Both the position numbers and the translations under genes were made by a program. A stretch of 64,000 bases of DNA from a virus. The stretch is taken from positions 17,376-81,375 of IMG/VR virus record IMGVR_UViG_3300032053_000034. One strand, written 5' to 3'. The notes beneath the pieces were generated by a model. That model did no database searches, was not told where the DNA came from, and saw nothing but the letters and a program-made list of their open reading frames with translations. Of the stretch, positions 1 to 64,000 are shown piece by piece; the stretch's first letter is position 1, and each line of letters opens with the position of its first letter.

Positions 1-51
1 GATTATGGAATAGTAACTTTAAATTTTATATATAAAAAACAATAAGGAATC

Positions 52-1503
52 ATGGCAATTGATAAGATCAACAAACTGCAATGGCATAAGGTTAAAATCA
101 CTGATGGTAGCTTTACGGATAGCAACTCATTAGCAACTAACCTGCTAACAAAACCAGAGATTTACAATACTCTTGCTTACGCAATGGGTGATAAATTCTT
201 TACATCATTCCTTACTGCTGGTACAGGTAGAATTGCAAAGAATTACAAATCTCTTGGCAATGCCGAGTATATGTGGCCTTTAATGGGTGACATTACTAAA
301 CCAATCCAAATATCCGATGACCCAACACCAGGTAATAAGGGAGCTGGCTTTGTGCCTTTCCAAATTGTCTTGGCTGAAAAATACTTCTTTGAAGGTTGTA
401 TTGTCAGATTTGAATCTGGTATTCAAGCAAGGGTACAATTAGAGCCTGTACAATTAGGTTCTGGATGGTTACACACTTGTGTAATTGTTGATAATGACCC
501 AGCAGTTTTTATTCCTGCAGCTGATACAGTTGTTGGTAAGTTGGTAGCAATGTTCTACACAGCTTATGAAGAAGGGTCTAAAGGCGGTGGATCATTTGAA
601 GCTTACCCAATGTGGTTCCAAAACCAAATGACTACTTTGCGTATGTCTTATGGTATGACTGGTTCTGCTGCAACAGATGTTATGGTGCTTGAAATGGGTA
701 AAGAGTCAGGTAAGAAATCTTACATGTGGCTTTATGCTTCTGAGTATCAGAAAATGATGTTGTGGGAACAACAAATGGAATATTACAGATTCTATGGTAA
801 GTTCAACAAATTGTCAAGTGGTGAGATTCCATTACAAGGAACTAATGGTAGACCTGTAAGAATTGGTGCTGGTATTTTAGACCAAATTGCTTCTGCAAAC
901 ACTTGGAACTACAATACACTTACCACTGACTTTTTTAATGATTTCTTGACTACTTTGCAAATTGCTTCTAGAGATGCTGAGAATAAGAAATTGATCATGG
1001 TAACTGGTGCTGCTGGTATGCAATCATTCTCAAAAGCAATTCTTCAAGAGTACAAAAACTATCAAATTGTGGATACAACTTTCACTACCAAGTCAAATGG
1101 TAAGTTGAAATTTGAAAACCAAAACTGGAGAACATACACAGGCTTGCTTGGTACTGAGCTTACAGTGGTTTACAACCCAATGTTTGATGACAAAACTAAG
1201 TTCACAACCATTGATCCACAAACAGGATATACTAAAGAGTCTTCAAGAATGGTATTCTTAGACTTCTCTGATTATGCAAATGAGCCAAACATCTCTATGG
1301 TGACTAAAGGCGCAGATGGTAGAAACAGAAGTATGTTAATGTGGTACACTGCAGGTTCTACTTCACCTGAACCTGGTCAAGATTCTGGTGTTAGTAAAAC
1401 ATTAAGATCATCTTCTTTTGATGGTTTTGAATGTCACTTCTTATCTGAACAAGGTATCAAGGTAACTAACCCATTAGCTTGTGGTCAATTGATCAGAGCA
1501 TAA
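52..1503 (+). CDS. Major capsid protein (Crassvirales type)
   Basis: 483 aa, first gene of the structural block and followed by a strong terminator. Segments such as GRPVRIGAGILDQI, the late TG..G motif and the C-terminal GIKVTNP..CG resemble crAss-like MCPs; downstream gene order fits. Confidence 0.85.
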   Translation: MAIDKINKLQWHKVKITDGSFTDSNSLATNLLTKPEIYNTLAYAMGDKFFTSFLTAGTGRIAKNYKSLGNAEYMWPLMGDITKPIQISDDPTPGNKGAGFVPFQIVLAEKYFFEGCIVRFESGIQARVQLEPVQLGSGWLHTCVIVDNDPAVFIPAADTVVGKLVAMFYTAYEEGSKGGGSFEAYPMWFQNQMTTLRMSYGMTGSAATDVMVLEMGKESGKKSYMWLYASEYQKMMLWEQQMEYYRFYGKFNKLSSGEIPLQGTNGRPVRIGAGILDQIASANTWNYNTLTTDFFNDFLTTLQIASRDAENKKLIMVTGAAGMQSFSKAILQEYKNYQIVDTTFTTKSNGKLKFENQNWRTYTGLLGTELTVVYNPMFDDKTKFTTIDPQTGYTKESSRMVFLDFSDYANEPNISMVTKGADGRNRSMLMWYTAGSTSPEPGQDSGVSKTLRSSSFDGFECHFLSEQGIKVTNPLACGQLIRA

Positions 1504-1511
1504 ATTAAACT

Positions 1512-1549
1512 TAACAGAGTGTCATTAGTGACACTCTGTTATTTTATTT
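1512..1549 (+). terminator. Rho-independent terminator after MCP
   Basis: 13-bp perfect stem TAACAGAGTGTCA/TGACACTCTGTTA, loop TTAG, then TTTTATTT. Confidence 0.85.
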
Positions 1550-1581
1550 ATTTGTTAAATAGTTAGAAATTAATTAGTTAT

Positions 1582-2457
1582 ATGGGATTTACAAACAAAA
1601 AACCAGTTGCTCCTGTAGATGAAGCTCCTGTTGAAAAACTAAATGATGATACAATCCTTGCAATAGCCAATACACCGGTAAAAACAAAGATTAAACACAT
1701 TGTAAATATTAAGCCAGTAGAAACTACTGGAGGTACAGTTAAGTCAAACCTAAATGGCGGTAAGGTTAATAAGTTATTACCAAATGGAACTTTGATTCTG
1801 GCTACACAAAAAGACGAATATGACAATCCAATTGAGTTTATCTCAGAGGAAGAATTTGAATTATTGGTAAGGAAATTTAATCCTAGAGCCAATTACAGAG
1901 ATTTTCTTTTGGGCTATCAATTGAGATTTACAGATAAAGGATTAAAACTTGATGTTGCAGTTCCTGATAATATGGTTAAATACAAGTTCTGCCAAGTGCA
2001 TTCTTGGATTGCTAGTTCAAAATCAGGAGCAAACCCAGCAATTCATTTCTTCTTTATTGAAGATGAAACTGCAGAGGCAAAAATTTCTAACCTTAAAATG
2101 GAGGTAGAACTTGATTGCTTTGCAGCACTGAAAAAAATGTCATCAGTTGATAGAAGAGATTTCTTGAAATTGTATGGAATAGTTCCAGATACATTCTCTG
2201 ATGAGATTGTATTAAAAAGGCTTAGAGATTTTATTGCTGTTGATCCAGAGAAGTTTATTTTGCGTTATGATGATATTCACAAAGCAATTAAAATTCTTAT
2301 CAGCTCTTTAATATTGAAAGGAGTCTTAAGAAGAAATGGTAAGTCAATCTTCTATGAAGAAACCTGTATTGGTGGAAATGAAGAACTTGCTGTTGAGTAT
2401 TTGAATAATGGTGCAAATGATGACTTGTTAACACAGCTTTATAGGCTGAATAAATAA
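1582..2457 (+). CDS. Conserved crAss-like protein downstream of MCP, function unknown
   Basis: 291 aa; position and size match the conserved post-MCP gene of crAss-like phages; TAATG overlap with the next gene. Confidence 0.6.
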   Translation: MGFTNKKPVAPVDEAPVEKLNDDTILAIANTPVKTKIKHIVNIKPVETTGGTVKSNLNGGKVNKLLPNGTLILATQKDEYDNPIEFISEEEFELLVRKFNPRANYRDFLLGYQLRFTDKGLKLDVAVPDNMVKYKFCQVHSWIASSKSGANPAIHFFFIEDETAEAKISNLKMEVELDCFAALKKMSSVDRRDFLKLYGIVPDTFSDEIVLKRLRDFIAVDPEKFILRYDDIHKAIKILISSLILKGVLRRNGKSIFYEETCIGGNEELAVEYLNNGANDDLLTQLYRLNK

Positions 2458-3176
2458 TGACACTAACAGAATCTCTTGATAGTACTAGATACCAACTAGA
2501 TAAATCTGGGTCTCACGCTCTGGCTGACTTTCAGCCAGAGGATTTGGCCTTTTGGATGGATGAGGCTACTAAAGAGTTTGTGAAGTTAAGGTATGGTATT
2601 AATAACAATGTTCAAAAGTCATTTGAAACTACTGAAAAAAGAGTTGATGATATTAGAACACTTGTTACAACTACTGATAATTTAACCTTTATTCCTGCAC
2701 CAGATTATAATTTTGGTGTACAACAAGGTGTCAATGTTTTACAAGCAACACTTCCAATTGATTATTGGATATTATCCAATGTAATTGGGTATGGGTATTT
2801 GGGAAATTGTTTCTCTAAGGTTTTAAGAACAAAACAAATTAGTCATGATGAAATAGCGGCTGCTCTTGCTGATCCTTTTAATAGACCAACAGGAACAAAG
2901 CTACTTTATATGTTTGAGCAAAAGACTATAATTATATTTGTAGTTCCTGGCTTAGTTACTGATAAGTTTCTTATTACGTATATAAGAAGACCAAAATCAA
3001 TATTAGCAACACTGATAGGAGATCCTGTGAATGCATATACAAATATGAACTCACAAATAGAACTTCCAGACCTTGTTCATAATGAGATAGTGAAACTTTG
3101 TGTTAGAATGATTCTTGAAAATATTGAATCAGGAAGATATAACACTATCCTTAACGAGTATAAAGACGTTGAATAG
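2457..3176 (+). CDS. Head-tail ring/connector protein
   Basis: 239 aa; FE.TEKR.DD.R.L, DPFNRP, YIRRP and ELP...H.EIV motifs are typical of crAss-like ring proteins. Confidence 0.7.
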   Translation: MTLTESLDSTRYQLDKSGSHALADFQPEDLAFWMDEATKEFVKLRYGINNNVQKSFETTEKRVDDIRTLVTTTDNLTFIPAPDYNFGVQQGVNVLQATLPIDYWILSNVIGYGYLGNCFSKVLRTKQISHDEIAAALADPFNRPTGTKLLYMFEQKTIIIFVVPGLVTDKFLITYIRRPKSILATLIGDPVNAYTNMNSQIELPDLVHNEIVKLCVRMILENIESGRYNTILNEYKDVE

Positions 3177-3226
3177 TATGTTCTATTTAACTAACAGATA
3201 ACACAAACTTCAAATTTAAAAAAGAG

Positions 3227-4366
3227 ATGAGTACTATTGTAGGCAAAAGCGTGCTTGATGTAGAGATTGGAACTGATTATTCCGCTTTAGCATCACCTCC
3301 AACAAATCAACTTGGTGTTATAGATTTCCCAGCAGGGATTGCTACCACCAATGCTACCACATCCAATGCAATTCAGTTTATTCAGTCTTGTATTGAGAAT
3401 GGACAACCAATCAGAAGGTTGTCTAATTACATTCAAAAAGGACAAATACAGAGATACACTCAACAAAACTTTATTGCATTAAACACGCAGACTGGTATTG
3501 TTAGTTTTACTGGATTTGTTCCATTGGTAAATGTCAATTACAATTTTGCAATTGAAAGAAAAGATTCACAATCTTTTGAAGTATTCAGACACAATTATGT
3601 AATTAATGGTGGTACAACTGTTGCTTTAACTCTTGCTCAATTCTTAGCACAAGTTGTTACATTGGTTAATGCTGATTTCAATTACAATGAAATTACAGCA
3701 ACAATCAATAGTACAACTGCTGGTGAATTATTGCTTGCTGGCAAAGCTAACAAGTCTGACATTACCTTTGAGTTTATTCTTGGAACCAACTTCCCAACAA
3801 ACATTGTCCCAACATATGTTGGTGCTGATAAAGGTGTTGGAGCATATCCTACAGTTTCAGAAATGGAGCAGTATTATAAAGGATATAGGGGTCTTCAGAT
3901 AAACTGGGTTCCTGCTGATTACAATGGTGGAACTACATTCTATTATGCACAAGACAGAATCCTTGCAGGTGTTCCAACCGCAACTGGTACTTTGGGTTCA
4001 ACAACAGTAACTCTTACTGCTGATCAAGCTGGTACTTATGCCTTAAGAGCTGGACAAGCAATTGTAATCCTTGGTAATACTTATGTGATTGCTAAGAAAA
4101 CAGCACTTGTGATTGAATTGAATATTCCTGCATTGACAGCAATTCCTGCATTAACACCAGTATCAATGTATGTTGGTTATGACACCTTTACTGTTGTTCA
4201 TAGACATTATTATTCTGGATTATCTGAAGGCAACTCCAATGCTCCAATTGTGTCAACTGCTTATGTTGCTTCTTTAGTGGCAGCCCCATCTGCAGGTAGT
4301 ACAGCATTGACTACACTGTTAAGTTCTGGAACAACAAACTTAGCGGTAAGCTGGATTGGTAATTAA
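3227..4366 (+). CDS. Probable auxiliary capsid/decoration protein
   Basis: 379 aa, Thr/Ala/Gly-rich with beta-strand character; syntenic position; followed by a terminator, consistent with a high-copy structural protein. Confidence 0.55.
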   Translation: MSTIVGKSVLDVEIGTDYSALASPPTNQLGVIDFPAGIATTNATTSNAIQFIQSCIENGQPIRRLSNYIQKGQIQRYTQQNFIALNTQTGIVSFTGFVPLVNVNYNFAIERKDSQSFEVFRHNYVINGGTTVALTLAQFLAQVVTLVNADFNYNEITATINSTTAGELLLAGKANKSDITFEFILGTNFPTNIVPTYVGADKGVGAYPTVSEMEQYYKGYRGLQINWVPADYNGGTTFYYAQDRILAGVPTATGTLGSTTVTLTADQAGTYALRAGQAIVILGNTYVIAKKTALVIELNIPALTAIPALTPVSMYVGYDTFTVVHRHYYSGLSEGNSNAPIVSTAYVASLVAAPSAGSTALTTLLSSGTTNLAVSWIGN

Positions 4367-4389
4367 TTAATATTGGGGTGATTAAAATT

Positions 4390-4421
4390 AAAGCCACACT
4401 CTTTGGGTGTGGCTTTTTTTA
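4390..4421 (+). terminator. Rho-independent terminator
   Basis: AAAGCCACAC...GTGTGGCTTT stem followed by a T-run. Confidence 0.85.
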
Positions 4422-4456
4422 TTTTAATATTCGTATATTATCTAAACATAAAGGTG

Positions 4457-5131
4457 ATGGCAACATACGCAGAAATTGTAAATAACCTTAGAAACATATA
4501 TTCTAGTGGTATCTCAAGCGATGACTATAACATTGAAGATGAGCAGCTTTTGTTTATTTTTAATACATATAGGGCATTATTTATTAGGAGAGAACTTGAT
4601 AAAGGCTCTGCAATTAATTCAAATCTGGTTCAAGATTTTTGTATTAATATGGAGTGTGGGGATTATTCTGATTGTTGCCCTGGTCTTGATACTGGAACAA
4701 GAATCATGAAAAGTGTACAGAAATTACCAACAGTTATTGACTCAAAGTTTATGAGTTTACTTATGAAGATTGGTAGTGCTGATGGCTCTGTCTCATACCA
4801 AATAGTACCAGAGACTCAGGTTAGATGGAATTATAATAAGTATACCGGAAAGTTGATTAAGGTTTGGATTAAAAACAACCATGTATTAGCAATAAACATG
4901 GATCCAGCAGTAACTACACTTTCTGTATCAGGAGTATTTGAACATCCACACTTTATAAGTGGAGCAGGAACATGTGATGGTGGATGTTTTTCTTGGGATG
5001 AGACTTACCCAATAGCTGCATCAATGATTCCGATCATTAATAGTGAAATACTTTCAAAAGAACTTAGAATCATTTCTTCAACTAATCCTGATATTCAAAA
5101 TGATACTAATAACCAAAGAGGCCAAGGATAG
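4457..5131 (+). CDS. Tail ring protein
   Basis: Start moved to ATG 4457 (MATYAEIV) because the ORF-track start lies inside the terminator. Cys-rich; YNKYT and VSGVFEHP...YP motifs fit crAss-like ring proteins. Confidence 0.6.
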   Translation: MATYAEIVNNLRNIYSSGISSDDYNIEDEQLLFIFNTYRALFIRRELDKGSAINSNLVQDFCINMECGDYSDCCPGLDTGTRIMKSVQKLPTVIDSKFMSLLMKIGSADGSVSYQIVPETQVRWNYNKYTGKLIKVWIKNNHVLAINMDPAVTTLSVSGVFEHPHFISGAGTCDGGCFSWDETYPIAASMIPIINSEILSKELRIISSTNPDIQNDTNNQRGQG

Positions 5132-5606
5132 GATTCTTAATGATCAGGTTAATGATCTACAAGATTTTACAGAGATTTCTTCTGGGGTCTTTGGATTACA
5201 CGGAAAGAATATATATCCCGCAGGTTTTGATTATGACAGAATGAAAATGTCCTACTCTCTTTGTAAGATGAATAACAAATCTTTAAAAATGAAGAGGGGG
5301 GAGTTTCTCGAAGTAATTAAAGTTCTTGGCGAAGTTATTATGGATTTTTTATTAGATTATGAGATAATTCATTTAAGAGGAATTGGTACAATATTCTTTG
5401 CTGGTGTAGAAAGGTTTACTTCTAAGTATACTATCAGAAAGTGCAGAAAAGATAATACCCAAGGATTGGCAAGTTTAAAGTGTAAACTTATTCCTTCATG
5501 GAGAATGAAGTATACAGTATTGCACACTAGGGAAACTAATAAAAGATTGATTGAGTTTCATAGGGGCGGTAACTCTTTCCCTTCTTACTTTGTAAACAAG
5601 AAATGA
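5100..5606 (+). CDS. IHF/HU-like DNA-binding protein
   Basis: Helical EFLEVIKVLGEVIMDFLL followed by IHLRGIGTI is the HU/IHF signature; basic; syntenic with the crAss IHF-like gene. Start uncertain. Confidence 0.55.
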   Translation: MILITKEAKDRILNDQVNDLQDFTEISSGVFGLHGKNIYPAGFDYDRMKMSYSLCKMNNKSLKMKRGEFLEVIKVLGEVIMDFLLDYEIIHLRGIGTIFFAGVERFTSKYTIRKCRKDNTQGLASLKCKLIPSWRMKYTVLHTRETNKRLIEFHRGGNSFPSYFVNKK

Positions 5607-5607
5607 C

Positions 5608-6489
5608 ATGGTTAATAAATACACATCCATAAAAGTTCTCATAACTAAGATTGTTAGGGACCTGAATATGACCAATGATGAAAGGATCTGGGACACTATA
5701 GAGTGGATTGCTGAGGGACTTGAACACATTGGTAGTTATAACCAGTATGTTGCAAAAGGTATTCAGTTTGAACTTTGTGACAGCTTTAAGTATCCTATTC
5801 CTTGCGACCTGGTTAAGCTTACAGCAATGAATACCGGAGGTAGACCATTATCATATTTGACCGGAACTATGGACATGCAGGATGCCAAATTCTTCAAACA
5901 GCCATATACACAGCCAGTACCTAAAATATGTGGTGAATTTACTCAGGCAGATGGAACCCCAATTTTCATAAATTGTGGGACTGGTAATATAAACAATCCA
6001 AACAATGTAAATGGAAATGAAACTATTGCTACTGCTGCTGGTAATTCTGGCTTTACCAATACTAGACCAGGATATGTTGTTAATGGTGGCTGGTTTAATT
6101 TCAATTTTTCTTCTGGCCTTGTTTCTCTTTCTTATCTTGGTCTTCTTGTGGATTGCGATGGATACCCAATGATTCCTGATATGGCATCTGTTAGAGAAGC
6201 TTTGTTCAAATATGTTGTAATGAAGTTCTATTATTCTAAGTATATTCTTGGACAAATACCCCCATCAGTATACAGGGATATGCAAGAAGATTGGCATTGG
6301 TATTGTTCTCAAGCAAGAGGAGAAATGAACATGCCTACTCTTGATAAAATGGAAAGCATTAAGAATAACTGGCTTAGACTTAAACCTCTATTGCAGCAAG
6401 AGTCTTATGGCTTTACAGATATTGGTGTTAACTCAAGAACTAATGGCCTGGGCGCTATTGGCTTGACTGGAAATAATGGTATCCTTTAA
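5608..6489 (+). CDS. Tail tubular/ring protein (P22 gp4-like position)
   Basis: 293 aa; IEWIAEGLEHIG, Y.GL.VD.DGYPMIPD and W.WYC.QAR motifs; directly precedes the muzzle gene. Confidence 0.7.
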   Translation: MVNKYTSIKVLITKIVRDLNMTNDERIWDTIEWIAEGLEHIGSYNQYVAKGIQFELCDSFKYPIPCDLVKLTAMNTGGRPLSYLTGTMDMQDAKFFKQPYTQPVPKICGEFTQADGTPIFINCGTGNINNPNNVNGNETIATAAGNSGFTNTRPGYVVNGGWFNFNFSSGLVSLSYLGLLVDCDGYPMIPDMASVREALFKYVVMKFYYSKYILGQIPPSVYRDMQEDWHWYCSQARGEMNMPTLDKMESIKNNWLRLKPLLQQESYGFTDIGVNSRTNGLGAIGLTGNNGIL

Positions 6490-6500
6490 TAGAAACTGCA

Positions 6501-9500
6501 ATGGCAACAAAACAAAAAGACGGAGGAAATATATCATATTCTAATATCCTTACTGGAGGTATGAATAAGGATGTGGACCCTTCTTTCCAACCTGAAAATA
6601 CATATACTCTTGCTGAAGGGATGACTGTCAGTAATAGAGAGCATGATGCTATGCTAGAAACTGAAGAAGGAAACTCTAGCGCCTTTGCATTACCAGACAA
6701 TACAATACCTCGAGTTACTCCTTTAGACCCTGATGCTAATGTTATTGGGTCCACAACTATTGATAATTTGGTGTTTGTATTTTCGACTAATCCACTTGGA
6801 AGGGATTATATAACAATCTGCAATAAAACTGATGGCACTTCAAAATTAATTCGCGTAAATATTGACCCAACACTTCCTCCAGATGTGGTTTATAATCTTG
6901 GGTTTGATATAAACTTTCGTGTGAAAGCTGAGGCAAAGATTCTTTTTAATGGAGACATTGGGTTATACTTTACTGATAACTTAAACCCAATCAGGTATAT
7001 CAGGGTAAAAAATAATGCCGGTGTTTATTCTGGATTCCTAGGTAAGCTTCTCTCTGGAGTATCAACTCCACTGATTGATGTATCTATGCAGGATGGTGGA
7101 GGGGCTATTGCGTGTTCTTCATATTTATTTGCCATTGGGTACACAGATGCTTCAGATACTGTTGTTGGGTATTCTACATTTACAAACCCATATCCTGTAG
7201 TGGATGATTATCTTCCTGGCCCAGGGAATATCCCAGTGTTTGATGGAGCTTATAATGATGTAAAAGCAAATAAGATATTTGAACTAACAATTAATGAGGC
7301 AGCATTTGATCCTTCTTATGTTAGCTTTAAAATTGCACTGATAACATTTATTGGTTTCTCAAATACTCCAAGTGTATTTCTTCTTGATGTTCCATACAGG
7401 GCAAGATTTATTGCTGGTAAAATGAATATTCAGATTACCGGTAATGAACCTTCAACTCAAATATCATTAGCAGAAGTTACTATTCCATTTGCTGATTATA
7501 GATATGCAAAAGAAGTCGCTCAGTTATATAACAGATTACTGTTTGCTAATCTTAGAAAAGAAGATCTTCCAATTGATTTTGAAGCTATTGCTAATGCAAT
7601 TAGTTTAACTCCTTGGCAAAAGCCAATTGATACCAATATTGTTGAATACAATGGTACTGGTGGATACAAGGATGGTGGTACTTGTGTTACCAATAAGTCA
7701 TATATGCGCGATGAAGTATATTCATTTGCCATAGTATTTATTATAGATGAAACAACAGAAACCAATGCTTATCATATTGCTGCACCAAAAGTATCTGCTT
7801 CTCCAATAATTTATGGACAGAAATATCCACCAGCTTCACCTGGAACATTTGGGACTTACTACGCTAGTCAACAACAATACAAGACTGGATCTCCATATTT
7901 TACTGGACTAGAAGATGACCATGTTAGGTATCATGTTATTCCTAAGTATGACTTAATGCAGTCTGGCTCTGATCATGTTGTTATGGCCATTGGTGTAAAT
8001 GTTACTAATGTTGCCAATGCATTATTGCTTATTCCAGACCCTCTATTAAGAGCAAGAATTACTGGATATAGATTGGTTAGAAGACAGAGAAATAATGACT
8101 CAAATAAAACCATTGTCTCTCAAGGTCTTATTCAGAAGTATATTCAGGATCTTAATTGGGGAGGCTTTAGTGGAAACCAAACAAGATGTAACACTGCATT
8201 TGGATACCCAGAGAATTCAAGCCAGTTTGAAATTGCACTTAACAATGCACAGATTGGTTTTTCATCAGTCACAATAGAAGGAAGAGTTATTCTGTATCAA
8301 ATGTCTCCTGGTACTTTAAATGCAAATTTAAGAGCAAAGCAAATTTGTGGTTTTATTTCACCAGAAACAGTGTTTGGACAAAGCACTTCATTGCAGGTTT
8401 CCAAGATTAGACCAGAAAGAGCTATTGGTACTCCGGTAATTAATTCCTATGGATATGGCCTAAATATTGATGGCTCTTGGAATTACGTCACCCAGGGCAG
8501 TACTGATAATTATAATCTTGGCACAAATACAGAGTTTACTTGGTACACTCCTGGCGTAGAGGTTGTTAACAATCTTTTTGCAAAGATTGATAAAACTGTA
8601 ACTATAGATCAGTACTGGATAAATCCAGCCAATAGTTTACTTCAACCATCTACACTGATGGATCAGTTTGGTACTCAGTTTGGGATTGGAACTGTTAGTT
8701 TAATCTCATTGCCTGTACAGACAAATCACCTTGGTATAAATTTAAGGCAAAATCCAACTGATGATATTAACAATAGATTGTTACTGTATAATGGTGGATG
8801 GGCTGACAGTTATGTTATGAATCTTGAAAATGAGAATCCAAACTGTTATACAACATTGTATTCATCTGAGTATATTAGTTGTGAGTTAATACCGACTATT
8901 GCAGATGCATATATTCTTGGAGGAGATACATTCATTTCTAGGTTTACAGCTGTTAATCAAATACCAAAATATGTTGATGATGGGGCTTCAAAAACTCTTG
9001 GAGCATGGGCTGGCGGTGTTGGTACTTATATTGAAAGCCAGTATAACTGTGACTTAAGACATAGGTTAACTAGTAATAATGGTAGTCAAAAGGCAACTCC
9101 TTATGTTGATTATATTTCCAATGACAGGTTTATTGATACATTTAGAAATACCTTTTTTAAGAGATATGGTATTCAAGACTCCACTTATAATGACGCGTAC
9201 TCTGCAGAAAACAATTTTAATATTTGGTTAACAAAGTCTGAGTTCTTTGACCAAGTATTTAACTTTGCTGATAGGATTATTTATTCTGATCAGTCAATTG
9301 AAGGTGAAGGTACTGATAGGTATTTAATATTTAGACAAAATAATTACAAGGATATTCCTAAAAATAGAGGGCCAATCTGGAATTTGTTTGCCTATGACAA
9401 TGATATTTATGCGCAATGCATAAGTTCAACTTATAAAACAAACATGCAGACAACTGCAGTAATCTCTGCTAATAATGGTGTTCAGGCAACATTAGGCGCA

Positions 9501-10514
9501 AGTGGATTATTCAGTATGCCTGAGCAGGAGCTTCTAACTATCTCCGGTGGCTATGGTGGCTCTCAAGATTCTTTTAGCGGTGTTAATACTCCAAGAGGAA
9601 GATACTTCATTGACAGGGCTCAAGGGAAGGTTTTCTTATTATCAAGAGGGCTTGAAGAAGTTTCCATTGATGGGATGTTTCACTTCTTTGCTGATAATTC
9701 AGAATTTATTGTTCCTAATAATAAGTCATATCAAGAAAATGATCAATTCCAAAATCCAAATGGACATGGTATTGGTATTGGGTATGATGCTGCGGGAAGA
9801 AGATTAATTATCTGCAGAAGAAGTAATGATGACACATCAAAAGATTTCACAGCCTCATTCTCTTTTGTAACTGGTAAATGGGCTGCCTTACATAGGTATA
9901 AACCAAACATGTTTATTAATTCTGGCATAGAGCTCTATACTTGCGTAAACACAAATGTAAATGGTGTATCTGGAATCTTATGGAAGCATAGGGGTGGAGT
10001 ACCTGGTTCTTTCTATGGACAGTCACCATATCCATCTATCTTAGAACTATCAGTTAATGAGCCAGCAATTAGGAATAAGGTTCTTGATAACTTGGTAGTA
10101 TCTGGAGAAACTAGAATTGTAAATAACTTAGGAGCTGAGTTATTGTTGCCAATAAGAGCTGTTGGTGACTTTTTAAAGATCTCCTCTAGGTTTTGTAACT
10201 CTGGATTGAGATCTTTAGAATACTCTAATGCGTTTAACTTTAAACCTACACCAGCAACATCAATAACACCTGGTTCTGTAGCTGTAGGATATTACAATAG
10301 ACAGTATCAATTATCTTGCCCAAGAAGCTTAGTACAGGATTCTGAGTATTCAAATCCTAATGGTATTAATGTCAATAATATTAAACCTGATATGCTCTTT
10401 GCTCCTAGATTAAAAGATACGTACTTTATAGTTAGGTTTGAATTTTCTAACTTGAGCTCAACTAAGATAAGTATTGATGCAGTATTGGCTTCACTAAGAT
10501 TAAACATAAGATAA
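6501..10514 (+). CDS. Tail stabilisation / muzzle protein
   Basis: 1337 aa; N-terminal GGMNKD, KSYMRDEVYSF, GGDTFISRF and RIIYS..S..GE..D motifs typical of crAss-like Tstab; beta-propeller-like composition. Confidence 0.8.
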   Translation: MATKQKDGGNISYSNILTGGMNKDVDPSFQPENTYTLAEGMTVSNREHDAMLETEEGNSSAFALPDNTIPRVTPLDPDANVIGSTTIDNLVFVFSTNPLGRDYITICNKTDGTSKLIRVNIDPTLPPDVVYNLGFDINFRVKAEAKILFNGDIGLYFTDNLNPIRYIRVKNNAGVYSGFLGKLLSGVSTPLIDVSMQDGGGAIACSSYLFAIGYTDASDTVVGYSTFTNPYPVVDDYLPGPGNIPVFDGAYNDVKANKIFELTINEAAFDPSYVSFKIALITFIGFSNTPSVFLLDVPYRARFIAGKMNIQITGNEPSTQISLAEVTIPFADYRYAKEVAQLYNRLLFANLRKEDLPIDFEAIANAISLTPWQKPIDTNIVEYNGTGGYKDGGTCVTNKSYMRDEVYSFAIVFIIDETTETNAYHIAAPKVSASPIIYGQKYPPASPGTFGTYYASQQQYKTGSPYFTGLEDDHVRYHVIPKYDLMQSGSDHVVMAIGVNVTNVANALLLIPDPLLRARITGYRLVRRQRNNDSNKTIVSQGLIQKYIQDLNWGGFSGNQTRCNTAFGYPENSSQFEIALNNAQIGFSSVTIEGRVILYQMSPGTLNANLRAKQICGFISPETVFGQSTSLQVSKIRPERAIGTPVINSYGYGLNIDGSWNYVTQGSTDNYNLGTNTEFTWYTPGVEVVNNLFAKIDKTVTIDQYWINPANSLLQPSTLMDQFGTQFGIGTVSLISLPVQTNHLGINLRQNPTDDINNRLLLYNGGWADSYVMNLENENPNCYTTLYSSEYISCELIPTIADAYILGGDTFISRFTAVNQIPKYVDDGASKTLGAWAGGVGTYIESQYNCDLRHRLTSNNGSQKATPYVDYISNDRFIDTFRNTFFKRYGIQDSTYNDAYSAENNFNIWLTKSEFFDQVFNFADRIIYSDQSIEGEGTDRYLIFRQNNYKDIPKNRGPIWNLFAYDNDIYAQCISSTYKTNMQTTAVISANNGVQATLGASGLFSMPEQELLTISGGYGGSQDSFSGVNTPRGRYFIDRAQGKVFLLSRGLEEVSIDGMFHFFADNSEFIVPNNKSYQENDQFQNPNGHGIGIGYDAAGRRLIICRRSNDDTSKDFTASFSFVTGKWAALHRYKPNMFINSGIELYTCVNTNVNGVSGILWKHRGGVPGSFYGQSPYPSILELSVNEPAIRNKVLDNLVVSGETRIVNNLGAELLLPIRAVGDFLKISSRFCNSGLRSLEYSNAFNFKPTPATSITPGSVAVGYYNRQYQLSCPRSLVQDSEYSNPNGINVNNIKPDMLFAPRLKDTYFIVRFEFSNLSSTKISIDAVLASLRLNIR

Positions 10515-12592
10515 TGAAAATTGATAAATCCATATACAAAAAAGACCCAAAAATCAAGAAGATGGAATGGGGTACTCAGGGTTATGACAATTCTTATGTA
10601 ATTGACCCTAACAAGTCTGATGTAAATAATCAGGCTGCCAAAAGAAATTTTGAACTTACTAATAAAAACCAAGACAACACCACTAATGTTAAAACAGGCG
10701 TTAGTGCAGTTGGTACTGGTGTTGGTGCAGTTGTTCCTTGGCTTGGTGCTGTTATTCATGGAGCAAATGCAATGGACTCTGTTGGTAGAAAAATTCCTGG
10801 AGCAACGGATGAAAGAGGTTACGCAAACAGAAAGTCATTTTCTGGGAAAGTTGGTACAGCATTTTCTCCCATAGAGCACATTAAGAATTTATCAAGCGGT
10901 AATGCTAATGATACTTTTACTGGAGCAATGGGTCTTGTTGGTGGCGGAGGGATGAGCATGGGTTATCAAATGCTTGGTGGTGATAAGCTTACTCAGAAAA
11001 TGTTTGGAAAGTCTTCTGCAGATAAAGCAAAAGATGAATATGACCAACAAATGAAAATGCAAGGTCAGCTGCAAAACTTCATGTACCAAAAGGTAGATGA
11101 TAATTATGCTATGGCTAAGAAAAATAGAGAAGAGAAACAAATTGCAACCTGGGGTAGACAGAATACTAGTAGTGGTCCAGTGATTGCAAAAACTGGAATG
11201 AAAGGGTATAAATGTAAAAATGGTTCTTCATCAATTAAACCAAAGTCATTTGGTGTTATTGAGATAGAAGGTAAGAACGGTATTGGGGAAATCCACACTG
11301 ATGAAACCATGAGACAAGTTAAGGCTATTGGTGTAGCGCCACATTATGCAGGAGGAACTAAATCTATTGCCAAAGAGGGAGATGTGGTTTTCAATACCCA
11401 AGGTAAGCCACAGAAGTATAAGAAAATTATCACTGCAATTGCAGAGGGAGATCAGGAGACGCTTGAAAGAGAAAGAAAGAAAATCCCTGGAGACTCTGGA
11501 GAGAAAATGAAAAAAGGAACTGATAAATTTGTTCTTGACAAGAAAGGGTATAGATCTACTGTAGATAAACACGGACACACTTATGTAAAAACTCCAGAAG
11601 GAAAGTATCTATACAAACCAAAAGGTGCTAATGATTTTAGAGAAGAAAAAACTTCAAAATCAATAAACAGTATTGATGCGATGGAGTCCAGGTTTAAAGG
11701 TGGGAAGATATCCTCACCAACAAGTATTCCAAGCGCTTCTGGTAATTCAGTAAAGAAGAGTGAATTTAATGTAAGTGCAAATGAAGATATTATCTATGAT
11801 AACTCTCAAGGTAAAACCAAAGATGAAATAGATGATATGAGAACCAATGATGAAAGAGCTTCTGCTAAAATGGATTTTGATGCAGATAAAGTTTCTGAAT
11901 GGAGTGATGAAAAAAGAGGAAAAGCAGTTTATCATGGTACTCAAAAAGGCGGAAAGTCAAATAAACCTGGTTATAAATTTGATAATCAAAAAATAAAAGA
12001 TTTAGTTGGTGCAGGTGCGGAAGTAGTTCCTATCTTGCATAACCTAACACAAAAGCCTGTAATGCCAAATGAGAGAGGTAAACTATATTCAAGAATGAAC
12101 AAGTTTATTTCCACTAAGCCGTTAGAGGATGCGGTTACTGCAGATACTTATGCGGCAAATAAGCATAATGCAGTTGAGATGAGTGGCGGTAATGCTTCCA
12201 ATGCTAGAGCTAATGCTATTGCTGCAAATGAAACTGCAAGAATGCAAAGAGCTGGTACTATTGCCAATGATAACCAAAGATACTCTGAAATTCAAAATGC
12301 AAACAATGCATTAAGAAATCAAGATGCAGCATTTAATTATGAACAAGACTTTCTTAATCAAAGAGAGAAGTATCAGGTTAGATCACAAAAACAAGAGCAA
12401 ATCACAAAGGCCATGTCTCAGATTGGAGAGCTTGGAGCAAGAAGCAAGGAGAGAGTTGCTCAGCAAAACTTTAATAAGGAATATTTGGATGCCGTCAAGG
12501 AGGGTTATGATGTTAAAGGGTTAAATCAAAGTTTAGCACCAAAAGAAAAAGGTGGTAATAAGTCTGTTAGATTTGGTTATAAAAAGAAATAG
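10514..12592 (+). CDS. Virion cargo (ejected) protein
   Basis: 692 aa; Gly-rich hydrophobic segment GVSAVGTGVGAVVPWLGAV, EIEG...E...HYAGG...GDVVF motif and Q/N-rich C-terminal coiled coil; directly after the muzzle gene. Confidence 0.65.
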   Translation: MKIDKSIYKKDPKIKKMEWGTQGYDNSYVIDPNKSDVNNQAAKRNFELTNKNQDNTTNVKTGVSAVGTGVGAVVPWLGAVIHGANAMDSVGRKIPGATDERGYANRKSFSGKVGTAFSPIEHIKNLSSGNANDTFTGAMGLVGGGGMSMGYQMLGGDKLTQKMFGKSSADKAKDEYDQQMKMQGQLQNFMYQKVDDNYAMAKKNREEKQIATWGRQNTSSGPVIAKTGMKGYKCKNGSSSIKPKSFGVIEIEGKNGIGEIHTDETMRQVKAIGVAPHYAGGTKSIAKEGDVVFNTQGKPQKYKKIITAIAEGDQETLERERKKIPGDSGEKMKKGTDKFVLDKKGYRSTVDKHGHTYVKTPEGKYLYKPKGANDFREEKTSKSINSIDAMESRFKGGKISSPTSIPSASGNSVKKSEFNVSANEDIIYDNSQGKTKDEIDDMRTNDERASAKMDFDADKVSEWSDEKRGKAVYHGTQKGGKSNKPGYKFDNQKIKDLVGAGAEVVPILHNLTQKPVMPNERGKLYSRMNKFISTKPLEDAVTADTYAANKHNAVEMSGGNASNARANAIAANETARMQRAGTIANDNQRYSEIQNANNALRNQDAAFNYEQDFLNQREKYQVRSQKQEQITKAMSQIGELGARSKERVAQQNFNKEYLDAVKEGYDVKGLNQSLAPKEKGGNKSVRFGYKKK

Positions 12593-12595
12593 GTC

Positions 12596-14902
12596 ATGGG
12601 AGTTTATCTAAATAGTACACCTGCTGAATTAACACTAGCAAAAGATCTTGATAAAAGACCACTTGAAGCTATTGGTGAATTATATAAAAAGAAGTATGCT
12701 GAGAGGGCTGCTGAAATTGCTGAAATAAAAAAGAATGAAGAACTTCTTGGTAAGAAACTGAATAATGTTTATAACATTATGAATGTGGGTGAAAAGGCTG
12801 TCAAGAAGGAATACAATGATACTCCTGTAAATGAAAAGATCAGAGAAGCCAGAGCAAAGATTGAGGATGTAAGAGCAAGGATTGGAGAGGAACTTGGTAA
12901 AAATCCAAGTGCTAATATTGATCATCTTGTGGCAGAACTTAATGGTTATGCTCCAGAGATAAGAGCAGTCTCAAAAGAGATTGACAATCAGAATGCCTAT
13001 GTTAAAAGCCTTGACAAGTCTCTTGCTGAACATAAGGGAGAGGTTGCCGGTAACTTCATGGGTATTAATAATAATACAATAGAGCTTTTAAAAAACCCTA
13101 ACGCGTTTACCTCTGAAAATATTGCACCTCCATCAAGAGATGACATTAAGGTTAGAGAGATATTGTTCAATGCAGCAAAGAATTTCAATGACATAAAAGG
13201 AAATTCTTATGACAAAAGCATTGATTACAATACTCTTGGAGCCTTGTCAAAAGCAATAATGACAGAAAGAAACTGGGAAGGTCTTGGTCCTGATAAAACT
13301 AAAGCATATCTCAAAGAGTTTGCCAAAGTTGATCCACAGGTTAAACAGTATCTTGATGACCAAGCACAAGCACAGCATGAAGGTAATATGTGGGAGATGT
13401 CAAAAAGCCCAGAAGGAATTATGGCAATGCATGCTCCGCTTACCCATGATGACATAAAAGATTTGCCTGTAGAAGATGTTTATCAAAGAGCGCCTGATGG
13501 ATCTTTTATTGATAAAGATGGTGGTTCTTACATAAATAAGAATGACTTCTATAAAACAAATAGTAACGGCAAAAGATATTTTGATAAAGAAGCATATTGG
13601 GAAAATATAAGAAAGGAAGGTAAGGTTAAGCCTACGTTATCAAGAGAAGAAGTTATGTATAAAAAGACAAAGAAAAATGTCATGGGCATAACCAATTCTG
13701 TTGGTAGTGAATTTCAGCAAAGTCAAGAAGCAAAGAGAACACTTATTGATTTTCCAAAACCTCCAGCAACTGGAAAAGATAGTGGTTCAGATGATCCCAA
13801 CTCTGCTCTTACTTCTTTCATTCCTGGAGACATGCCCTATATTCCTGAGTCACAAAAAACTCAAGGGTTTACCATTGCAGAAGGAGGGAATCTTAGAACT
13901 ATTGGTGGATATTATGAAAATGGAAAATCACTTTCAGCTTCTGATATTGCGGCAAAGGTTGATACCGACCCAAGGATAACAGCGCTTAAGCTTAGTTCAG
14001 AAAACCTATCAATACTTAAATCTAAAATTCTTGAAAGATACAATCCTATTAGACAAAATGGAAAAGGCTCTTTCTCAAATCTAATAGCGACTAGTATTGG
14101 AAATCCATTAGGACTTATAAATGATTCTGCAAGTATGGGTAATCTTGCAGATGAATTTCTTGAAAAGCACTTGTCAAGTGGTGCAGATATGATTCCTGCT
14201 GATGCTTATAAAATATTACCTATTGAACAAAAGGATGCTGTTAATGACAGGATGTTTGAGCTAAAAGAAGCATACAAAAAACAAAAGGTCAATAAGTCAA
14301 ATGATCAACTTCTTCAAGAAGCAGTGCCTTATGTTGCTAATAAGGCAAATCAAGTTCCAGCATCTTTATATGGTAAAGCTACAAGCAAGTTGTTACCTGC
14401 AATTAAAAAATCTCTTCTTAATCAAAGGTTATATAAAACCAGAGGAGCTGATGGACAAGAATTACAAGTAGTCCCTGGAGAAAGTTTAAGCTTTGAGGAT
14501 GGTAGAATAACTGTTATTGAATCTTCAAAGCCAGACTATGTTACAATCATTACTGATGTTGTTGGTGATGATGGTAAAATAATTGAAGGCAAAGAAGGCG
14601 TTGCTGTTGATTTAAAAATACAAACAGACCCAACAGATATTAGTGGACGCGGAGCTCAACAAGCATTGAATGCCATAAATACATTATCTTTATTTTCTAA
14701 CTCAGCAAATGGGCAAAGAGTATTATATCCTGTTAACATAGGAGGGAAAATATTAATGAGAAATGTGTCTATTTCGGGTAGTAACATGTATCTTCTTAAT
14801 GATGATGGTACTAGGGTTATGGAGAATGGCAAACCAAAACTACTATTAACAAAAAATGAAGCTCTAAGAAACTACATGGATCTTCAGGATGCTGTAAAAT
14901 AA
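12596..14902 (+). CDS. Virion cargo protein, function unknown
   Basis: 768 aa with an N-terminal coiled coil; lies between a cargo gene and the RNAP gene. Confidence 0.55.
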   Translation: MGVYLNSTPAELTLAKDLDKRPLEAIGELYKKKYAERAAEIAEIKKNEELLGKKLNNVYNIMNVGEKAVKKEYNDTPVNEKIREARAKIEDVRARIGEELGKNPSANIDHLVAELNGYAPEIRAVSKEIDNQNAYVKSLDKSLAEHKGEVAGNFMGINNNTIELLKNPNAFTSENIAPPSRDDIKVREILFNAAKNFNDIKGNSYDKSIDYNTLGALSKAIMTERNWEGLGPDKTKAYLKEFAKVDPQVKQYLDDQAQAQHEGNMWEMSKSPEGIMAMHAPLTHDDIKDLPVEDVYQRAPDGSFIDKDGGSYINKNDFYKTNSNGKRYFDKEAYWENIRKEGKVKPTLSREEVMYKKTKKNVMGITNSVGSEFQQSQEAKRTLIDFPKPPATGKDSGSDDPNSALTSFIPGDMPYIPESQKTQGFTIAEGGNLRTIGGYYENGKSLSASDIAAKVDTDPRITALKLSSENLSILKSKILERYNPIRQNGKGSFSNLIATSIGNPLGLINDSASMGNLADEFLEKHLSSGADMIPADAYKILPIEQKDAVNDRMFELKEAYKKQKVNKSNDQLLQEAVPYVANKANQVPASLYGKATSKLLPAIKKSLLNQRLYKTRGADGQELQVVPGESLSFEDGRITVIESSKPDYVTIITDVVGDDGKIIEGKEGVAVDLKIQTDPTDISGRGAQQALNAINTLSLFSNSANGQRVLYPVNIGGKILMRNVSISGSNMYLLNDDGTRVMENGKPKLLLTKNEALRNYMDLQDAVK

Positions 14903-14925
14903 ATTAAAAGAAAAAACACAAGATC

Positions 14926-17900
14926 ATGAGTGGTAAAACTAAAGAGCAAGAAAGTAAAGAGAGAATGGAAGCAGCAAAACAAGCAGATGCTTCATATAGG
15001 CCTACTTTAGATGAAGGTACAAGTGTTTCTCTTGAAATTGACCCAGATCAAAATAAACTTAATGCACATGAAACAGATGATATGCGCCAGCAAAGACTGT
15101 TTGATGAACAGTCTACTGGTGAAGCTCTTTTGATTGGTGCTGAGAACTTTGGTATTAATGCTGTGTCTTCTTTTATTGGTAATACTGCAGGCGTTGTTGC
15201 TGGTGTTCATAATGCTATGACATCTGGTGATGCCACCATGAATCCTTTGAGTGAAGAGAATATTGATGAGTTTATAAATAACCCAATAAACAAGTATCTT
15301 GCTGAGTTTTCTGAAAACTTCAATAAGGATAATCCAGTGTATTCTGATCCAGGTAATTCAACATTGTTTGATGATGTTGCTAGTGCTAAGTTTTTCTCTG
15401 ATGTAATTGGAAGTGCTGGTTATACTGCTGGAGGAATGGCCTCTGCCCTTACTGTTGGCAAACTTGGTAGTGCCGCAAGACAAGGACTTCTTAAGAGTGC
15501 TGTTACCGGTTCTACAAAAGAATTTGATGAGTTTTTAAAGTCTGGTATTGCTGATCCATTAATTAGGGAGAATGTAAAAAAGGCTGTAATCAATAATACT
15601 TTTAAAGGAGCAACCTCTCTTACCGGGGCAGCTATGGGTAGAGCTTATGAATCTTCAATAGAAGCTTCACAAGCTGGTAAAGAAGCTAGTGCTAGAATGG
15701 CAGAATCTTTAAAAGATAGAAAGGACCTGTCTACTGAAGAAAAGTCTAGGATGACTGAACAAGCAAAAAATAGTGCTCAAGTAACATCATTTAGTTTGAA
15801 TATGATGCTTGGGTATTCTGATATGACTCAATCTGCAAAGATGTTTAATACCTTTGGTGATGGAGTTGAGAATGTTAGTAAGTGGTGGAAGGAAGGACTT
15901 AATCAATTTATTCAAGAAGGAGGAGAAGAGTATGCTCAGAATAGAATCCAAAAGATTGCTGTAGATAATGAGTTTACTTCTGGAACCTCTAACAAAATAC
16001 TTAAATCATTCTCTACACTTGTTGAGGGTGTTGGAGATAGAGAAGCGCAACTTGCTGCATTATCTGGTGGACTTTCTGGAGCCCCAATGGGGATCTATGC
16101 CGGTGCTAAGAATTATGATAAACAACAAAAGATTGAACTTGAAAACAAAGAACTCTATGCTAAGTTGTCTTCTCAGTTAAAACCAAATGAGAAAATACAG
16201 CTTGACAAGAACTTAAAGTATGCAGAGCTTGAAGAGCAAAAGAATAATGGAAGAGTTGTTCTTTCTGCATTAAACAACCTTGGTCAAGTTTCTGAAGAAC
16301 AATCTTCTGTTAAGATACCAAACTCTGAACACACTCTTGGATCACTAAAAGAACTTAGTATAGAGGACACAGTCAAATATGCTTATGAATCAGAAAAGCT
16401 TAAAAAAGAACTAGAGATTAGTATTAGAAGTGCAAGCAATGCTCAGTTATCAGAAACTGTATTTGCAGCAATTGATAGTGGCAATCTTGAAAACTTAAAA
16501 CTAGAATTGGAGGCCATCTCTAAATCTTCTAATGAGGAGATCTCTAAAGTTATTGGAGAAGAAGTGACCAATGATAATAAGGACAAAAAACTAAAAGCCA
16601 TGTCAGCCAAAATTGACAAAGCTGAAAAAATATACAACTCTATTAAGAATAATATTGCCGGTGCTTCTCCACAACAACAAAGAGAAGCTGGAATGATTGC
16701 AACAAACTTGGAGTTTCTTTCTACCATGAGAATGAAAGAACTTCATTCAAATCCATCAAGCCTGGACTTAAGTACTATTGGTATTGATACCACTCTTGCT
16801 GAATTTCAAGACAAGTTTAATGAGGACTTTCTTGCAATCAAGGATAGAAATACATTCTCAAGAAAGGATATTGAAGACTCTGAGGAGGGAAGCCCACTTG
16901 CTGCTTTCAAAAAAAGAGTAGAAAATAATCCAAATAAAGAGACCTTTAGAGACAATGTTAAGATTGCTTTAGAGCAAGATGAACTAAGTAAGAAGTCTTT
17001 CATGGCCAATGTTATTAAGGCTGTTGATAAGCACTTTGGTCCTGGAAAACAAAAAGAAAAGGCAGAGGAAGTTGCTACCTATACAGCCAATCTTTATATT
17101 CATGACAAGCTTACCAAAGAAATAAACAACCAGAGAGTTGAGTATCAGAAATCAATGAATGCTCTTGTCTGGAATAAGCAAAAGGCAGCACAGGAAAAGA
17201 AAGATGCAGCGCAGGTTAAGTCTATTAAAAAAGATATTGCCAAACAGCCAAAAACTGTTGATGAAATATTGGAAGACTATAGTTTATCTGAAGCGCCTTC
17301 TGAAGTTAAAACTCCAAGACTTGCTGCAGCATTTGAGACATTCTTCAATCTTAATAAAGACAGAACAAATTCTTTTGGTGTTAACTTTGAGACTAAAGGA
17401 ATATTATCTGCAGTAATTGATGACATAGCAAAAGCATACAAGGAAAGTGCTGGTGATAATTCAATGACTGGATCTATTCTATTGCAAAAGGTTATTGAGA
17501 AGGCAAATCTTGTTGACGGGAATAACTACTGGAAAACGCAAATATCCCCAGAAAGCACAGTAGCTGCTGAGGCAATGCTAAGTACTCTTGGTGATAGACA
17601 GCAGAGGCTTGCTAATCCAAAGCCTTCAGATGGCATAGGTGTTACTCCTATGGATTTATATATCTATGCTGAACAAAACAAGAATAATAGAAACTCTGTA
17701 CTTGGGGCCGTTGAGAAAGCAGAAAATGCTACCTATGTAGAAGTTAAAAATGCAAGAGAAAGACTTGTGCGCTTGAGAAATAAGATTTCCAAGAAGGTAA
17801 TCATCAGTGAAAAAGGATTAGTTTGGAAAGATGGACAGTATGTTCCCGCGGTAATTTCTGGATCATACCCAATCTCTCCTTCACAACTGATCACACAAGA

Positions 17901-20900
17901 TGTGAAAGATAGATATGTTCAAGAAATTAATGAAGCACTAAGAGGCCTAAAAAATATTGAATCTCCTGAAGTTATTGATGAGCAGGCAATAAAAGCAGTT
18001 CAGTTTGTTATAGAAACTTTTGATGCTCATCCAGGCACTGTAGATAATCCAAAACCTGACCAGGATGAGATTAAACTTGCCATAGCTGAGTATGAAAATA
18101 TGCTCTTAACCGGCAAGAAATCTGCAGGAGCTGGAGACTTTTTCTTTGAGAAAATTGATGGACAGAAGAAAGAGGTTAGTAAAATATCATTGCCGGTATA
18201 TAGAGATGGAAATACTGGAGTTTCTAAGGATTTATACTTTGATAAAGCTGATCCAATGGTTGCTCTTGTATATGTGAAAGATGACAAAAAACATACTTTA
18301 TCTTTTAACAGAACAAAATACTATACCTCTCCAGATAAAGGACAATCTATCACAAGTCCTGAAATGGATAGCCTGCTGGTACTTTTTAAAGATACCAATG
18401 CTATTGCTTTGGCTGATGCCATGGATCTTTCAGTTGCTAGGAATTTTAAATACAACTATGCAAATGAATCTCTTGGAAACCAAACTAAAACATTGGCAGA
18501 ACTTCCAGGTAAATTCTTTGTTGGTGGAGTGCCTACTGTAACTGCAGGGACTATTGTGCAGAATGATGGTAATGTAATCTTTGTTAATCCTATAGCGCCT
18601 CTTATTGGTAGTAATGGAAAAACATATAATATCCCAGTACAGAGTACACAGCTTGACATTTCAACTGTAAAAGAATTGTCAAAACTTGTAGCTGGAGTAA
18701 CTGGTCACTCACAGATAAATAGATTAAGAGCTATTGTAGAATCAATCTATGTGAAAGGATTGACTACTGAAAATATGAATGGTGATATTCTTGAGCAATT
18801 AAAGAATGCGGCATTTGTTGGACAAATGGTATCTCAGTTTGTAAATAAAAACTCAAAAGGATTTAGATATGATGTAGCTATTCTTAGTGCAGTCAATGAA
18901 ATGGCTGCTGAGAATCCAGACTTCTTTGTTTCTCAAGAAAGCGGAAACAAGCTTATTAAGCAATTAGAAAATGACGTAACTCAAGCTACTGATCAAATTC
19001 AAGAGCAACTTAACAAAACATTCTTCAACCCTTTCATTAAGAAAGAATATATTAATGAAATGATTAAAGAGGCCTATGGAAAAGTTAAGACCCAGATTGA
19101 TGAGATATTTCCTAATCTTGAAGGTGTGCATCTTGGTATAAATGTTGCCCAAGAAAAAGACTCTGATAATGCCACAGCAAAACTTGTTGTTATACCATAT
19201 TCTCTTGATAAAAACAGGACATTCCTTGAAGGTGAAGGAGAGCAAGAGACAAGTAATATCCAATACTACTCAAGTACTATTGACGGTCAGAAATGGATTC
19301 AGGCAGAGTACTTTCTTGATGCTACTGTGGGTGACCCAACATCTAAGAAGGTTACTGGACTTGAGGCAGAGGGAGGGGATGTTGTATCTGGAGATACTAT
19401 TCTTTCTTATCTGAACAAGAATGGTATGCTCAGAAATGCCGTCTTCCTTAATGTAGAAGCAAGTCAAAATCCAAGTAGGGACATGATTGCCAATGCAGTT
19501 TCAAAGGTAATGTCACCTGTGGACATTAATAGTCCAATTGCCGGCAAGCTTAGGGGTAAGATTAAAGTTAAATCTGACTTTAATCAACCTGTTGATAGCG
19601 CTATTGCAACTGGAGAGGTTGATAAAGAAAAATCACCAGAACAATCTGCTGCCGAGGAAGACCTTGAGGATCTTCTCTCTAGTATGATGAAAGTTGATAC
19701 TGGCTCAAATAAGCTTAGGGATAAAAAAAATCTATCCAAAGCTAGAAGATGGGTTTCAAGAAATCTTCCTGCTGGGATCACTATGAAGGACTTTGATGGC
19801 TTTACACAAAGAGCATATAGTCAAAAGGGGGTTCTTGGTCAGTACATTGATAATATGATTCTACTTAGTAATGAAGCAGGAGGTTCTGTAGTGTACCATG
19901 AGGCATTCCATGCAGTTCTTAATGCTCTTATACCACAAGCAGAGAGATCTCACTTCCTAGCCATAGCTGAGGATGAAATTGGCCCAATTAAACAAGTAGA
20001 TTTATCTGAATTTAGGAGTCAACATGAATCAAGAAAGAATTTAAGTTTTGAAAGACTTAAGGATTTATATCTTGAAGAATATATGGCAGATCAGTTTGCT
20101 GAATATAAAATGACTAATGATGCAAAACCTTGGTGGAAACAACTTTGGGACGGTATAATTGAATGGTTGGGTTTTGCAAAGGTGAGTGGGTCTCAGATTA
20201 AAAACTTGTTCTATAAAATAGATACAGGCCAATTTGCAAAGTCTTCAATTATAAGTAGTAATAGTAACGCGCTTCTATTTAAAGTAATCAATAAGGATGA
20301 TGGTTCTCAAATACCAGTATCTGAGTCTGATGATATTATTAAAGGCTTTGCATCATATTTTCAATATACAAAAGGATTAACATCGAAGACCGCCTCTAGT
20401 TTTTTTAAACCAGAAAATAGAGATGCAATCAGAGAATCTCTTGTTGAGTTTCTTGATGCACATGAAGAGGTGTTTGAGAGTGCTAAACAAAAAAGAAACA
20501 GCCTACCAGATACTGCAGCATTTGATATAAATGTGTTTAATGATTTAACATCAAGGGCTAGTACAATTGAGAATATTGATACATCTTCTGTAAATGGAAT
20601 CATTGATTTAATGATCAAAGAGAAAAGCTCAATATTTGATATTACAAGTGTTGATATTAATCCTATAGATGAAATTAATGAGGCAGAAAAAGCTACACTC
20701 AATGACTTTGATGCATCTGCAGGTGAGTTCTCTATAACACCAGAGACTATTGCTGTTAAGCGATTATTCTCAAATATGCCAATAGAGGATTCTGTCATGA
20801 AAAGCGGATTAAATTCTCTTGACATTTCTGATAATGCCAAAAAACTTATAAACAATAATATCCTGTTTGCAAGGTTTAATAATGGAGATGCCATGTATGC

Positions 20901-23900
20901 TCAGGCAATGTCTACACTATCTGACTCTAGCACATTTGAAGAGTATCTTAGCAAACTTGATGCTATGGTTAGTTATCCTGAATGGACATCAATCAAGGAT
21001 AAAATTAGAAAGGTAAATGGAGAACCAACAAACTTTGCACACTTACTTAGAAAGGCAACAAACTACTACTATGTAGATAGTTCATTTGTTAAGGAGGGTG
21101 CAAAAACATCTGTAAGCACTACAGGTTTAGGTTCTAGGGCCCTTACATCTGCAACTATAGATATTCAACAGAAAATTAATGGTGGACTTTCTGTGCAAAA
21201 ATTAATAGACTCTGTTGGTAATATTGGGAAAATACTTCCATTAATGAGAAGTGGCTCCCCAAAGGCTTCTGAATCATTTAATAACAACAGAAAAACACTA
21301 TCAAATAATATTAGGAATATAGGGATAACTATAGATCCAGGATTAATATCTTTTCTTGCGGCAAGCTATACCAATAATGAAGTTCTTGATGAAAAGAACA
21401 ATATTATTGATGCACTAGAAAGATACATAACAAGTATTACATCTAAATATGCCGAAGATCCAGAAAGCATTACCGGTAAAAAAGTTGTTTCTCAAATTAC
21501 TATTCTTCCTGGAATTAAAAAACCATTTGAAGACCTTGTTAAAATTACAGCAAGATATAATACTGCGGCACCATTAGTGTCTATTGATAGATTTGCCGGT
21601 AAGTCTATTTGGAACTATGTAAGAAATAATCACATAGTTTCAAGAGCAAAAGCCATTAACAATGCCAATGACATTTCTGATTTAACAGATACAAAAGCAA
21701 CTATTGCCTATGCTCCATATTTGAGAGATGTAGACTTGTTAAAACAAGGGAATAAAAATGAAGATGTAACTGGATCTATTGATAAGGACAGAGTTAGTTT
21801 GCATGTATTTAGAGGTTCAGAGAAAGAGGATGGCAATGATTTGGCATTTAAAGAAATGTCACCTGCAGATATTCTTGAAGCGCAGATTAATATGTTCTTC
21901 CATGCGGGAGGGACTAAAAGATTCTTCATGCCTTATGTAATTGAAAGAAAGAATACTCAATATGTGTATGGTGTTGAGTCTCCATATATTACTCTGGATG
22001 ATTTTGGTACTGCTAGTAGTACTTTATTTGAAGACACTTCAAGTGAAGATTCTGACTTTGATTATAAAGTGTCCAACACAACAATTGATATTTACTATCA
22101 AATGTTCATGGCAAATATTGACCAGGCAATAGAGAATAAGGATAACAAGGAAGAGTTTTATACTTACAGAAATGAACTTCAAAACATTATAAAATACCTA
22201 GAGCCATTTAAAGAGGACTTTATAAAAGACAAGGACAAGGCTCATAAGATGTATGAAAGTAATATTAGAGGTGTTATAAATACTAATCTAAGGAAGGCTT
22301 TCAGTGATTTCTTTGTTATGCTTCAGGATGAAGGTATTGTGAGGATTAATAACCAAACAAAACCTAGCGCTGGAGAGAATAATCCTATTCCCAGATACCT
22401 TCCAACAGAAGTAACATCTCTTAATGAAATGACTTCTTTTGATAAGAAAGGAAACCACAAGGAGGCTATTAAGGATTATTTATCATTCTTCTTAGAGTCT
22501 ATGATTGCCAATCAATCATTAGATCATATTACTATGGGTGATGATAGACAGTGGAATGAATACAATACCAAAAGAAGTGCTGAGGATAACTCAGCTGCTG
22601 CTAAAATTAACAAGTCTAAAAGGATGGCTGGTGCTGCAGCCTCATATTCTGGTATGGACATGTATGGTCAGTATAAATATTCTTTTGGTAAGAAGATAAA
22701 AATGTCTGAGTCTGAGCAAATGTCTTTTACTGCTCTTAAGATTTCAGATACTTTTTCTTATGTAAAAGGAGCAGAAACCTTTAAGGATGTTTCTGGGAAT
22801 ATGGAATTTACAGGGCCAAATCCAGAGGATAAAAAAGCTGTTGCCGCGTTTAAAGCATTCCAAGATAAAATGAGTGCTGAAGGATATTCTGAAGTGGCCA
22901 TTACTGATGGTCAAGCATATCAGGATATTAATAGACTTAGAAACTGGATGATTTCAGATAACAAGATTAGAAATGAGAAAGATGAAAAACTCATTGATAA
23001 AATTGCTATGGATAATGAAGAGCTCTCCAAGCCTGACTGGGAGTATATTCTTAAGAATACAAATGTACACCTGAATAGTATCAAAGATATTTACTATGAT
23101 GGAGATACATATCTTAAAGAGTCAACAACCTTGCTTCTTAGACAGATTACTTCAGTAAAAGAAACAGCTGGTATTATTAAAGATTCCCTTGAGGCTATGT
23201 ATGCAAAATCAGGCAACCTTCAGAGAGAGTTTAATTTTAATGGAAGAGATTATGTTAAGGATTCAGCAAATGGACACTGGTATTATAGTGCTCCTAAGGA
23301 GTTCATGGGTGCAATTCTTGATACAAGAAAATTACATGAGAGGTTAAATCAAATGCAAAGAATGGGTGCTACACACATGTTTCATGAATCTTGCGAGAAG
23401 CACAAGATGAGTAAACCTGGTGGAGTATTTGTTCTTAGTAATGATAAGCATGGTAAGCAGCAAGAAACACCATCTGGACATGACCATGTAGTTGATGGAA
23501 CACAGCTCCAGTCTCTTATTATGGCTGCAATTTCAGACACTGATATGATTGATGGCAAGTCTGCAAAACATACAAAAGCAGAGATTCTTGCAGCGCAAGT
23601 TGCTATTAGGGAGATTAGTTTTGATAAGGTGTTTTCTGACATTCTTCTTAAGTCTAAGAATAAGGAGGACAAATTAAACATAAGAAAGCTTTATGCAAAA
23701 ATTAAACAAGCAAACCTCTCTACTGGTAAGGATGTAATTGCTCAGTTATTTGATAAAGTTGGTGATGAATATGTTCCAAAATCAATGAACATAGTCTCAA
23801 GATCACTTAGAGATTCTATTATTTCTATCATAAACAATAAGGTGCTCAAGCAAAGTGTATTTGGTGATAAATTCTATTGCGTATCTGCTTATGGCTTTGA

Positions 23901-26900
23901 AGTGATAGATGAAAAAACTAATAAACCAAGACCTTTAAAAATACACACTGGAGAAAAACCATATTCTGAAGTAATTGTCCCGGTTAAGGATGCAGATTTC
24001 TACGGTCTTAAAATTGGTGATGAAATTCCAGAAGATATAATGCGCGCACTTGGAGTGAGGATTCCTACAGAATCTGCACACTCTGTTATTCCAATGAGAG
24101 TTGTTGCTTTGTTACCACCATATATGGGCTCTCAAATAATTGTGCCAAGTGAGTTTGTTCTTTATTCAGGGATGGATTTTGATATTGATGCGCTATATGT
24201 GAACATGACTGACTATGATAAAGAGTATACTCCAGAGGGTATTCTGTTTAATAAAGTTCAGTATGATAGGGGGCACAGTGGGATTAATGATGCAAGTCTA
24301 TTTATAGATTATGCTATTGAAATGCTTGAGAATGCTGGTATTAAAAACGCAAAAGAATATTACAACTCAGAAGTGCTTAAAACTGGATCTTTCAGTTTAA
24401 TGAATAACCCAACAGCCAAAAGAACTATTATGCAAGTTACTGGTCTGGGTGATGAAAGAAAGTACCCAGCAACATTTGCAGAATGGAAAGCAATGAAGAA
24501 TAAGGTAATATCATCAAGAGGGCTTAAGAATAAGCAACTTGACTTAAGACTTTCTTCATTTAATTCCATAACAAAAGATGGCACTAATCCTCAAATGGAA
24601 GCCGCCATTAAACCTGCGGATGTTGATGGCCTTACTTCTATTGGTAAACAGATTGCAAGGTTTATGGGAACTAGATTATTGTCTGGTTTAAATAATACTG
24701 TAACAGATACTTACCAACAACAGAAAGCTCAGAGAACAGGTAAGCCACTCATTGATGTGGCTATTGCTCAGGTTACAGGATTATCAATTGCATTGTCTTA
24801 CAGTAATAGTTTAACTCCTTCACAGGTGGCTAATATTGAATATGCCCCTGGGAAAAGAATCCCTACAAATGGAAAGACTATTTATGACCTTAAAATGGAT
24901 GCTGATAGTAATGGCAATATAGTATTCTATGGTAATGAATTAGGAGAAACTAGACTCAATGCTGGCTCTGCAGCTGCTGCAGCCATCCTTGATGATAGCA
25001 AGAATGCAACAAGCTTTAGTATGAATTACACCAAGAGAACATTGTCTGCTTCTTTTGGTGGATATTTACTTGGTATTGGGAGAATGATTACCGGGTTAAT
25101 GAATAATAACCCAATCATATTCTCTCTTGATTCACTTGATGATTCTGAGTTCAAAACTTATGAAGCTGACCTTGACTTTATAGCATTTGCCGCAGACACA
25201 CAACTTGGTAAGTTGTTGGTAAAAGGTGAAAATGGTGTAGAAAATCTGTATAAACTTTACAGGTCATATATGCCTATGGAGCAAAAAGCAATGATTGCTG
25301 ATCAAATAAAAGAAGCCAAAGATAAATTCCTAAGTAAGCCACTTAGCGCAGAGGCGGTGTATGCTTATATTGGGAATAACAACGGAAGAAATAACTTATC
25401 TTCTTATGGTTCTCCTTTAGATGTCCCTACATACACTCTTTCTCCAGAAGAGTTTAATGAGAGATATAATAAGCAAAAAGCTGGCTTACTTGTAAATAAT
25501 GTAGATTCTAATTTCGCAAAGAACCAATTACACATTCTTGATAACTTTAAAAAGCTTGAAAAACTTGGCGGAAATTTAACTTCTATTCAACAGGCATATA
25601 CAGTTCCTTTGAAGGGTTTTGATCAGAATAAAATAATCAACTTTGACAGAATGATTGCCAAAATTCCAAATGAATTTGGAGCTAAAGAATATCTCACAAA
25701 AGATACCTCATTGATTTCTGCTGTTAAGACTTTCTCTTCTGATTTATTTGACATGATGTCAAAAACAATCTTAAGATCTTCTGCTCTGTTTGAGCATATT
25801 GGTGATAGTTTATTTACATATTTACCAGGGATTGATGAGATTGCTGCTAAAGAAAGAGTATCAGATATTGTTGCTGAATACTTTGTATCTGAGGGTGCTA
25901 AAAATCTTGGGCTATTTGATGTAGATTTTGTTTCTTCATTAGGCTCTGAGGTTAAAAATAGAAATCACAGAAACAGAGTTGCAAGTAATGTATCAGAATT
26001 ATCTGACCATGCAATAAAAAGACTTTCTGTTGATCAGTATCTTGCCAACATGCTAAACAAAGAGGTTGAGGTTGCTTCAATGTTATTTGGGTATACTGGC
26101 TTTTCAATAGATGGAGCTATTGCTACTATCAAGGCTCAATACAACCCTGTAATTGGAAACAAATTCCTAGGCAAGCTTAAGGCAAATAAAACTGGAGAGT
26201 TATTCACAATAGATTCTAGCAGGCTTCTTTCAACAGATAAGTTTGAAGTGTCAAATGATTTTGTAAATCTTCCAGATAAATTAAAGGCGCTTGTATTCTC
26301 TCAGGCATACTATGAAGGGTTTTCTTTTGGCCCAACAAAAGTATCTAGCTTTATGCCAGCACAGGAGCTTGCTTCTCCAGATGTTGTAAAGTTGTTTAAG
26401 GATATTGATGATGCTGTTTTAAATATTAATGACCCTGAGAATTTCTCTGGCAAACTAAAAAACTTCAATGAAGAATTAAACATTGATGACTTTGCTCACA
26501 TGGTATTTAAAAGGTCAAGATGGTTATTCAAAGAGGTTAAGCCAGAAGCTATAGATAAATTCAACTTGTCTGATGATCCTAAGAAAAAGTTCTCATACAA
26601 GTATGTGTATGCAAAGCTTAATGATGAGGCTGTTCTTTATAAATTGACTGATGGAGATCCTGCAAAAGTAAATCCTGTAGTTCCAAACTATGAGAAGTCA
26701 TTATCAAAAATTCATAAAGCTAAGATTGAAAAACAGTCTTCTGATATTGTGAAAACTGATAGCTTTGCAAGTATTGCAGGAAGTAGGGATGTTGATGATA
26801 TAGCATATTTGGCTAATGACAATATTATTGTTGTTCTTGGTGTTGGAGATGGTGTTAAGCAAGAGGCATTCTTCATAAGTAAACCTAAGGTTGGCGCAAA

Positions 26901-27651
26901 AGGAAGTAGTGCTATTGTATTTTCTCATAACACAGAATTATACTCATCTGATGTTGTTACTAATGCTGATAGAGGTATATTTGACATAAACTCTATATCA
27001 AATGTTAGTGATGAATTTATTGTCATAAACAATGTGTTCAATAATAACATGGAGATAGGTGCTGGTGAATTTGTTACTGGTGTTAGTAAGGATTTTACTG
27101 CAAGAGCATCAAACAGAAAAGCAGCATCTAGTGCAGCTCTAAGAAGAGCTTCATTTAATACCATAAGTGCTGTTGACATGAAGTTAATGAAAATGCTTAA
27201 TAATGGAACATTAATTTCTGGCTATAGCAAGCTTGGCGTAATCATGTCTGATATTAGTGAGTTAAGACCTAAATTCTTTCACTCTCTTGATGAAAATATA
27301 TCAAAAATTAATGACTACTTGTCAATGATTAAAAGTAAGATAGAGGTTATTGTCAATGAAGGATCTGGCATTTCAGAGGATATTCTTAATGATATTATTA
27401 CAGATGCTAGGGAAAGTGTTTTTGATGAGGAAAGAAATATTGAATACTACTCATCAAGAATGCTGGAAGGGGTAAATAGTGCAAGATCAGAAAGAGGTCA
27501 AGATTTATTAACCCAAGATCAATTAGATGAGTATATTGAAAGTGAGTATGGCGAAGTTGGATTTACCGATATGATGAAACATAAAGATGTTTTACTTGAT
27601 AATCCATCATCAAAAGAATATAAAGATTTAACCTCCCAAATAGGCTGCTAA
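14926..27651 (+). CDS. Giant single-chain virion RNA polymerase with zincin-like metalloprotease domain
   Basis: 4241 aa. Catalytic GMDFDIDALY (DFDID at 24175-24189) preceded by RIPT; beta-like TDGQAY, YLKES and GKQQE motifs; HEAFH (19897-19911) plus downstream EEYMADQF is a zincin motif; Gly/Ala-rich hydrophobic helices near the N-terminus. Confidence 0.92.
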   Translation: MSGKTKEQESKERMEAAKQADASYRPTLDEGTSVSLEIDPDQNKLNAHETDDMRQQRLFDEQSTGEALLIGAENFGINAVSSFIGNTAGVVAGVHNAMTSGDATMNPLSEENIDEFINNPINKYLAEFSENFNKDNPVYSDPGNSTLFDDVASAKFFSDVIGSAGYTAGGMASALTVGKLGSAARQGLLKSAVTGSTKEFDEFLKSGIADPLIRENVKKAVINNTFKGATSLTGAAMGRAYESSIEASQAGKEASARMAESLKDRKDLSTEEKSRMTEQAKNSAQVTSFSLNMMLGYSDMTQSAKMFNTFGDGVENVSKWWKEGLNQFIQEGGEEYAQNRIQKIAVDNEFTSGTSNKILKSFSTLVEGVGDREAQLAALSGGLSGAPMGIYAGAKNYDKQQKIELENKELYAKLSSQLKPNEKIQLDKNLKYAELEEQKNNGRVVLSALNNLGQVSEEQSSVKIPNSEHTLGSLKELSIEDTVKYAYESEKLKKELEISIRSASNAQLSETVFAAIDSGNLENLKLELEAISKSSNEEISKVIGEEVTNDNKDKKLKAMSAKIDKAEKIYNSIKNNIAGASPQQQREAGMIATNLEFLSTMRMKELHSNPSSLDLSTIGIDTTLAEFQDKFNEDFLAIKDRNTFSRKDIEDSEEGSPLAAFKKRVENNPNKETFRDNVKIALEQDELSKKSFMANVIKAVDKHFGPGKQKEKAEEVATYTANLYIHDKLTKEINNQRVEYQKSMNALVWNKQKAAQEKKDAAQVKSIKKDIAKQPKTVDEILEDYSLSEAPSEVKTPRLAAAFETFFNLNKDRTNSFGVNFETKGILSAVIDDIAKAYKESAGDNSMTGSILLQKVIEKANLVDGNNYWKTQISPESTVAAEAMLSTLGDRQQRLANPKPSDGIGVTPMDLYIYAEQNKNNRNSVLGAVEKAENATYVEVKNARERLVRLRNKISKKVIISEKGLVWKDGQYVPAVISGSYPISPSQLITQDVKDRYVQEINEALRGLKNIESPEVIDEQAIKAVQFVIETFDAHPGTVDNPKPDQDEIKLAIAEYENMLLTGKKSAGAGDFFFEKIDGQKKEVSKISLPVYRDGNTGVSKDLYFDKADPMVALVYVKDDKKHTLSFNRTKYYTSPDKGQSITSPEMDSLLVLFKDTNAIALADAMDLSVARNFKYNYANESLGNQTKTLAELPGKFFVGGVPTVTAGTIVQNDGNVIFVNPIAPLIGSNGKTYNIPVQSTQLDISTVKELSKLVAGVTGHSQINRLRAIVESIYVKGLTTENMNGDILEQLKNAAFVGQMVSQFVNKNSKGFRYDVAILSAVNEMAAENPDFFVSQESGNKLIKQLENDVTQATDQIQEQLNKTFFNPFIKKEYINEMIKEAYGKVKTQIDEIFPNLEGVHLGINVAQEKDSDNATAKLVVIPYSLDKNRTFLEGEGEQETSNIQYYSSTIDGQKWIQAEYFLDATVGDPTSKKVTGLEAEGGDVVSGDTILSYLNKNGMLRNAVFLNVEASQNPSRDMIANAVSKVMSPVDINSPIAGKLRGKIKVKSDFNQPVDSAIATGEVDKEKSPEQSAAEEDLEDLLSSMMKVDTGSNKLRDKKNLSKARRWVSRNLPAGITMKDFDGFTQRAYSQKGVLGQYIDNMILLSNEAGGSVVYHEAFHAVLNALIPQAERSHFLAIAEDEIGPIKQVDLSEFRSQHESRKNLSFERLKDLYLEEYMADQFAEYKMTNDAKPWWKQLWDGIIEWLGFAKVSGSQIKNLFYKIDTGQFAKSSIISSNSNALLFKVINKDDGSQIPVSESDDIIKGFASYFQYTKGLTSKTASSFFKPENRDAIRESLVEFLDAHEEVFESAKQKRNSLPDTAAFDINVFNDLTSRASTIENIDTSSVNGIIDLMIKEKSSIFDITSVDINPIDEINEAEKATLNDFDASAGEFSITPETIAVKRLFSNMPIEDSVMKSGLNSLDISDNAKKLINNNILFARFNNGDAMYAQAMSTLSDSSTFEEYLSKLDAMVSYPEWTSIKDKIRKVNGEPTNFAHLLRKATNYYYVDSSFVKEGAKTSVSTTGLGSRALTSATIDIQQKINGGLSVQKLIDSVGNIGKILPLMRSGSPKASESFNNNRKTLSNNIRNIGITIDPGLISFLAASYTNNEVLDEKNNIIDALERYITSITSKYAEDPESITGKKVVSQITILPGIKKPFEDLVKITARYNTAAPLVSIDRFAGKSIWNYVRNNHIVSRAKAINNANDISDLTDTKATIAYAPYLRDVDLLKQGNKNEDVTGSIDKDRVSLHVFRGSEKEDGNDLAFKEMSPADILEAQINMFFHAGGTKRFFMPYVIERKNTQYVYGVESPYITLDDFGTASSTLFEDTSSEDSDFDYKVSNTTIDIYYQMFMANIDQAIENKDNKEEFYTYRNELQNIIKYLEPFKEDFIKDKDKAHKMYESNIRGVINTNLRKAFSDFFVMLQDEGIVRINNQTKPSAGENNPIPRYLPTEVTSLNEMTSFDKKGNHKEAIKDYLSFFLESMIANQSLDHITMGDDRQWNEYNTKRSAEDNSAAAKINKSKRMAGAAASYSGMDMYGQYKYSFGKKIKMSESEQMSFTALKISDTFSYVKGAETFKDVSGNMEFTGPNPEDKKAVAAFKAFQDKMSAEGYSEVAITDGQAYQDINRLRNWMISDNKIRNEKDEKLIDKIAMDNEELSKPDWEYILKNTNVHLNSIKDIYYDGDTYLKESTTLLLRQITSVKETAGIIKDSLEAMYAKSGNLQREFNFNGRDYVKDSANGHWYYSAPKEFMGAILDTRKLHERLNQMQRMGATHMFHESCEKHKMSKPGGVFVLSNDKHGKQQETPSGHDHVVDGTQLQSLIMAAISDTDMIDGKSAKHTKAEILAAQVAIREISFDKVFSDILLKSKNKEDKLNIRKLYAKIKQANLSTGKDVIAQLFDKVGDEYVPKSMNIVSRSLRDSIISIINNKVLKQSVFGDKFYCVSAYGFEVIDEKTNKPRPLKIHTGEKPYSEVIVPVKDADFYGLKIGDEIPEDIMRALGVRIPTESAHSVIPMRVVALLPPYMGSQIIVPSEFVLYSGMDFDIDALYVNMTDYDKEYTPEGILFNKVQYDRGHSGINDASLFIDYAIEMLENAGIKNAKEYYNSEVLKTGSFSLMNNPTAKRTIMQVTGLGDERKYPATFAEWKAMKNKVISSRGLKNKQLDLRLSSFNSITKDGTNPQMEAAIKPADVDGLTSIGKQIARFMGTRLLSGLNNTVTDTYQQQKAQRTGKPLIDVAIAQVTGLSIALSYSNSLTPSQVANIEYAPGKRIPTNGKTIYDLKMDADSNGNIVFYGNELGETRLNAGSAAAAAILDDSKNATSFSMNYTKRTLSASFGGYLLGIGRMITGLMNNNPIIFSLDSLDDSEFKTYEADLDFIAFAADTQLGKLLVKGENGVENLYKLYRSYMPMEQKAMIADQIKEAKDKFLSKPLSAEAVYAYIGNNNGRNNLSSYGSPLDVPTYTLSPEEFNERYNKQKAGLLVNNVDSNFAKNQLHILDNFKKLEKLGGNLTSIQQAYTVPLKGFDQNKIINFDRMIAKIPNEFGAKEYLTKDTSLISAVKTFSSDLFDMMSKTILRSSALFEHIGDSLFTYLPGIDEIAAKERVSDIVAEYFVSEGAKNLGLFDVDFVSSLGSEVKNRNHRNRVASNVSELSDHAIKRLSVDQYLANMLNKEVEVASMLFGYTGFSIDGAIATIKAQYNPVIGNKFLGKLKANKTGELFTIDSSRLLSTDKFEVSNDFVNLPDKLKALVFSQAYYEGFSFGPTKVSSFMPAQELASPDVVKLFKDIDDAVLNINDPENFSGKLKNFNEELNIDDFAHMVFKRSRWLFKEVKPEAIDKFNLSDDPKKKFSYKYVYAKLNDEAVLYKLTDGDPAKVNPVVPNYEKSLSKIHKAKIEKQSSDIVKTDSFASIAGSRDVDDIAYLANDNIIVVLGVGDGVKQEAFFISKPKVGAKGSSAIVFSHNTELYSSDVVTNADRGIFDINSISNVSDEFIVINNVFNNNMEIGAGEFVTGVSKDFTARASNRKAASSAALRRASFNTISAVDMKLMKMLNNGTLISGYSKLGVIMSDISELRPKFFHSLDENISKINDYLSMIKSKIEVIVNEGSGISEDILNDIITDARESVFDEERNIEYYSSRMLEGVNSARSERGQDLLTQDQLDEYIESEYGEVGFTDMMKHKDVLLDNPSSKEYKDLTSQIGC

Positions 27652-30600
27652 TGAAATGTATAGTCAAAGATGATTTATTCCGTTTTGCAGAAGCAAATGG
27701 TTTAAACTCACCAGATATTTATCAAAAGATTCTTGATAAGTATGAGGGAGTTCCTGATAATGTAGCCATTGAGGATCTCCAGAAAAAAATAAATGATCCT
27801 ATACTGAAGAATACCCTCTTCAGTATAGACTCATATATTGATAGCATTGTAAATACTAACAACCTAATTGAAGATAGTATTGAGTCATCAATATTAAAAA
27901 TACTTCCAGGTGATAATGTAGCAACTGCTTCTGCCCAAGGTATTGTAACCAAGAGTAGAAACAGTAATTCTATTGATGGCAAAACTACATTCTTTGCAAC
28001 AAAAGGTATTCCACTAAACATTCAATCTATTATTAAAATTAAGAATGGTCAAAAAACACTTACACTTAGAGACCCAAAAAAGAGTCATTATGGCTCTGAC
28101 CTTGTACAGCATATTAGTAATGGGATCATGGGTAATGGTGTTGGGACCAATTTTACAGCAAGATTTAAGTCCCCTCTTGAGAAAGAGATTGTCACAAAAA
28201 GCGGTACAAGAAAAGTACCTGTGCCAATGAATTTAAGAGAGTATTTATTATGGAGAGCATCCGTAGGCAGGCCTACAAGTGCCAATGCTATTCTTAAAGA
28301 GTTTGTTGGTAAGGCTGGTTTAAGCGAGAGTGGTGACAAAATTAATGACTCTTCAATGGAGGATATTTATGAAGAGGATATTAAGGATTGGTTTAAATAT
28401 CCAGACTCTCAGGAAAACAAAAGAATCATATATGAAGTTGAAGATGTAACTGCAGTTATTACAGAAAAGATTCTTGAGCCAAAAGAGGTGGATGCACAGA
28501 TTAAGCAGGTGCAAGAAGAATATAAAGGAAGCACTGTGCACTATCAAATCCTTGGATATGACATTCCTGGCGGTGTTCCAGAAAATCATGTGATTGCTAT
28601 TATGGAATCTTTAAAAGAGAGGTTTGGCATAGACTATGAAATTAACCCAAATCTTACTGATGAAATGGGAAATCCTTTACCTGGGATGATAAGTTATTCT
28701 GAAGGAGCTATTGGGAAAGTTTATATTAACCCAACTGTAGCAACTCTTGATACTCTGTTTCATGAGTATATTCACCCATTTGTAGATCTAATGGCTACAA
28801 ATAACCCTGCACTGTTTAATAGTTTGATTGAAGAAATTAAAACACTTTCAAATCCTCAATCAGAAAACCACAGTATTCATATGTCTAACATTGTTGATAG
28901 GGTAAAAAGAAACTATCCTAGCTATGTAAATGGTGAGGTGTTGAATATTAATGGATGGACAGAAGCGCTTGTACAGGCTCTTGGTGAGGAATCCCAAGAT
29001 GCATTCTTGGATACCAAGGAGGTAAATGAAGTTGGGCAGATTGTAAATACTGGTGATGTAAATACGCGCTTTAGAAGATTGTGTAGAGATTTTTGGGACA
29101 TGGTAAGCGCTGTGATTGACTTAATCACAACACCTTATGGCTATATGAAAAGTCTTTATGGCAACACAGAAAAGAGCATTGTAGTATCTGAGTTGCCGGT
29201 AATGACAATTAAGCAAATTGGGACCATTATTGGTGGGCTTGATAATAAAGTAAATATTATTGGAGTTGAATCACTAACAATTCCTGAAGCTGAAAAAACT
29301 AAAATTCAAATAATTGTAAATACAATTAATCAATCTCTTACTACAGTAATTGCTAGCTATAGAGCCAAAGAGAGAAGCGCAATTATGGGTGGTGGTGTTC
29401 AATCCTTGCAACATCTAAAGAGTGCGCTAATGTCAGCTGAGGCTGTCAAGGGAGCTGTTTCTTCTGTGTACTATGGCAACTCTCACTTTAAGGATATTGT
29501 AGATACATTTGAGAATAATTATAAAACAATGAATCTTAAGGATCAACTTGACTATTTAAGAGAAGTTGATATTATCATGAGAACTTTTGATCCACTCATG
29601 ACTATAGATCCAGATGTGTTTAATAAAATTGAGTTTGCTGGTAAAACAGAATTTATAAGAGCCTTGCTTTCTGTTCAAGATAAAATTGGAACAGTTAGCA
29701 GAATACTTAGAAGTAATGCACCAACAGCAATGAAGCAGTTTATTCATAACCACATGACTGCAGAAGAGCGCGCAAACTTTAATATTGATAAGGAACTTGG
29801 TAGTGGTGCAGACTTGAGTTTTCTTGAGTATGGATTGGGCTCTATGGCCTCTTCTCCTGACTTCATTATGGGCATAACTGATAGAATCAATACCCAAGCC
29901 TTACATGAGGATGGTGAGGAACTTTCTGCAGATATTGAAAGTTTTAGAGCTCTTATGAATGTGTTTTCTGACAAAGGAATTGACCCTATGTCTATACTTG
30001 CTGATGAGGATGAAAATGGAAAACAATTGCCATTTCTTGTTAGTCACATTGATAGAGCTTTCTATGACAAGAAGAATGAATTAAGTGATAAGCTTAAGGA
30101 TAATAATGGAGATAATAAGCAGTTTATTATTGCTGATACTCCAGAAGCCAAAGTATTTAACAAGCAACTAAAAGCTGATCAAGAGGAATATTTTAAATTT
30201 CTCAGGGAAAATACACACATAGATGAAAGTATAAATGTATCCATGAATATTGGAGGAGCCTACATTGATATTCCCCTTGATTCTTTTAGAGATACTGTTT
30301 TCTATTATGACCCTAATACTGGAAGTCTTCAGATTAGACCAGGATTTTCTGAGTCAGAAGTAAACAATATTATGGATGAATATTTCAATGGTAGAATTAA
30401 ATCCAAAGTGGATAATAATGGAAGATTTGCCGGAGTTACATATCCAATAATTCACAGAGAAGATGGGTCACAGGCATATATCTATGAGAACTTCTCTGTT
30501 AAAAGCAAATACACTGTTCCAAACCAAGATAAATGGCAGAACAAAAAGTTTGCTAAATTACATAGTGATCCACAGAAGCTAGAACTTTACAATAAGTATC

Positions 30601-32531
30601 AAGAGCTTCATGAGAAATATCTAAGCAAATTGCCATCAAGCATCTATGATAAAGATATGATGCCATTAATGAAGAAGGATGTTTCTTCTGCATTTTTTAG
30701 TTCTGAAGACAAAGCCGCTTTTATGGTGAATGGAACTAAGAATATGATTGAGGACTATGTTAGTAATATCTCTAAAAAGCAGATGATGATTAATGGGAAA
30801 CTTAATCCTGGTCTTCCATTAATGTTCTTGTCTAAGCCGTCTAAGAATAAACTAGAAAAGCTTGATGCTTTAAAAGAAAGATTAAGAATAGAAACAAACC
30901 CTGAAGAAATAGAAAAGATTACAAAAGTTATTGGCGAGCTAAATAATAAGATTGATTACTCAGAAATTGACTACTCATCTTTTGGCGACTCTTTCATCAA
31001 GTTTATGATGATGGCAAATAACTTTGAAGCAAAAGCCAAGATTGAATCTGCAATGATGGTAATGCAAAACCAGATACACAACAAAAAGGTATATGGCAAA
31101 ACACTTCTCAAGAATGAAGGTCTTATAACAACTGAAGGAGAGGAGAAGTATAAGTCAGCAGAAGATAGTAGGGTTGCCAAGAGGTTTGACGAATACTTGT
31201 ATGGAATATTTTATGGAGCAGCTCTATATGATGATTCCCCAGGTGCAGGTACTGTTGCAGAAACAGTAGTAAAAATTTCATCTATTACCGGGTTAGGATT
31301 AAATGCTAAGGCAGCAATTAATAACTCAATCATGGGTAATATAAATAATCTTACCGAAGCTTGTGGGGCTCTGTTTTATGGTAGAAGTGATTTGGCTAAA
31401 GCAAAAGCTGAATATACTGCGAACATATTTGATTTATTATCCACTGGTAGCGAGAGATGTGATTTGAAGATTCTTTTAGATAGTCTTGCAATATTTGAGC
31501 CTAATGGTTTAGATGGTAGATTTAAAGGAGTAAGCTCTAAAAGATTTAGTGATCTTTTAAAAACAGATTCATTATTCTTATTGGATAATACTGTTGAATA
31601 TGCAAATCAATCTCAAGTTATTATTGCAATGCTTGAGTCTCATAAGGTTGATGAATATGGCAGTGTTCTTTCTTATAATGACTATAAGAAGAAATATTCT
31701 GATGGAACAAAAGAGGACTTTAATGACCTTCCAACTCTTAGGTCTAAGATTACCATAGAGGATGGTAAAATGAAATATGATATTAGCAAGCTTGAACTTG
31801 AACTATGGAAACAAAGAACCAAAGGTGTTATTCAATTAATACATGGTAGATATAATATTGAAGATTCTGCATGGATTCAGAGATATTGGATTGGTAAAAT
31901 GCTTTTGCAATATAAGAGATGGCTTGGCGCCACTGTTGAAGAGAGATTCAAGAGAAAGTATTATGATGTAAGATTAAGAGAGGATATGGAGGGTAGGTAT
32001 AGAACATTTGGTAGATACTTGTTTCAAAAAGCACAACAAGCTATGGGGAAACAAGTAGAAGCAATGAGCTGGGATACCATGTCTGAAATGGAGAAAGGTA
32101 ATGTAATAAAATCTGCAACAGACATTATAATATATGCAGCATTAAGCACTTTGATTGGACTTGCTGGTGTTTTAATGAAAGGCGCTAAAGATGATGATGA
32201 CAAAAAGAAATATGCAGCAATAAACTTTGCAAAATATTATATGGGTAGAGCAAGACAAGAAGTAACTTCACTTGTAAATCCAGTAGAATTATACAATCTT
32301 GCGACAAATCCGTTTGCTTCTTCTAGGACTATCAAAGAGTATGGCGAAGCAATACATGCTCTTGGTGAAGCTGCAATTAGTGATGATGAAATTACTGTTA
32401 AGTCTGGTAAATATAAAGGTCAAAACAAGGCAGCAAAAGAAGTTATTGATGTTGCTCCAATATGGGGGCAGGTCAGATGGTTTGATAAACTATTTGACTA
32501 TGAAGCCAATTCTTACACAGGTAAAAGATAA
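27651..32531 (+). CDS. Large virion cargo protein with zincin domain and possible ASCH-like motif
   Basis: 1626 aa; TLFHEYIHPF (HEYIH at 28761-28775) plus EALVQALG; IKNGQKTLTLR; C-terminal LQYKRW..EGRYRT and a hydrophobic helix IIIYAALSTLIGLAGVLM. Confidence 0.75.
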   Translation: MKCIVKDDLFRFAEANGLNSPDIYQKILDKYEGVPDNVAIEDLQKKINDPILKNTLFSIDSYIDSIVNTNNLIEDSIESSILKILPGDNVATASAQGIVTKSRNSNSIDGKTTFFATKGIPLNIQSIIKIKNGQKTLTLRDPKKSHYGSDLVQHISNGIMGNGVGTNFTARFKSPLEKEIVTKSGTRKVPVPMNLREYLLWRASVGRPTSANAILKEFVGKAGLSESGDKINDSSMEDIYEEDIKDWFKYPDSQENKRIIYEVEDVTAVITEKILEPKEVDAQIKQVQEEYKGSTVHYQILGYDIPGGVPENHVIAIMESLKERFGIDYEINPNLTDEMGNPLPGMISYSEGAIGKVYINPTVATLDTLFHEYIHPFVDLMATNNPALFNSLIEEIKTLSNPQSENHSIHMSNIVDRVKRNYPSYVNGEVLNINGWTEALVQALGEESQDAFLDTKEVNEVGQIVNTGDVNTRFRRLCRDFWDMVSAVIDLITTPYGYMKSLYGNTEKSIVVSELPVMTIKQIGTIIGGLDNKVNIIGVESLTIPEAEKTKIQIIVNTINQSLTTVIASYRAKERSAIMGGGVQSLQHLKSALMSAEAVKGAVSSVYYGNSHFKDIVDTFENNYKTMNLKDQLDYLREVDIIMRTFDPLMTIDPDVFNKIEFAGKTEFIRALLSVQDKIGTVSRILRSNAPTAMKQFIHNHMTAEERANFNIDKELGSGADLSFLEYGLGSMASSPDFIMGITDRINTQALHEDGEELSADIESFRALMNVFSDKGIDPMSILADEDENGKQLPFLVSHIDRAFYDKKNELSDKLKDNNGDNKQFIIADTPEAKVFNKQLKADQEEYFKFLRENTHIDESINVSMNIGGAYIDIPLDSFRDTVFYYDPNTGSLQIRPGFSESEVNNIMDEYFNGRIKSKVDNNGRFAGVTYPIIHREDGSQAYIYENFSVKSKYTVPNQDKWQNKKFAKLHSDPQKLELYNKYQELHEKYLSKLPSSIYDKDMMPLMKKDVSSAFFSSEDKAAFMVNGTKNMIEDYVSNISKKQMMINGKLNPGLPLMFLSKPSKNKLEKLDALKERLRIETNPEEIEKITKVIGELNNKIDYSEIDYSSFGDSFIKFMMMANNFEAKAKIESAMMVMQNQIHNKKVYGKTLLKNEGLITTEGEEKYKSAEDSRVAKRFDEYLYGIFYGAALYDDSPGAGTVAETVVKISSITGLGLNAKAAINNSIMGNINNLTEACGALFYGRSDLAKAKAEYTANIFDLLSTGSERCDLKILLDSLAIFEPNGLDGRFKGVSSKRFSDLLKTDSLFLLDNTVEYANQSQVIIAMLESHKVDEYGSVLSYNDYKKKYSDGTKEDFNDLPTLRSKITIEDGKMKYDISKLELELWKQRTKGVIQLIHGRYNIEDSAWIQRYWIGKMLLQYKRWLGATVEERFKRKYYDVRLREDMEGRYRTFGRYLFQKAQQAMGKQVEAMSWDTMSEMEKGNVIKSATDIIIYAALSTLIGLAGVLMKGAKDDDDKKKYAAINFAKYYMGRARQEVTSLVNPVELYNLATNPFASSRTIKEYGEAIHALGEAAISDDEITVKSGKYKGQNKAAKEVIDVAPIWGQVRWFDKLFDYEANSYTGKR

Positions 32532-32536
32532 AAATC

Positions 32537-33076
32537 ATGCCAGTAAACGCAACTATATCATTAACATATTGTAATAAGCTATCCATTGTAAATAATGAGC
32601 TTGTTACAATATATTACCAAATTGGTAAGGTACAAACAGATGGGAGTTTCTTGTTCCCAGACCCTGTTGTGTGGTATCCAATAGTTCCAGGATATTCAGC
32701 AGTAACAGTACTTCCTGATGGTCTTTATCAGATTATCTTTCAAGGAGATGCTCCTGAAGAAGGATATTATGTTCCTGCCTTGTGCAACATAGAGCAATGT
32801 GAAAAGAAATTCATTGTAGATTTACTGTGTAAAACAGGTGAATCATGCGGGGTGTATGACAGTTATCTTCTTAGACAACAACTAAAGTTCAGGGCTCTAT
32901 ACACAAACCTGTCATACTTTATTAAAGTAATAGTTGAGTCTCAGAGTGTATTTACATATATTACTCCAGAAGTATCTGAACTAGTTTATATTAATGACCT
33001 GTTTGGAATGCTAACAACAATGTGTGGGTGTAGTTCAGATAGTTGTCCACCTAAAGACTGCGGGTGCAGTAAATAA
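32537..33076 (+). CDS. Probable tail hub/fibre-attachment protein
   Basis: 179 aa, LPDGLYQI motif and Cys-rich C-terminus (CGCSSDSCPPKDCGCS), as seen in crAss-like hub proteins. Confidence 0.5.
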   Translation: MPVNATISLTYCNKLSIVNNELVTIYYQIGKVQTDGSFLFPDPVVWYPIVPGYSAVTVLPDGLYQIIFQGDAPEEGYYVPALCNIEQCEKKFIVDLLCKTGESCGVYDSYLLRQQLKFRALYTNLSYFIKVIVESQSVFTYITPEVSELVYINDLFGMLTTMCGCSSDSCPPKDCGCSK

Positions 33077-33078
33077 TT

Positions 33079-33558
33079 ATGGCAAGTATAACTAAATATC
33101 CCGTAATTATAGATAATTCAGAGTATATAAACACTCTGGATGAAGATGTTTATAATGATCTCATGGAGGTGTTTTATGATAGCGGAAGAATGGTAGCACT
33201 TACCATGAAGGGCAAGAAGTTTGACTCTATTGGCAAGGATTCTTTTTGTGTGTATGAAGAGTTGTTTGCTATTCAAGAGTTCATTAGACTTCTGGTTGTT
33301 AAGTCTTCAGATTTACAAGCAATGGAGTGTGAAATTGTTTCAGGAACTCCAGTGCCTATTCTTAAAGATGATGCTGATATTAAATGCGCAAGAGAAATGT
33401 TTCTTTGTAAATTTGGTAGTTCAAGTGATGTTGATTATTTAATTGATGAACTCATAAGAACTGCGCAATTAAATGGAAATTGGTATATTGATGAGGATGG
33501 AGATGATTACATTCTTGAAGATGGAGATGAATGTTCACGATATATATTAGAAAAATAA
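33079..33558 (+). CDS. Probable tail hub/adaptor protein
   Basis: 159 aa; C-terminal YIDEDG..YILEDG..YILE repeats; precedes the fibre gene. Confidence 0.45.
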   Translation: MASITKYPVIIDNSEYINTLDEDVYNDLMEVFYDSGRMVALTMKGKKFDSIGKDSFCVYEELFAIQEFIRLLVVKSSDLQAMECEIVSGTPVPILKDDADIKCAREMFLCKFGSSSDVDYLIDELIRTAQLNGNWYIDEDGDDYILEDGDECSRYILEK

Positions 33559-33559
33559 G

Positions 33560-36529
33560 ATGGCACTTAAAAAATTTACACAGCTTCCTTCAAAGAATGC
33601 GAAGCTAGATTCTATTCTCCCAAAAGTTGACTTGTCTGATGTAAATGTTAAGGCCACAAAGACCACATTTAATCAGGTATTTGACATTACTAGGGAGACT
33701 ATTAATGTTGGCGAAGTAACAACAACTGATGGGGGCCAGTCTTTCTCTTTATTAGTTGCAGACTTACCTACCAATAAGTCATTAATGTATTTCTATGTTA
33801 AATTTCCAGTGGACGCATTAGCAGCCTCAACACTTGATTTAGGGTTTGGAGCAAAGCCACTGGAATTAAAGGCAAATGATGGGCAAAATTATCAATTTGT
33901 TGATAATGGAATGATAAAGGGTGGTGGTACATATTTATTAATGTATGACTCACTTGCAAGCCCAGGGTTTGTAATGATGAGACCTCCTGTGGATACAGTT
34001 ACCGTATCTGCTTCTTCAACTGTTGGCAATATTGCGACTGTAGCTTCAGTAACAACTCCTGGATCTCACTTTATAGATTATCAAATTACAGTGTTGCCTC
34101 AGAATATTCCAAATGTAAATCTTATTATAGATTTAACTGCGGATCTTGATGGTGGATTTGGATCACTAGAAACTACAAAAACCGCAGCTTCACTTAAGCC
34201 TGGGTATTGGTATAAGTTTCTTTACACCTGTATTCATAAGGTTCCAGGAACATCATATCTTAATACCAACCCATTAGTTCAGTCATTTCCTGGATGCACT
34301 GTTGTTTCTGAAGAATTTATTGTTCAAGCTATAGATGTGGATAAATTAAGCTTCACAACTGTAAGAAGCTTACAATACCCAGAGGATATTATTCACTGGA
34401 GAGATACTGACAGTACTGTTATCAATCAGAATGCTGAAGAGTTCATTCCAAGTACCTTTGTTAATGGTAAAAACAATGTTATAAATGGCAGTAATATTCA
34501 ATATTTCCTAAACCCAACCACTGTTTCAAGGGCTGGTAGGATTTACTACAGAGAGGATACTATACAAAGGACTATAGCTCCTTATGACTACAGATCTGTT
34601 GTCTACATTAGATATGCACTTAAGATAAATGCTGGAGGAAATTACAAGTTCTTTGGCGCAGTTCCACTTGCTCCTGGGCCATACTTCACAGGTGCTATAG
34701 TAGAGGTTAACTTCAGATATTATATTGTTACCGAAGCTTTCACTGCATTAACAACAAATCTTCTTGATTCTTCTGCGTTCTTAAAAGACATTACAGTTGT
34801 AGCAAGTGGGAGTAAATATTTATCAACAAGTAACTCTTTGTTTGTTCCATTTGGATATAATGGCTCTCAAAAGATTATAGAGGTTGATCCATTAGACTTT
34901 ATCTTTACTAAGACATTTCCTATTGCAATTCCAACATCTGTTTCTCAGTCATTTGCATACAATGTAGAGATCAAAGATTTTGCTGCAGCTTATGTGGAAG
35001 CTGTTACTTGGGAATTTTACCCAGATATTGTTTTCTATTTGGGGTCAAATGGGAGTCAACCAACAAATATTACTATTGATGGATTCTCTTATGACATGAC
35101 ATTTGTTGGAGCTCAAAATGCTACTATTGGTTCTTACTGTAGAAACATCACTCTTGATGGCAATATAATTGGTAGTCCAATTGTTATTGGTAAGAACTGC
35201 AGAAATATTATGATGTCAAATCTTAGAGGTCCCATTGGTATTGGTCCAGACTGTAGTGAAATTCAAGTTGTGGGATCCAATGGTATTGTTAAAATTGGCG
35301 ATAGTAATACTGGTATATCTTTTAATTCAAATCAACCAGGAGAGAGAGTTGAAGTTGGGTCAGATAATGCTAATATTCTTTTGAGCAGTTTTGATGGAAC
35401 AATTGGTAGTGGTAATACCTATATTGCTGTTAGTAATTCATTCAAGTACTCTATTGGAAACAATAATAGATCAATAAATGATAGTTACTCTAATGGGGGC
35501 GTAATTGGTGAAAGATGTGAATTTATTTATCTTAATGCACCAACAACACTTGTTGAGGGTATTACATCTCTTAGGGATGGAGATATTGTTAATGGGTCTT
35601 CCGATGTTAAGATATTTACATCTGGAAAGAATAGCATTATAAAAACAATAAACTTAAAGAATATTGCAGATCCTGGTTTAACACTAATAAACTCTATATT
35701 TAACACTACAGAGATTACCAACTTCTCATATACCGCAGGTGTAGTATTATATAATACATATCTTGTGGTTCAATTAAGACAGACATATAATATTCAGGAT
35801 ATTCTTTCTATTCCTGTTGGGCCTGGCAATTACTGGATTTGTAATTTTACAAACTGTGATACGTTAACTCTTGATAGAATTTCTCCTGATGGTGGATTCT
35901 TACAGTTTGAGTCTGTATTGAATTCTACATTTACAAATGGCTTGTTTAACACTTCTGCTTTAATACAGAATGTTAAATATGCTACATTTACAAATGTAGA
36001 TTTATTCTATTCAAACTTGATAAATATACATGGAATTACTCTTGGGAATATGACATTGTGGTACGCAAACCTGTCAAACATAAATGCTATCACAATGAGT
36101 TTGTTTACAAAGGTCACAGTGTACTATTTATCAATATTAAACTCAAGGGCTATTAGTTTTAGTGGTCTTTCTGCAACAACAAACTATGATAAATTATTCA
36201 TAGACAAGTGTGTTATAGTTGAGATAAATGGAAATATGTCTCTTAGTGATGCTGAAATTGAAGGAACTAGTTCACTAACACTTAAGGTAACTGCGCCAAC
36301 AAGTATTAGTCAATTTAGTATTGCAAATGCAAACAAAATGATAAATCCAAATACACTTGTATCTTCAATTGTTGATTTAACAGCAGCTGTTGTTACAGTA
36401 AAAGGTGTTCAATTTGGAATGCTTGTTCAAGACAGTGTAGTACTTACTAATTATTACTTCTGCGGTATTAAACAAGCAATAGCAAGTGGCGTACAAACAT
36501 CAAGTCCAGTTAAATTATTGGTAGCATAA
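33560..36529 (+). CDS. Tail fibre/spike receptor-binding protein (beta-helix)
   Basis: 989 aa; N-terminal KKFTQLP attachment-like motif, GRIYYRED...APYDYR, and repeated IG.NC.NI/IGS.N turns indicating a parallel beta-helix. Confidence 0.75.
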   Translation: MALKKFTQLPSKNAKLDSILPKVDLSDVNVKATKTTFNQVFDITRETINVGEVTTTDGGQSFSLLVADLPTNKSLMYFYVKFPVDALAASTLDLGFGAKPLELKANDGQNYQFVDNGMIKGGGTYLLMYDSLASPGFVMMRPPVDTVTVSASSTVGNIATVASVTTPGSHFIDYQITVLPQNIPNVNLIIDLTADLDGGFGSLETTKTAASLKPGYWYKFLYTCIHKVPGTSYLNTNPLVQSFPGCTVVSEEFIVQAIDVDKLSFTTVRSLQYPEDIIHWRDTDSTVINQNAEEFIPSTFVNGKNNVINGSNIQYFLNPTTVSRAGRIYYREDTIQRTIAPYDYRSVVYIRYALKINAGGNYKFFGAVPLAPGPYFTGAIVEVNFRYYIVTEAFTALTTNLLDSSAFLKDITVVASGSKYLSTSNSLFVPFGYNGSQKIIEVDPLDFIFTKTFPIAIPTSVSQSFAYNVEIKDFAAAYVEAVTWEFYPDIVFYLGSNGSQPTNITIDGFSYDMTFVGAQNATIGSYCRNITLDGNIIGSPIVIGKNCRNIMMSNLRGPIGIGPDCSEIQVVGSNGIVKIGDSNTGISFNSNQPGERVEVGSDNANILLSSFDGTIGSGNTYIAVSNSFKYSIGNNNRSINDSYSNGGVIGERCEFIYLNAPTTLVEGITSLRDGDIVNGSSDVKIFTSGKNSIIKTINLKNIADPGLTLINSIFNTTEITNFSYTAGVVLYNTYLVVQLRQTYNIQDILSIPVGPGNYWICNFTNCDTLTLDRISPDGGFLQFESVLNSTFTNGLFNTSALIQNVKYATFTNVDLFYSNLINIHGITLGNMTLWYANLSNINAITMSLFTKVTVYYLSILNSRAISFSGLSATTNYDKLFIDKCVIVEINGNMSLSDAEIEGTSSLTLKVTAPTSISQFSIANANKMINPNTLVSSIVDLTAAVVTVKGVQFGMLVQDSVVLTNYYFCGIKQAIASGVQTSSPVKLLVA

Positions 36530-36543
36530 AAGTTAAAAAGATC

Positions 36544-37254
36544 ATGGAAATAGGACACATTTATCTCATCCATTTGGAGAGAAGAACCGACAGAAAAGAT
36601 GGTTATTTCAAAGTTGACAAAAATGGAGAGTTTATTCTTGATGACAATGGAGAAAAGATCTGGATAAAAGGATTTGTAGAAAAACTTGAAGGGGTGTTTT
36701 CTGAATATGAAGTATTCCCAGCCATTGATGGAATGGAGCTTGATGTTCAATTGCCACCACAGACAGGGCAAAATAGATGGAATAAGGGCGCGTATGCCCT
36801 TACTCTTACTACTATTAAAATTCTTGAAGACTCAATGGAAAAAGGATATGAAAATATTCTTATCCTTGAGGATGATGTTGTTATTAATCCATTATTTGAT
36901 ATAGTGATTGATAATTACCTTAGTGACATGACGTTTAAGTTTGATTTTGCATTCTTGGGTTATACAACATTTGGTAATTGTGCAAAACCTGAAACTAGAT
37001 ATTGGGATAGGATCGTTCAAATGTGTAGTTGCCATGCTTATATTGTTAATAAGCATCTTTTCCCTACATATAAAAATATTCTTAGTCAACTAAATGTACC
37101 AATTGATGTTCATGTAAACTCAATTGTTGCCGCAAGATTGAACTCTTTTTCAGCTGTTAAATGGTCTGGTCATAAACTTATTTGGCAGGAGGATGGTATT
37201 TCTGATATAGAAGCAGAGGGAGGTAAGTTTTATGCCGTTGGGTTCACAGACTAA
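36544..37254 (+). CDS. Glycosyltransferase family 25
   Basis: YLIHLERRTDR, FPAIDG, ILILEDDV, HAYIVN and PID motifs. Confidence 0.85.
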   Translation: MEIGHIYLIHLERRTDRKDGYFKVDKNGEFILDDNGEKIWIKGFVEKLEGVFSEYEVFPAIDGMELDVQLPPQTGQNRWNKGAYALTLTTIKILEDSMEKGYENILILEDDVVINPLFDIVIDNYLSDMTFKFDFAFLGYTTFGNCAKPETRYWDRIVQMCSCHAYIVNKHLFPTYKNILSQLNVPIDVHVNSIVAARLNSFSAVKWSGHKLIWQEDGISDIEAEGGKFYAVGFTD

Positions 37255-37276
37255 AATCATTTATATCTCTGAGTAT

Positions 37277-37477
37277 ATGGGGATACAAATTGAAGAAGAA
37301 GCTACTGTAATTGCAGTAGAGGGAAATAAAACTTATGTGAAAGATGACTATGGCAATAATCTATATTTCAATAATGAAACAGGTTATTGCTATAGTGATC
37401 ACACATTTAATGGTGCTAGGAAGTTTTTAAAGAATCCTTCTGGCATTGTAACACCAATTGAAAAATGGACAAAATGA
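37277..37477 (+). CDS. Hypothetical protein
   Basis: Short ORF filling the gap; ATG 37277 preferred as start. Confidence 0.4.
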   Translation: MGIQIEEEATVIAVEGNKTYVKDDYGNNLYFNNETGYCYSDHTFNGARKFLKNPSGIVTPIEKWTK

Positions 37478-38334
37478 AAAAGCCAAATCCTAGTATTCCA
37501 AATCCTAACATACAGCCTAATCAGGTCTATGCAAATAAAGAAATTTATATGGGAAATGATTTGGCTATTGGTAATTACAAGCAAAGTAGAGGTCCAATTA
37601 GGGACAAAATTGGGCCCTACAATGCACCAACTTCTTCTGGTGATGTAATTAGGCAGGTAGCCAAAAAGAATGCATTAGATTCAGCCACACAGCCTGATTA
37701 TGTAAATTCTGTTGCTCCTACTAATGGTAAAATGACAGAGGCAGATTTAAACGCGACTACTATGAGAGGATTTAGATTATATCCACCAAATATTTCAGAG
37801 ACTGGAAGTACTACTAAAACTTCTGGCGCTGGCATTAAGAAGCAACCACAGATTAAGACTGCAGCAAAAGGAATTAAATCTTATGCTGTTGGTTCCCAAG
37901 GAATATATGATCAAAATGATTTTTTACAGCAAGAAATTGGTAAGCCAATTAAAAGGCAAGAAATAACCAACCAGGGGAATATTGAAGTCCAACAGCAAAT
38001 TGAGCAAAACAAAATTAACTATCAAAACCAGTTAACCCAATCTGCAATTGAATCTGCTAGTTCTGCATTTAGTACTTATGCTGGAGGAAAAGGTGTTGGT
38101 AAAAAGCAACCAAAAAGCCTATATAATGGCGGTAATAATATTGCTGGAGAGCCTGCGCCAAGTGGCATTCAGGCTACAGCTGCTGATGGTATTAAAAGTT
38201 TTAAGCAACCTAAGTACCTAGAGAATTATCAAGCAGTAAGTACTAATCCTATTCCTGATTATGTTTATGGAGAGAAATCTTTAAAAGGCTACAGGAATGG
38301 GTCTCGGATGATAAAGAATACTAGTAAGTGCTAA
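37465..38334 (+). CDS. Probable virion cargo-like low-complexity protein
   Basis: 289 aa, Q/N/P-rich, with repeated TAA.GIKS motifs resembling those in 10514..12592. Confidence 0.5.
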   Translation: MDKMKKPNPSIPNPNIQPNQVYANKEIYMGNDLAIGNYKQSRGPIRDKIGPYNAPTSSGDVIRQVAKKNALDSATQPDYVNSVAPTNGKMTEADLNATTMRGFRLYPPNISETGSTTKTSGAGIKKQPQIKTAAKGIKSYAVGSQGIYDQNDFLQQEIGKPIKRQEITNQGNIEVQQQIEQNKINYQNQLTQSAIESASSAFSTYAGGKGVGKKQPKSLYNGGNNIAGEPAPSGIQATAADGIKSFKQPKYLENYQAVSTNPIPDYVYGEKSLKGYRNGSRMIKNTSKC

Positions 38335-38335
38335 T

Positions 38336-38376
38336 AAAAAAAAATCCCCTAACCAATTAAGGCTAGGGGATTTTTT
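38336..38376. terminator. Bidirectional rho-independent terminator between convergent genome arms
   Basis: A-run, ATCCCCTAACC, loop, GGCTAGGGGAT, T-run, at the +/- strand switch. Confidence 0.9.
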
Positions 38377-38905
38377 ATATAAACGATTTTATAATCTCAA
38401 ATAGTATCTTGGGGAGAATATATCCAAGCATAGCGGCAATTACGAATAAATACCAGTACTTGAATACCCACTGTATTCCTCCGACTTTATGGATTATATT
38501 GGGTTTGTACACCACTTCTTTATGTTCTGCTACTAAATAATAATGTCCATCTTTGGCTTTAAGTATTTCCACCTTTGTATTATTAGATAAATAGACACCC
38601 TCACTTAATCCGCATTCTGCTCTGATCAAATTGGTAATCTGTTTTTTTAGTACAGGATTACTAATCCTCACAGGCTTGCTATTTACGCAAGTATCTTTAT
38701 ACAGTGTGAATAAACTGTCAAATCTTTCAAACTGCTTCACAATTGATACACTGTCTTTTCCTTTTAGAAATAAAGTATCTCTTACCAGGGATGTGTCCAC
38801 TAGTTCTGGATGGTTTTTTACTAGTGTTAAAAATCTTCTTGATGCAGAGCACGAGAAGAGGTATAATGACATAAATACCAACCATAAAATAGGATAACAT
38901 TTCAT
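38375..38905 (-). CDS. Putative unimolecular spanin
   Basis: N-terminal lipoprotein signal ending LFS/C and C-terminal TM helix (YWYLFVIAAMLGYIL); last gene of the lysis cassette. Confidence 0.65.
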   Translation of the reverse strand: MKCYPILWLVFMSLYLFSCSASRRFLTLVKNHPELVDTSLVRDTLFLKGKDSVSIVKQFERFDSLFTLYKDTCVNSKPVRISNPVLKKQITNLIRAECGLSEGVYLSNNTKVEILKAKDGHYYLVAEHKEVVYKPNIIHKVGGIQWVFKYWYLFVIAAMLGYILPKILFEIIKSFI

Positions 38906-38906
38906 A

Positions 38907-39158
38907 TTAATTATTTATAGGTGGATCTTGAATTTCACTTTCATTCTGTACTGCAAATGTTGCAATTGCAGCCATTGTTGCACCTATTGTTGCTAAGTGT
39001 TGAAACAAAGATACAAATTCTGGATATAACTCTATTCCAGGAACAGCAATAATACTTAATGAAAATCCAGAAAGGTATAATCCAGCCTTTCTTACATTCT
39101 TAAAGAACACTGGGGTTCTTTTTTTTGCTCTTTCTATGAGCATTCTAATTCTTCTCAT
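38907..39158 (-). CDS. Putative holin
   Basis: 83 aa; basic N-terminus (RAKKRTPVFFK) and two hydrophobic helices; in the lysis cassette. Confidence 0.65.
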   Translation of the reverse strand: MRRIRMLIERAKKRTPVFFKNVRKAGLYLSGFSLSIIAVPGIELYPEFVSLFQHLATIGATMAAIATFAVQNESEIQDPPINN

Positions 39159-39387
39159 TTTTATTAACTTCTCCTTTATTTCTAAATAAGAAAAATATCT
39201 TCAGAAAAAGATATGTAACTCCTAATACTGCAGAGATTGAAGAGCAAATATGAATCACTTCTTCAAGAGCAAAGTCCAAAGGGCTCAATATCTTAATTAA
39301 CAAACCCTCAATTTTAAATGAAATTGAAGTCATCACTGCCACAAACAATGGAGTAATATATTCTGAAGCAATTTGCTTAATTGTCAT
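39145..39387 (-). CDS. Putative holin/antiholin membrane protein
   Basis: About 80 aa from ATG 39387; hydrophobic helices and a basic C-terminus; directly after the endolysin. Confidence 0.5.
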   Translation of the reverse strand: MTIKQIASEYITPLFVAVMTSISFKIEGLLIKILSPLDFALEEVIHICSSISAVLGVTYLFLKIFFLFRNKGEVNKNEKN

Positions 39388-39391
39388 GGCG

Positions 39392-39943
39392 TTAAATATT
39401 AATATTAAGAACTTGTTTTGCCCTGTCATAAAAAGCAAGCCTTTCATTATAATGTGTATAGCCTCCATTGATAGTTTTTGTAATTTTTTTATATTCTTGC
39501 TTATCCGCGAGAATATTAAGACCTTTTACGTAGAAAAACCAACATGCAGATGCTACAGTATATTCAAGTTGCTCTAATAATTCAGGGGTTTTAACGAAAT
39601 CTATACCAAAAGCTTTTGATAATTTAGTATAGTTAAATTTACCGGTAATCTGTATATATCCTCTTCCTTTAAACTTCTGTCCATCACCATCTTTTTCTGG
39701 GGTATTACCCAGATCAATTGCTTTTTGGCCTGTATCATAAGCTTCTCCAGAGGCAATTTCTTTTGTATAAAAAAAAGAACCGCTTTCATGTGCTACTTGA
39801 GCAATGAAAGCGGCAAACCTTAATTTGTTATTTATATCAAATTTTTCACAGTAAACATTCATGAATGGAGTTATGATAGCAAGAGTTTTACTGCTTGCTA
39901 AGGGAACAATCTTCTTAATATTTTCCTGTGTTATAAAGTCCAT
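39392..39943 (-). CDS. Endolysin, glycoside hydrolase family 19
   Basis: AAFIAQVAHESG, LGN...GDG.KFKGRGYIQITGKFNY and ITKTINGG motifs. Confidence 0.93.
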   Translation of the reverse strand: MDFITQENIKKIVPLASSKTLAIITPFMNVYCEKFDINNKLRFAAFIAQVAHESGSFFYTKEIASGEAYDTGQKAIDLGNTPEKDGDGQKFKGRGYIQITGKFNYTKLSKAFGIDFVKTPELLEQLEYTVASACWFFYVKGLNILADKQEYKKITKTINGGYTHYNERLAFYDRAKQVLNINI

Positions 39944-40052
39944 GATACTAATACGTTATAGAAGGTTATTTTTGTTTTTGTTATTAAGCCTATAAATATA
40001 CGTAATTATAATACAAACACATACAAGCCAGACCAAAGTAACATGACACATA

Positions 40053-40214
40053 CTATTTTTGTTTTGAAGGGTGTTTTTGAATTGCTTTTTCGTGTCTCTG
40101 ATTTACACTACTAGCATCAAGAACAACTGAGATTCTTTTTCCTGCAGTGTAAATTTCTTCCTTGAAATTTCTTTTATTTTCTGAGATTGACTTTTTTAAA
40201 GATGCCTTAGACAT
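40053..40214 (-). CDS. Small basic hypothetical protein (53 aa, below the ORF-track cutoff)
   Basis: Translated by hand as MSKASLKKSISENKRNFKEEIYTAGKRISVVLDASSVNQRHEKAIQKHPSKQK; starts 1 nt after the upstream stop. Confidence 0.5.
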   Translation of the reverse strand: MSKASLKKSISENKRNFKEEIYTAGKRISVVLDASSVNQRHEKAIQKHPSKQK

Positions 40215-40215
40215 T

Positions 40216-40539
40216 TTATTCTGAATTAGATTGTTTAGGTTTTTTTTCTGTATTAGACGCTTTTATCTGTTTCATTAAAGACTCATAAACAGTCTCTACT
40301 GCATCATCAAAAAACTCTTTTGATTCTTCTGGAATCTTATTAATAAAATAGTCGCATACTTCATTAAGTGATTCTTTGGCGCGAATATAATGATTTCTGA
40401 TTTTTGAATCAGCAAAATGACCAGCTTTTATCATCATCATACTTTCTCTTGTTGCAGCAGCAAGCATGACCATGTGATAAATTTGGTTTTCCTCTGCCCT
40501 CTCGGATTCTGGTGTTAATTTTATTTTTCTTTTTGCCAT
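40216..40539 (-). CDS. Hypothetical protein
   Basis: 107 aa, tightly packed in the operon. Confidence 0.6.
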   Translation of the reverse strand: MAKRKIKLTPESERAEENQIYHMVMLAAATRESMMMIKAGHFADSKIRNHYIRAKESLNEVCDYFINKIPEESKEFFDDAVETVYESLMKQIKASNTEKKPKQSNSE

Positions 40540-40542
40540 AAA

Positions 40543-41301
40543 TCAATAATTGCTATTAAACAATAATTCTCTTTTCCCTTCATGTGATATTGCATAGGCT
40601 TTAATTCTAACTTCTCCTTTTTCTTTAAAAACCTTTACATTAATTCCAGAGTATCCCCATGAAAACTCTTCTGCAGAGTTATTCTTGCAGAAATCATTAA
40701 AGAAATTAATAAAACTTACTAGAGTGTTTGTGTTTCTCCAAGATGAAGAAATAAGCTTTTCTGCCATTTTATAGCCATACCTATAAGGATTTGAAATATT
40801 CTGAAATGTTGCAGATTTTTTATAGTTTAAAGAATACTCAGGATACTCACTTGAAATCTTAAAGTCCTTGATTTCTTTTACGAGATTATTAATATAGTCA
40901 TCTAAGTGTGTTGTTGGTTTTTGATATGGAATACAACATTTAAGTTCATCTCCAAAAAAACAATTACCGTCTTTAATAGCCTCTTGAATACTATATTTAT
41001 TTTCATTCATTATAGCATCATAAAAACTATAAATGCTTCTTCCGCTCCTGTATTCTCCCAATATTTCATAATAATAGAACGCAGCACCCATAGCACACAT
41101 TTCTCCACAAATATTAAAAGCATAATCACCTTTAAAATATTTATGTTTTTCTTCAAACCAATGCTCAAAGACATCATGAAAAATGCCTATGCCATTCCAG
41201 AATGCATTGAAGTTTTTATCTTCAGTTCCTTTAGGGCATAGGCCATATTCTCCACTTGAATCATCTTCAAACATTACTAAATTTACATCTAGTATTTTCA
41301 A
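40543..41301 (-). CDS. Hypothetical protein with possible metal-binding HDxxEH motif
   Basis: 252 aa; IFHDVFEH...GEMCAMG. Confidence 0.55.
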   Translation of the reverse strand: MKILDVNLVMFEDDSSGEYGLCPKGTEDKNFNAFWNGIGIFHDVFEHWFEEKHKYFKGDYAFNICGEMCAMGAAFYYYEILGEYRSGRSIYSFYDAIMNENKYSIQEAIKDGNCFFGDELKCCIPYQKPTTHLDDYINNLVKEIKDFKISSEYPEYSLNYKKSATFQNISNPYRYGYKMAEKLISSSWRNTNTLVSFINFFNDFCKNNSAEEFSWGYSGINVKVFKEKGEVRIKAYAISHEGKRELLFNSNY

Positions 41302-41305
41302 GGTA

Positions 41306-41545
41306 TTAAGAAGATTTTTCTGTAACCCCTTTGAGATTATTAATCTCTCTGTTTAAATACCAAGCAGCTTTTTCAAGGTCTTCAACAGTTTTTGCAGGGT
41401 CTTTTTTACCTGCACGGGAAATATACTTTACAGTATTTCCAAGATTAAACCCAAGCTTCCATGATTCAATGGCATTTATGGGTTCAATAGAATTGCCAGC
41501 ATAATGCTTTGGCTTATTTACTGGGTCAAAATTATCTTCAGCCAT
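41306..41545 (-). CDS. DUF3310 family protein
   Basis: DPVNKPKHY, FNLGNTVKYISRAGKK, EDLEKAAWYL. Confidence 0.88.
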   Translation of the reverse strand: MAEDNFDPVNKPKHYAGNSIEPINAIESWKLGFNLGNTVKYISRAGKKDPAKTVEDLEKAAWYLNREINNLKGVTEKSS

Positions 41546-41546
41546 G

Positions 41547-42638
41547 TTATTTGTTTTCTAATTGTTCACGATACTGAATAAATCCACGGAAATTCTTGCA
41601 CCATCCAAGAGAATTACCTTCTGGCTGATATCCTTCCATTGTACTTGAGTGATCAAAAAGTAAACCTTTTACATTTGTCTCGTACTCTTTGTCATCCATT
41701 GCTTTTGCACAGTGCTCAAAAGGACTCATGTGTTTTGATTTTAAAAGATTATCATGAAGAGATAAGTCTTTTGTGAAATCAATTTTTGCATCATCACCAA
41801 GAGTTTCATAACTAAGTCTTGCACACCTTGCAGATGATACCATTAGTTGTGCTGTTTGAAGATTAAGCTTTATATTAGTCTTGCTGAAGTAATCACCAGA
41901 AGCAAAGCCAAGTAAAACTATTTCAGCTTCTTCCATGGCATCAATGTTAAAATATGGAATATGCCATTCACCGGGTTCAAGAATTTTTGGAGAACTTTCT
42001 ACCATTGCATCATACATGCACTCAGCAAGTCTCATCATATGAACCTCAGCTTGGCCTTTATTTATAGAAAGCCAACCTAATTCACTATATGATTCAAATT
42101 GTTTTGACACAATAGCACTGTCAGAAAATTGTCTTATTAAATCTTTTCTTGATTTAGCTTTGTAAATTCTGTCAATTAGAAAATACTCATATTGAGGACA
42201 TCTTAAATTAAAGAAATTCTCAAACTCAGTTGCAGTAAGAAGTACTTTATGCCACATAAATGGCTCTAAATACCTATTACATATTTGTTTAGTAAGGCCT
42301 TTTTCATTTGCGTCAATAGCTCTCTCTACTGCCTGATCTCTTGCTTTAAGATGATTCATTGTCAACCAAGAAATATCTTTTTTATCAGTAAAATACTCAG
42401 TTCCTTGCATGCCTTTGTGGTCCTTTTGCCAAGCAATAGGAATGAATGGGTCTTCTTTTACTGATTTAAGCATTTTTTCAAAAGGAATAGCCCTGCTTGA
42501 TGCTGAATTTTTAGAAAATAACCGGTGAGTATTTAATTCTGCCAAAATAAATCTTGGAAAAACCAACTCCATTGTTGTTATGCGATGACCTTTTCTTGAA
42601 ATAGAGTCTGCAACTATTTTTGCGCTAATTTTTGTCAT
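41547..42638 (-). CDS. thyX: Flavin-dependent thymidylate synthase (ThyX/Thy1)
   Basis: ELNTHRLFSKNSASSRAIP, KQICNRYLEPF and HMSPFEH motifs of phage Thy1. Confidence 0.85.
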   Translation of the reverse strand: MTKISAKIVADSISRKGHRITTMELVFPRFILAELNTHRLFSKNSASSRAIPFEKMLKSVKEDPFIPIAWQKDHKGMQGTEYFTDKKDISWLTMNHLKARDQAVERAIDANEKGLTKQICNRYLEPFMWHKVLLTATEFENFFNLRCPQYEYFLIDRIYKAKSRKDLIRQFSDSAIVSKQFESYSELGWLSINKGQAEVHMMRLAECMYDAMVESSPKILEPGEWHIPYFNIDAMEEAEIVLLGFASGDYFSKTNIKLNLQTAQLMVSSARCARLSYETLGDDAKIDFTKDLSLHDNLLKSKHMSPFEHCAKAMDDKEYETNVKGLLFDHSSTMEGYQPEGNSLGWCKNFRGFIQYREQLENK

Positions 42639-42645
42639 ATAAATA

Positions 42646-43347
42646 TTAGAAGAATTTGGTGAGATTTGCTGGTTGATAAAGGTAAGATTTAAGAATCTTA
42701 TCAGTACCTACTTCTTTCATTACAAAACCTGTAGGTGCTTCTTGATAATTTACATCTCTTCCTGCGTCAGCATACTTTTGCTTAGAAATCTTGGCCTCCT
42801 CTTCTGTTTTACACATTTTAGAGTAATTGCTTTTCATTACTTCATTAAAAGCTGGCTCTGCAAGATTAGTTAATCCAAAAGCATTAATTGCACCATAAAG
42901 AACAACTCTTAAATCAGTAACAGCATCAAGTGCTTCTGGCATGTTAATTTCTCCAGTATTTGCAACACAATGAGAAGCCTCTGTAAGCATCAAATCACAG
43001 AACTCTTGTTCTACAGATAGAGCTGTAGCCAACTCATGAAGTTCTTCAAGTATGAGCCTTAGTCTTTTAATCGAAAGCTCTTTATTTGGATCTGTTGGGT
43101 ATTCAAAAGTTGGGTGATTAAAATCTCTATTCCAACATTCAACCAGATTTATTGGGGTTTCTGCCTTAAGGATTTCTTTAAAATTTTCCCAACCCTCATC
43201 AATTTCATATTTAGCCAATTCTAACTTGAGACTCTTAATCATTCTCTCTTTTAGTTCTAAGCCTTTTTCTGAAACATCTTCAGATTCTTCCCATTTTGCC
43301 AAGCCATTTTTAATCTCGGCTATTTCACTTTGAATATCTTTTGCCAT
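42646..43347 (-). CDS. MazG-like / all-alpha NTP pyrophosphohydrolase (dUTPase-like)
   Basis: RLILEELHEL, EALDAVTDLRVV.YG, EVMKSNYSK and KILK motifs; next to thyX. Confidence 0.8.
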   Translation of the reverse strand: MAKDIQSEIAEIKNGLAKWEESEDVSEKGLELKERMIKSLKLELAKYEIDEGWENFKEILKAETPINLVECWNRDFNHPTFEYPTDPNKELSIKRLRLILEELHELATALSVEQEFCDLMLTEASHCVANTGEINMPEALDAVTDLRVVLYGAINAFGLTNLAEPAFNEVMKSNYSKMCKTEEEAKISKQKYADAGRDVNYQEAPTGFVMKEVGTDKILKSYLYQPANLTKFF

Positions 43348-43549
43348 AATATTTTCTTTTTACAATGTACATGTTAACATATTCACCCGACTTGCTATAT
43401 TTTTGAATTACAATATCAGAATCCAAATAAGTAAATAGCCTAATAAAATCAGAATACTCCCTTGCTTCACAATTATATCCTAACTCTTTTAGGTGATTTA
43501 ATTGCTTTACAAGTGGAGTATTCTTCATTTTTTCTAATAGATTATCCAT
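43325..43549 (-). CDS. Hypothetical protein
   Basis: 74 aa, overlaps its neighbours in the operon. Confidence 0.5.
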   Translation of the reverse strand: MDNLLEKMKNTPLVKQLNHLKELGYNCEAREYSDFIRLFTYLDSDIVIQKYSKSGEYVNMYIVKRKYYGKRYSK

Positions 43550-43898
43550 TTCCGCGAAAGGTTAGTTTTATTTTATTGAGCTTAGGAACTACATCAATTA
43601 TGTGCCTATTTTCAAGCAATATACCCTTTTTAGAAATAGATACATAACCTCTTATTTGAATTACAGAGTGTATAAACCAATACAAAACCTTAACCTCAAC
43701 ATCATAATTAATGTCTTCATAATTTTCAAAGAAAATAGGATACTTACCAATCAAATGACAATCATCTGTATTATCAAGATTAAGCTTTCTTGGTTTTTTC
43801 CCATCCTCATATAACCATACTTCAGATAAATGTAATTCTCTGTGTCCAGAAATATAGTACTTTGTTATTATGATTTTAAACTTATGCTTCTTTAGCAT
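43542..43898 (-). CDS. Hypothetical protein
   Basis: 118 aa, TAATG-coupled to the upstream gene. Confidence 0.55.
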   Translation of the reverse strand: MLKKHKFKIIITKYYISGHRELHLSEVWLYEDGKKPRKLNLDNTDDCHLIGKYPIFFENYEDINYDVEVKVLYWFIHSVIQIRGYVSISKKGILLENRHIIDVVPKLNKIKLTFRGNG

Positions 43899-44494
43899 TA
43901 TTTAATATTTAGACTGTCTTTTTTAAGGACATCTGCACCAGGTACTATAGTGCCATCATTAATTGTGTTTTTAATTTTAGTCTTATCTGGAGAGCAGGAT
44001 TGTGTAAATGCAATTTTATTTGCAAGAAGAAAGTCAAGAATTTTAACCTTGTCTACTTGATTTGGTTTAATAACAATTTCATTATTCATGTATTCAACCG
44101 GAATATCTTCCTGGTTGTTAATGAATACAAAAGCTGTCTTTTTGACTGCAAAAGTTATTGTCCCACTTGATATAGACTTTGCCTTTTCTTTGCCTTTGTA
44201 ATCACCAAACTCATTTACAGCACTAAGCATTCTTGTCTCAAGACTCTCAATAAGTTTCTTTTTCTTAAAAAGCCATCTTTCAATTCTTGCAATTTCTAAT
44301 TTTGCAAGCTCTTCTTCTTGATTGATAGATTTAATAACATCAGAATAAGTGGTTAGCTTAACCGCAAGATTCTCTCTTGTAATAGCAAGTGCTATCTCTT
44401 GTTCTGGAGTTACTACCCCATCATTTTCTGCAATATTTGCAAGTGTTTCTGATAAAGAGGCCTCTATTTGATAAAGACTAAGTGAGTTTTCCAT
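43898..44494 (-). CDS. Siphovirus Gp157-family protein
   Basis: SLYQI N-terminus, coiled coil, IPVEYM and PDKTKIK...VPGA C-terminus. Confidence 0.8.
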   Translation of the reverse strand: MENSLSLYQIEASLSETLANIAENDGVVTPEQEIALAITRENLAVKLTTYSDVIKSINQEEELAKLEIARIERWLFKKKKLIESLETRMLSAVNEFGDYKGKEKAKSISSGTITFAVKKTAFVFINNQEDIPVEYMNNEIVIKPNQVDKVKILDFLLANKIAFTQSCSPDKTKIKNTINDGTIVPGADVLKKDSLNIK

Positions 44495-44517
44495 ATTAGA
44501 TTCCAGTTTTTATAATG

Positions 44518-44931
44518 TCAAAGTATAAAGCATTTAACTCCGCACTCTTTCTTATTAACCTCATAGCCAAGTGGTATCACAACCACATTATCCATATTGT
44601 CTCTTGAAAGGTAGCCATGTTCCTCCATTTCATCCAAGATAACTTGAGTTATATTATTATAATCAAATTCTCTCTTGGTATCCCTGATAAGATACATCCC
44701 AAGAAGAATAGGTTTAGAAGTAGCATTGGCTACCTCTAAAAACCTTGACTTTTGTATTGAGAACACCAAAGAAATGTTTCTTTCAAAAGCTGTTACATTC
44801 TTACTTGAAATTATATGTGTACCAGTCCAACGTTTACTATTTTTCTTTGATGGAATATTTATTCCTTGAATGTAAAAATTTGGATTTGCCAAATCTACAC
44901 TGAACAGATCTATTAATCTTTGGATTACCAT
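44518..44931 (-). CDS. RusA-like Holliday junction resolvase
   Basis: IPSKKNS and RD..R.FDYNN..Q..LD.M...GY...DN motifs. Confidence 0.7.
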   Translation of the reverse strand: MVIQRLIDLFSVDLANPNFYIQGINIPSKKNSKRWTGTHIISSKNVTAFERNISLVFSIQKSRFLEVANATSKPILLGMYLIRDTKREFDYNNITQVILDEMEEHGYLSRDNMDNVVVIPLGYEVNKKECGVKCFIL

Positions 44932-45755
44932 TATAAATCAAATTCACTTAGTGGTACAAATCCCTCCCCTATACCAGTAACAACTTCTTTCCCTTGTTTA
45001 TTAAGAGGTAAAGACGGATTAATAGTTCTTAATACTCCTCTGGAATGAGATCCATAATTAACAAGTATTCCATTAATAAATCTTTGCTTAATCTCTTCAA
45101 TAATATTTTTTGGTATAGTATCAATTCTATGCCCATCTCTTTCCAGGCAAAATGTAGATTTCTGTCTGTATAACTGATCAATATTGTCTTTTGCTATTAT
45201 TGGAATGTTTTGGTTTTCTGCAATACTCCAGTAATATGAAAATTCACGTTGTGAAGGCTTAGTAATCCTAGTATAACTTGTCTTAGCCACATATACAATT
45301 CCTTCATTTGTGAAACTGCCAGTAGTAAGCATTTGATATATTATCCTTTTTGCTTCTGAAGCTCTTACAAACATATCAATATATGGATCACCACCTCTTG
45401 AAAAACATGTATATACATTTGCTCCAATAAAAGTAATTCCATATTGACTTAACCTTCCTGACATAGAATCTTCTCTTGAAGATTTCGCGTTTATCATTGC
45501 AAAAGGGATACTAGTCCCGGTGACCCTCATCCTTCCAATATTAGTAGTTTCAAGATCACTAATAAACATGTCTATATCACTTTCTGTTAAATTAATAAGG
45601 AGTTCTTCACTAGAATTAACCTCTTTTACAAACATGGCAATCATGTATAAATCTATAGCCGTAAGCCATACTTTCTTATAATCAACATGCTTTGATTCAT
45701 CAGGGTTAAAAACAATATTTTCACTACCCTTTAATATGTCTTGGAGGCTATACAT
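44931..45755 (-). CDS. Hypothetical protein coupled to the E1 gene
   Basis: 274 aa; overlaps the E1 stop by 8 nt; no recognisable motif. Confidence 0.6.
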   Translation of the reverse strand: MYSLQDILKGSENIVFNPDESKHVDYKKVWLTAIDLYMIAMFVKEVNSSEELLINLTESDIDMFISDLETTNIGRMRVTGTSIPFAMINAKSSREDSMSGRLSQYGITFIGANVYTCFSRGGDPYIDMFVRASEAKRIIYQMLTTGSFTNEGIVYVAKTSYTRITKPSQREFSYYWSIAENQNIPIIAKDNIDQLYRQKSTFCLERDGHRIDTIPKNIIEEIKQRFINGILVNYGSHSRGVLRTINPSLPLNKQGKEVVTGIGEGFVPLSEFDL

Positions 45756-46458
45756 AAGTTTTGGCTATGTCTAATTGTTGCAAATTAACATAACAATGAA
45801 ATGGTACATCTAAGATAGTCATGCCATTAATCTTGTTGGAGATTAAATTGTTAATTGCTGCCATTCCAAGACTAGTAATCAATGTTGCATTGTGAGTGGT
45901 TGCCTTGGCATTACATGGTAATTCCTCAGCATCATCATCAGAAAACAATGATTTAGCATACTCATTTGCTTGAGCACCATTAGTAATAAGAAAGAATTCA
46001 GAATGTTGAGGCGAACTTCTAAAGTCAATAAAGAACCTATGCTTAGGAGTTGTTCCAGCAGCTTTATGTTCCATTTGCTTTTTAACCCAAAGCTCATAAT
46101 ACATCTTTCTGTACTTCATGCTATCTACTGCAGAAACAAAGCAATCACCAATATCTGCTGTAGTTGTTGGTACAAAATACCCAGCATGAGCTTGAGTTGA
46201 AACATCACTACCAGAGAATAGTTTAATATTGCTTGCTAGTGCAGTTGCTTTGTTTGCTGATAAATTATGTACACCACAGAACTGAGCTGATATATTTTGG
46301 ACCGAGTATAGGTCATTGTCCCATAACTCAAGCAGGTGTCCAATCCTGCTTAAATATAGGGACATCCATGATCCTATCATACCACATCCAATTACTTGTA
46401 TTTTGAGTTTACTTACGGACCACTCAAAAGCACTAAACCTTTTGTTTGCAGTACTCAT
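45748..46458 (-). CDS. ThiF/E1-like ubiquitin-like-protein activating enzyme
   Basis: VIGCGMIGS nucleotide-binding loop, WDND..S..N...Q, KA.AL, AVDS...R, DFRS; candidate catalytic Cys in ELPCNAK (45913-45915); no CxxC pairs. Confidence 0.88.
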   Translation of the reverse strand: MSTANKRFSAFEWSVSKLKIQVIGCGMIGSWMSLYLSRIGHLLELWDNDLYSVQNISAQFCGVHNLSANKATALASNIKLFSGSDVSTQAHAGYFVPTTTADIGDCFVSAVDSMKYRKMYYELWVKKQMEHKAAGTTPKHRFFIDFRSSPQHSEFFLITNGAQANEYAKSLFSDDDAEELPCNAKATTHNATLITSLGMAAINNLISNKINGMTILDVPFHCYVNLQQLDIAKTYV

Positions 46459-46463
46459 GATTT

Positions 46464-47390
46464 TTAATGTTTACGTCTATTTTCTCTTCTTTTTTCTCTG
46501 GATTCAGTCCACATTTTTACAGCACTATTACTACTGATTTTCTCATCTTTCTCATCAAAGATGTCATCAACTGGAGTGCCATTTTGAGTTGTTTCCACAA
46601 CACCAAAATCCTCGTCAAACTTTTCAGATCCATTATTAAATCCAATTTCACTTTGAACATAAGGTGCATTCCTGAATTTTCTTGAATTGGTTTCAAGATT
46701 TTCCCAGTCAGCCTCTCTTGTTCCTCCACGAAAAGAATCTGCCCTCACAGATACCTGAAAGTCATTTCCTTCTCTTGATGTAGAATCTCTAAAAAAGCTA
46801 GGCTTTGCTTTTGCCAGCTCCTTGAATCTTTCCTCACAGCAAATCATTTTTACAATTTCGCAATCATAAACTTTAATGAATTTCTGTTGTGAAATTACGT
46901 TTGCAGGAAGATTAGGGATATTTTCAAACATTTCAACAACATTTCCCTCAATTACTGTAGAAACCTTAGCCTTATAACTACCAGCACAGTTTACAATCAA
47001 TGACAGAAACTGAGGAAAGAAATCTGCATTCACATGAAGTACGCGAGAATCCTCTCCACTAAAGAAAGTGTCCATATTGTGATGAGAATGCATTAAACCC
47101 ATTGTCCACCCATTTTCTGAGACCTCAGGGTTCTCCATATAGATGTCAGGCATGTTTGTGTTAAAATCAAACTTAGTGAATCCAGAAGTCCCCAAATCCA
47201 TCAAATAGAAGCCATGAACTAGAAATGATAAATCTTCTGGTTTTGATAAGTCGCCATTTACAGAATAAAAGATAACTCCAGACCATTCAAGGCTTTTATA
47301 CTCTCTATGCATGAAATCAATATCATTAAGGACATTTGGAGAAATTACTACTTTAGGTTTACCAAAACCTGTATATTTTACTACTTCCAT
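46464..47390 (-). CDS. JAB/MPN+ (JAMM) metalloprotease, DUB-like
   Basis: EWSG plus HSHHNMDTFFSGED matches E...HxH-x7-S-x2-D exactly (47049-47090); acidic disordered C-terminal tail. Confidence 0.9.
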   Translation of the reverse strand: MEVVKYTGFGKPKVVISPNVLNDIDFMHREYKSLEWSGVIFYSVNGDLSKPEDLSFLVHGFYLMDLGTSGFTKFDFNTNMPDIYMENPEVSENGWTMGLMHSHHNMDTFFSGEDSRVLHVNADFFPQFLSLIVNCAGSYKAKVSTVIEGNVVEMFENIPNLPANVISQQKFIKVYDCEIVKMICCEERFKELAKAKPSFFRDSTSREGNDFQVSVRADSFRGGTREADWENLETNSRKFRNAPYVQSEIGFNNGSEKFDEDFGVVETTQNGTPVDDIFDEKDEKISSNSAVKMWTESREKRRENRRKH

Positions 47391-48451
47391 TACCTATTTT
47401 TATTTAGAAGGTGATTTAAAATTAACTTATCCGAAGTTGGATGTACTCTTTTGTAATTTTCAGTGTATCTAACAACCCTATCAGGACTTCCAAATATGTC
47501 CCTTATTTTTTCATTATAGATTTCAATAATAACCTCTTTAATAATGTTTACAGTAGTTGGGGTTGGGAAATCAACCAAAACTTCAGTAGCTCTTTTTGCT
47601 GGGTCTGTACTTAATACTGGAGGATGAATTACTATGGGTCTTTCTTCTCTTTTGAATTTTATGAATTTACCTGGAATAGTTCCATGTCTTAAAGTAATAA
47701 GATATGCATCATTATTGTCTTCATACACAAACTCATCTGCATATCCTTTTTCAGTATTATAAATACCAAGATGATGCTTACCTAATTTCTTAGCAAATTC
47801 AAACAGATAATCCTCAGAAACACATGGAGTAATTGGATTGGCTCCTTCAGCATAAGAGAAGTCTGGGAAATAACCAAGATCCATTATGATTCTTCCAGCC
47901 TCTTCTGATGTCAGTCTTGGTCTTGTTTGTGCTGCACCTCCCCTTACTGCAGTGCCTTGGGTAATATGTATAAATGGACTTGCTCCTTCACACCCCATAA
48001 ATATATCAATCATGTTTGCCATCAAAAAGAAGTCATCATAACTGAATATTCGATTTCCAGACCTATTCTTCATTAATGAAAGCTCAGAGTTTCCTAGACA
48101 GAAATCACCAAAGCCTTTATTTTCTCTACCTGATTGCAGATGAGAATGTCTATAATTGTTTTGATATTGTAATGCAGAGTATGAACCCACATCACCTTGT
48201 ATCCTTGTTATTGTAATCCCAGAATCTGCTCTTGCAGTAAAATTAAGCATAACATATAAATCAGTTATGTTAATTCTTTTTGTGTGGTCACTATTTAATA
48301 CAACTGTTTTGGTTGGAAAATGAATTAAAACTGATCGGCCTTGTAAGCAAACAAATTCTTCACCAAAATAAGCATTAAACGCTGATACCATTTCTCTTAC
48401 TTTTGGATTTATTGCCATTTGTATAAGTGATTTAAGCCGGTGTATTTCCAT
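47390..48451 (-). CDS. Prokaryotic E2-like conjugating enzyme with C-terminal extension
   Basis: YRHSHL-x10-FCLG resembles the UBC HPN...CL / Prok-E2 HPH...CLG signature (Cys codon 48098-48100), preceded by beta-strands; coupled to JAB and E1. Confidence 0.65.
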   Translation of the reverse strand: MEIHRLKSLIQMAINPKVREMVSAFNAYFGEEFVCLQGRSVLIHFPTKTVVLNSDHTKRINITDLYVMLNFTARADSGITITRIQGDVGSYSALQYQNNYRHSHLQSGRENKGFGDFCLGNSELSLMKNRSGNRIFSYDDFFLMANMIDIFMGCEGASPFIHITQGTAVRGGAAQTRPRLTSEEAGRIIMDLGYFPDFSYAEGANPITPCVSEDYLFEFAKKLGKHHLGIYNTEKGYADEFVYEDNNDAYLITLRHGTIPGKFIKFKREERPIVIHPPVLSTDPAKRATEVLVDFPTPTTVNIIKEVIIEIYNEKIRDIFGSPDRVVRYTENYKRVHPTSDKLILNHLLNKNR

Positions 48452-49541
48452 TCATAATTTCCTCAAAGGTTCTAAATGGATTTACCGGTATTGCAGTGTT
48501 ATTTGGAACTTCATTAAATGGAACCATTTCAAGAGGATTTACAGGAGTTCTTCTTTCTCTATTAATCCTTTCAATTTCTTCTATTTCCCTTTCATCCTCA
48601 TCATCTGGATCCTCATAATCAACTTCCATTACAATGTCTTCATTACCATAGTCGTCAATATCATCAAGAGGAATTTCACCACCAGTAGAAGTGATGAAAA
48701 CACTTCCGGTTTGCTCCTGTAAAGGATTTGTTGATAGTAATGTTTCAGGATCTACAAATTCAAATTGGTCATTATTCCTTGGATTGCCTCTTCTTCTTCT
48801 TGGAGGAACTTCAGCTGTAATAGCACTTACAGTACCTCTTTCAGTGTTTGCTACATCTCCATTTTGAGTCATAATAACGCCAGATTGATTATCAATAATG
48901 ATTCCTTGTTCTCCCATAAAATGTGCTACATAATCACTAGGAGGTAATTCTTCATGTGGCCCAGGAACTGGTTGAGCTGGCTCAGAATTAATTAATCTTG
49001 CTGAACTTGATAATGCGCCCTCTATGTCTTGAAATGTCTGTAGAGGGGCAGGATTTGATATTCTTGGACTCCTTGTAATATTGTTTTGCCTAGTTGCCCT
49101 ATCAGATAATTCAGTATCAAGCTCTGCAAATGGTCTAAACCTATCTTGAATTGGAGTTTGACTTCCATTCAATAGTGGTTCACCATAGAATAATATTGGT
49201 GCTTCTTTGGCTAGAGTTCTAAATAAACCTTCACCTTTAACAACAGTGAATCCATCATTTTTTGCATCCTGAATCTCTTTAAACCTAAACTTCCAATAAT
49301 TTTCTCTTTCCTTTGTACTGGACTTAAGAAATTCTTTATGTTCTCTTAAGAGTCTTTTGATTCTTTTGTCATAAAGAATGGCTTCATTGCCAGACTTTAT
49401 CTCTCTCTTTTCAATGGCAATTACCCTTGACAAATCTTCTACAAGTTTTTTCCTAGTAGTTGTGTATGTCGGAGCTCCAATACCAAGATCTATGGCTAGA
49501 CATGCAAGCACATCATAGTCATAATTATTCAGGAGTACCAT
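48432..49541 (-). CDS. Protein with N-terminal Rho-N/HEH-like motif and long acidic disordered tail
   Basis: LNNYDYDVLACLAIDLGI...TRKKLVEDL; D/E/P-rich C-terminal half. Confidence 0.5.
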   Translation of the reverse strand: MVLLNNYDYDVLACLAIDLGIGAPTYTTTRKKLVEDLSRVIAIEKREIKSGNEAILYDKRIKRLLREHKEFLKSSTKERENYWKFRFKEIQDAKNDGFTVVKGEGLFRTLAKEAPILFYGEPLLNGSQTPIQDRFRPFAELDTELSDRATRQNNITRSPRISNPAPLQTFQDIEGALSSSARLINSEPAQPVPGPHEELPPSDYVAHFMGEQGIIIDNQSGVIMTQNGDVANTERGTVSAITAEVPPRRRRGNPRNNDQFEFVDPETLLSTNPLQEQTGSVFITSTGGEIPLDDIDDYGNEDIVMEVDYEDPDDEDEREIEEIERINRERRTPVNPLEMVPFNEVPNNTAIPVNPFRTFEEIMNGNTPA

Positions 49542-49977
49542 CCTGAGAACCCATTAGGTCTTCAAAGTTCTTTCCAAAATCTTTTGGAAGATTATTTTGT
49601 CTTCCCATCCCAAATTGCTCAGGATCTAACCCTAGGCATTCCATTGGAATAAGTATAATACCAACCTCTGCTAGTGACCTTTGTGCTTTAAAATAAGATA
49701 TTGCTTCAAATGCTCCTCTTGCTGCTAGTGCTTCACCAACAGATGCAGATAATTTTTGCATTTCTGTAAGATCAGTTTTTGAGGTTAACACAAAATCATC
49801 GCCAATATTGGCATTGGTATTACTTTCGTTTACTTCAGATTTAGGAACTCTCTTTTTTAAAGATTCCTCAACCTCTACTTCAAGTTGTTCCCTGGTCTTA
49901 TTACCAACAACAATTTCTTCGCAATCCATAACTATAGCCATGAGTGCGTTTCTTGAAATTAGACTTAAAATATTCAT
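49525..49977 (-). CDS. Protein with N-terminal Rho-N/HEH-like motif
   Basis: LSLISRNALMAIV...KTREQLEVEV; 150 aa. Confidence 0.45.
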   Translation of the reverse strand: MNILSLISRNALMAIVMDCEEIVVGNKTREQLEVEVEESLKKRVPKSEVNESNTNANIGDDFVLTSKTDLTEMQKLSASVGEALAARGAFEAISYFKAQRSLAEVGIILIPMECLGLDPEQFGMGRQNNLPKDFGKNFEDLMGSQDGTPE

Positions 49978-50001
49978 GCCTACTTAATTTAGTGGTAAAA
50001 C

Positions 50002-50040
50002 AAAAAAAAAACCTCTCCCTGATAACAAGAAGAGGGGTTC
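50002..50040 (-). terminator. Rho-independent terminator directly after the Ubl gene
   Basis: On the - strand: CCTCTTCTTG-TTAT-CAGGGAGAGG followed by T10. Confidence 0.85.
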
Positions 50041-50052
50041 TTTTAATTTAGA

Positions 50053-50370
50053 TTAAAGCAAAATTGCTCCTGACATTTGAGAAGGGCTCAAATATACAGT
50101 TAAGTCACCAAGAGGCAATACTTGCTCTGGAACCAATACTGAAAGAGGTGTTTTGGTTCTATTTGATTCTACAACAGTAATAGACATACCATCTTTAATT
50201 TGAGCAGCTCTCATTAAGTCTGCAGTAGTTCTGAACTCTCCTTCAAATACTGGAGGTGGCATACCTGGAGTTTGATTAGAAGAAACAATAGCAATTCTTC
50301 TTGATGTAGAGGGAATTACATTTGCAGAAGAACCTGTTTCATTATTTGAGTTTTCCGAATTTGGCAACAT
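50053..50370 (-). CDS. Ubiquitin-like (beta-grasp) protein with a masked C-terminal glycine
   Basis: 105 aa; strand-strand-helix-strand-strand-strand pattern (RIAIVSS / VFEGE / TTADLMRAA / MSITVVE / LSVL / LPLGDLTVYLSP) ending SQMSG-AILL; upstream of E2/JAB/E1. Confidence 0.65.
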   Translation of the reverse strand: MLPNSENSNNETGSSANVIPSTSRRIAIVSSNQTPGMPPPVFEGEFRTTADLMRAAQIKDGMSITVVESNRTKTPLSVLVPEQVLPLGDLTVYLSPSQMSGAILL

Positions 50371-50374
50371 GATT

Positions 50375-51337
50375 TTAAAATTTAAAATGTAAACTATTGA
50401 TTAAATTAATTGTTTTTGAGACTCCATTATCACGAATATAATCAGCAATGTCCTTCCATCCAAAAGAAGCATCTATGATTGCATAGGGTATACCTTCTTC
50501 ATTGTAATATCTTTCCATTGTCTTAATTCCTGCAGCATCATTGTCAAGAATACATACTACATGTTTGAACCTAGATCTCAACTCCCTTACTAAGCCTTCT
50601 GGTAAATTAGCAGACTCACTACATAGAGAAATAGCCCAAAAACCAAGTCTTCTCCAGACTAATACGTCTTTCATTGCCTTTGATATTACAAGTATATTTC
50701 CTGTTGGTGGTAATTGCTTATAACCCTGAATATCTGTAGCCCTAGTTGTTGAAAACCATTTGTAAGTAGAGAATGGCTGGTATATTTTATACTTGCCATT
50801 TATCCTATATCTAATTATAGGATTTGTGTCCCTATAAGACACCACTAACTCATTATTAAGCCAAACCCTTCTGGCTGGCTTAATATCATATTGTTCAAGA
50901 ATTTCTTTCGTGATATAATGTGACTCCCAATAACTGTAAAAACTTTGAGGAGTTTTATCAAAAAGCTCTACTTCAAGCTTTTTTTCAACTATTGGTTTTG
51001 GCTCTGGTTTTTGATAAACATCAGATAAACCAAAGTTGTTCCTTATATATTGTACTGCTTCATAGAAGGATAAACCTCCTCTTAATTCTGCCACTAATCC
51101 TACAGCACTGCCTGATTTCCCAGTACTAAAGCACTTCCACATGAGATGTGTTGCCTTTTGTTTAAACCTTAAACTTGGCGTTGAATCTCTTGTGAAAGGG
51201 CTTCTGTATGAGATTTTATCATTTGGCAAATAGCCTAGGACCTTAAAATAAATATCCATCTCAGATATTTGAGTGTATATGTCTACACAATCAATGGATG
51301 GCTTCCAATTATCTTGAGCAATTGCAAAATTATACAT
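50375..51337 (-). CDS. dnaG: DNA primase (DnaG-like, crAss type)
   Basis: Degenerate Zn-ribbon SPFTRDSTPS...WKCFSTG; TOPRIM ISKAMKDV...LDNDAAG; KDIAD. Confidence 0.85.
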   Translation of the reverse strand: MYNFAIAQDNWKPSIDCVDIYTQISEMDIYFKVLGYLPNDKISYRSPFTRDSTPSLRFKQKATHLMWKCFSTGKSGSAVGLVAELRGGLSFYEAVQYIRNNFGLSDVYQKPEPKPIVEKKLEVELFDKTPQSFYSYWESHYITKEILEQYDIKPARRVWLNNELVVSYRDTNPIIRYRINGKYKIYQPFSTYKWFSTTRATDIQGYKQLPPTGNILVISKAMKDVLVWRRLGFWAISLCSESANLPEGLVRELRSRFKHVVCILDNDAAGIKTMERYYNEEGIPYAIIDASFGWKDIADYIRDNGVSKTINLINSLHFKF

Positions 51338-51385
51338 GGCTTATGGAGTTTAAGCCTATGTACTTATAGGCTTGTTAGACCTAGA

Positions 51386-52186
51386 CTAGAATGGCAAGTC
51401 ATCTGCTCCTGCTTGAGCAAAGATATTCACTTCTCCTGATGGAGCAACTGCAGTAGCTTCAGGAGTTGTAATTGGACTTGCTGCTACTGACATTGCAACT
51501 GGAGCATTAGATGGTGCTAATGTTGTTGCAGTATTTGAAGCAAATGTTGAAGGTCTGTCATCTTCTGCAAGTTCAACACCTGATTTCTTAGCAAGACCTT
51601 CTTTTTCTTCATTGTATTTCATAACAGTAGGAACATCTACACATTCTGCAAAGCCACTATAGTAGCTTGGAATTTGTGGAAATTTACCATCCTGATCAGC
51701 AATGAATTTCAATCTTAATTTTTTGTTTGCAGCGCCTTCTCTTGGAGCAAAACCTCTCTTGATATACTCAGCAAACTCAGCAGTTGTAGAACCAGGGAAA
51801 CCCTTGATATAAGTTTCAACTCTTTCTTGAGCAACAGCAGGAGCCATTGCTCTTAAGATATGAAAAATTCTGTTTATTTGGCCTTCAAATTTCTTAGGGT
51901 CAACATGGAAGGGCTCATACAAGCTAATAACCGTAATTGCACCTCTTGACTCATTACCAGCAATTGTTTTTTCAACCTGAAGAACAATTCTTGTTTGTTC
52001 TTTTGTAAAGCTTACTAGTGGGCCATCATTCTCCCCTTTAGTAAGTTCTTTTTTTCTTTCATTCCTTACTGAATCACCTATTGGTTGATAGTAAACATCC
52101 AGCACTGTTAATTCGTGAATACCAGTATTGATATATCTTACTGCTGGAGCGTCTTTTGCGTCTTTGAAATTATATGGATTAGCCAT
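51386..52186 (-). CDS. Single-stranded DNA-binding protein
   Basis: 266 aa; Ala/Pro/Thr linker and terminal DDLPF, like the bacterial SSB C-tail; lies in the replication block. Confidence 0.7.
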   Translation of the reverse strand: MANPYNFKDAKDAPAVRYINTGIHELTVLDVYYQPIGDSVRNERKKELTKGENDGPLVSFTKEQTRIVLQVEKTIAGNESRGAITVISLYEPFHVDPKKFEGQINRIFHILRAMAPAVAQERVETYIKGFPGSTTAEFAEYIKRGFAPREGAANKKLRLKFIADQDGKFPQIPSYYSGFAECVDVPTVMKYNEEKEGLAKKSGVELAEDDRPSTFASNTATTLAPSNAPVAMSVAASPITTPEATAVAPSGEVNIFAQAGADDLPF

Positions 52187-52222
52187 TATTTGTAATTGTA
52201 ATTTAGTGAGATTATATTAATT

Positions 52223-52262
52223 AAAAATGTCACATGACTCTGTATAGAGAGCCATGTGACTT
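52223..52262 (-). terminator. Probable terminator
   Basis: GTCACATG...CATGTGAC stem with an A-run on + (U-run on -), after 52275..52694. Confidence 0.65.
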
Positions 52263-52274
52263 GATTTTTTGATC

Positions 52275-52694
52275 CTAGAAATCAGCTTCAGGAAGAGCTT
52301 GTGCTTGAACAGAAGTAACTTCTTGAATAGTTGTATCAAAAACTTCAACAGCAACTTCTACAGCTTCTTGAGCATGATTAACTACGGCTTCCCCTACTGG
52401 AATTGCTTCCGAAGTTTCAAACAAATCTAATTGATTAGCTGGAACTTCATCATCTTCAAATACAAACTGAGGTTCTTGAAAGCTTCTGATCTTAAAACCA
52501 CAAGCCTTAAGGGCTTTGCGCATTTGTGCTTCACAAAGTTCATATTTATCAATAAAATACTGGATCTTTTTACCATCCTGAATTTCTTGAGCAAGAACAG
52601 CTTTAACAAGTTTTACCTTTTCTTTAACTACTTTTGGAGTTTTTACTTTAACTGCAACTGCAGCAACTTCTTGATTTTGTGCCTCTTGTGACAT
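52275..52694 (-). CDS. Small HTH-like protein with beta-clamp-binding motif QLDLF
   Basis: IQYFIDKYELCEAQMRKAL is HTH-like; QLDLF at 52419-52433 sits in an acidic linker. Confidence 0.55.
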   Translation of the reverse strand: MSQEAQNQEVAAVAVKVKTPKVVKEKVKLVKAVLAQEIQDGKKIQYFIDKYELCEAQMRKALKACGFKIRSFQEPQFVFEDDEVPANQLDLFETSEAIPVGEAVVNHAQEAVEVAVEVFDTTIQEVTSVQAQALPEADF

Positions 52695-52765
52695 GATATG
52701 TGTATTTAAAACTAGAAATGATGAATAGATTTTTACGTAAAATATTGACTACAGGAGAGTAGTGA

Positions 52766-53446
52766 TTAAGACATGACAGTTATCTGTGGTTCACCAGTGT
52801 CAGAGACTTTATATGCTACATTTTTAGCATCAGCCATCTCTGAAACTTCATAGATACCCATCATAATATCTGGTGCAACTCTTCTTGCTCCCATTGAATA
52901 GCATCTTGCATAAAGCATAGACTTCATGTATTTTTTCCAATTGTCTTTTCCAGCTAAATCTGCAGCCATAGCTTCTTTCATAGTGAAAGTACAATCTTCC
53001 TCTACCACTTGTCTAAGAGCATTACTATATCTGTAAAATCTAATTGTTGTGACATAATCACAGATAGCGCCAGCACTGTTAAGTACAGGTTCAGCATCTT
53101 TGATTGTCTTAGAAACAATACCTTTATTTCTTATCAATCCTGCAATAGCCCAAAGGCCCAAGCATGGTTTACCAGAAATAAAGTAAATATTTTGCAATGA
53201 AACCATTGCTTTTAATCCCAATTCTCTTCCTTGTAAAATCGTAGCAACAACTGCTTCAGCTGACTTAAAGGAAGGCGGGAAGAATCCAGGTGTTTTAAAA
53301 ACAACTGTAGCAAAAGCTGTAATTTTATCAAGAGTGTCTAACTTGTCAATAGTGTCTACAGAGATAGTCTCTTCACTATTTACTCTTACTATTTCATTTG
53401 GTACTGCATTACTTGATGCATGTACAATAGTCAATTCATTTTCCAT
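52766..53446 (-). CDS. RecT-like ssDNA annealing protein
   Basis: GRELGL..M.SLQNIYFISGKP and NWKKY.KSML.AR motifs. Confidence 0.75.
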   Translation of the reverse strand: MENELTIVHASSNAVPNEIVRVNSEETISVDTIDKLDTLDKITAFATVVFKTPGFFPPSFKSAEAVVATILQGRELGLKAMVSLQNIYFISGKPCLGLWAIAGLIRNKGIVSKTIKDAEPVLNSAGAICDYVTTIRFYRYSNALRQVVEEDCTFTMKEAMAADLAGKDNWKKYMKSMLYARCYSMGARRVAPDIMMGIYEVSEMADAKNVAYKVSDTGEPQITVMS

Positions 53447-53448
53447 TC

Positions 53449-54573
53449 TTAATGGTGTGTTAGGTTTAATGTTTCATCGCGCCCTATATTTGCCAATACA
53501 TTATAATGGAATGATGTCATAGCTGAGGATTCTGGTATTTCTACAAAGAAACTTGCCTCACCTATATACCCATAACCAGTCATAATATTGGCCCTGCCAT
53601 ACCTATTTTTCATTATACCAATAATTCTAAATCTATCCTTCATTTCTGCTATTTTATAACCGGCAAATTCCGGAATGCCATAATCAAATGGATTAAAGCC
53701 ATAAATAACAACATCTGAGGATTCAAATAGGTTACCAGTATCTTTCAAATCTGCTGGGCCAGGTACAAGAAGTTCATAGTTCTTCTTGTGACTAGTATGC
53801 ATCTGTCTTTCAGCTCCTTCAAGAGATCTGTTTAATTGAGAAAGAACACACCAAGATAGCATAAGTTTGTTTCTTGAATATACCATTTTTTCGCACATCA
53901 AGTCAATCTTTTCTTTATTACTTCTTGCTTCTTGTTCCTTCTTTAAACAGCCTGAGTGATCTATAATTAGTTGCCTTACTTGTCTTGGATTATTTGGAAC
54001 ATATAACCACCTATATTTAAGTGGGTCATCATGTTCACACTCACTACCATCCCTTTTGTAATAAACTTTTCTACCGCTTTCAAGAGCAAACTCCTCCGCC
54101 CTTTTAGAGATTCCTGTAGGGTTTGTTGGCTCATCAATAAATTCTATAATCTCCTCAAGCCTCTCAAAATATTCAGCATAAGACTCTATCAGAGCTAATA
54201 TATTAGAAGGCAAGGTTTGTCCAGGAGTACTAGAGAACATTATATCTGGGCTAATCAAAATCCTGTAATCAGCATATAACTTCATTGAGATGAGTTTTGC
54301 AATTACAGATACCATGTCAATTTCTAGTGTATAAAATATACACTTATAGTCAGTGGTTGAATCCCTAATATAAGCTTCATAAGGGGAAAAGATATACATG
54401 TAAATGGCAAGAGTTGTCTTGCCAACTCCACTACCAGCGCAGATTGTGGTTATCCTTTTGGGTTGAATATTTGGAATAAACCTTGAGACTTTGTTGAGTC
54501 CAAAATTTACACCCTTATTGTGACCTTGTAAACCTTGTCTTATTCTTGCAAGAGTATCCGTAAAGGCGCTCAT
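53449..54573 (-). CDS. dnaB: DnaB-like (SF4) replicative helicase
   Basis: AGSGVGKTT, FYTLEI, IIDH, LSQLNR, DLKDTG, KNRYG. Confidence 0.9.
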   Translation of the reverse strand: MSAFTDTLARIRQGLQGHNKGVNFGLNKVSRFIPNIQPKRITTICAGSGVGKTTLAIYMYIFSPYEAYIRDSTTDYKCIFYTLEIDMVSVIAKLISMKLYADYRILISPDIMFSSTPGQTLPSNILALIESYAEYFERLEEIIEFIDEPTNPTGISKRAEEFALESGRKVYYKRDGSECEHDDPLKYRWLYVPNNPRQVRQLIIDHSGCLKKEQEARSNKEKIDLMCEKMVYSRNKLMLSWCVLSQLNRSLEGAERQMHTSHKKNYELLVPGPADLKDTGNLFESSDVVIYGFNPFDYGIPEFAGYKIAEMKDRFRIIGIMKNRYGRANIMTGYGYIGEASFFVEIPESSAMTSFHYNVLANIGRDETLNLTHH

Positions 54574-54578
54574 GGTAT

Positions 54579-55181
54579 TTAGATACTTGTTTTGTTACTG
54601 ATAAATGAAGATGTATCTCCACCTATTAAATCAGGTAAAGATGTCCACATAGAATCAAGTACAAAATGTCTAAATGCAAAATTAATTAATCCTAATTCAT
54701 TGGCCTGTTTCAGGTCTGCAATAATCTTGTCGTGGACAGTTTTGGATGCATTAATCTTTTTTAGATATAATTCACAAAGCATTTGCTGGTCATAATAAAT
54801 GCCACCAATATTTTCACCTTTCATTAGTGGAGTTGTTCTTCCATTAATTACTGTGGTTTTTGGGTATGCACCCAATAATTCTCTGAACATAGTGTCAGGA
54901 TCAGATAAGAATCTTTCCTTGAATAAAGGATGAGGTAATATGTCAGCAAAGGCAACTTTGCCACTTCTGTCAATTAATCTCCCATCAATTACTTTGCAAG
55001 TAACTGCTTCATCTATTGTCTCCCTTAAAACACCAAGTTTACCTTTGTTCTTGAGAAGTGAATTTAAACATCTTAAAGAGTCTTCATCACTTCTGTTTGA
55101 ACAATATGCCAAAAAAAGAACATCTAATGAGCTTATTTTGGTTTCTTCTAGGATTTCTCTTATAGCTTCTACATCAAACAT
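54579..55181 (-). CDS. Replication-associated protein (possible helicase loader/initiator)
   Basis: 200 aa between two helicases; F.ELL.AYP motif as in the C-termini of phage replication proteins. Confidence 0.45.
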   Translation of the reverse strand: MFDVEAIREILEETKISSLDVLFLAYCSNRSDEDSLRCLNSLLKNKGKLGVLRETIDEAVTCKVIDGRLIDRSGKVAFADILPHPLFKERFLSDPDTMFRELLGAYPKTTVINGRTTPLMKGENIGGIYYDQQMLCELYLKKINASKTVHDKIIADLKQANELGLINFAFRHFVLDSMWTSLPDLIGGDTSSFISNKTSI

Positions 55182-56487
55182 GTAATATATTGGTTTTAAA
55201 ATCGTTTACCAATTCAGTAACCGAATTAAAATTTGTTACCCTCTTCCCTTTTTGGCAACGCTTTAACCAATCTACATCCTTGGTTCCTTGAACTATCACA
55301 TTGATAATTAAGGATTTTACATTTTCATTGAACCTAGTTCCCCTGGCTTCCCTTTGCTCTGCCTTTTCTTTTACAGAATCTCTTCCATAAATGATAGTAG
55401 TATCAACACCTGGTACATCTAACCCTAAATCTGCCATTCTCACAGTATTCATGCAGGTAAGTTCTCCAGTTCTAAGCATAGATACATAGAGTTTGCGCAA
55501 TTTTGAAACTGGACAAAGAACATATTCAAGGTCTGGATTACACCTTATTCTGTGTTGTCTAAGAACTGCTTGCCTAACCATTACAGATTGTAAATTACCA
55601 TGTAAAGCTTTAGAGCCATGTATCATAGTAGTAAGTGAATCTGCAGGTGCGGTAAGCATTCCAAAGGTAATAATTTTTCTATTTGGTAATTCATTCACCA
55701 ATTGTGCAACTGCTCTCAGTTTGGCTTTTGAAGAATGAATTAAAGCAATTCTCTTTGACATAGCATCTCTCCATACATTTGCCTTTGTGTTTAGGTTTCT
55801 TGCCAAGTCTATTTCAAGCATCCCAGGAGCCACCATATTGTTTCTCTGCACAAATTGCAAGGCTCCAGCAAGTGTAGTTGAATCCATAGCAACATTAAAT
55901 TCTGAATGAAAATGAGCAAAACAATCTTCACAAAGTTCATGTACTTTATTGTAATCTCTCATTTCTTCTTCACCCATCTCTACAAATAAATTGTATTCAG
56001 TTGGAACATTGATCCACCCATTTCTTTCTGCCTCTCTTTTTGTTATTTTAACAATCAATGGAAAGACATGCTGTAAAACTGCAGAGCAAGCAGGAGTGAT
56101 GGTTCCAGACATTCCGATAAAGTATGGAGATTTTACTAGTTCAAATATTTTGCTAAATTCTGGTCCTCTGTAAACACAATGTACCTCATCTATTATGCAG
56201 ATATGAGTTGTTACAAAATCTGTACCCTGAATGATCCCATTGATTACTCTTACTACAAAATTAGTCACCCCATTTTCTGTGAGTTTTTCTTCCCACTGAT
56301 CTTTGAGTTCATGTGTAGGCACAACAATTGTAGTTGTATAGTGAGGCCTCATTAGGAGAACAAACTTTATAAACTTTATTGCAGTTGTGGTTTTCCCAAA
56401 ACCAGGACATATATCCCAGAATCCTCTACCTCTATTTGCAACAGTTATATCTACAATCTCCTCTTGTTTTGCGTTTTTACTAATCAT
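55174..56487 (-). CDS. Superfamily 2 (DExH) helicase
   Basis: PGFGKTT, IIDEVH, MSGT, LGLDVP, QREARGTR. Confidence 0.88.
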   Translation of the reverse strand: MISKNAKQEEIVDITVANRGRGFWDICPGFGKTTTAIKFIKFVLLMRPHYTTTIVVPTHELKDQWEEKLTENGVTNFVVRVINGIIQGTDFVTTHICIIDEVHCVYRGPEFSKIFELVKSPYFIGMSGTITPACSAVLQHVFPLIVKITKREAERNGWINVPTEYNLFVEMGEEEMRDYNKVHELCEDCFAHFHSEFNVAMDSTTLAGALQFVQRNNMVAPGMLEIDLARNLNTKANVWRDAMSKRIALIHSSKAKLRAVAQLVNELPNRKIITFGMLTAPADSLTTMIHGSKALHGNLQSVMVRQAVLRQHRIRCNPDLEYVLCPVSKLRKLYVSMLRTGELTCMNTVRMADLGLDVPGVDTTIIYGRDSVKEKAEQREARGTRFNENVKSLIINVIVQGTKDVDWLKRCQKGKRVTNFNSVTELVNDFKTNILHV

Positions 56488-56794
56488 ACCAAGGCTCTAT
56501 ATCATCTACTGTTATACCACCAAGATGTAAGCCCTTGTCATTTTCTGGATCTTCACCACCAACACCTGTTTTAATTACAACAAATGTTACTTGGCGGTGT
56601 TTTGGATCTTCATGATCAGGGTCAGATCCTATATACCCAGCTATAAAGCATTGATTGTTGGAAGATTTTAGTCTATAGTTTCCTGGGGGAAATTTAACCA
56701 TCACTTCCTGAATCTTAGGTGGAGACTTTTTATAGAAGTCAGAGTTCTTTAAGGCTTCAAGTTTTAGCTTTTCAGCTTCCATTCTACTTCCCAT
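56480..56794 (-). CDS. Hypothetical protein
   Basis: 104 aa, overlaps both neighbours. Confidence 0.55.
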   Translation of the reverse strand: MGSRMEAEKLKLEALKNSDFYKKSPPKIQEVMVKFPPGNYRLKSSNNQCFIAGYIGSDPDHEDPKHRQVTFVVIKTGVGGEDPENDKGLHLGGITVDDIEPWYD

Positions 56795-57125
56795 CTTCAG
56801 TTTCTTCTACAGGTTCTGAATCAACAGTAACTGCAATTTGATCTGCAGCCCACATAAGAATACATTTCTCACCCATGTGAATAACTTCTGAACCACAACC
56901 TTGATTAAACAAGATTTTATCTCCAGGCTTGCAATAAATTAATCTATCTGCAATTGGAGTACCGATAGCAACCACTGTTCCAGCTGTAGGCTTAACATAA
57001 TGTGCTCCTGGAGTAAATATGCCACCTGCAGTTTTATCTTGCACTGGTGCTGGTTTTACAAGGATTCTTGGTCCTACTGGAGTTACAGCAGTTTCAATTT
57101 GTTTGTAGGTTTTCGCCTTTTCCAT
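56784..57125 (-). CDS. groES: GroES-like co-chaperonin
   Basis: PVGPRILVKP, mobile loop KTAGGIFTP, GTVVAIG, KPGDKILF. Confidence 0.9.
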   Translation of the reverse strand: MEKAKTYKQIETAVTPVGPRILVKPAPVQDKTAGGIFTPGAHYVKPTAGTVVAIGTPIADRLIYCKPGDKILFNQGCGSEVIHMGEKCILMWAADQIAVTVDSEPVEETEDGK

Positions 57126-57154
57126 ATATGTATGTAATTTAGTATTGCAAGGTA

Positions 57155-57189
57155 AGAAAAAAGCTCATAACATAGTTACAAGCTTTTCT
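57155..57189 (-). terminator. Probable terminator
   Basis: - strand AAAAGCTTGTAAC-TAT-GTTATGAGCTTTTTT. Confidence 0.6.
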
Positions 57190-57220
57190 GGTAATAATTA
57201 ACGCCCAAAATATTAATGGT

Positions 57221-57369
57221 CAGCTAATGGGTGTGCTATTACGCCAAATCTCACTACTTATTTATCCAGGCCAAATTCTACACGCTTTTACCATGTGGAA
57301 TTAAATGACGTTGGTAAGGGAGAACTCTTTAAATGGTGAGTGCTGCCAACCCTACATTCCCATTAGCTG
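57221..57369 (-). ncRNA. Candidate rod-like structured ncRNA
   Basis: 11-bp perfect terminal inverted repeat CAGCTAATGGG/CCCATTAGCTG with nested inner pairings; intergenic and followed by a terminator. Confidence 0.45.
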
Positions 57370-57374
57370 TTATC

Positions 57375-57938
57375 TTAAGCTTTCACTTCAAGATTATGTT
57401 CCATTGTAAGAAACTCGTCTATATAGTGAAACTTCATTTCTGCATTTTTTGCCAATCCTTCATCTTCTGGTCTATCACCAACCATGATACTATTATCCCA
57501 GTCAATAATGAAACCTTCAATCCAAGCATTTTTCTCTGCTTCACAAAGCATTCCAATATTAGGCTTTCTTGCTAAAGACCTGTGGTTATATGGTTCTACA
57601 CTACCATTAGGCTCAAAAGGACATACCTGAATATTCCAGAAAGGATTTTTCTCAAATAACTCAACAGTTGCATAAAGTTCTTTTTCCATAGTTTCAAGAT
57701 TCTTGAAGCCATGAGCAATTCCACCTTGATTACTAACACCAAGAATTATCCAACCAGCATCTTCGTATTTGTGAAGTATTTCTTCAATACCTGGCATCAA
57801 CATGATGTCATTTTCATCCTTGATAAATTCTTCACCAGTTTTACTTTTTCTTACAGTACCATCAAGGTCTAAGAAAAGGGCATTTATTAGCACTGGCGTT
57901 CCAGAGCTGTAGTCACTTGCATCTCTACCTAATTCCAT
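57375..57938 (-). CDS. HAD-IIIA phosphatase (GmhB/HisB/polynucleotide 3'-phosphatase-like)
   Basis: FLDLDGTV, VSNQGGI, RKPNIGM, MVGDRPED; start set at ATG 57938. Confidence 0.85.
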   Translation of the reverse strand: MELGRDASDYSSGTPVLINALFLDLDGTVRKSKTGEEFIKDENDIMLMPGIEEILHKYEDAGWIILGVSNQGGIAHGFKNLETMEKELYATVELFEKNPFWNIQVCPFEPNGSVEPYNHRSLARKPNIGMLCEAEKNAWIEGFIIDWDNSIMVGDRPEDEGLAKNAEMKFHYIDEFLTMEHNLEVKA

Positions 57939-57942
57939 TCTA

Positions 57943-58170
57943 TTATTTGTTTTTAAGGTTTTCAAAATATTCTTTTGGATGTGGTTTTTCACAATGAGTA
58001 CATAATTTCTTACATGGTTCATAACCATTGTATTCATTAAGACATAAGAAAACCCCATCATCACTCCCTGCTGAAGGAAAGTTCACTTTAGGTGAAGGGT
58101 TTGGGTTTATTCCTGATGGATCTTCTCCATTAGCAATAGCCCATGCTTCAATTGATGCATATATTGTCAT
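57943..58170 (-). CDS. Small Cys-rich hypothetical protein
   Basis: C-x9-C-x3-C-x2-C possible zinc site; start set at ATG 58170. Confidence 0.5.
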   Translation of the reverse strand: MTIYASIEAWAIANGEDPSGINPNPSPKVNFPSAGSDDGVFLCLNEYNGYEPCKKLCTHCEKPHPKEYFENLKNK

Positions 58171-58248
58171 CCTATTAGAGTTTAGAGTTAATAAAAAACC
58201 TTGCAACATAATCACAAGGTTTTATGGTAATAATCGGTTTTCAATTAA

Positions 58249-58605
58249 CTATGCAATAGACTTTAATAGTAACCACTTACTGAATGATTCTTTATTTTGA
58301 TATACATGCTTACTAGCTTTTTTTATACCAATGTTTGTCGCCAAGCCTAAACTATGAATAGCAAAATCTGTGATTAGCTGATTCACTTCTAATTGATTAG
58401 GCTTTTTAGAGAAATCTTTAAAAAGATTAGAGGCAAGGTAGTGTCTGTAATCAAGAGCAATTGGGCCCTTTTTCTTTTTAATACCCGGAACTACTATTCT
58501 TTTTTTATCAACCATTGTTCTTGGGAATCCTTGACCTTCACCAAGCCATTCACCTGTAATTCCATCAAAATCACCATTGATGATTGCATCAGCACATTCT
58601 CCCAT
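58249..58605 (-). CDS. Hypothetical phage protein
   Basis: 118 aa; N-terminus MGECADAIINGD...GEWLGEG.GFPR. Confidence 0.6.
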   Translation of the reverse strand: MGECADAIINGDFDGITGEWLGEGQGFPRTMVDKKRIVVPGIKKKKGPIALDYRHYLASNLFKDFSKKPNQLEVNQLITDFAIHSLGLATNIGIKKASKHVYQNKESFSKWLLLKSIA

Positions 58606-58827
58606 TTTATAATATTTAATGATTTAAAATCTTAACTGTGTGGGCAATGCACTCCGGCATGCCCACAACTATCCTACCAGTATTGGCAATGCCATCTTAG
58701 GATTAGATAGTACTTTTCAGTCAGTTTATCTTTGCTGTGCACATAAACCACTGGCTATATGCAATTATCATTCAGGAAGGGCTATTAATAGCGTCCCTTT
58801 ATTGATAATACCCTTGGGTCAGCCTTG

Positions 58828-58898
58828 TAAGGAGAGTGGGATTCGAACCCACAACCAAGGTGTCTTTATACCTCGCTCTACCCTTGAGCTATCTCCTT
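58828..58898 (-). tRNA. tRNA-like gene with non-canonical anticodon arm (identity undetermined)
   Basis: Acceptor AAGGAGA/TCTCCTT, D-arm GCTC-AAGGGTA-GAGC and T-arm GTGGG-TTCGAAT-CCCAC are all perfect; anticodon arm AGGT-ATAAAGAC-ACCT has an 8-nt loop; no encoded CCA. Confidence 0.7.
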
Positions 58899-58977
58899 AA
58901 CCACTTATTACTTCTTAATAGCCTCTTGATTAATCAGAAACACACTCTTCACAATGTTTTAAAGATTTAAAATCTAT

Positions 58978-59063
58978 CCAGTAGCCCTGACTAGCTGTAA
59001 TAGGACGGTAATATTCCTTACATTTCTTAACCGGGTCAGTGTCACTGAAGTTTGGGCTACTGG
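58978..59063 (-). ncRNA. Candidate structured RNA / long hairpin
   Basis: 10-bp perfect inverted repeat CCAGTAGCCC/GGGCTACTGG with inner stems. Confidence 0.35.
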
Positions 59064-59070
59064 GGTTTCT

Positions 59071-59634
59071 TTATTTGAAATTATCAATACTTACAACATA
59101 CTGAATACTATAATATGATGTCTTATTATTTACTATAGTGTAAACCATAGCTTGTCCTGTCACTAATTTTAATCCATTGATGGTTTCTATCTTGTTGATT
59201 GAGAAACTACTTTTAAGGGCAGGATTTACAGTAACACCATTTGGATTTACAGTTACTGAGTCAACATTTTTGAAAGAATTGGAATAAGGTTTAAGATGAA
59301 CAGCTCCGTAGCTTTTTAAAGATTCTACTGGATAATACCCATTTACTATATTATTCTGTATTTTATCAAATTCAACCTTATTGGCTGGAAGATAAATAAT
59401 TACAGGGTTATCAAAAACTCCAATAATCTCAACAGAATCACCAACAATTGTGTATGATTTTGTTAGGTATTTAGTTGGAGATACACCTGGAGGAAGAGTT
59501 ACATTGTAATCTTGTTTCCAAATTTTACCATAATCAACTTTATCTATTGATGGCTTTACTTCTTCTTTCTTGCCAGAGCAAGAAAATAGTAATGAGCCCC
59601 CAATAAGGAGACTCATTGTTAATAATCTTTTCAT
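59071..59634 (-). CDS. Lipoprotein
   Basis: Signal MKRLLTMSLLIGGSLLFS/C followed by SGKKEE. Confidence 0.75.
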   Translation of the reverse strand: MKRLLTMSLLIGGSLLFSCSGKKEEVKPSIDKVDYGKIWKQDYNVTLPPGVSPTKYLTKSYTIVGDSVEIIGVFDNPVIIYLPANKVEFDKIQNNIVNGYYPVESLKSYGAVHLKPYSNSFKNVDSVTVNPNGVTVNPALKSSFSINKIETINGLKLVTGQAMVYTIVNNKTSYYSIQYVVSIDNFK

Positions 59635-60147
59635 TTAGTCTTGTTTATTAAATTTGACATCACAAGCATCTAATATAACATATTGATGCTCTCCAAGTAT
59701 TCTTTTTTCTAAAAACTTAACTAAGTCAGAGGTTTTCATTTTTAGCATAAATGACTCAACTTCTTGTAGAAATTCATCACTGCTATTACTAACTACAATT
59801 GGTCTTTGATTTGGCCCAAGCAAACACAAATGATTATGTGATCTTGTGGTAGCCATGTGGTCAAGCCATTTGTGAGGATAGAAAATATCTTCATCATTAT
59901 CAATACCAGCATTGATAATTTCCTTCATGTCATAGATTCCCTGGTTAATTGCCTTGTACAATTTCTCAGCCTCTATTTGCTCCATGAAGATTTCATTTCT
60001 TTTGAAAGAGATGTATTTGTTTCTCATTTCAATCTGAAAGTTTGAGATAGTATTCATGTATGATACTAGCTTCTTCTTTTCCATTTCAGTGATATTAATG
60101 GTTCTTCCATTAACATTAATTCTACGTAGTGTTTTATTAGTGTTCAT
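59635..60147 (-). CDS. Hypothetical protein
   Basis: 170-aa ORF in a packed - strand array. Confidence 0.55.
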   Translation of the reverse strand: MNTNKTLRRINVNGRTINITEMEKKKLVSYMNTISNFQIEMRNKYISFKRNEIFMEQIEAEKLYKAINQGIYDMKEIINAGIDNDEDIFYPHKWLDHMATTRSHNHLCLLGPNQRPIVVSNSSDEFLQEVESFMLKMKTSDLVKFLEKRILGEHQYVILDACDVKFNKQD

Positions 60148-60159
60148 GATTTCATGATT

Positions 60160-60504
60160 TTAAATGTTCCTGCAATTAAGATTACTCACAATAAACTCAG
60201 CAAATGTATTTTGAACATTTACAGCTTCTTTTTCTGATAGATTAAGTGTACCAGCTAAGTGTCCCCAGCCTCTAATCAAAATTACATTCTGATTTTTGTT
60301 GGTCTTAATAATTCCACCTTCATTTATGAATGATAATTCTGGATTTGTAAGGCAACGATTTCCGTTAATGGCCATTATTAATTTTTCTTTGTTTTCTTTA
60401 CTAACATCTAGAAACTGAAACACAAATACTCCATTAGCATCATATACCCAATTAAAAGAACTATCTCTCAAAGGTAGTTTATACACTTCTTTCCAGTCTT
60501 TCAT
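60160..60504 (-). CDS. Hypothetical phage protein
   Basis: 114 aa; IRGWGHL.G.LNL motif. Confidence 0.6.
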   Translation of the reverse strand: MKDWKEVYKLPLRDSSFNWVYDANGVFVFQFLDVSKENKEKLIMAINGNRCLTNPELSFINEGGIIKTNKNQNVILIRGWGHLAGTLNLSEKEAVNVQNTFAEFIVSNLNCRNI

Positions 60505-60986
60505 TATTCCTTAATTACATCTACAATGGATAATCCTACACTCCAAAGAGACTGCTCAGTAATATCTATTACATCCTCATAATTAAGGGTTGGTAATAGT
60601 TTTTTAACAAACAGTTTAAACTCCGCTGGATTGTGATTATATATTTCCTGAAGTATATTTGCTTCTGAATTTGAAACAATTATCTCTTGCTTTCTCCTTA
60701 CACTTATAAGCTCCTTGCGCTCATAAATTGGCGGTTGCTTATCAATTGTAATAGATTCTTGGATCTTATCACAATTCAATAATAGCCTTTCATTGGTGAG
60801 TCTTAATTGCTCTGCCAGAGCTATATCATTAGATAACTCAGCATTTATAGCGCTAATCTCATTCTCCATAATCCAGCGTTGGATTTCTTTGAATAAGAAT
60901 ACTTTATATTTATGCTCTAGTCCTGTAATGATAGTTGGCTTACCTTTATGTGTGATTACTACCATTTTAAATTTCTCCTTTTTCAA
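60504..60986 (-). CDS. Hypothetical protein
   Basis: 160 aa, coupled to its neighbours. Confidence 0.55.
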   Translation of the reverse strand: MKKEKFKMVVITHKGKPTIITGLEHKYKVFLFKEIQRWIMENEISAINAELSNDIALAEQLRLTNERLLLNCDKIQESITIDKQPPIYERKELISVRRKQEIIVSNSEANILQEIYNHNPAEFKLFVKKLLPTLNYEDVIDITEQSLWSVGLSIVDVIKE

Positions 60987-61212
60987 TTAAACCCCCAAGA
61001 ATATCAAACATTCTTTCAATAGATATTACATACTCTACATTATAAAGAATGCTACCATCTTCTGCCATACAGATTAAACCATCTTCTTCATCAATGGTAA
61101 AATCTCCAAACATAACCTCTCCTTCATCATTGATACACAGAGTGGGAGATTCACCTACAAAATGTTCTTTTTCAACATTAATAAACAGGTGTCTGTATTC
61201 TAATATGTCCAT
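60967..61212 (-). CDS. Small acidic hypothetical protein
   Basis: 81 aa, strongly D/E-rich. Confidence 0.55.
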   Translation of the reverse strand: MDILEYRHLFINVEKEHFVGESPTLCINDEGEVMFGDFTIDEEDGLICMAEDGSILYNVEYVISIERMFDILGGLIEKGEI

Positions 61213-61442
61213 TACACTTGAGAATTTGGAAATACTTTTGGCCCTCTACCAATTGTTATTGGATTTGCTTCTTTAGCCAGGTCTTCAACATTATGATCAA
61301 TTCTGTGAAATTGATGACCACCAAGCCAAATTGTACATGTATTATCTGAATTTGGAATTGCAGATATAATGTCACTTTCATTAATCATAATTCTACTTTC
61401 TGAACCAGCAAGTTTTACTAATAACTTCTTCTTGGCACTCAT
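61212..61442 (-). CDS. Hypothetical protein
   Basis: 76 aa, TAATG-coupled. Confidence 0.55.
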   Translation of the reverse strand: MSAKKKLLVKLAGSESRIMINESDIISAIPNSDNTCTIWLGGHQFHRIDHNVEDLAKEANPITIGRGPKVFPNSQV

Positions 61443-61494
61443 AACTTAAGGATTTAAAGATTGAAAATAGGGACCATATTTCAGGCCCCATGTA

Positions 61495-61983
61495 TTATTC
61501 TGCAGGATTTGTGATGTTTTCTGCAGTTTGCTCAGTTAATAATGCATTTGAAAGCGCATTATATCCAGATGGTTTCTCTGGAGTTATTATTGGGTTTGAC
61601 GCACTAATAGCTGGCTTTGGCTCAGGCATTCTTGATACAATAGGAGAGTGAATAATGATTTTCCCATCTCTCAAGAACTTAGTTTCTACTAATTCATTGA
61701 AGAAGAATTGTTCTGATGTATCACCAATAACAACTGCAGTGTATTTAGACTGAAGGCGAACAGCACCATCTTCATCAACTAATTCATAAAGCTGAACATC
61801 TTTTGTAACAATAGCACCTGGGAATACAGAACTAATTGCGCAATTAAAGATTGATGGATAATCCATTAACCAAATGTTTGCATTAGTTTCTCTGATTGTT
61901 CTTGTGTCCATAAATCTAATGGTCACATATTCCTTTGCGTACTTGTCTATTTTTATTTCTGATTTTACTAATACTTGTAACAT
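61495..61983 (-). CDS. Hypothetical protein (possible OB-like beta fold)
   Basis: 162 aa; DKYAKEYVTIRF beta-rich N-terminus and Pro-rich tail. Confidence 0.5.
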   Translation of the reverse strand: MLQVLVKSEIKIDKYAKEYVTIRFMDTRTIRETNANIWLMDYPSIFNCAISSVFPGAIVTKDVQLYELVDEDGAVRLQSKYTAVVIGDTSEQFFFNELVETKFLRDGKIIIHSPIVSRMPEPKPAISASNPIITPEKPSGYNALSNALLTEQTAENITNPAE

Positions 61984-62016
61984 CCGATTATTATTTAAAG
62001 GGTTTAATTAAAGAGA

Positions 62017-62223
62017 CTACTCAGTCTCTTCTGGGCTTTGATATAAAAAGTAATTTTTCTTCCAATACTTATATGTTCTGTTTTCCCAAAACACATCTTC
62101 AGGCACTAACACACCATTACTCAATACAATATTATTTCCACTCATTGTTATTGGCCTTGGTAAAAATTTATGAACAATGAAGTATCCTTTTTTCATTGCC
62201 CTAATTGCTTGGCCTTTTGTCAT
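62017..62223 (-). CDS. Hypothetical phage protein
   Basis: 68 aa; MTK.QAI.AM..G start. Confidence 0.55.
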   Translation of the reverse strand: MTKGQAIRAMKKGYFIVHKFLPRPITMSGNNIVLSNGVLVPEDVFWENRTYKYWKKNYFLYQSPEETE

Positions 62224-62423
62224 TATTGCTCTCTTTGGCCTGGAGGGATTGGACCTCTTTTATTTTTGGAAACATCAATATTCATTGCATCTTCAAGAAT
62301 TGAATTTTTAGCTAATTCAAGATAACCAAGTCCTTCTGCAATTGATATTCCTCCTTTTTCAATTGATAATGAATATCCTAATTCATCATCTTCAACTATT
62401 AACTTAAGAAACTTTTTTGCCAT
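62223..62423 (-). CDS. Hypothetical protein
   Basis: 66 aa; E.LG.LE.AK motif. Confidence 0.55.
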   Translation of the reverse strand: MAKKFLKLIVEDDELGYSLSIEKGGISIAEGLGYLELAKNSILEDAMNIDVSKNKRGPIPPGQREQ

Positions 62424-62507
62424 TGTGTTTTAGATTTAAAGATTACATGATTTAACCCTCTGCATTCTCACTTGAGGCCATCCTTGGGAAATGACAATGA
62501 TGCATTA

Positions 62508-62543
62508 AAAAAGGGTCTACAATTTAATGCAGGCCCTTCTTTT
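62508..62543 (-). terminator. Probable terminator
   Basis: - strand AAGGGCCTGCA...TGTAGACCCTTTTTT after 62563..62985. Confidence 0.6.
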
Positions 62544-62562
62544 AGTATGTTTTATTGTTTGT

Positions 62563-62985
62563 TTATTTTAATAACACTGCTTCCATCTGTGAAGCCTCTT
62601 TCTCTTGCTTATCAGTCTTTTGTTTTGTTTTAGCCGTTGATGACTTGACTTTGCGCGCATTATTTCCAGTGTAGACAACTATTGTACCACTTGGATTGAT
62701 CCATGAGACTTTAATTCTTGCTCCAAGTTTAACAGCTTTACCATTAGTGAGCACCATACCATTAGCGGAAATAATACCATTTTTGATTTCTATTTTAGTA
62801 AGCTTTTTTGTCATAAGCTTAAGGGTGTCTCTCTGCGCATACATGACAACATTCTTTGTCATAAATACAGTATCTTTTGTGAATGGTTGTGGCTCTTTAC
62901 CTTTTGCTTGTGCAATAGAAACAGAGAATACAACTGACATTAAAATGAATGCCAAAGTGAATAGTGATTTGAATAGATTTTTCAT
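62563..62985 (-). CDS. Secreted/periplasmic basic protein
   Basis: Sec signal peptide ending AQA; beta-hairpin repeats (KNGII, ANGMV, TNGKA). Confidence 0.6.
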   Translation of the reverse strand: MKNLFKSLFTLAFILMSVVFSVSIAQAKGKEPQPFTKDTVFMTKNVVMYAQRDTLKLMTKKLTKIEIKNGIISANGMVLTNGKAVKLGARIKVSWINPSGTIVVYTGNNARKVKSSTAKTKQKTDKQEKEASQMEAVLLK

Positions 62986-63024
62986 TTGTTCTTTTTTAAA
63001 GATTACTTACTAACAAACTTTTTG

Positions 63025-63288
63025 TTAGTCATTATTAAGCCTAAAATCTTTGATTTCAGGAAATACACTCTTAATTAATACAGGAAGAGAAGGGAAGGCT
63101 TTTTCTTCTAGTACCGATTCAAACATAGCAGTGTGATACTCAATACTCAACTCTCCAACAGGAGTTTGCTTCTCGCTAGTAGAGTTATAAGTAACACCTT
63201 GATATGTAGCAATTCCTTTTATAATTGCTGATTTTGGCACATTATCCTTCATGAAGAATATTGTGTCTCCTAATTTAAACTTGCTCAT
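63025..63288 (-). CDS. Hypothetical protein (SH3/KOW-like start)
   Basis: KFKLGDTIFF N-terminus. Confidence 0.55.
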   Translation of the reverse strand: MSKFKLGDTIFFMKDNVPKSAIIKGIATYQGVTYNSTSEKQTPVGELSIEYHTAMFESVLEEKAFPSLPVLIKSVFPEIKDFRLNND

Positions 63289-63517
63289 TTGGATTTAACA
63301 GGTAAGACTTAAGCTCTATGATTATATTATTCCAGTATACAATTTGAGGAGCCAAGAGATATTCTTCTCTTATTAAATTACAGGATACAATAGCCGATGA
63401 TATAGCCATTATTCTTAACTCTTCATACTCCTCTTTACTATACACATAATCAATATTTCTTAGTGCATCATGATGCATTTTAAATATTGAATATGCTTTG
63501 TCTTTTGGTCTATTCAT
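63275..63517 (-). CDS. Hypothetical phage protein
   Basis: 80 aa; PKDKA...YW..I..EL. Confidence 0.55.
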   Translation of the reverse strand: MNRPKDKAYSIFKMHHDALRNIDYVYSKEEYEELRIMAISSAIVSCNLIREEYLLAPQIVYWNNIIIELKSYLLNPNEQV

Positions 63518-63732
63518 TATTCAACTGTTAAAATTTGACCAGTTTTTAACTTAAGAAACCTTTCATCTTTATCTGGAATGTGAAATCTTCCAGTCCTAAG
63601 ATTCATTGTGTTTTCATCAATAGTTTTAATACATATTAATGATGATTTATCAGATATAAGAATATCTCCAACATTAAATCTCGATAACTCTTTTGTTTCT
63701 TCTTGCTCTTTAATTTTCAAATATAAACCCAT
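63517..63732 (-). CDS. Hypothetical protein
   Basis: 71 aa, coupled. Confidence 0.5.
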   Translation of the reverse strand: MGLYLKIKEQEETKELSRFNVGDILISDKSSLICIKTIDENTMNLRTGRFHIPDKDERFLKLKTGQILTVE

Positions 63733-63734
63733 GA

Positions 63735-63941
63735 TTATTTATTTAAAAGTTCCTCAACCTTAATTGCAATAGATATTGGCAAGCGGTATCTTCTTTTGTC
63801 ACCATCAGACTCTTTGTAAACTGAGTTAGCATGAAATTCGCAGATAAGGTTCTTTAAAAGAGTAATGAGCTGGTCTTTTTCAACAACTACTGCACTTAAC
63901 TCCTCAATTTTATCAGATAATTCATGTTCTTGAGGTGTCAA
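63735..63941 (-). CDS. Hypothetical protein
   Basis: 68 aa with a coiled-coil start. Confidence 0.45.
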   Translation of the reverse strand: MTPQEHELSDKIEELSAVVVEKDQLITLLKNLICEFHANSVYKESDGDKRRYRLPISIAIKVEELLNK

Positions 63942-64000
63942 TAGTGTTCCAGGCTCACCTATTGATTGAAATGTTTGCTCTTGAACTGCATTAAAATATT

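What the first reader, a model, noticed from the sequence alone, without database searches (positions are those of the whole stretch)
50053..50370. Ubl is made as a pro-form: ...SQMSG|AILL
Seen: the last Gly (codon 50068-50070) is followed by four hydrophobic residues and there is no GG. Established: E1 adenylation needs a free C-terminal Gly, and JAB proteases trim such extensions, as in Bil-type systems and pro-ThiS-like proteins. Inference: the neighbouring JAB matures the Ubl, giving a built-in control step. The Ubl also has a ~22-aa disordered Ser/Asn N-terminal leader.
Basis: partly seen in the sequence, partly recalled or inferred. Interest (0 to 1): 0.75.

Follow-up and report, generated by a model that had tools for sequence, protein, structure and literature searches.

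The report
Capped ubiquitin-like protein of crAss-like phage
A small phage gene encodes a ubiquitin-like protein whose reactive C-terminal glycine is capped by four extra residues. In 78 related phage proteins that glycine is always present and always capped, so it most likely has to be trimmed before use, as ubiquitin precursors are.

Summary
ORF 50053-50370 (-) encodes 105 aa ending ...SQMSG-AILL, with the Gly codon at 50068-50070.

The protein matches no Pfam, PHROG, PADLOC or NCBIfam family. Its model is a beta-grasp, and every top structural match is ubiquitin-like.

It belongs to an unannotated family found across crAss-like phages, including the N-termini of crAss001 gp79 and FpV4 gp53. 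The gene almost always sits in the order Ubl > E2-like > JAB > E1, just after the primase.

In 78 distinct homologues the terminal Gly is invariant (usually K-S-G). What follows it varies freely: 1 aa (often Lys), 2-4 aa, 21 aa, or 60-213 aa. None ends at the Gly. In phage cr106_1 an HNH endonuclease gene splits the fused gene just after this Gly.

JAB has an intact JAMM site, E1 an invariant Cys182, and the E2-like protein an invariant His104/Cys118 on a UBC-like fold.

Not shown: cleavage by JAB, conjugation, and the targets. JAB pre-processing of a Gly+1 Ubl has been shown for Bil systems, so the mechanism is a new variant of a known kind. The Crassvirales-wide cassette seems undescribed.

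The parts
50053..50370 (-). Ubl pro-form ORF, 105 aa, ending ...SPSQMSG-AILL-stop
   Evidence: homologues P0001 (95%) and P0002 (61%, ends SGAIRA)
50308..50370 (-). Ser/Asn-rich N-terminal leader (residues 1-21), low-confidence in the model; specific to this lineage
   Evidence: pLDDT below 50; absent from most homologues; partly conserved in P0002
50068..50307 (-). Beta-grasp core plus flexible C-terminal arm up to Gly101 (residues 22-101): the predicted mature modifier
   Evidence: AF2 strand-strand-helix-strand-strand-strand; all top PDB matches are ubiquitin-like folds (Foldseek; VIA Z up to 7.9); BFVD best hits are FpV3, cr126, cr111 and cr106 homologues; BLASTP to FpV4 gp53 E=5e-5 over residues 21-100
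50068..50070 (-). Gly101 codon, predicted activated C-terminus after processing
   Evidence: Gly at the domain end in 78 of 78 distinct homologues; S100 and G101 invariant in the 14-sequence alignment
50056..50067 (-). Four-residue cap A-I-L-L, predicted to be removed (mass loss 410.3 Da)
   Evidence: tail after the Gly varies from 1 to 213 aa and is never 0; the residue after Gly is variable: A26, K9, N7, L/I/V/M 5 each, others
50002..50035 (-). Intrinsic terminator-like hairpin (10-bp stem) plus T10 just after the Ubl stop
   Evidence: sequence
49525..49977 (-). ORF150, lineage-specific; its C-terminal ...FGKNF... stretch weakly resembles the start of the extension fused to the Ubl in relatives
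   Evidence: hhalign P=0.003 over 16 columns; no homologue in other loci
48432..49541 (-). ORF369, lineage-specific, acidic and Pro-rich; inserted between the Ubl and E2-like genes
   Evidence: no family; no homologue in other loci; no match to the extension profile
47390..48451 (-). E2-like protein (353 aa): UBC-like N-terminal domain with Y-x-H-S-H ... C118-x-G
   Evidence: H104, C118, G120, E155 and P159 invariant in 62 sequences; AF2 pLDDT about 90 for residues 1-170; VIA top 50 dominated by E2/UEV/RWD, Z 5-5.9; no Pfam or PDB sequence hit
46464..47390 (-). JAB/JAMM metalloprotease (308 aa): E35, H101-x-H103-x7-S111-x2-D114
   Evidence: S111 and D114 invariant; E35, H101 and H103 at least 90% conserved in 66 sequences; Pfam Prok-JAB matched by 35 of 66 members, best E 6e-6; weak PDB profile hits to CSN5 and Rpn11-like
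45748..46458 (-). E1/ThiF-type adenylating enzyme (236 aa) with invariant Cys182
   Evidence: Pfam ThiF 1.1e-9; PADLOC Cap2 E1-E2 models; PDB profile hits MccB, UBA5, Cap2, UBA3, MoeB, ThiF, BubCD; G24, G26, D49, N55, Q59, K70, D112, R117, D145, R147 and C182 in 78 of 78 sequences
44931..45755 (-). ORF274, overlaps the E1 stop; lineage-specific, role unknown
   Evidence: no family; no homologue in other loci
50375..51337 (-). DnaG-type primase directly upstream: the conserved anchor of the cassette
   Evidence: the same position in FpV4, cr111_1, crAss001 and others

Best explanation
The 105-aa ORF is the modifier of a phage-encoded ubiquitin-like conjugation cassette (Ubl, E2-like, JAB, E1) that is conserved in the replication module of crAss-like phages. 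It is translated as an inactive precursor. Gly101 sits at the end of a flexible arm after the last beta-strand and is blocked by A-I-L-L. The cassette's JAMM protease most likely cuts the Gly101-Ala102 bond. The short ThiF-type E1 then adenylates Gly101 and probably takes it onto Cys182. It would pass next to Cys118 of the E2-like protein and on to a lysine of an unknown phage or host target. Shown here: the fold class, the invariance of the Gly, the obligatory and freely variable cap, the conserved gene linkage, and intact catalytic residues in all three enzymes. Inferred: the cleavage itself, the identity of the protease, thioester transfer, conjugation and the targets.
For: Fold: AF2 gives strand-strand-helix-strand-strand-strand with a floppy tail at residues 99-105. 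All top Foldseek and VIA matches are ubiquitin-like beta-grasps. The best BFVD hits are the FpV3, cr126_1, cr111_1 and cr106_1 homologues, followed by giant-virus ubiquitins.

Family: BLASTP to FpV4 gp53 gives E=5e-5 and ends at the S-G. More than 6,900 longer proteins match the domain profile.

Gly and cap: 78 of 78 distinct homologues have Gly at the domain end (KSG 53, KAG 11, RSG 4). Tails are 1 aa in 13 of the 75 tallied sequences; the others are 2, 3, 3, 21 or 60-213 aa, the window lineage has 4 (AILL) and L049 has 2. None is 0. Short tails are not recoding artefacts: 14 of 18 stops are TAA and further in-frame stops follow.

Natural split: in cr106_1 an HNH gene lies right after K-S-G-K-F-stop, and the extension is a separate gene.

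Linkage: in 80 loci fetched through E1 alone, the order Ubl>E2>JAB>E1 holds in 58, plus variants.

Enzymes: JAMM site intact. E1 motifs and Cys182 are invariant. The E2-like protein has invariant His104 and Cys118 on a UBC-like fold.

Precedent: the Bil JAB deubiquitinase removes the residue after BilA Gly97.
Against: There is no experimental or structural evidence here for cleavage or conjugation. The Ubl model is only moderate (pLDDT 66.5 from a 3-sequence alignment) and the fold scores are middling (Foldseek best E 7.6e-3, VIA Z below 8). Profile-profile homology of the window lineage to the gut-phage domain is weak on its own (hhalign probability 6%, P=0.006). The UBC-like assignment of the E2-like protein rests on Z 5-6 with no significant Foldseek hit. 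The window has Met at position -2 where 58 of the 75 tallied homologues have Lys or Arg. In this phage a terminator and two unrelated ORFs separate the Ubl gene from the enzyme genes. The E1 is ThiF-sized with no separate Cys domain, so a non-canonical chemistry cannot be excluded.
Confidence: 0.6

Rival explanations
1. The Ubl is a precursor that must be trimmed, but the cassette's JAB is not the maturase. A host peptidase or another phage protease removes the cap, and JAB acts only as a deconjugase that recycles or edits conjugates.
For: Caps of a single residue (13 of the 75 tallied sequences) could be removed by a carboxypeptidase. JAMM enzymes are primarily isopeptidases; the nearest PDB profile hits are CSN5 and Rpn11-like. 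Nothing here links JAB to the peptide bond specifically.
Against: JAB is the only protease conserved with the Ubl. The Bil JAB does both jobs.
Confidence: 0.12
2. The beta-grasp is a non-conjugated adaptor domain, like DIX, UBX or N-terminal UBL domains. It binds the E2-like, JAB or E1 proteins or replication proteins. The conserved K-S-G would then be a structural or docking motif, and the variable C-terminus simply a domain boundary.
For: Most family members are fusions to a C-terminal extension. The best PDB fold matches include non-conjugated DIX, UBX and UBL domains. No conjugate has been observed.
Against: An invariant Gly exactly at the boundary, on a low-confidence arm, matches the signature of activated Ubls. 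Stand-alone forms stop 1-4 residues after it, and an HNH insertion splits the gene there without loss of either half. The gene is strictly linked to an E1 with intact adenylation motifs and Cys182, and to an E2-like protein with an invariant Cys.
Confidence: 0.15
3. The protein is a ThiS/MoaD-type sulfur carrier, or an MccB/PaaA-type peptide substrate. The E1 would adenylate the C-terminus for thiocarboxylate formation or peptide modification, and JAB would trim a pro-form as QbsD does for QbsE (QbsD/QbsE from my own knowledge).
For: The E1 is ThiF-sized (236 aa). Its best PDB profile hits are MccB (1.4e-9), UBA5 and PaaA, and its best NCBIfam hit is ThiF. ThiS and MoaD appear among the fold matches.
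Against: A conserved UBC-like protein with an invariant Cys lies between the Ubl and JAB in nearly all loci, and sulfur-carrier systems have no such protein. Searches show no rhodanese, cysteine desulfurase, thiazole or molybdopterin genes nearby. The C-terminus is S-G rather than G-G.
Confidence: 0.08
4. The ORF is a chance or truncated reading frame: a pseudogene remnant of a fused gp79-like gene.
For: No family hit in any HMM library. Only two near-length homologues.
Against: The reading frame, the stop position and the S-G-A-I motif are kept at 61% identity in P0002. A terminator follows the stop. Eighteen other phages have stand-alone forms. The fold is confidently non-random.
Confidence: 0.02

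Closest known systems
Bil (BilABCD) bacterial ubiquitin-like conjugation system
   Same: Four parts: Ubl, E2, JAB/JAMM deubiquitinase and E1. The Ubl's reactive Gly is followed by extra residue(s) and must be exposed by the JAB enzyme (BilA Gly97-Ala98). The predicted flow is E1 to E2 to lysine.
   Different: This cassette is encoded by a lytic-type crAss-like phage inside its replication module, not by a bacterial defence island. No sequence-level membership was found: the Ubl and the E2-like protein match no family. The E1 is ThiF-sized, with no room for a separate mobile Cys domain. The cap is often a whole 60-213 aa protein.
Type II CBASS Cap2 (E2-E1 fusion) and Cap3 (JAB)
   Same: The E1 here scores best against PADLOC Cap2 E1-E2 models and matches PDB Cap2 chains. 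Both have a JAB partner and a minimal E1.
   Different: E2 and E1 are separate genes here. A dedicated beta-grasp modifier replaces the CD-NTase C-terminus. None of the cassette ORFs scanned matched a CD-NTase or effector family.
Eukaryotic ubiquitin precursors (Ub-ribosomal protein fusions, polyubiquitin with a terminal extra residue), pro-NEDD8 and pro-SUMO
   Same: The modifier is never born with a free Gly. The cap is either one or a few residues or a whole unrelated protein released by cleavage. The residue after Gly is variable, and Pro is absent in the 75 tallied sequences.
   Different: The motif is K-S-G rather than R-G-G. The proposed processing enzyme is a JAMM metalloprotease rather than a Cys deubiquitinase. 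The extension carries a helix-extension-helix-like N-terminus and an acidic C-terminal ...SEI-x-x-MF motif. The eukaryotic comparison is from my own knowledge.
JAMM-processed sulfur carriers (QbsE/QbsD, CysO/Mec+)
   Different: Those systems have no E2, end in G-G and sit in biosynthetic operons. Here a conserved UBC-like Cys protein is present and no sulfur-transfer genes were seen.
PRTRC cassette (ParB-related, ThiF-related) of mobile elements
   Same: Weak NCBIfam hits of the E1 to PRTRC_ThiF (3e-6) and of JAB to PRTRC_A (0.05). It too is a mobile-element E1 plus JAB set.
   Different: The scores are far below the curated cut-offs. There is no ParB partner and the gene order differs. Not a member.

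Membership tests
Conjugated ubiquitin-like modifiers (beta-grasp Ubl) | Beta-grasp fold | tested here: met
   AF2 model with strand-strand-helix-strand-strand-strand (pLDDT 66.5). All 50 top Foldseek hits and all 50 top VIA hits are ubiquitin-like folds (best E 7.6e-3, Z 7.9). BFVD hits are homologues, then viral ubiquitins. The scores are moderate.
Conjugated ubiquitin-like modifiers (beta-grasp Ubl) | Conserved Gly at or near the C-terminus on a flexible arm after the last strand | tested here: met
   Gly in 78 of 78 homologues; pLDDT below 50 for residues 99-105.
Conjugated ubiquitin-like modifiers (beta-grasp Ubl) | Gene linkage with E1, E2 and a deubiquitinase-type protease | tested here: met
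   Order Ubl>E2-like>JAB>E1 in 58 of 80 loci fetched by E1 alone, plus variants.
Conjugated ubiquitin-like modifiers (beta-grasp Ubl) | Covalent attachment to targets through the C-terminal Gly | not testable with these tools
   Needs biochemistry or mass spectrometry.
Bil (BilABCD) | Sequence membership of the four proteins in the Bil families | tested here: inconclusive
   No Bil model matched in PADLOC 2.0 or NCBIfam. No chain named Bil appears in the PDB profile lists. The libraries may lack Bil models.
Bil (BilABCD) | E1 with a distinct mobile Cys domain | tested here: not met
   The E1 is 236 aa and aligns end to end with ThiF-sized homologues. Its single invariant Cys182 lies in the core. 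No insertion domain is present.
Bil (BilABCD) | JAB pre-processing of a capped Ubl | not testable with these tools
   A cap is present and the JAMM site is intact.
CBASS Cap2/Cap3 | E2 and E1 fused in one protein acting on a CD-NTase | tested here: not met
   Separate E2-like (47390-48451) and E1 (45748-46458) genes. None of the cassette ORFs scanned matched a CD-NTase family.
E2/UBC superfamily | UBC fold with a catalytic Cys preceded by a conserved His-containing loop | tested here: met
   AF2 pLDDT about 90 for residues 1-170. VIA top hits are E2, UEV and RWD domains at Z 5-5.9. H104 and C118 are invariant in 62 sequences. Support is weak to moderate: there is no significant Foldseek or sequence hit.
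JAB/JAMM metalloproteases (Pfam Prok-JAB) | E ... H-x-H-x7-S-x2-D zinc site | tested here: met
   E35, H101, H103, S111 and D114. 35 of 66 family members match PF14464, best E 6e-6. The window protein itself scores 16.7 bits, below the 25-bit cut-off.
E1/ThiF superfamily | Gly-rich ATP loop, Asp/Arg/Lys adenylation residues, catalytic Cys | tested here: met
   Pfam ThiF 38.2 bits, above the 28.1 cut-off. G24, G26, D49, N55, Q59, K70, D112, R117, D145, R147 and C182 are invariant in 78 sequences.
ThiS/MoaD sulfur carriers | G-G C-terminus, sulfur-transfer or cofactor genes nearby, no E2 | tested here: not met
   The C-terminus is S-G. An E2-like gene is conserved. Neighbours are replication and recombination genes.

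The most novel reading that the evidence does not exclude
Crassvirales, including the gut phage crAss001 (gp79 to gp76), carry a self-contained ubiquitin-like conjugation pathway in their replication module. Its modifier is always born capped. In most members the cap is a whole helix-extension-helix/acidic-tail protein. A single JAB cut would then release two active products at once, as with eukaryotic ubiquitin-ribosomal fusions, and would license E1/E2-driven tagging of host or phage replication or defence proteins. That would make it a phage-encoded, offence-side counterpart of the bacterial Bil and CBASS conjugation systems.
Probability: 0.35. Interest if true: 0.85.

Novelty: new variant of a known kind. 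Interest (0 to 1): 0.62.

Why it matters
Ubiquitin-like conjugation in prokaryotes is so far known mainly as bacterial anti-phage defence (Bil, CBASS Cap2/Cap3). Here the full set sits in the phage, next to the primase, and is conserved across crAss-like phages. That group includes cultured crAss001, DAC15 and FpV4, where it can be tested by genetics.

The finding gives names and testable residues to four hypothetical-protein families. Two of them, the Ubl and the E2-like protein, match no Pfam model. The obligatory cap predicts an ordered maturation step. It also predicts an easy assay: a 410 Da mass shift here, and cleavage of gp79 into pieces of about 10 and 15 kDa in crAss001. In K-S-G-type phages it predicts a tryptic Ser-Gly remnant (+144.05 Da) on modified lysines, which could reveal the targets in existing or new proteomics data.

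The literature searches in the held library found no paper describing this. The library is incomplete, so prior description elsewhere cannot be excluded.

Tried and rejected

Searches with the 105-aa protein alone found almost nothing:
- Near-length search: 2 homologues.
- phmmer over 1.8 billion representatives: P0001 plus a spurious repeat-protein hit, P0003.
- IMG/VR pattern scans: nothing.
- blastn and tblastn against phages: nothing.
- Pfam, PHROGs, PADLOC and NCBIfam: nothing.
- Pfam on 55 Ubl members and on 62 E2-like members: no family.
- Alignment A4 was too diverse for the search for related loci.

E2-like protein:
- PDB sequence profiles gave no match.
- Foldseek was not significant.
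- Only VIA showed the UBC-like fold.
- The ESM Atlas gave only a weak Prok-E2_D lead.

Ideas considered and rejected:
- Cleavage after Ala102 (an S-G-[GA] motif). Rejected because the residue after Gly is freely variable.
- Short tails as artefacts of stop-codon recoding. Rejected because 14 of 18 stops are TAA and other in-frame stops follow.
- ORF150 and ORF369 as the detached extension. There is only a 16-column match for ORF150 (P=0.003), none for ORF369, and neither has homologues in other loci. This is left as a weak lead.

Full report
**Observation.** The minus-strand ORF 50053-50370 encodes 105 aa. From the sequence, Gly101 is gga at 50070-50068. It is followed by gca-att-ttg-ctt (A-I-L-L) and taa at 50055-50053. 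A 10-bp hairpin with a T10 run follows the stop. The window is a crAss-like phage genome: it has ORFs of 4,241 and 1,626 aa and a minus-strand replication block. That block holds helicase, DnaB-like, RecT-like and SSB-like genes and the primase, then this ORF.

**What the protein is.**
- It matches nothing in Pfam, PHROGs, PADLOC or NCBIfam.
- Only two near-length homologues exist among 5.8 billion clusters: P0001 (95%) and P0002 (61%, ending S-G-A-I-R-A).
- An exhaustive phmmer search added only a spurious repeat-protein match.
- The AlphaFold model has mean pLDDT 66.5. It shows strand-strand-helix-strand-strand-strand, with residues 1-21 and 99-105 at low confidence.
- Every leading PDB match is a ubiquitin-like beta-grasp, including DIX, UBX, FAT10, ISG15, SUMO, MoaD, ThiS and bacterial multi-ubiquitin. 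Foldseek's best E is 7.6e-3 and the top VIA Z is 7.9.
- The scores are moderate, but the list is uniform.

**The wider family.** tblastn with the neighbouring E1 found homologues in Flavobacterium phage FpV4 and in gut Crassvirales.
- In these phages the gene after the primase encodes a longer protein. Examples are FpV4 gp53 (289 aa), cr111_1 gp060 (211 aa) and crAss001 gp79 (225 aa).
- The N-terminal 83-95 residues of these proteins align with the window protein and end in K-S-G.
- BLASTP of the window protein against FpV4 gp53 gives E=5e-5 over residues 21-100, stopping at the S-G.
- hhalign against the gut-phage domains is weak (P=0.006).
- The BFVD structural search independently ranks the FpV3, cr126_1, cr111_1 and cr106_1 proteins first, best E 2.1e-4.
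- More than 6,900 longer proteins in the public collection match the domain profile.

I fetched 80 IMG/VR loci using only an E1 alignment and searched their ORFs with profiles of each component.
- The order Ubl > E2-like > JAB > E1 holds in 58 loci. The remainder are truncated contigs or minor variants.
- After profile iteration there were 78 distinct Ubl-domain proteins, and all have Gly at the domain end: K-S-G 53, K-A-G 11, R-S-G 4, plus singletons. The window has M-S-G.
- The tail after Gly is 1 aa in 13 of the 75 sequences tallied by the script. Nine of the 75 sequences have Lys right after the Gly.
- The other tallied tails are 2, 3, 3, 21 or 60-213 aa. The window lineage has 4 (AILL) and L049 has 2. 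None of the 78 has a zero tail.
- The residue after Gly is unconstrained: A 26, K 9, N 7, and L, I, V, M 5 each, with no Pro.
- The short tails are real. 14 of 18 end in TAA and further in-frame stops follow, so stop-codon recoding does not explain them.
- In cr106_1 an HNH endonuclease gene lies directly after K-S-G-K-F-stop, and the C-terminal extension is a separate gene. This natural split at the boundary shows that the two halves work as separate polypeptides.

**The enzymes.**
- JAB (46464-47390) has E35 and H101-x-H103-x7-S111-x2-D114. All are conserved in 66 homologues, and 35 of those match Pfam Prok-JAB.
- E1 (45748-46458) passes the Pfam ThiF threshold. It matches E1 adenylation domains in the PDB. 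Its ATP-loop and adenylation residues and Cys182 are kept in 78 of 78 sequences.
- ORF353 (47390-48451) has no sequence match anywhere. In 62 homologues H104, C118, G120, E155 and P159 are invariant.
- Its N-terminal 170 residues fold at pLDDT about 90. The VIA top 50 is dominated by E2, UEV and RWD domains at Z 5-5.9. Foldseek alone was not significant. I read it as a divergent E2.

**Mechanism.** The most economical reading is a pro-Ubl. JAB removes A-I-L-L and E1 activates Gly101. The Ubl then passes via Cys182 and Cys118 to a target lysine. The precedent is direct: in Bil, BilA Gly97 is followed by Ala98 and the JAB deubiquitinase pre-processes it (bioRxiv 10.1101/2023.09.26.559546).
- Shown here: fold class, Gly invariance, an obligatory variable cap, gene linkage and intact active sites.
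- Inferred: cleavage, the protease's identity, thioester transfer, conjugation and the targets.
- That no homologue ends at Gly suggests the cap is under selection.

**Peculiarities of this phage.**
- ORF150 and ORF369 are inserted between the Ubl and the E2-like gene and have no homologues in the other loci.
- ORF150's C-terminal ...FGKNF... stretch weakly resembles the start of the extension in fused relatives.
- A terminator separates the Ubl gene from the enzyme genes.
- The Ser/Asn leader is specific to this lineage.

**Comparison and novelty.** The system works like Bil, and partly like Cap2/Cap3, but it is not a sequence member of either. The E1 lacks a separate Cys domain, E2 and E1 are unfused, and the cassette is phage-borne. 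Capping by a whole protein parallels eukaryotic ubiquitin-ribosomal fusions (my own knowledge). Searches of the held literature found no description of a Ubl system in crAss-like phages. First-reader notes on this same window list the cassette, the terminator, the E2-like protein and the HEH-like ORFs. They agree with what I found and were not used as evidence.

**Limits.** The Ubl model rests on a 3-sequence alignment.

**Verdict.** The pro-form reading is well supported by comparison. JAB as the maturase is plausible but untested.

Noticed in passing
L011 (crAss cr106_1, NC_055871) 1501-2704: An HNH endonuclease gene is inserted directly after the Ubl domain (K-S-G-K-F-stop). The C-terminal extension is a separate 130-aa gene. 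This is a natural split of the gp79-type gene at the predicted cleavage site.
   Followed up: yes
L032, L033, L057, L059, L084 (IMG/VR loci), JAB gene: The JAB homologue appears as two pieces about 1 kb apart (for example L033 4542-4922 and 6079-6909). This suggests an inserted mobile gene, intron or intein within the protease gene.
   Followed up: no
L057 2512-2958 and 3030-3503: Two tandem Ubl-domain paralogues, both ending N-K-A-G followed by extensions of about 70 aa, upstream of one E2-like/JAB/E1 set.
   Followed up: no
window 49525-49977 and 48432-49541: ORF150 and ORF369 lie between the Ubl and E2-like genes only in this phage lineage. The end of ORF150 (...FGKNF...) resembles the start of the extension fused to the Ubl in relatives (hhalign P=0.003 over 16 columns).
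   Followed up: partly
L003-L014: C-terminal extensions of gp79-type proteins: The extensions share an N-terminal helix-extension-helix-like segment (...GLQ...FGKNFT...DL..L) and a conserved acidic C-terminal motif (S-x-S-E-I-[DN]-x-M-F). The latter looks like a short docking peptide.
   Followed up: no
L010 (crAss cr126_1) 1786-2424: The extension of this 308-aa Ubl fusion carries an extra insert that BFVD/UniProt names as a bL12 C-terminal-domain-like region.
   Followed up: no
window 51386-52186: The 266-aa ORF between RecT-like and primase ends in ...DDLPF, like the acidic C-terminal tip of bacterial SSB. FpV4 gp49 (downstream of its E1) ends in ...EDLPF.
   Followed up: no
L081 6941-8650: One locus has the order E1 then JAB (reversed), and no Ubl or E2-like gene was detected in the stretch held.
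   Followed up: no
P0003 (1,654 aa): The only distant phmmer hit of the Ubl is a repetitive, SprB-like cell-surface repeat protein matched in six stretches (E 1.6e-4). I judged it a compositional or repeat artefact.
   Followed up: partly
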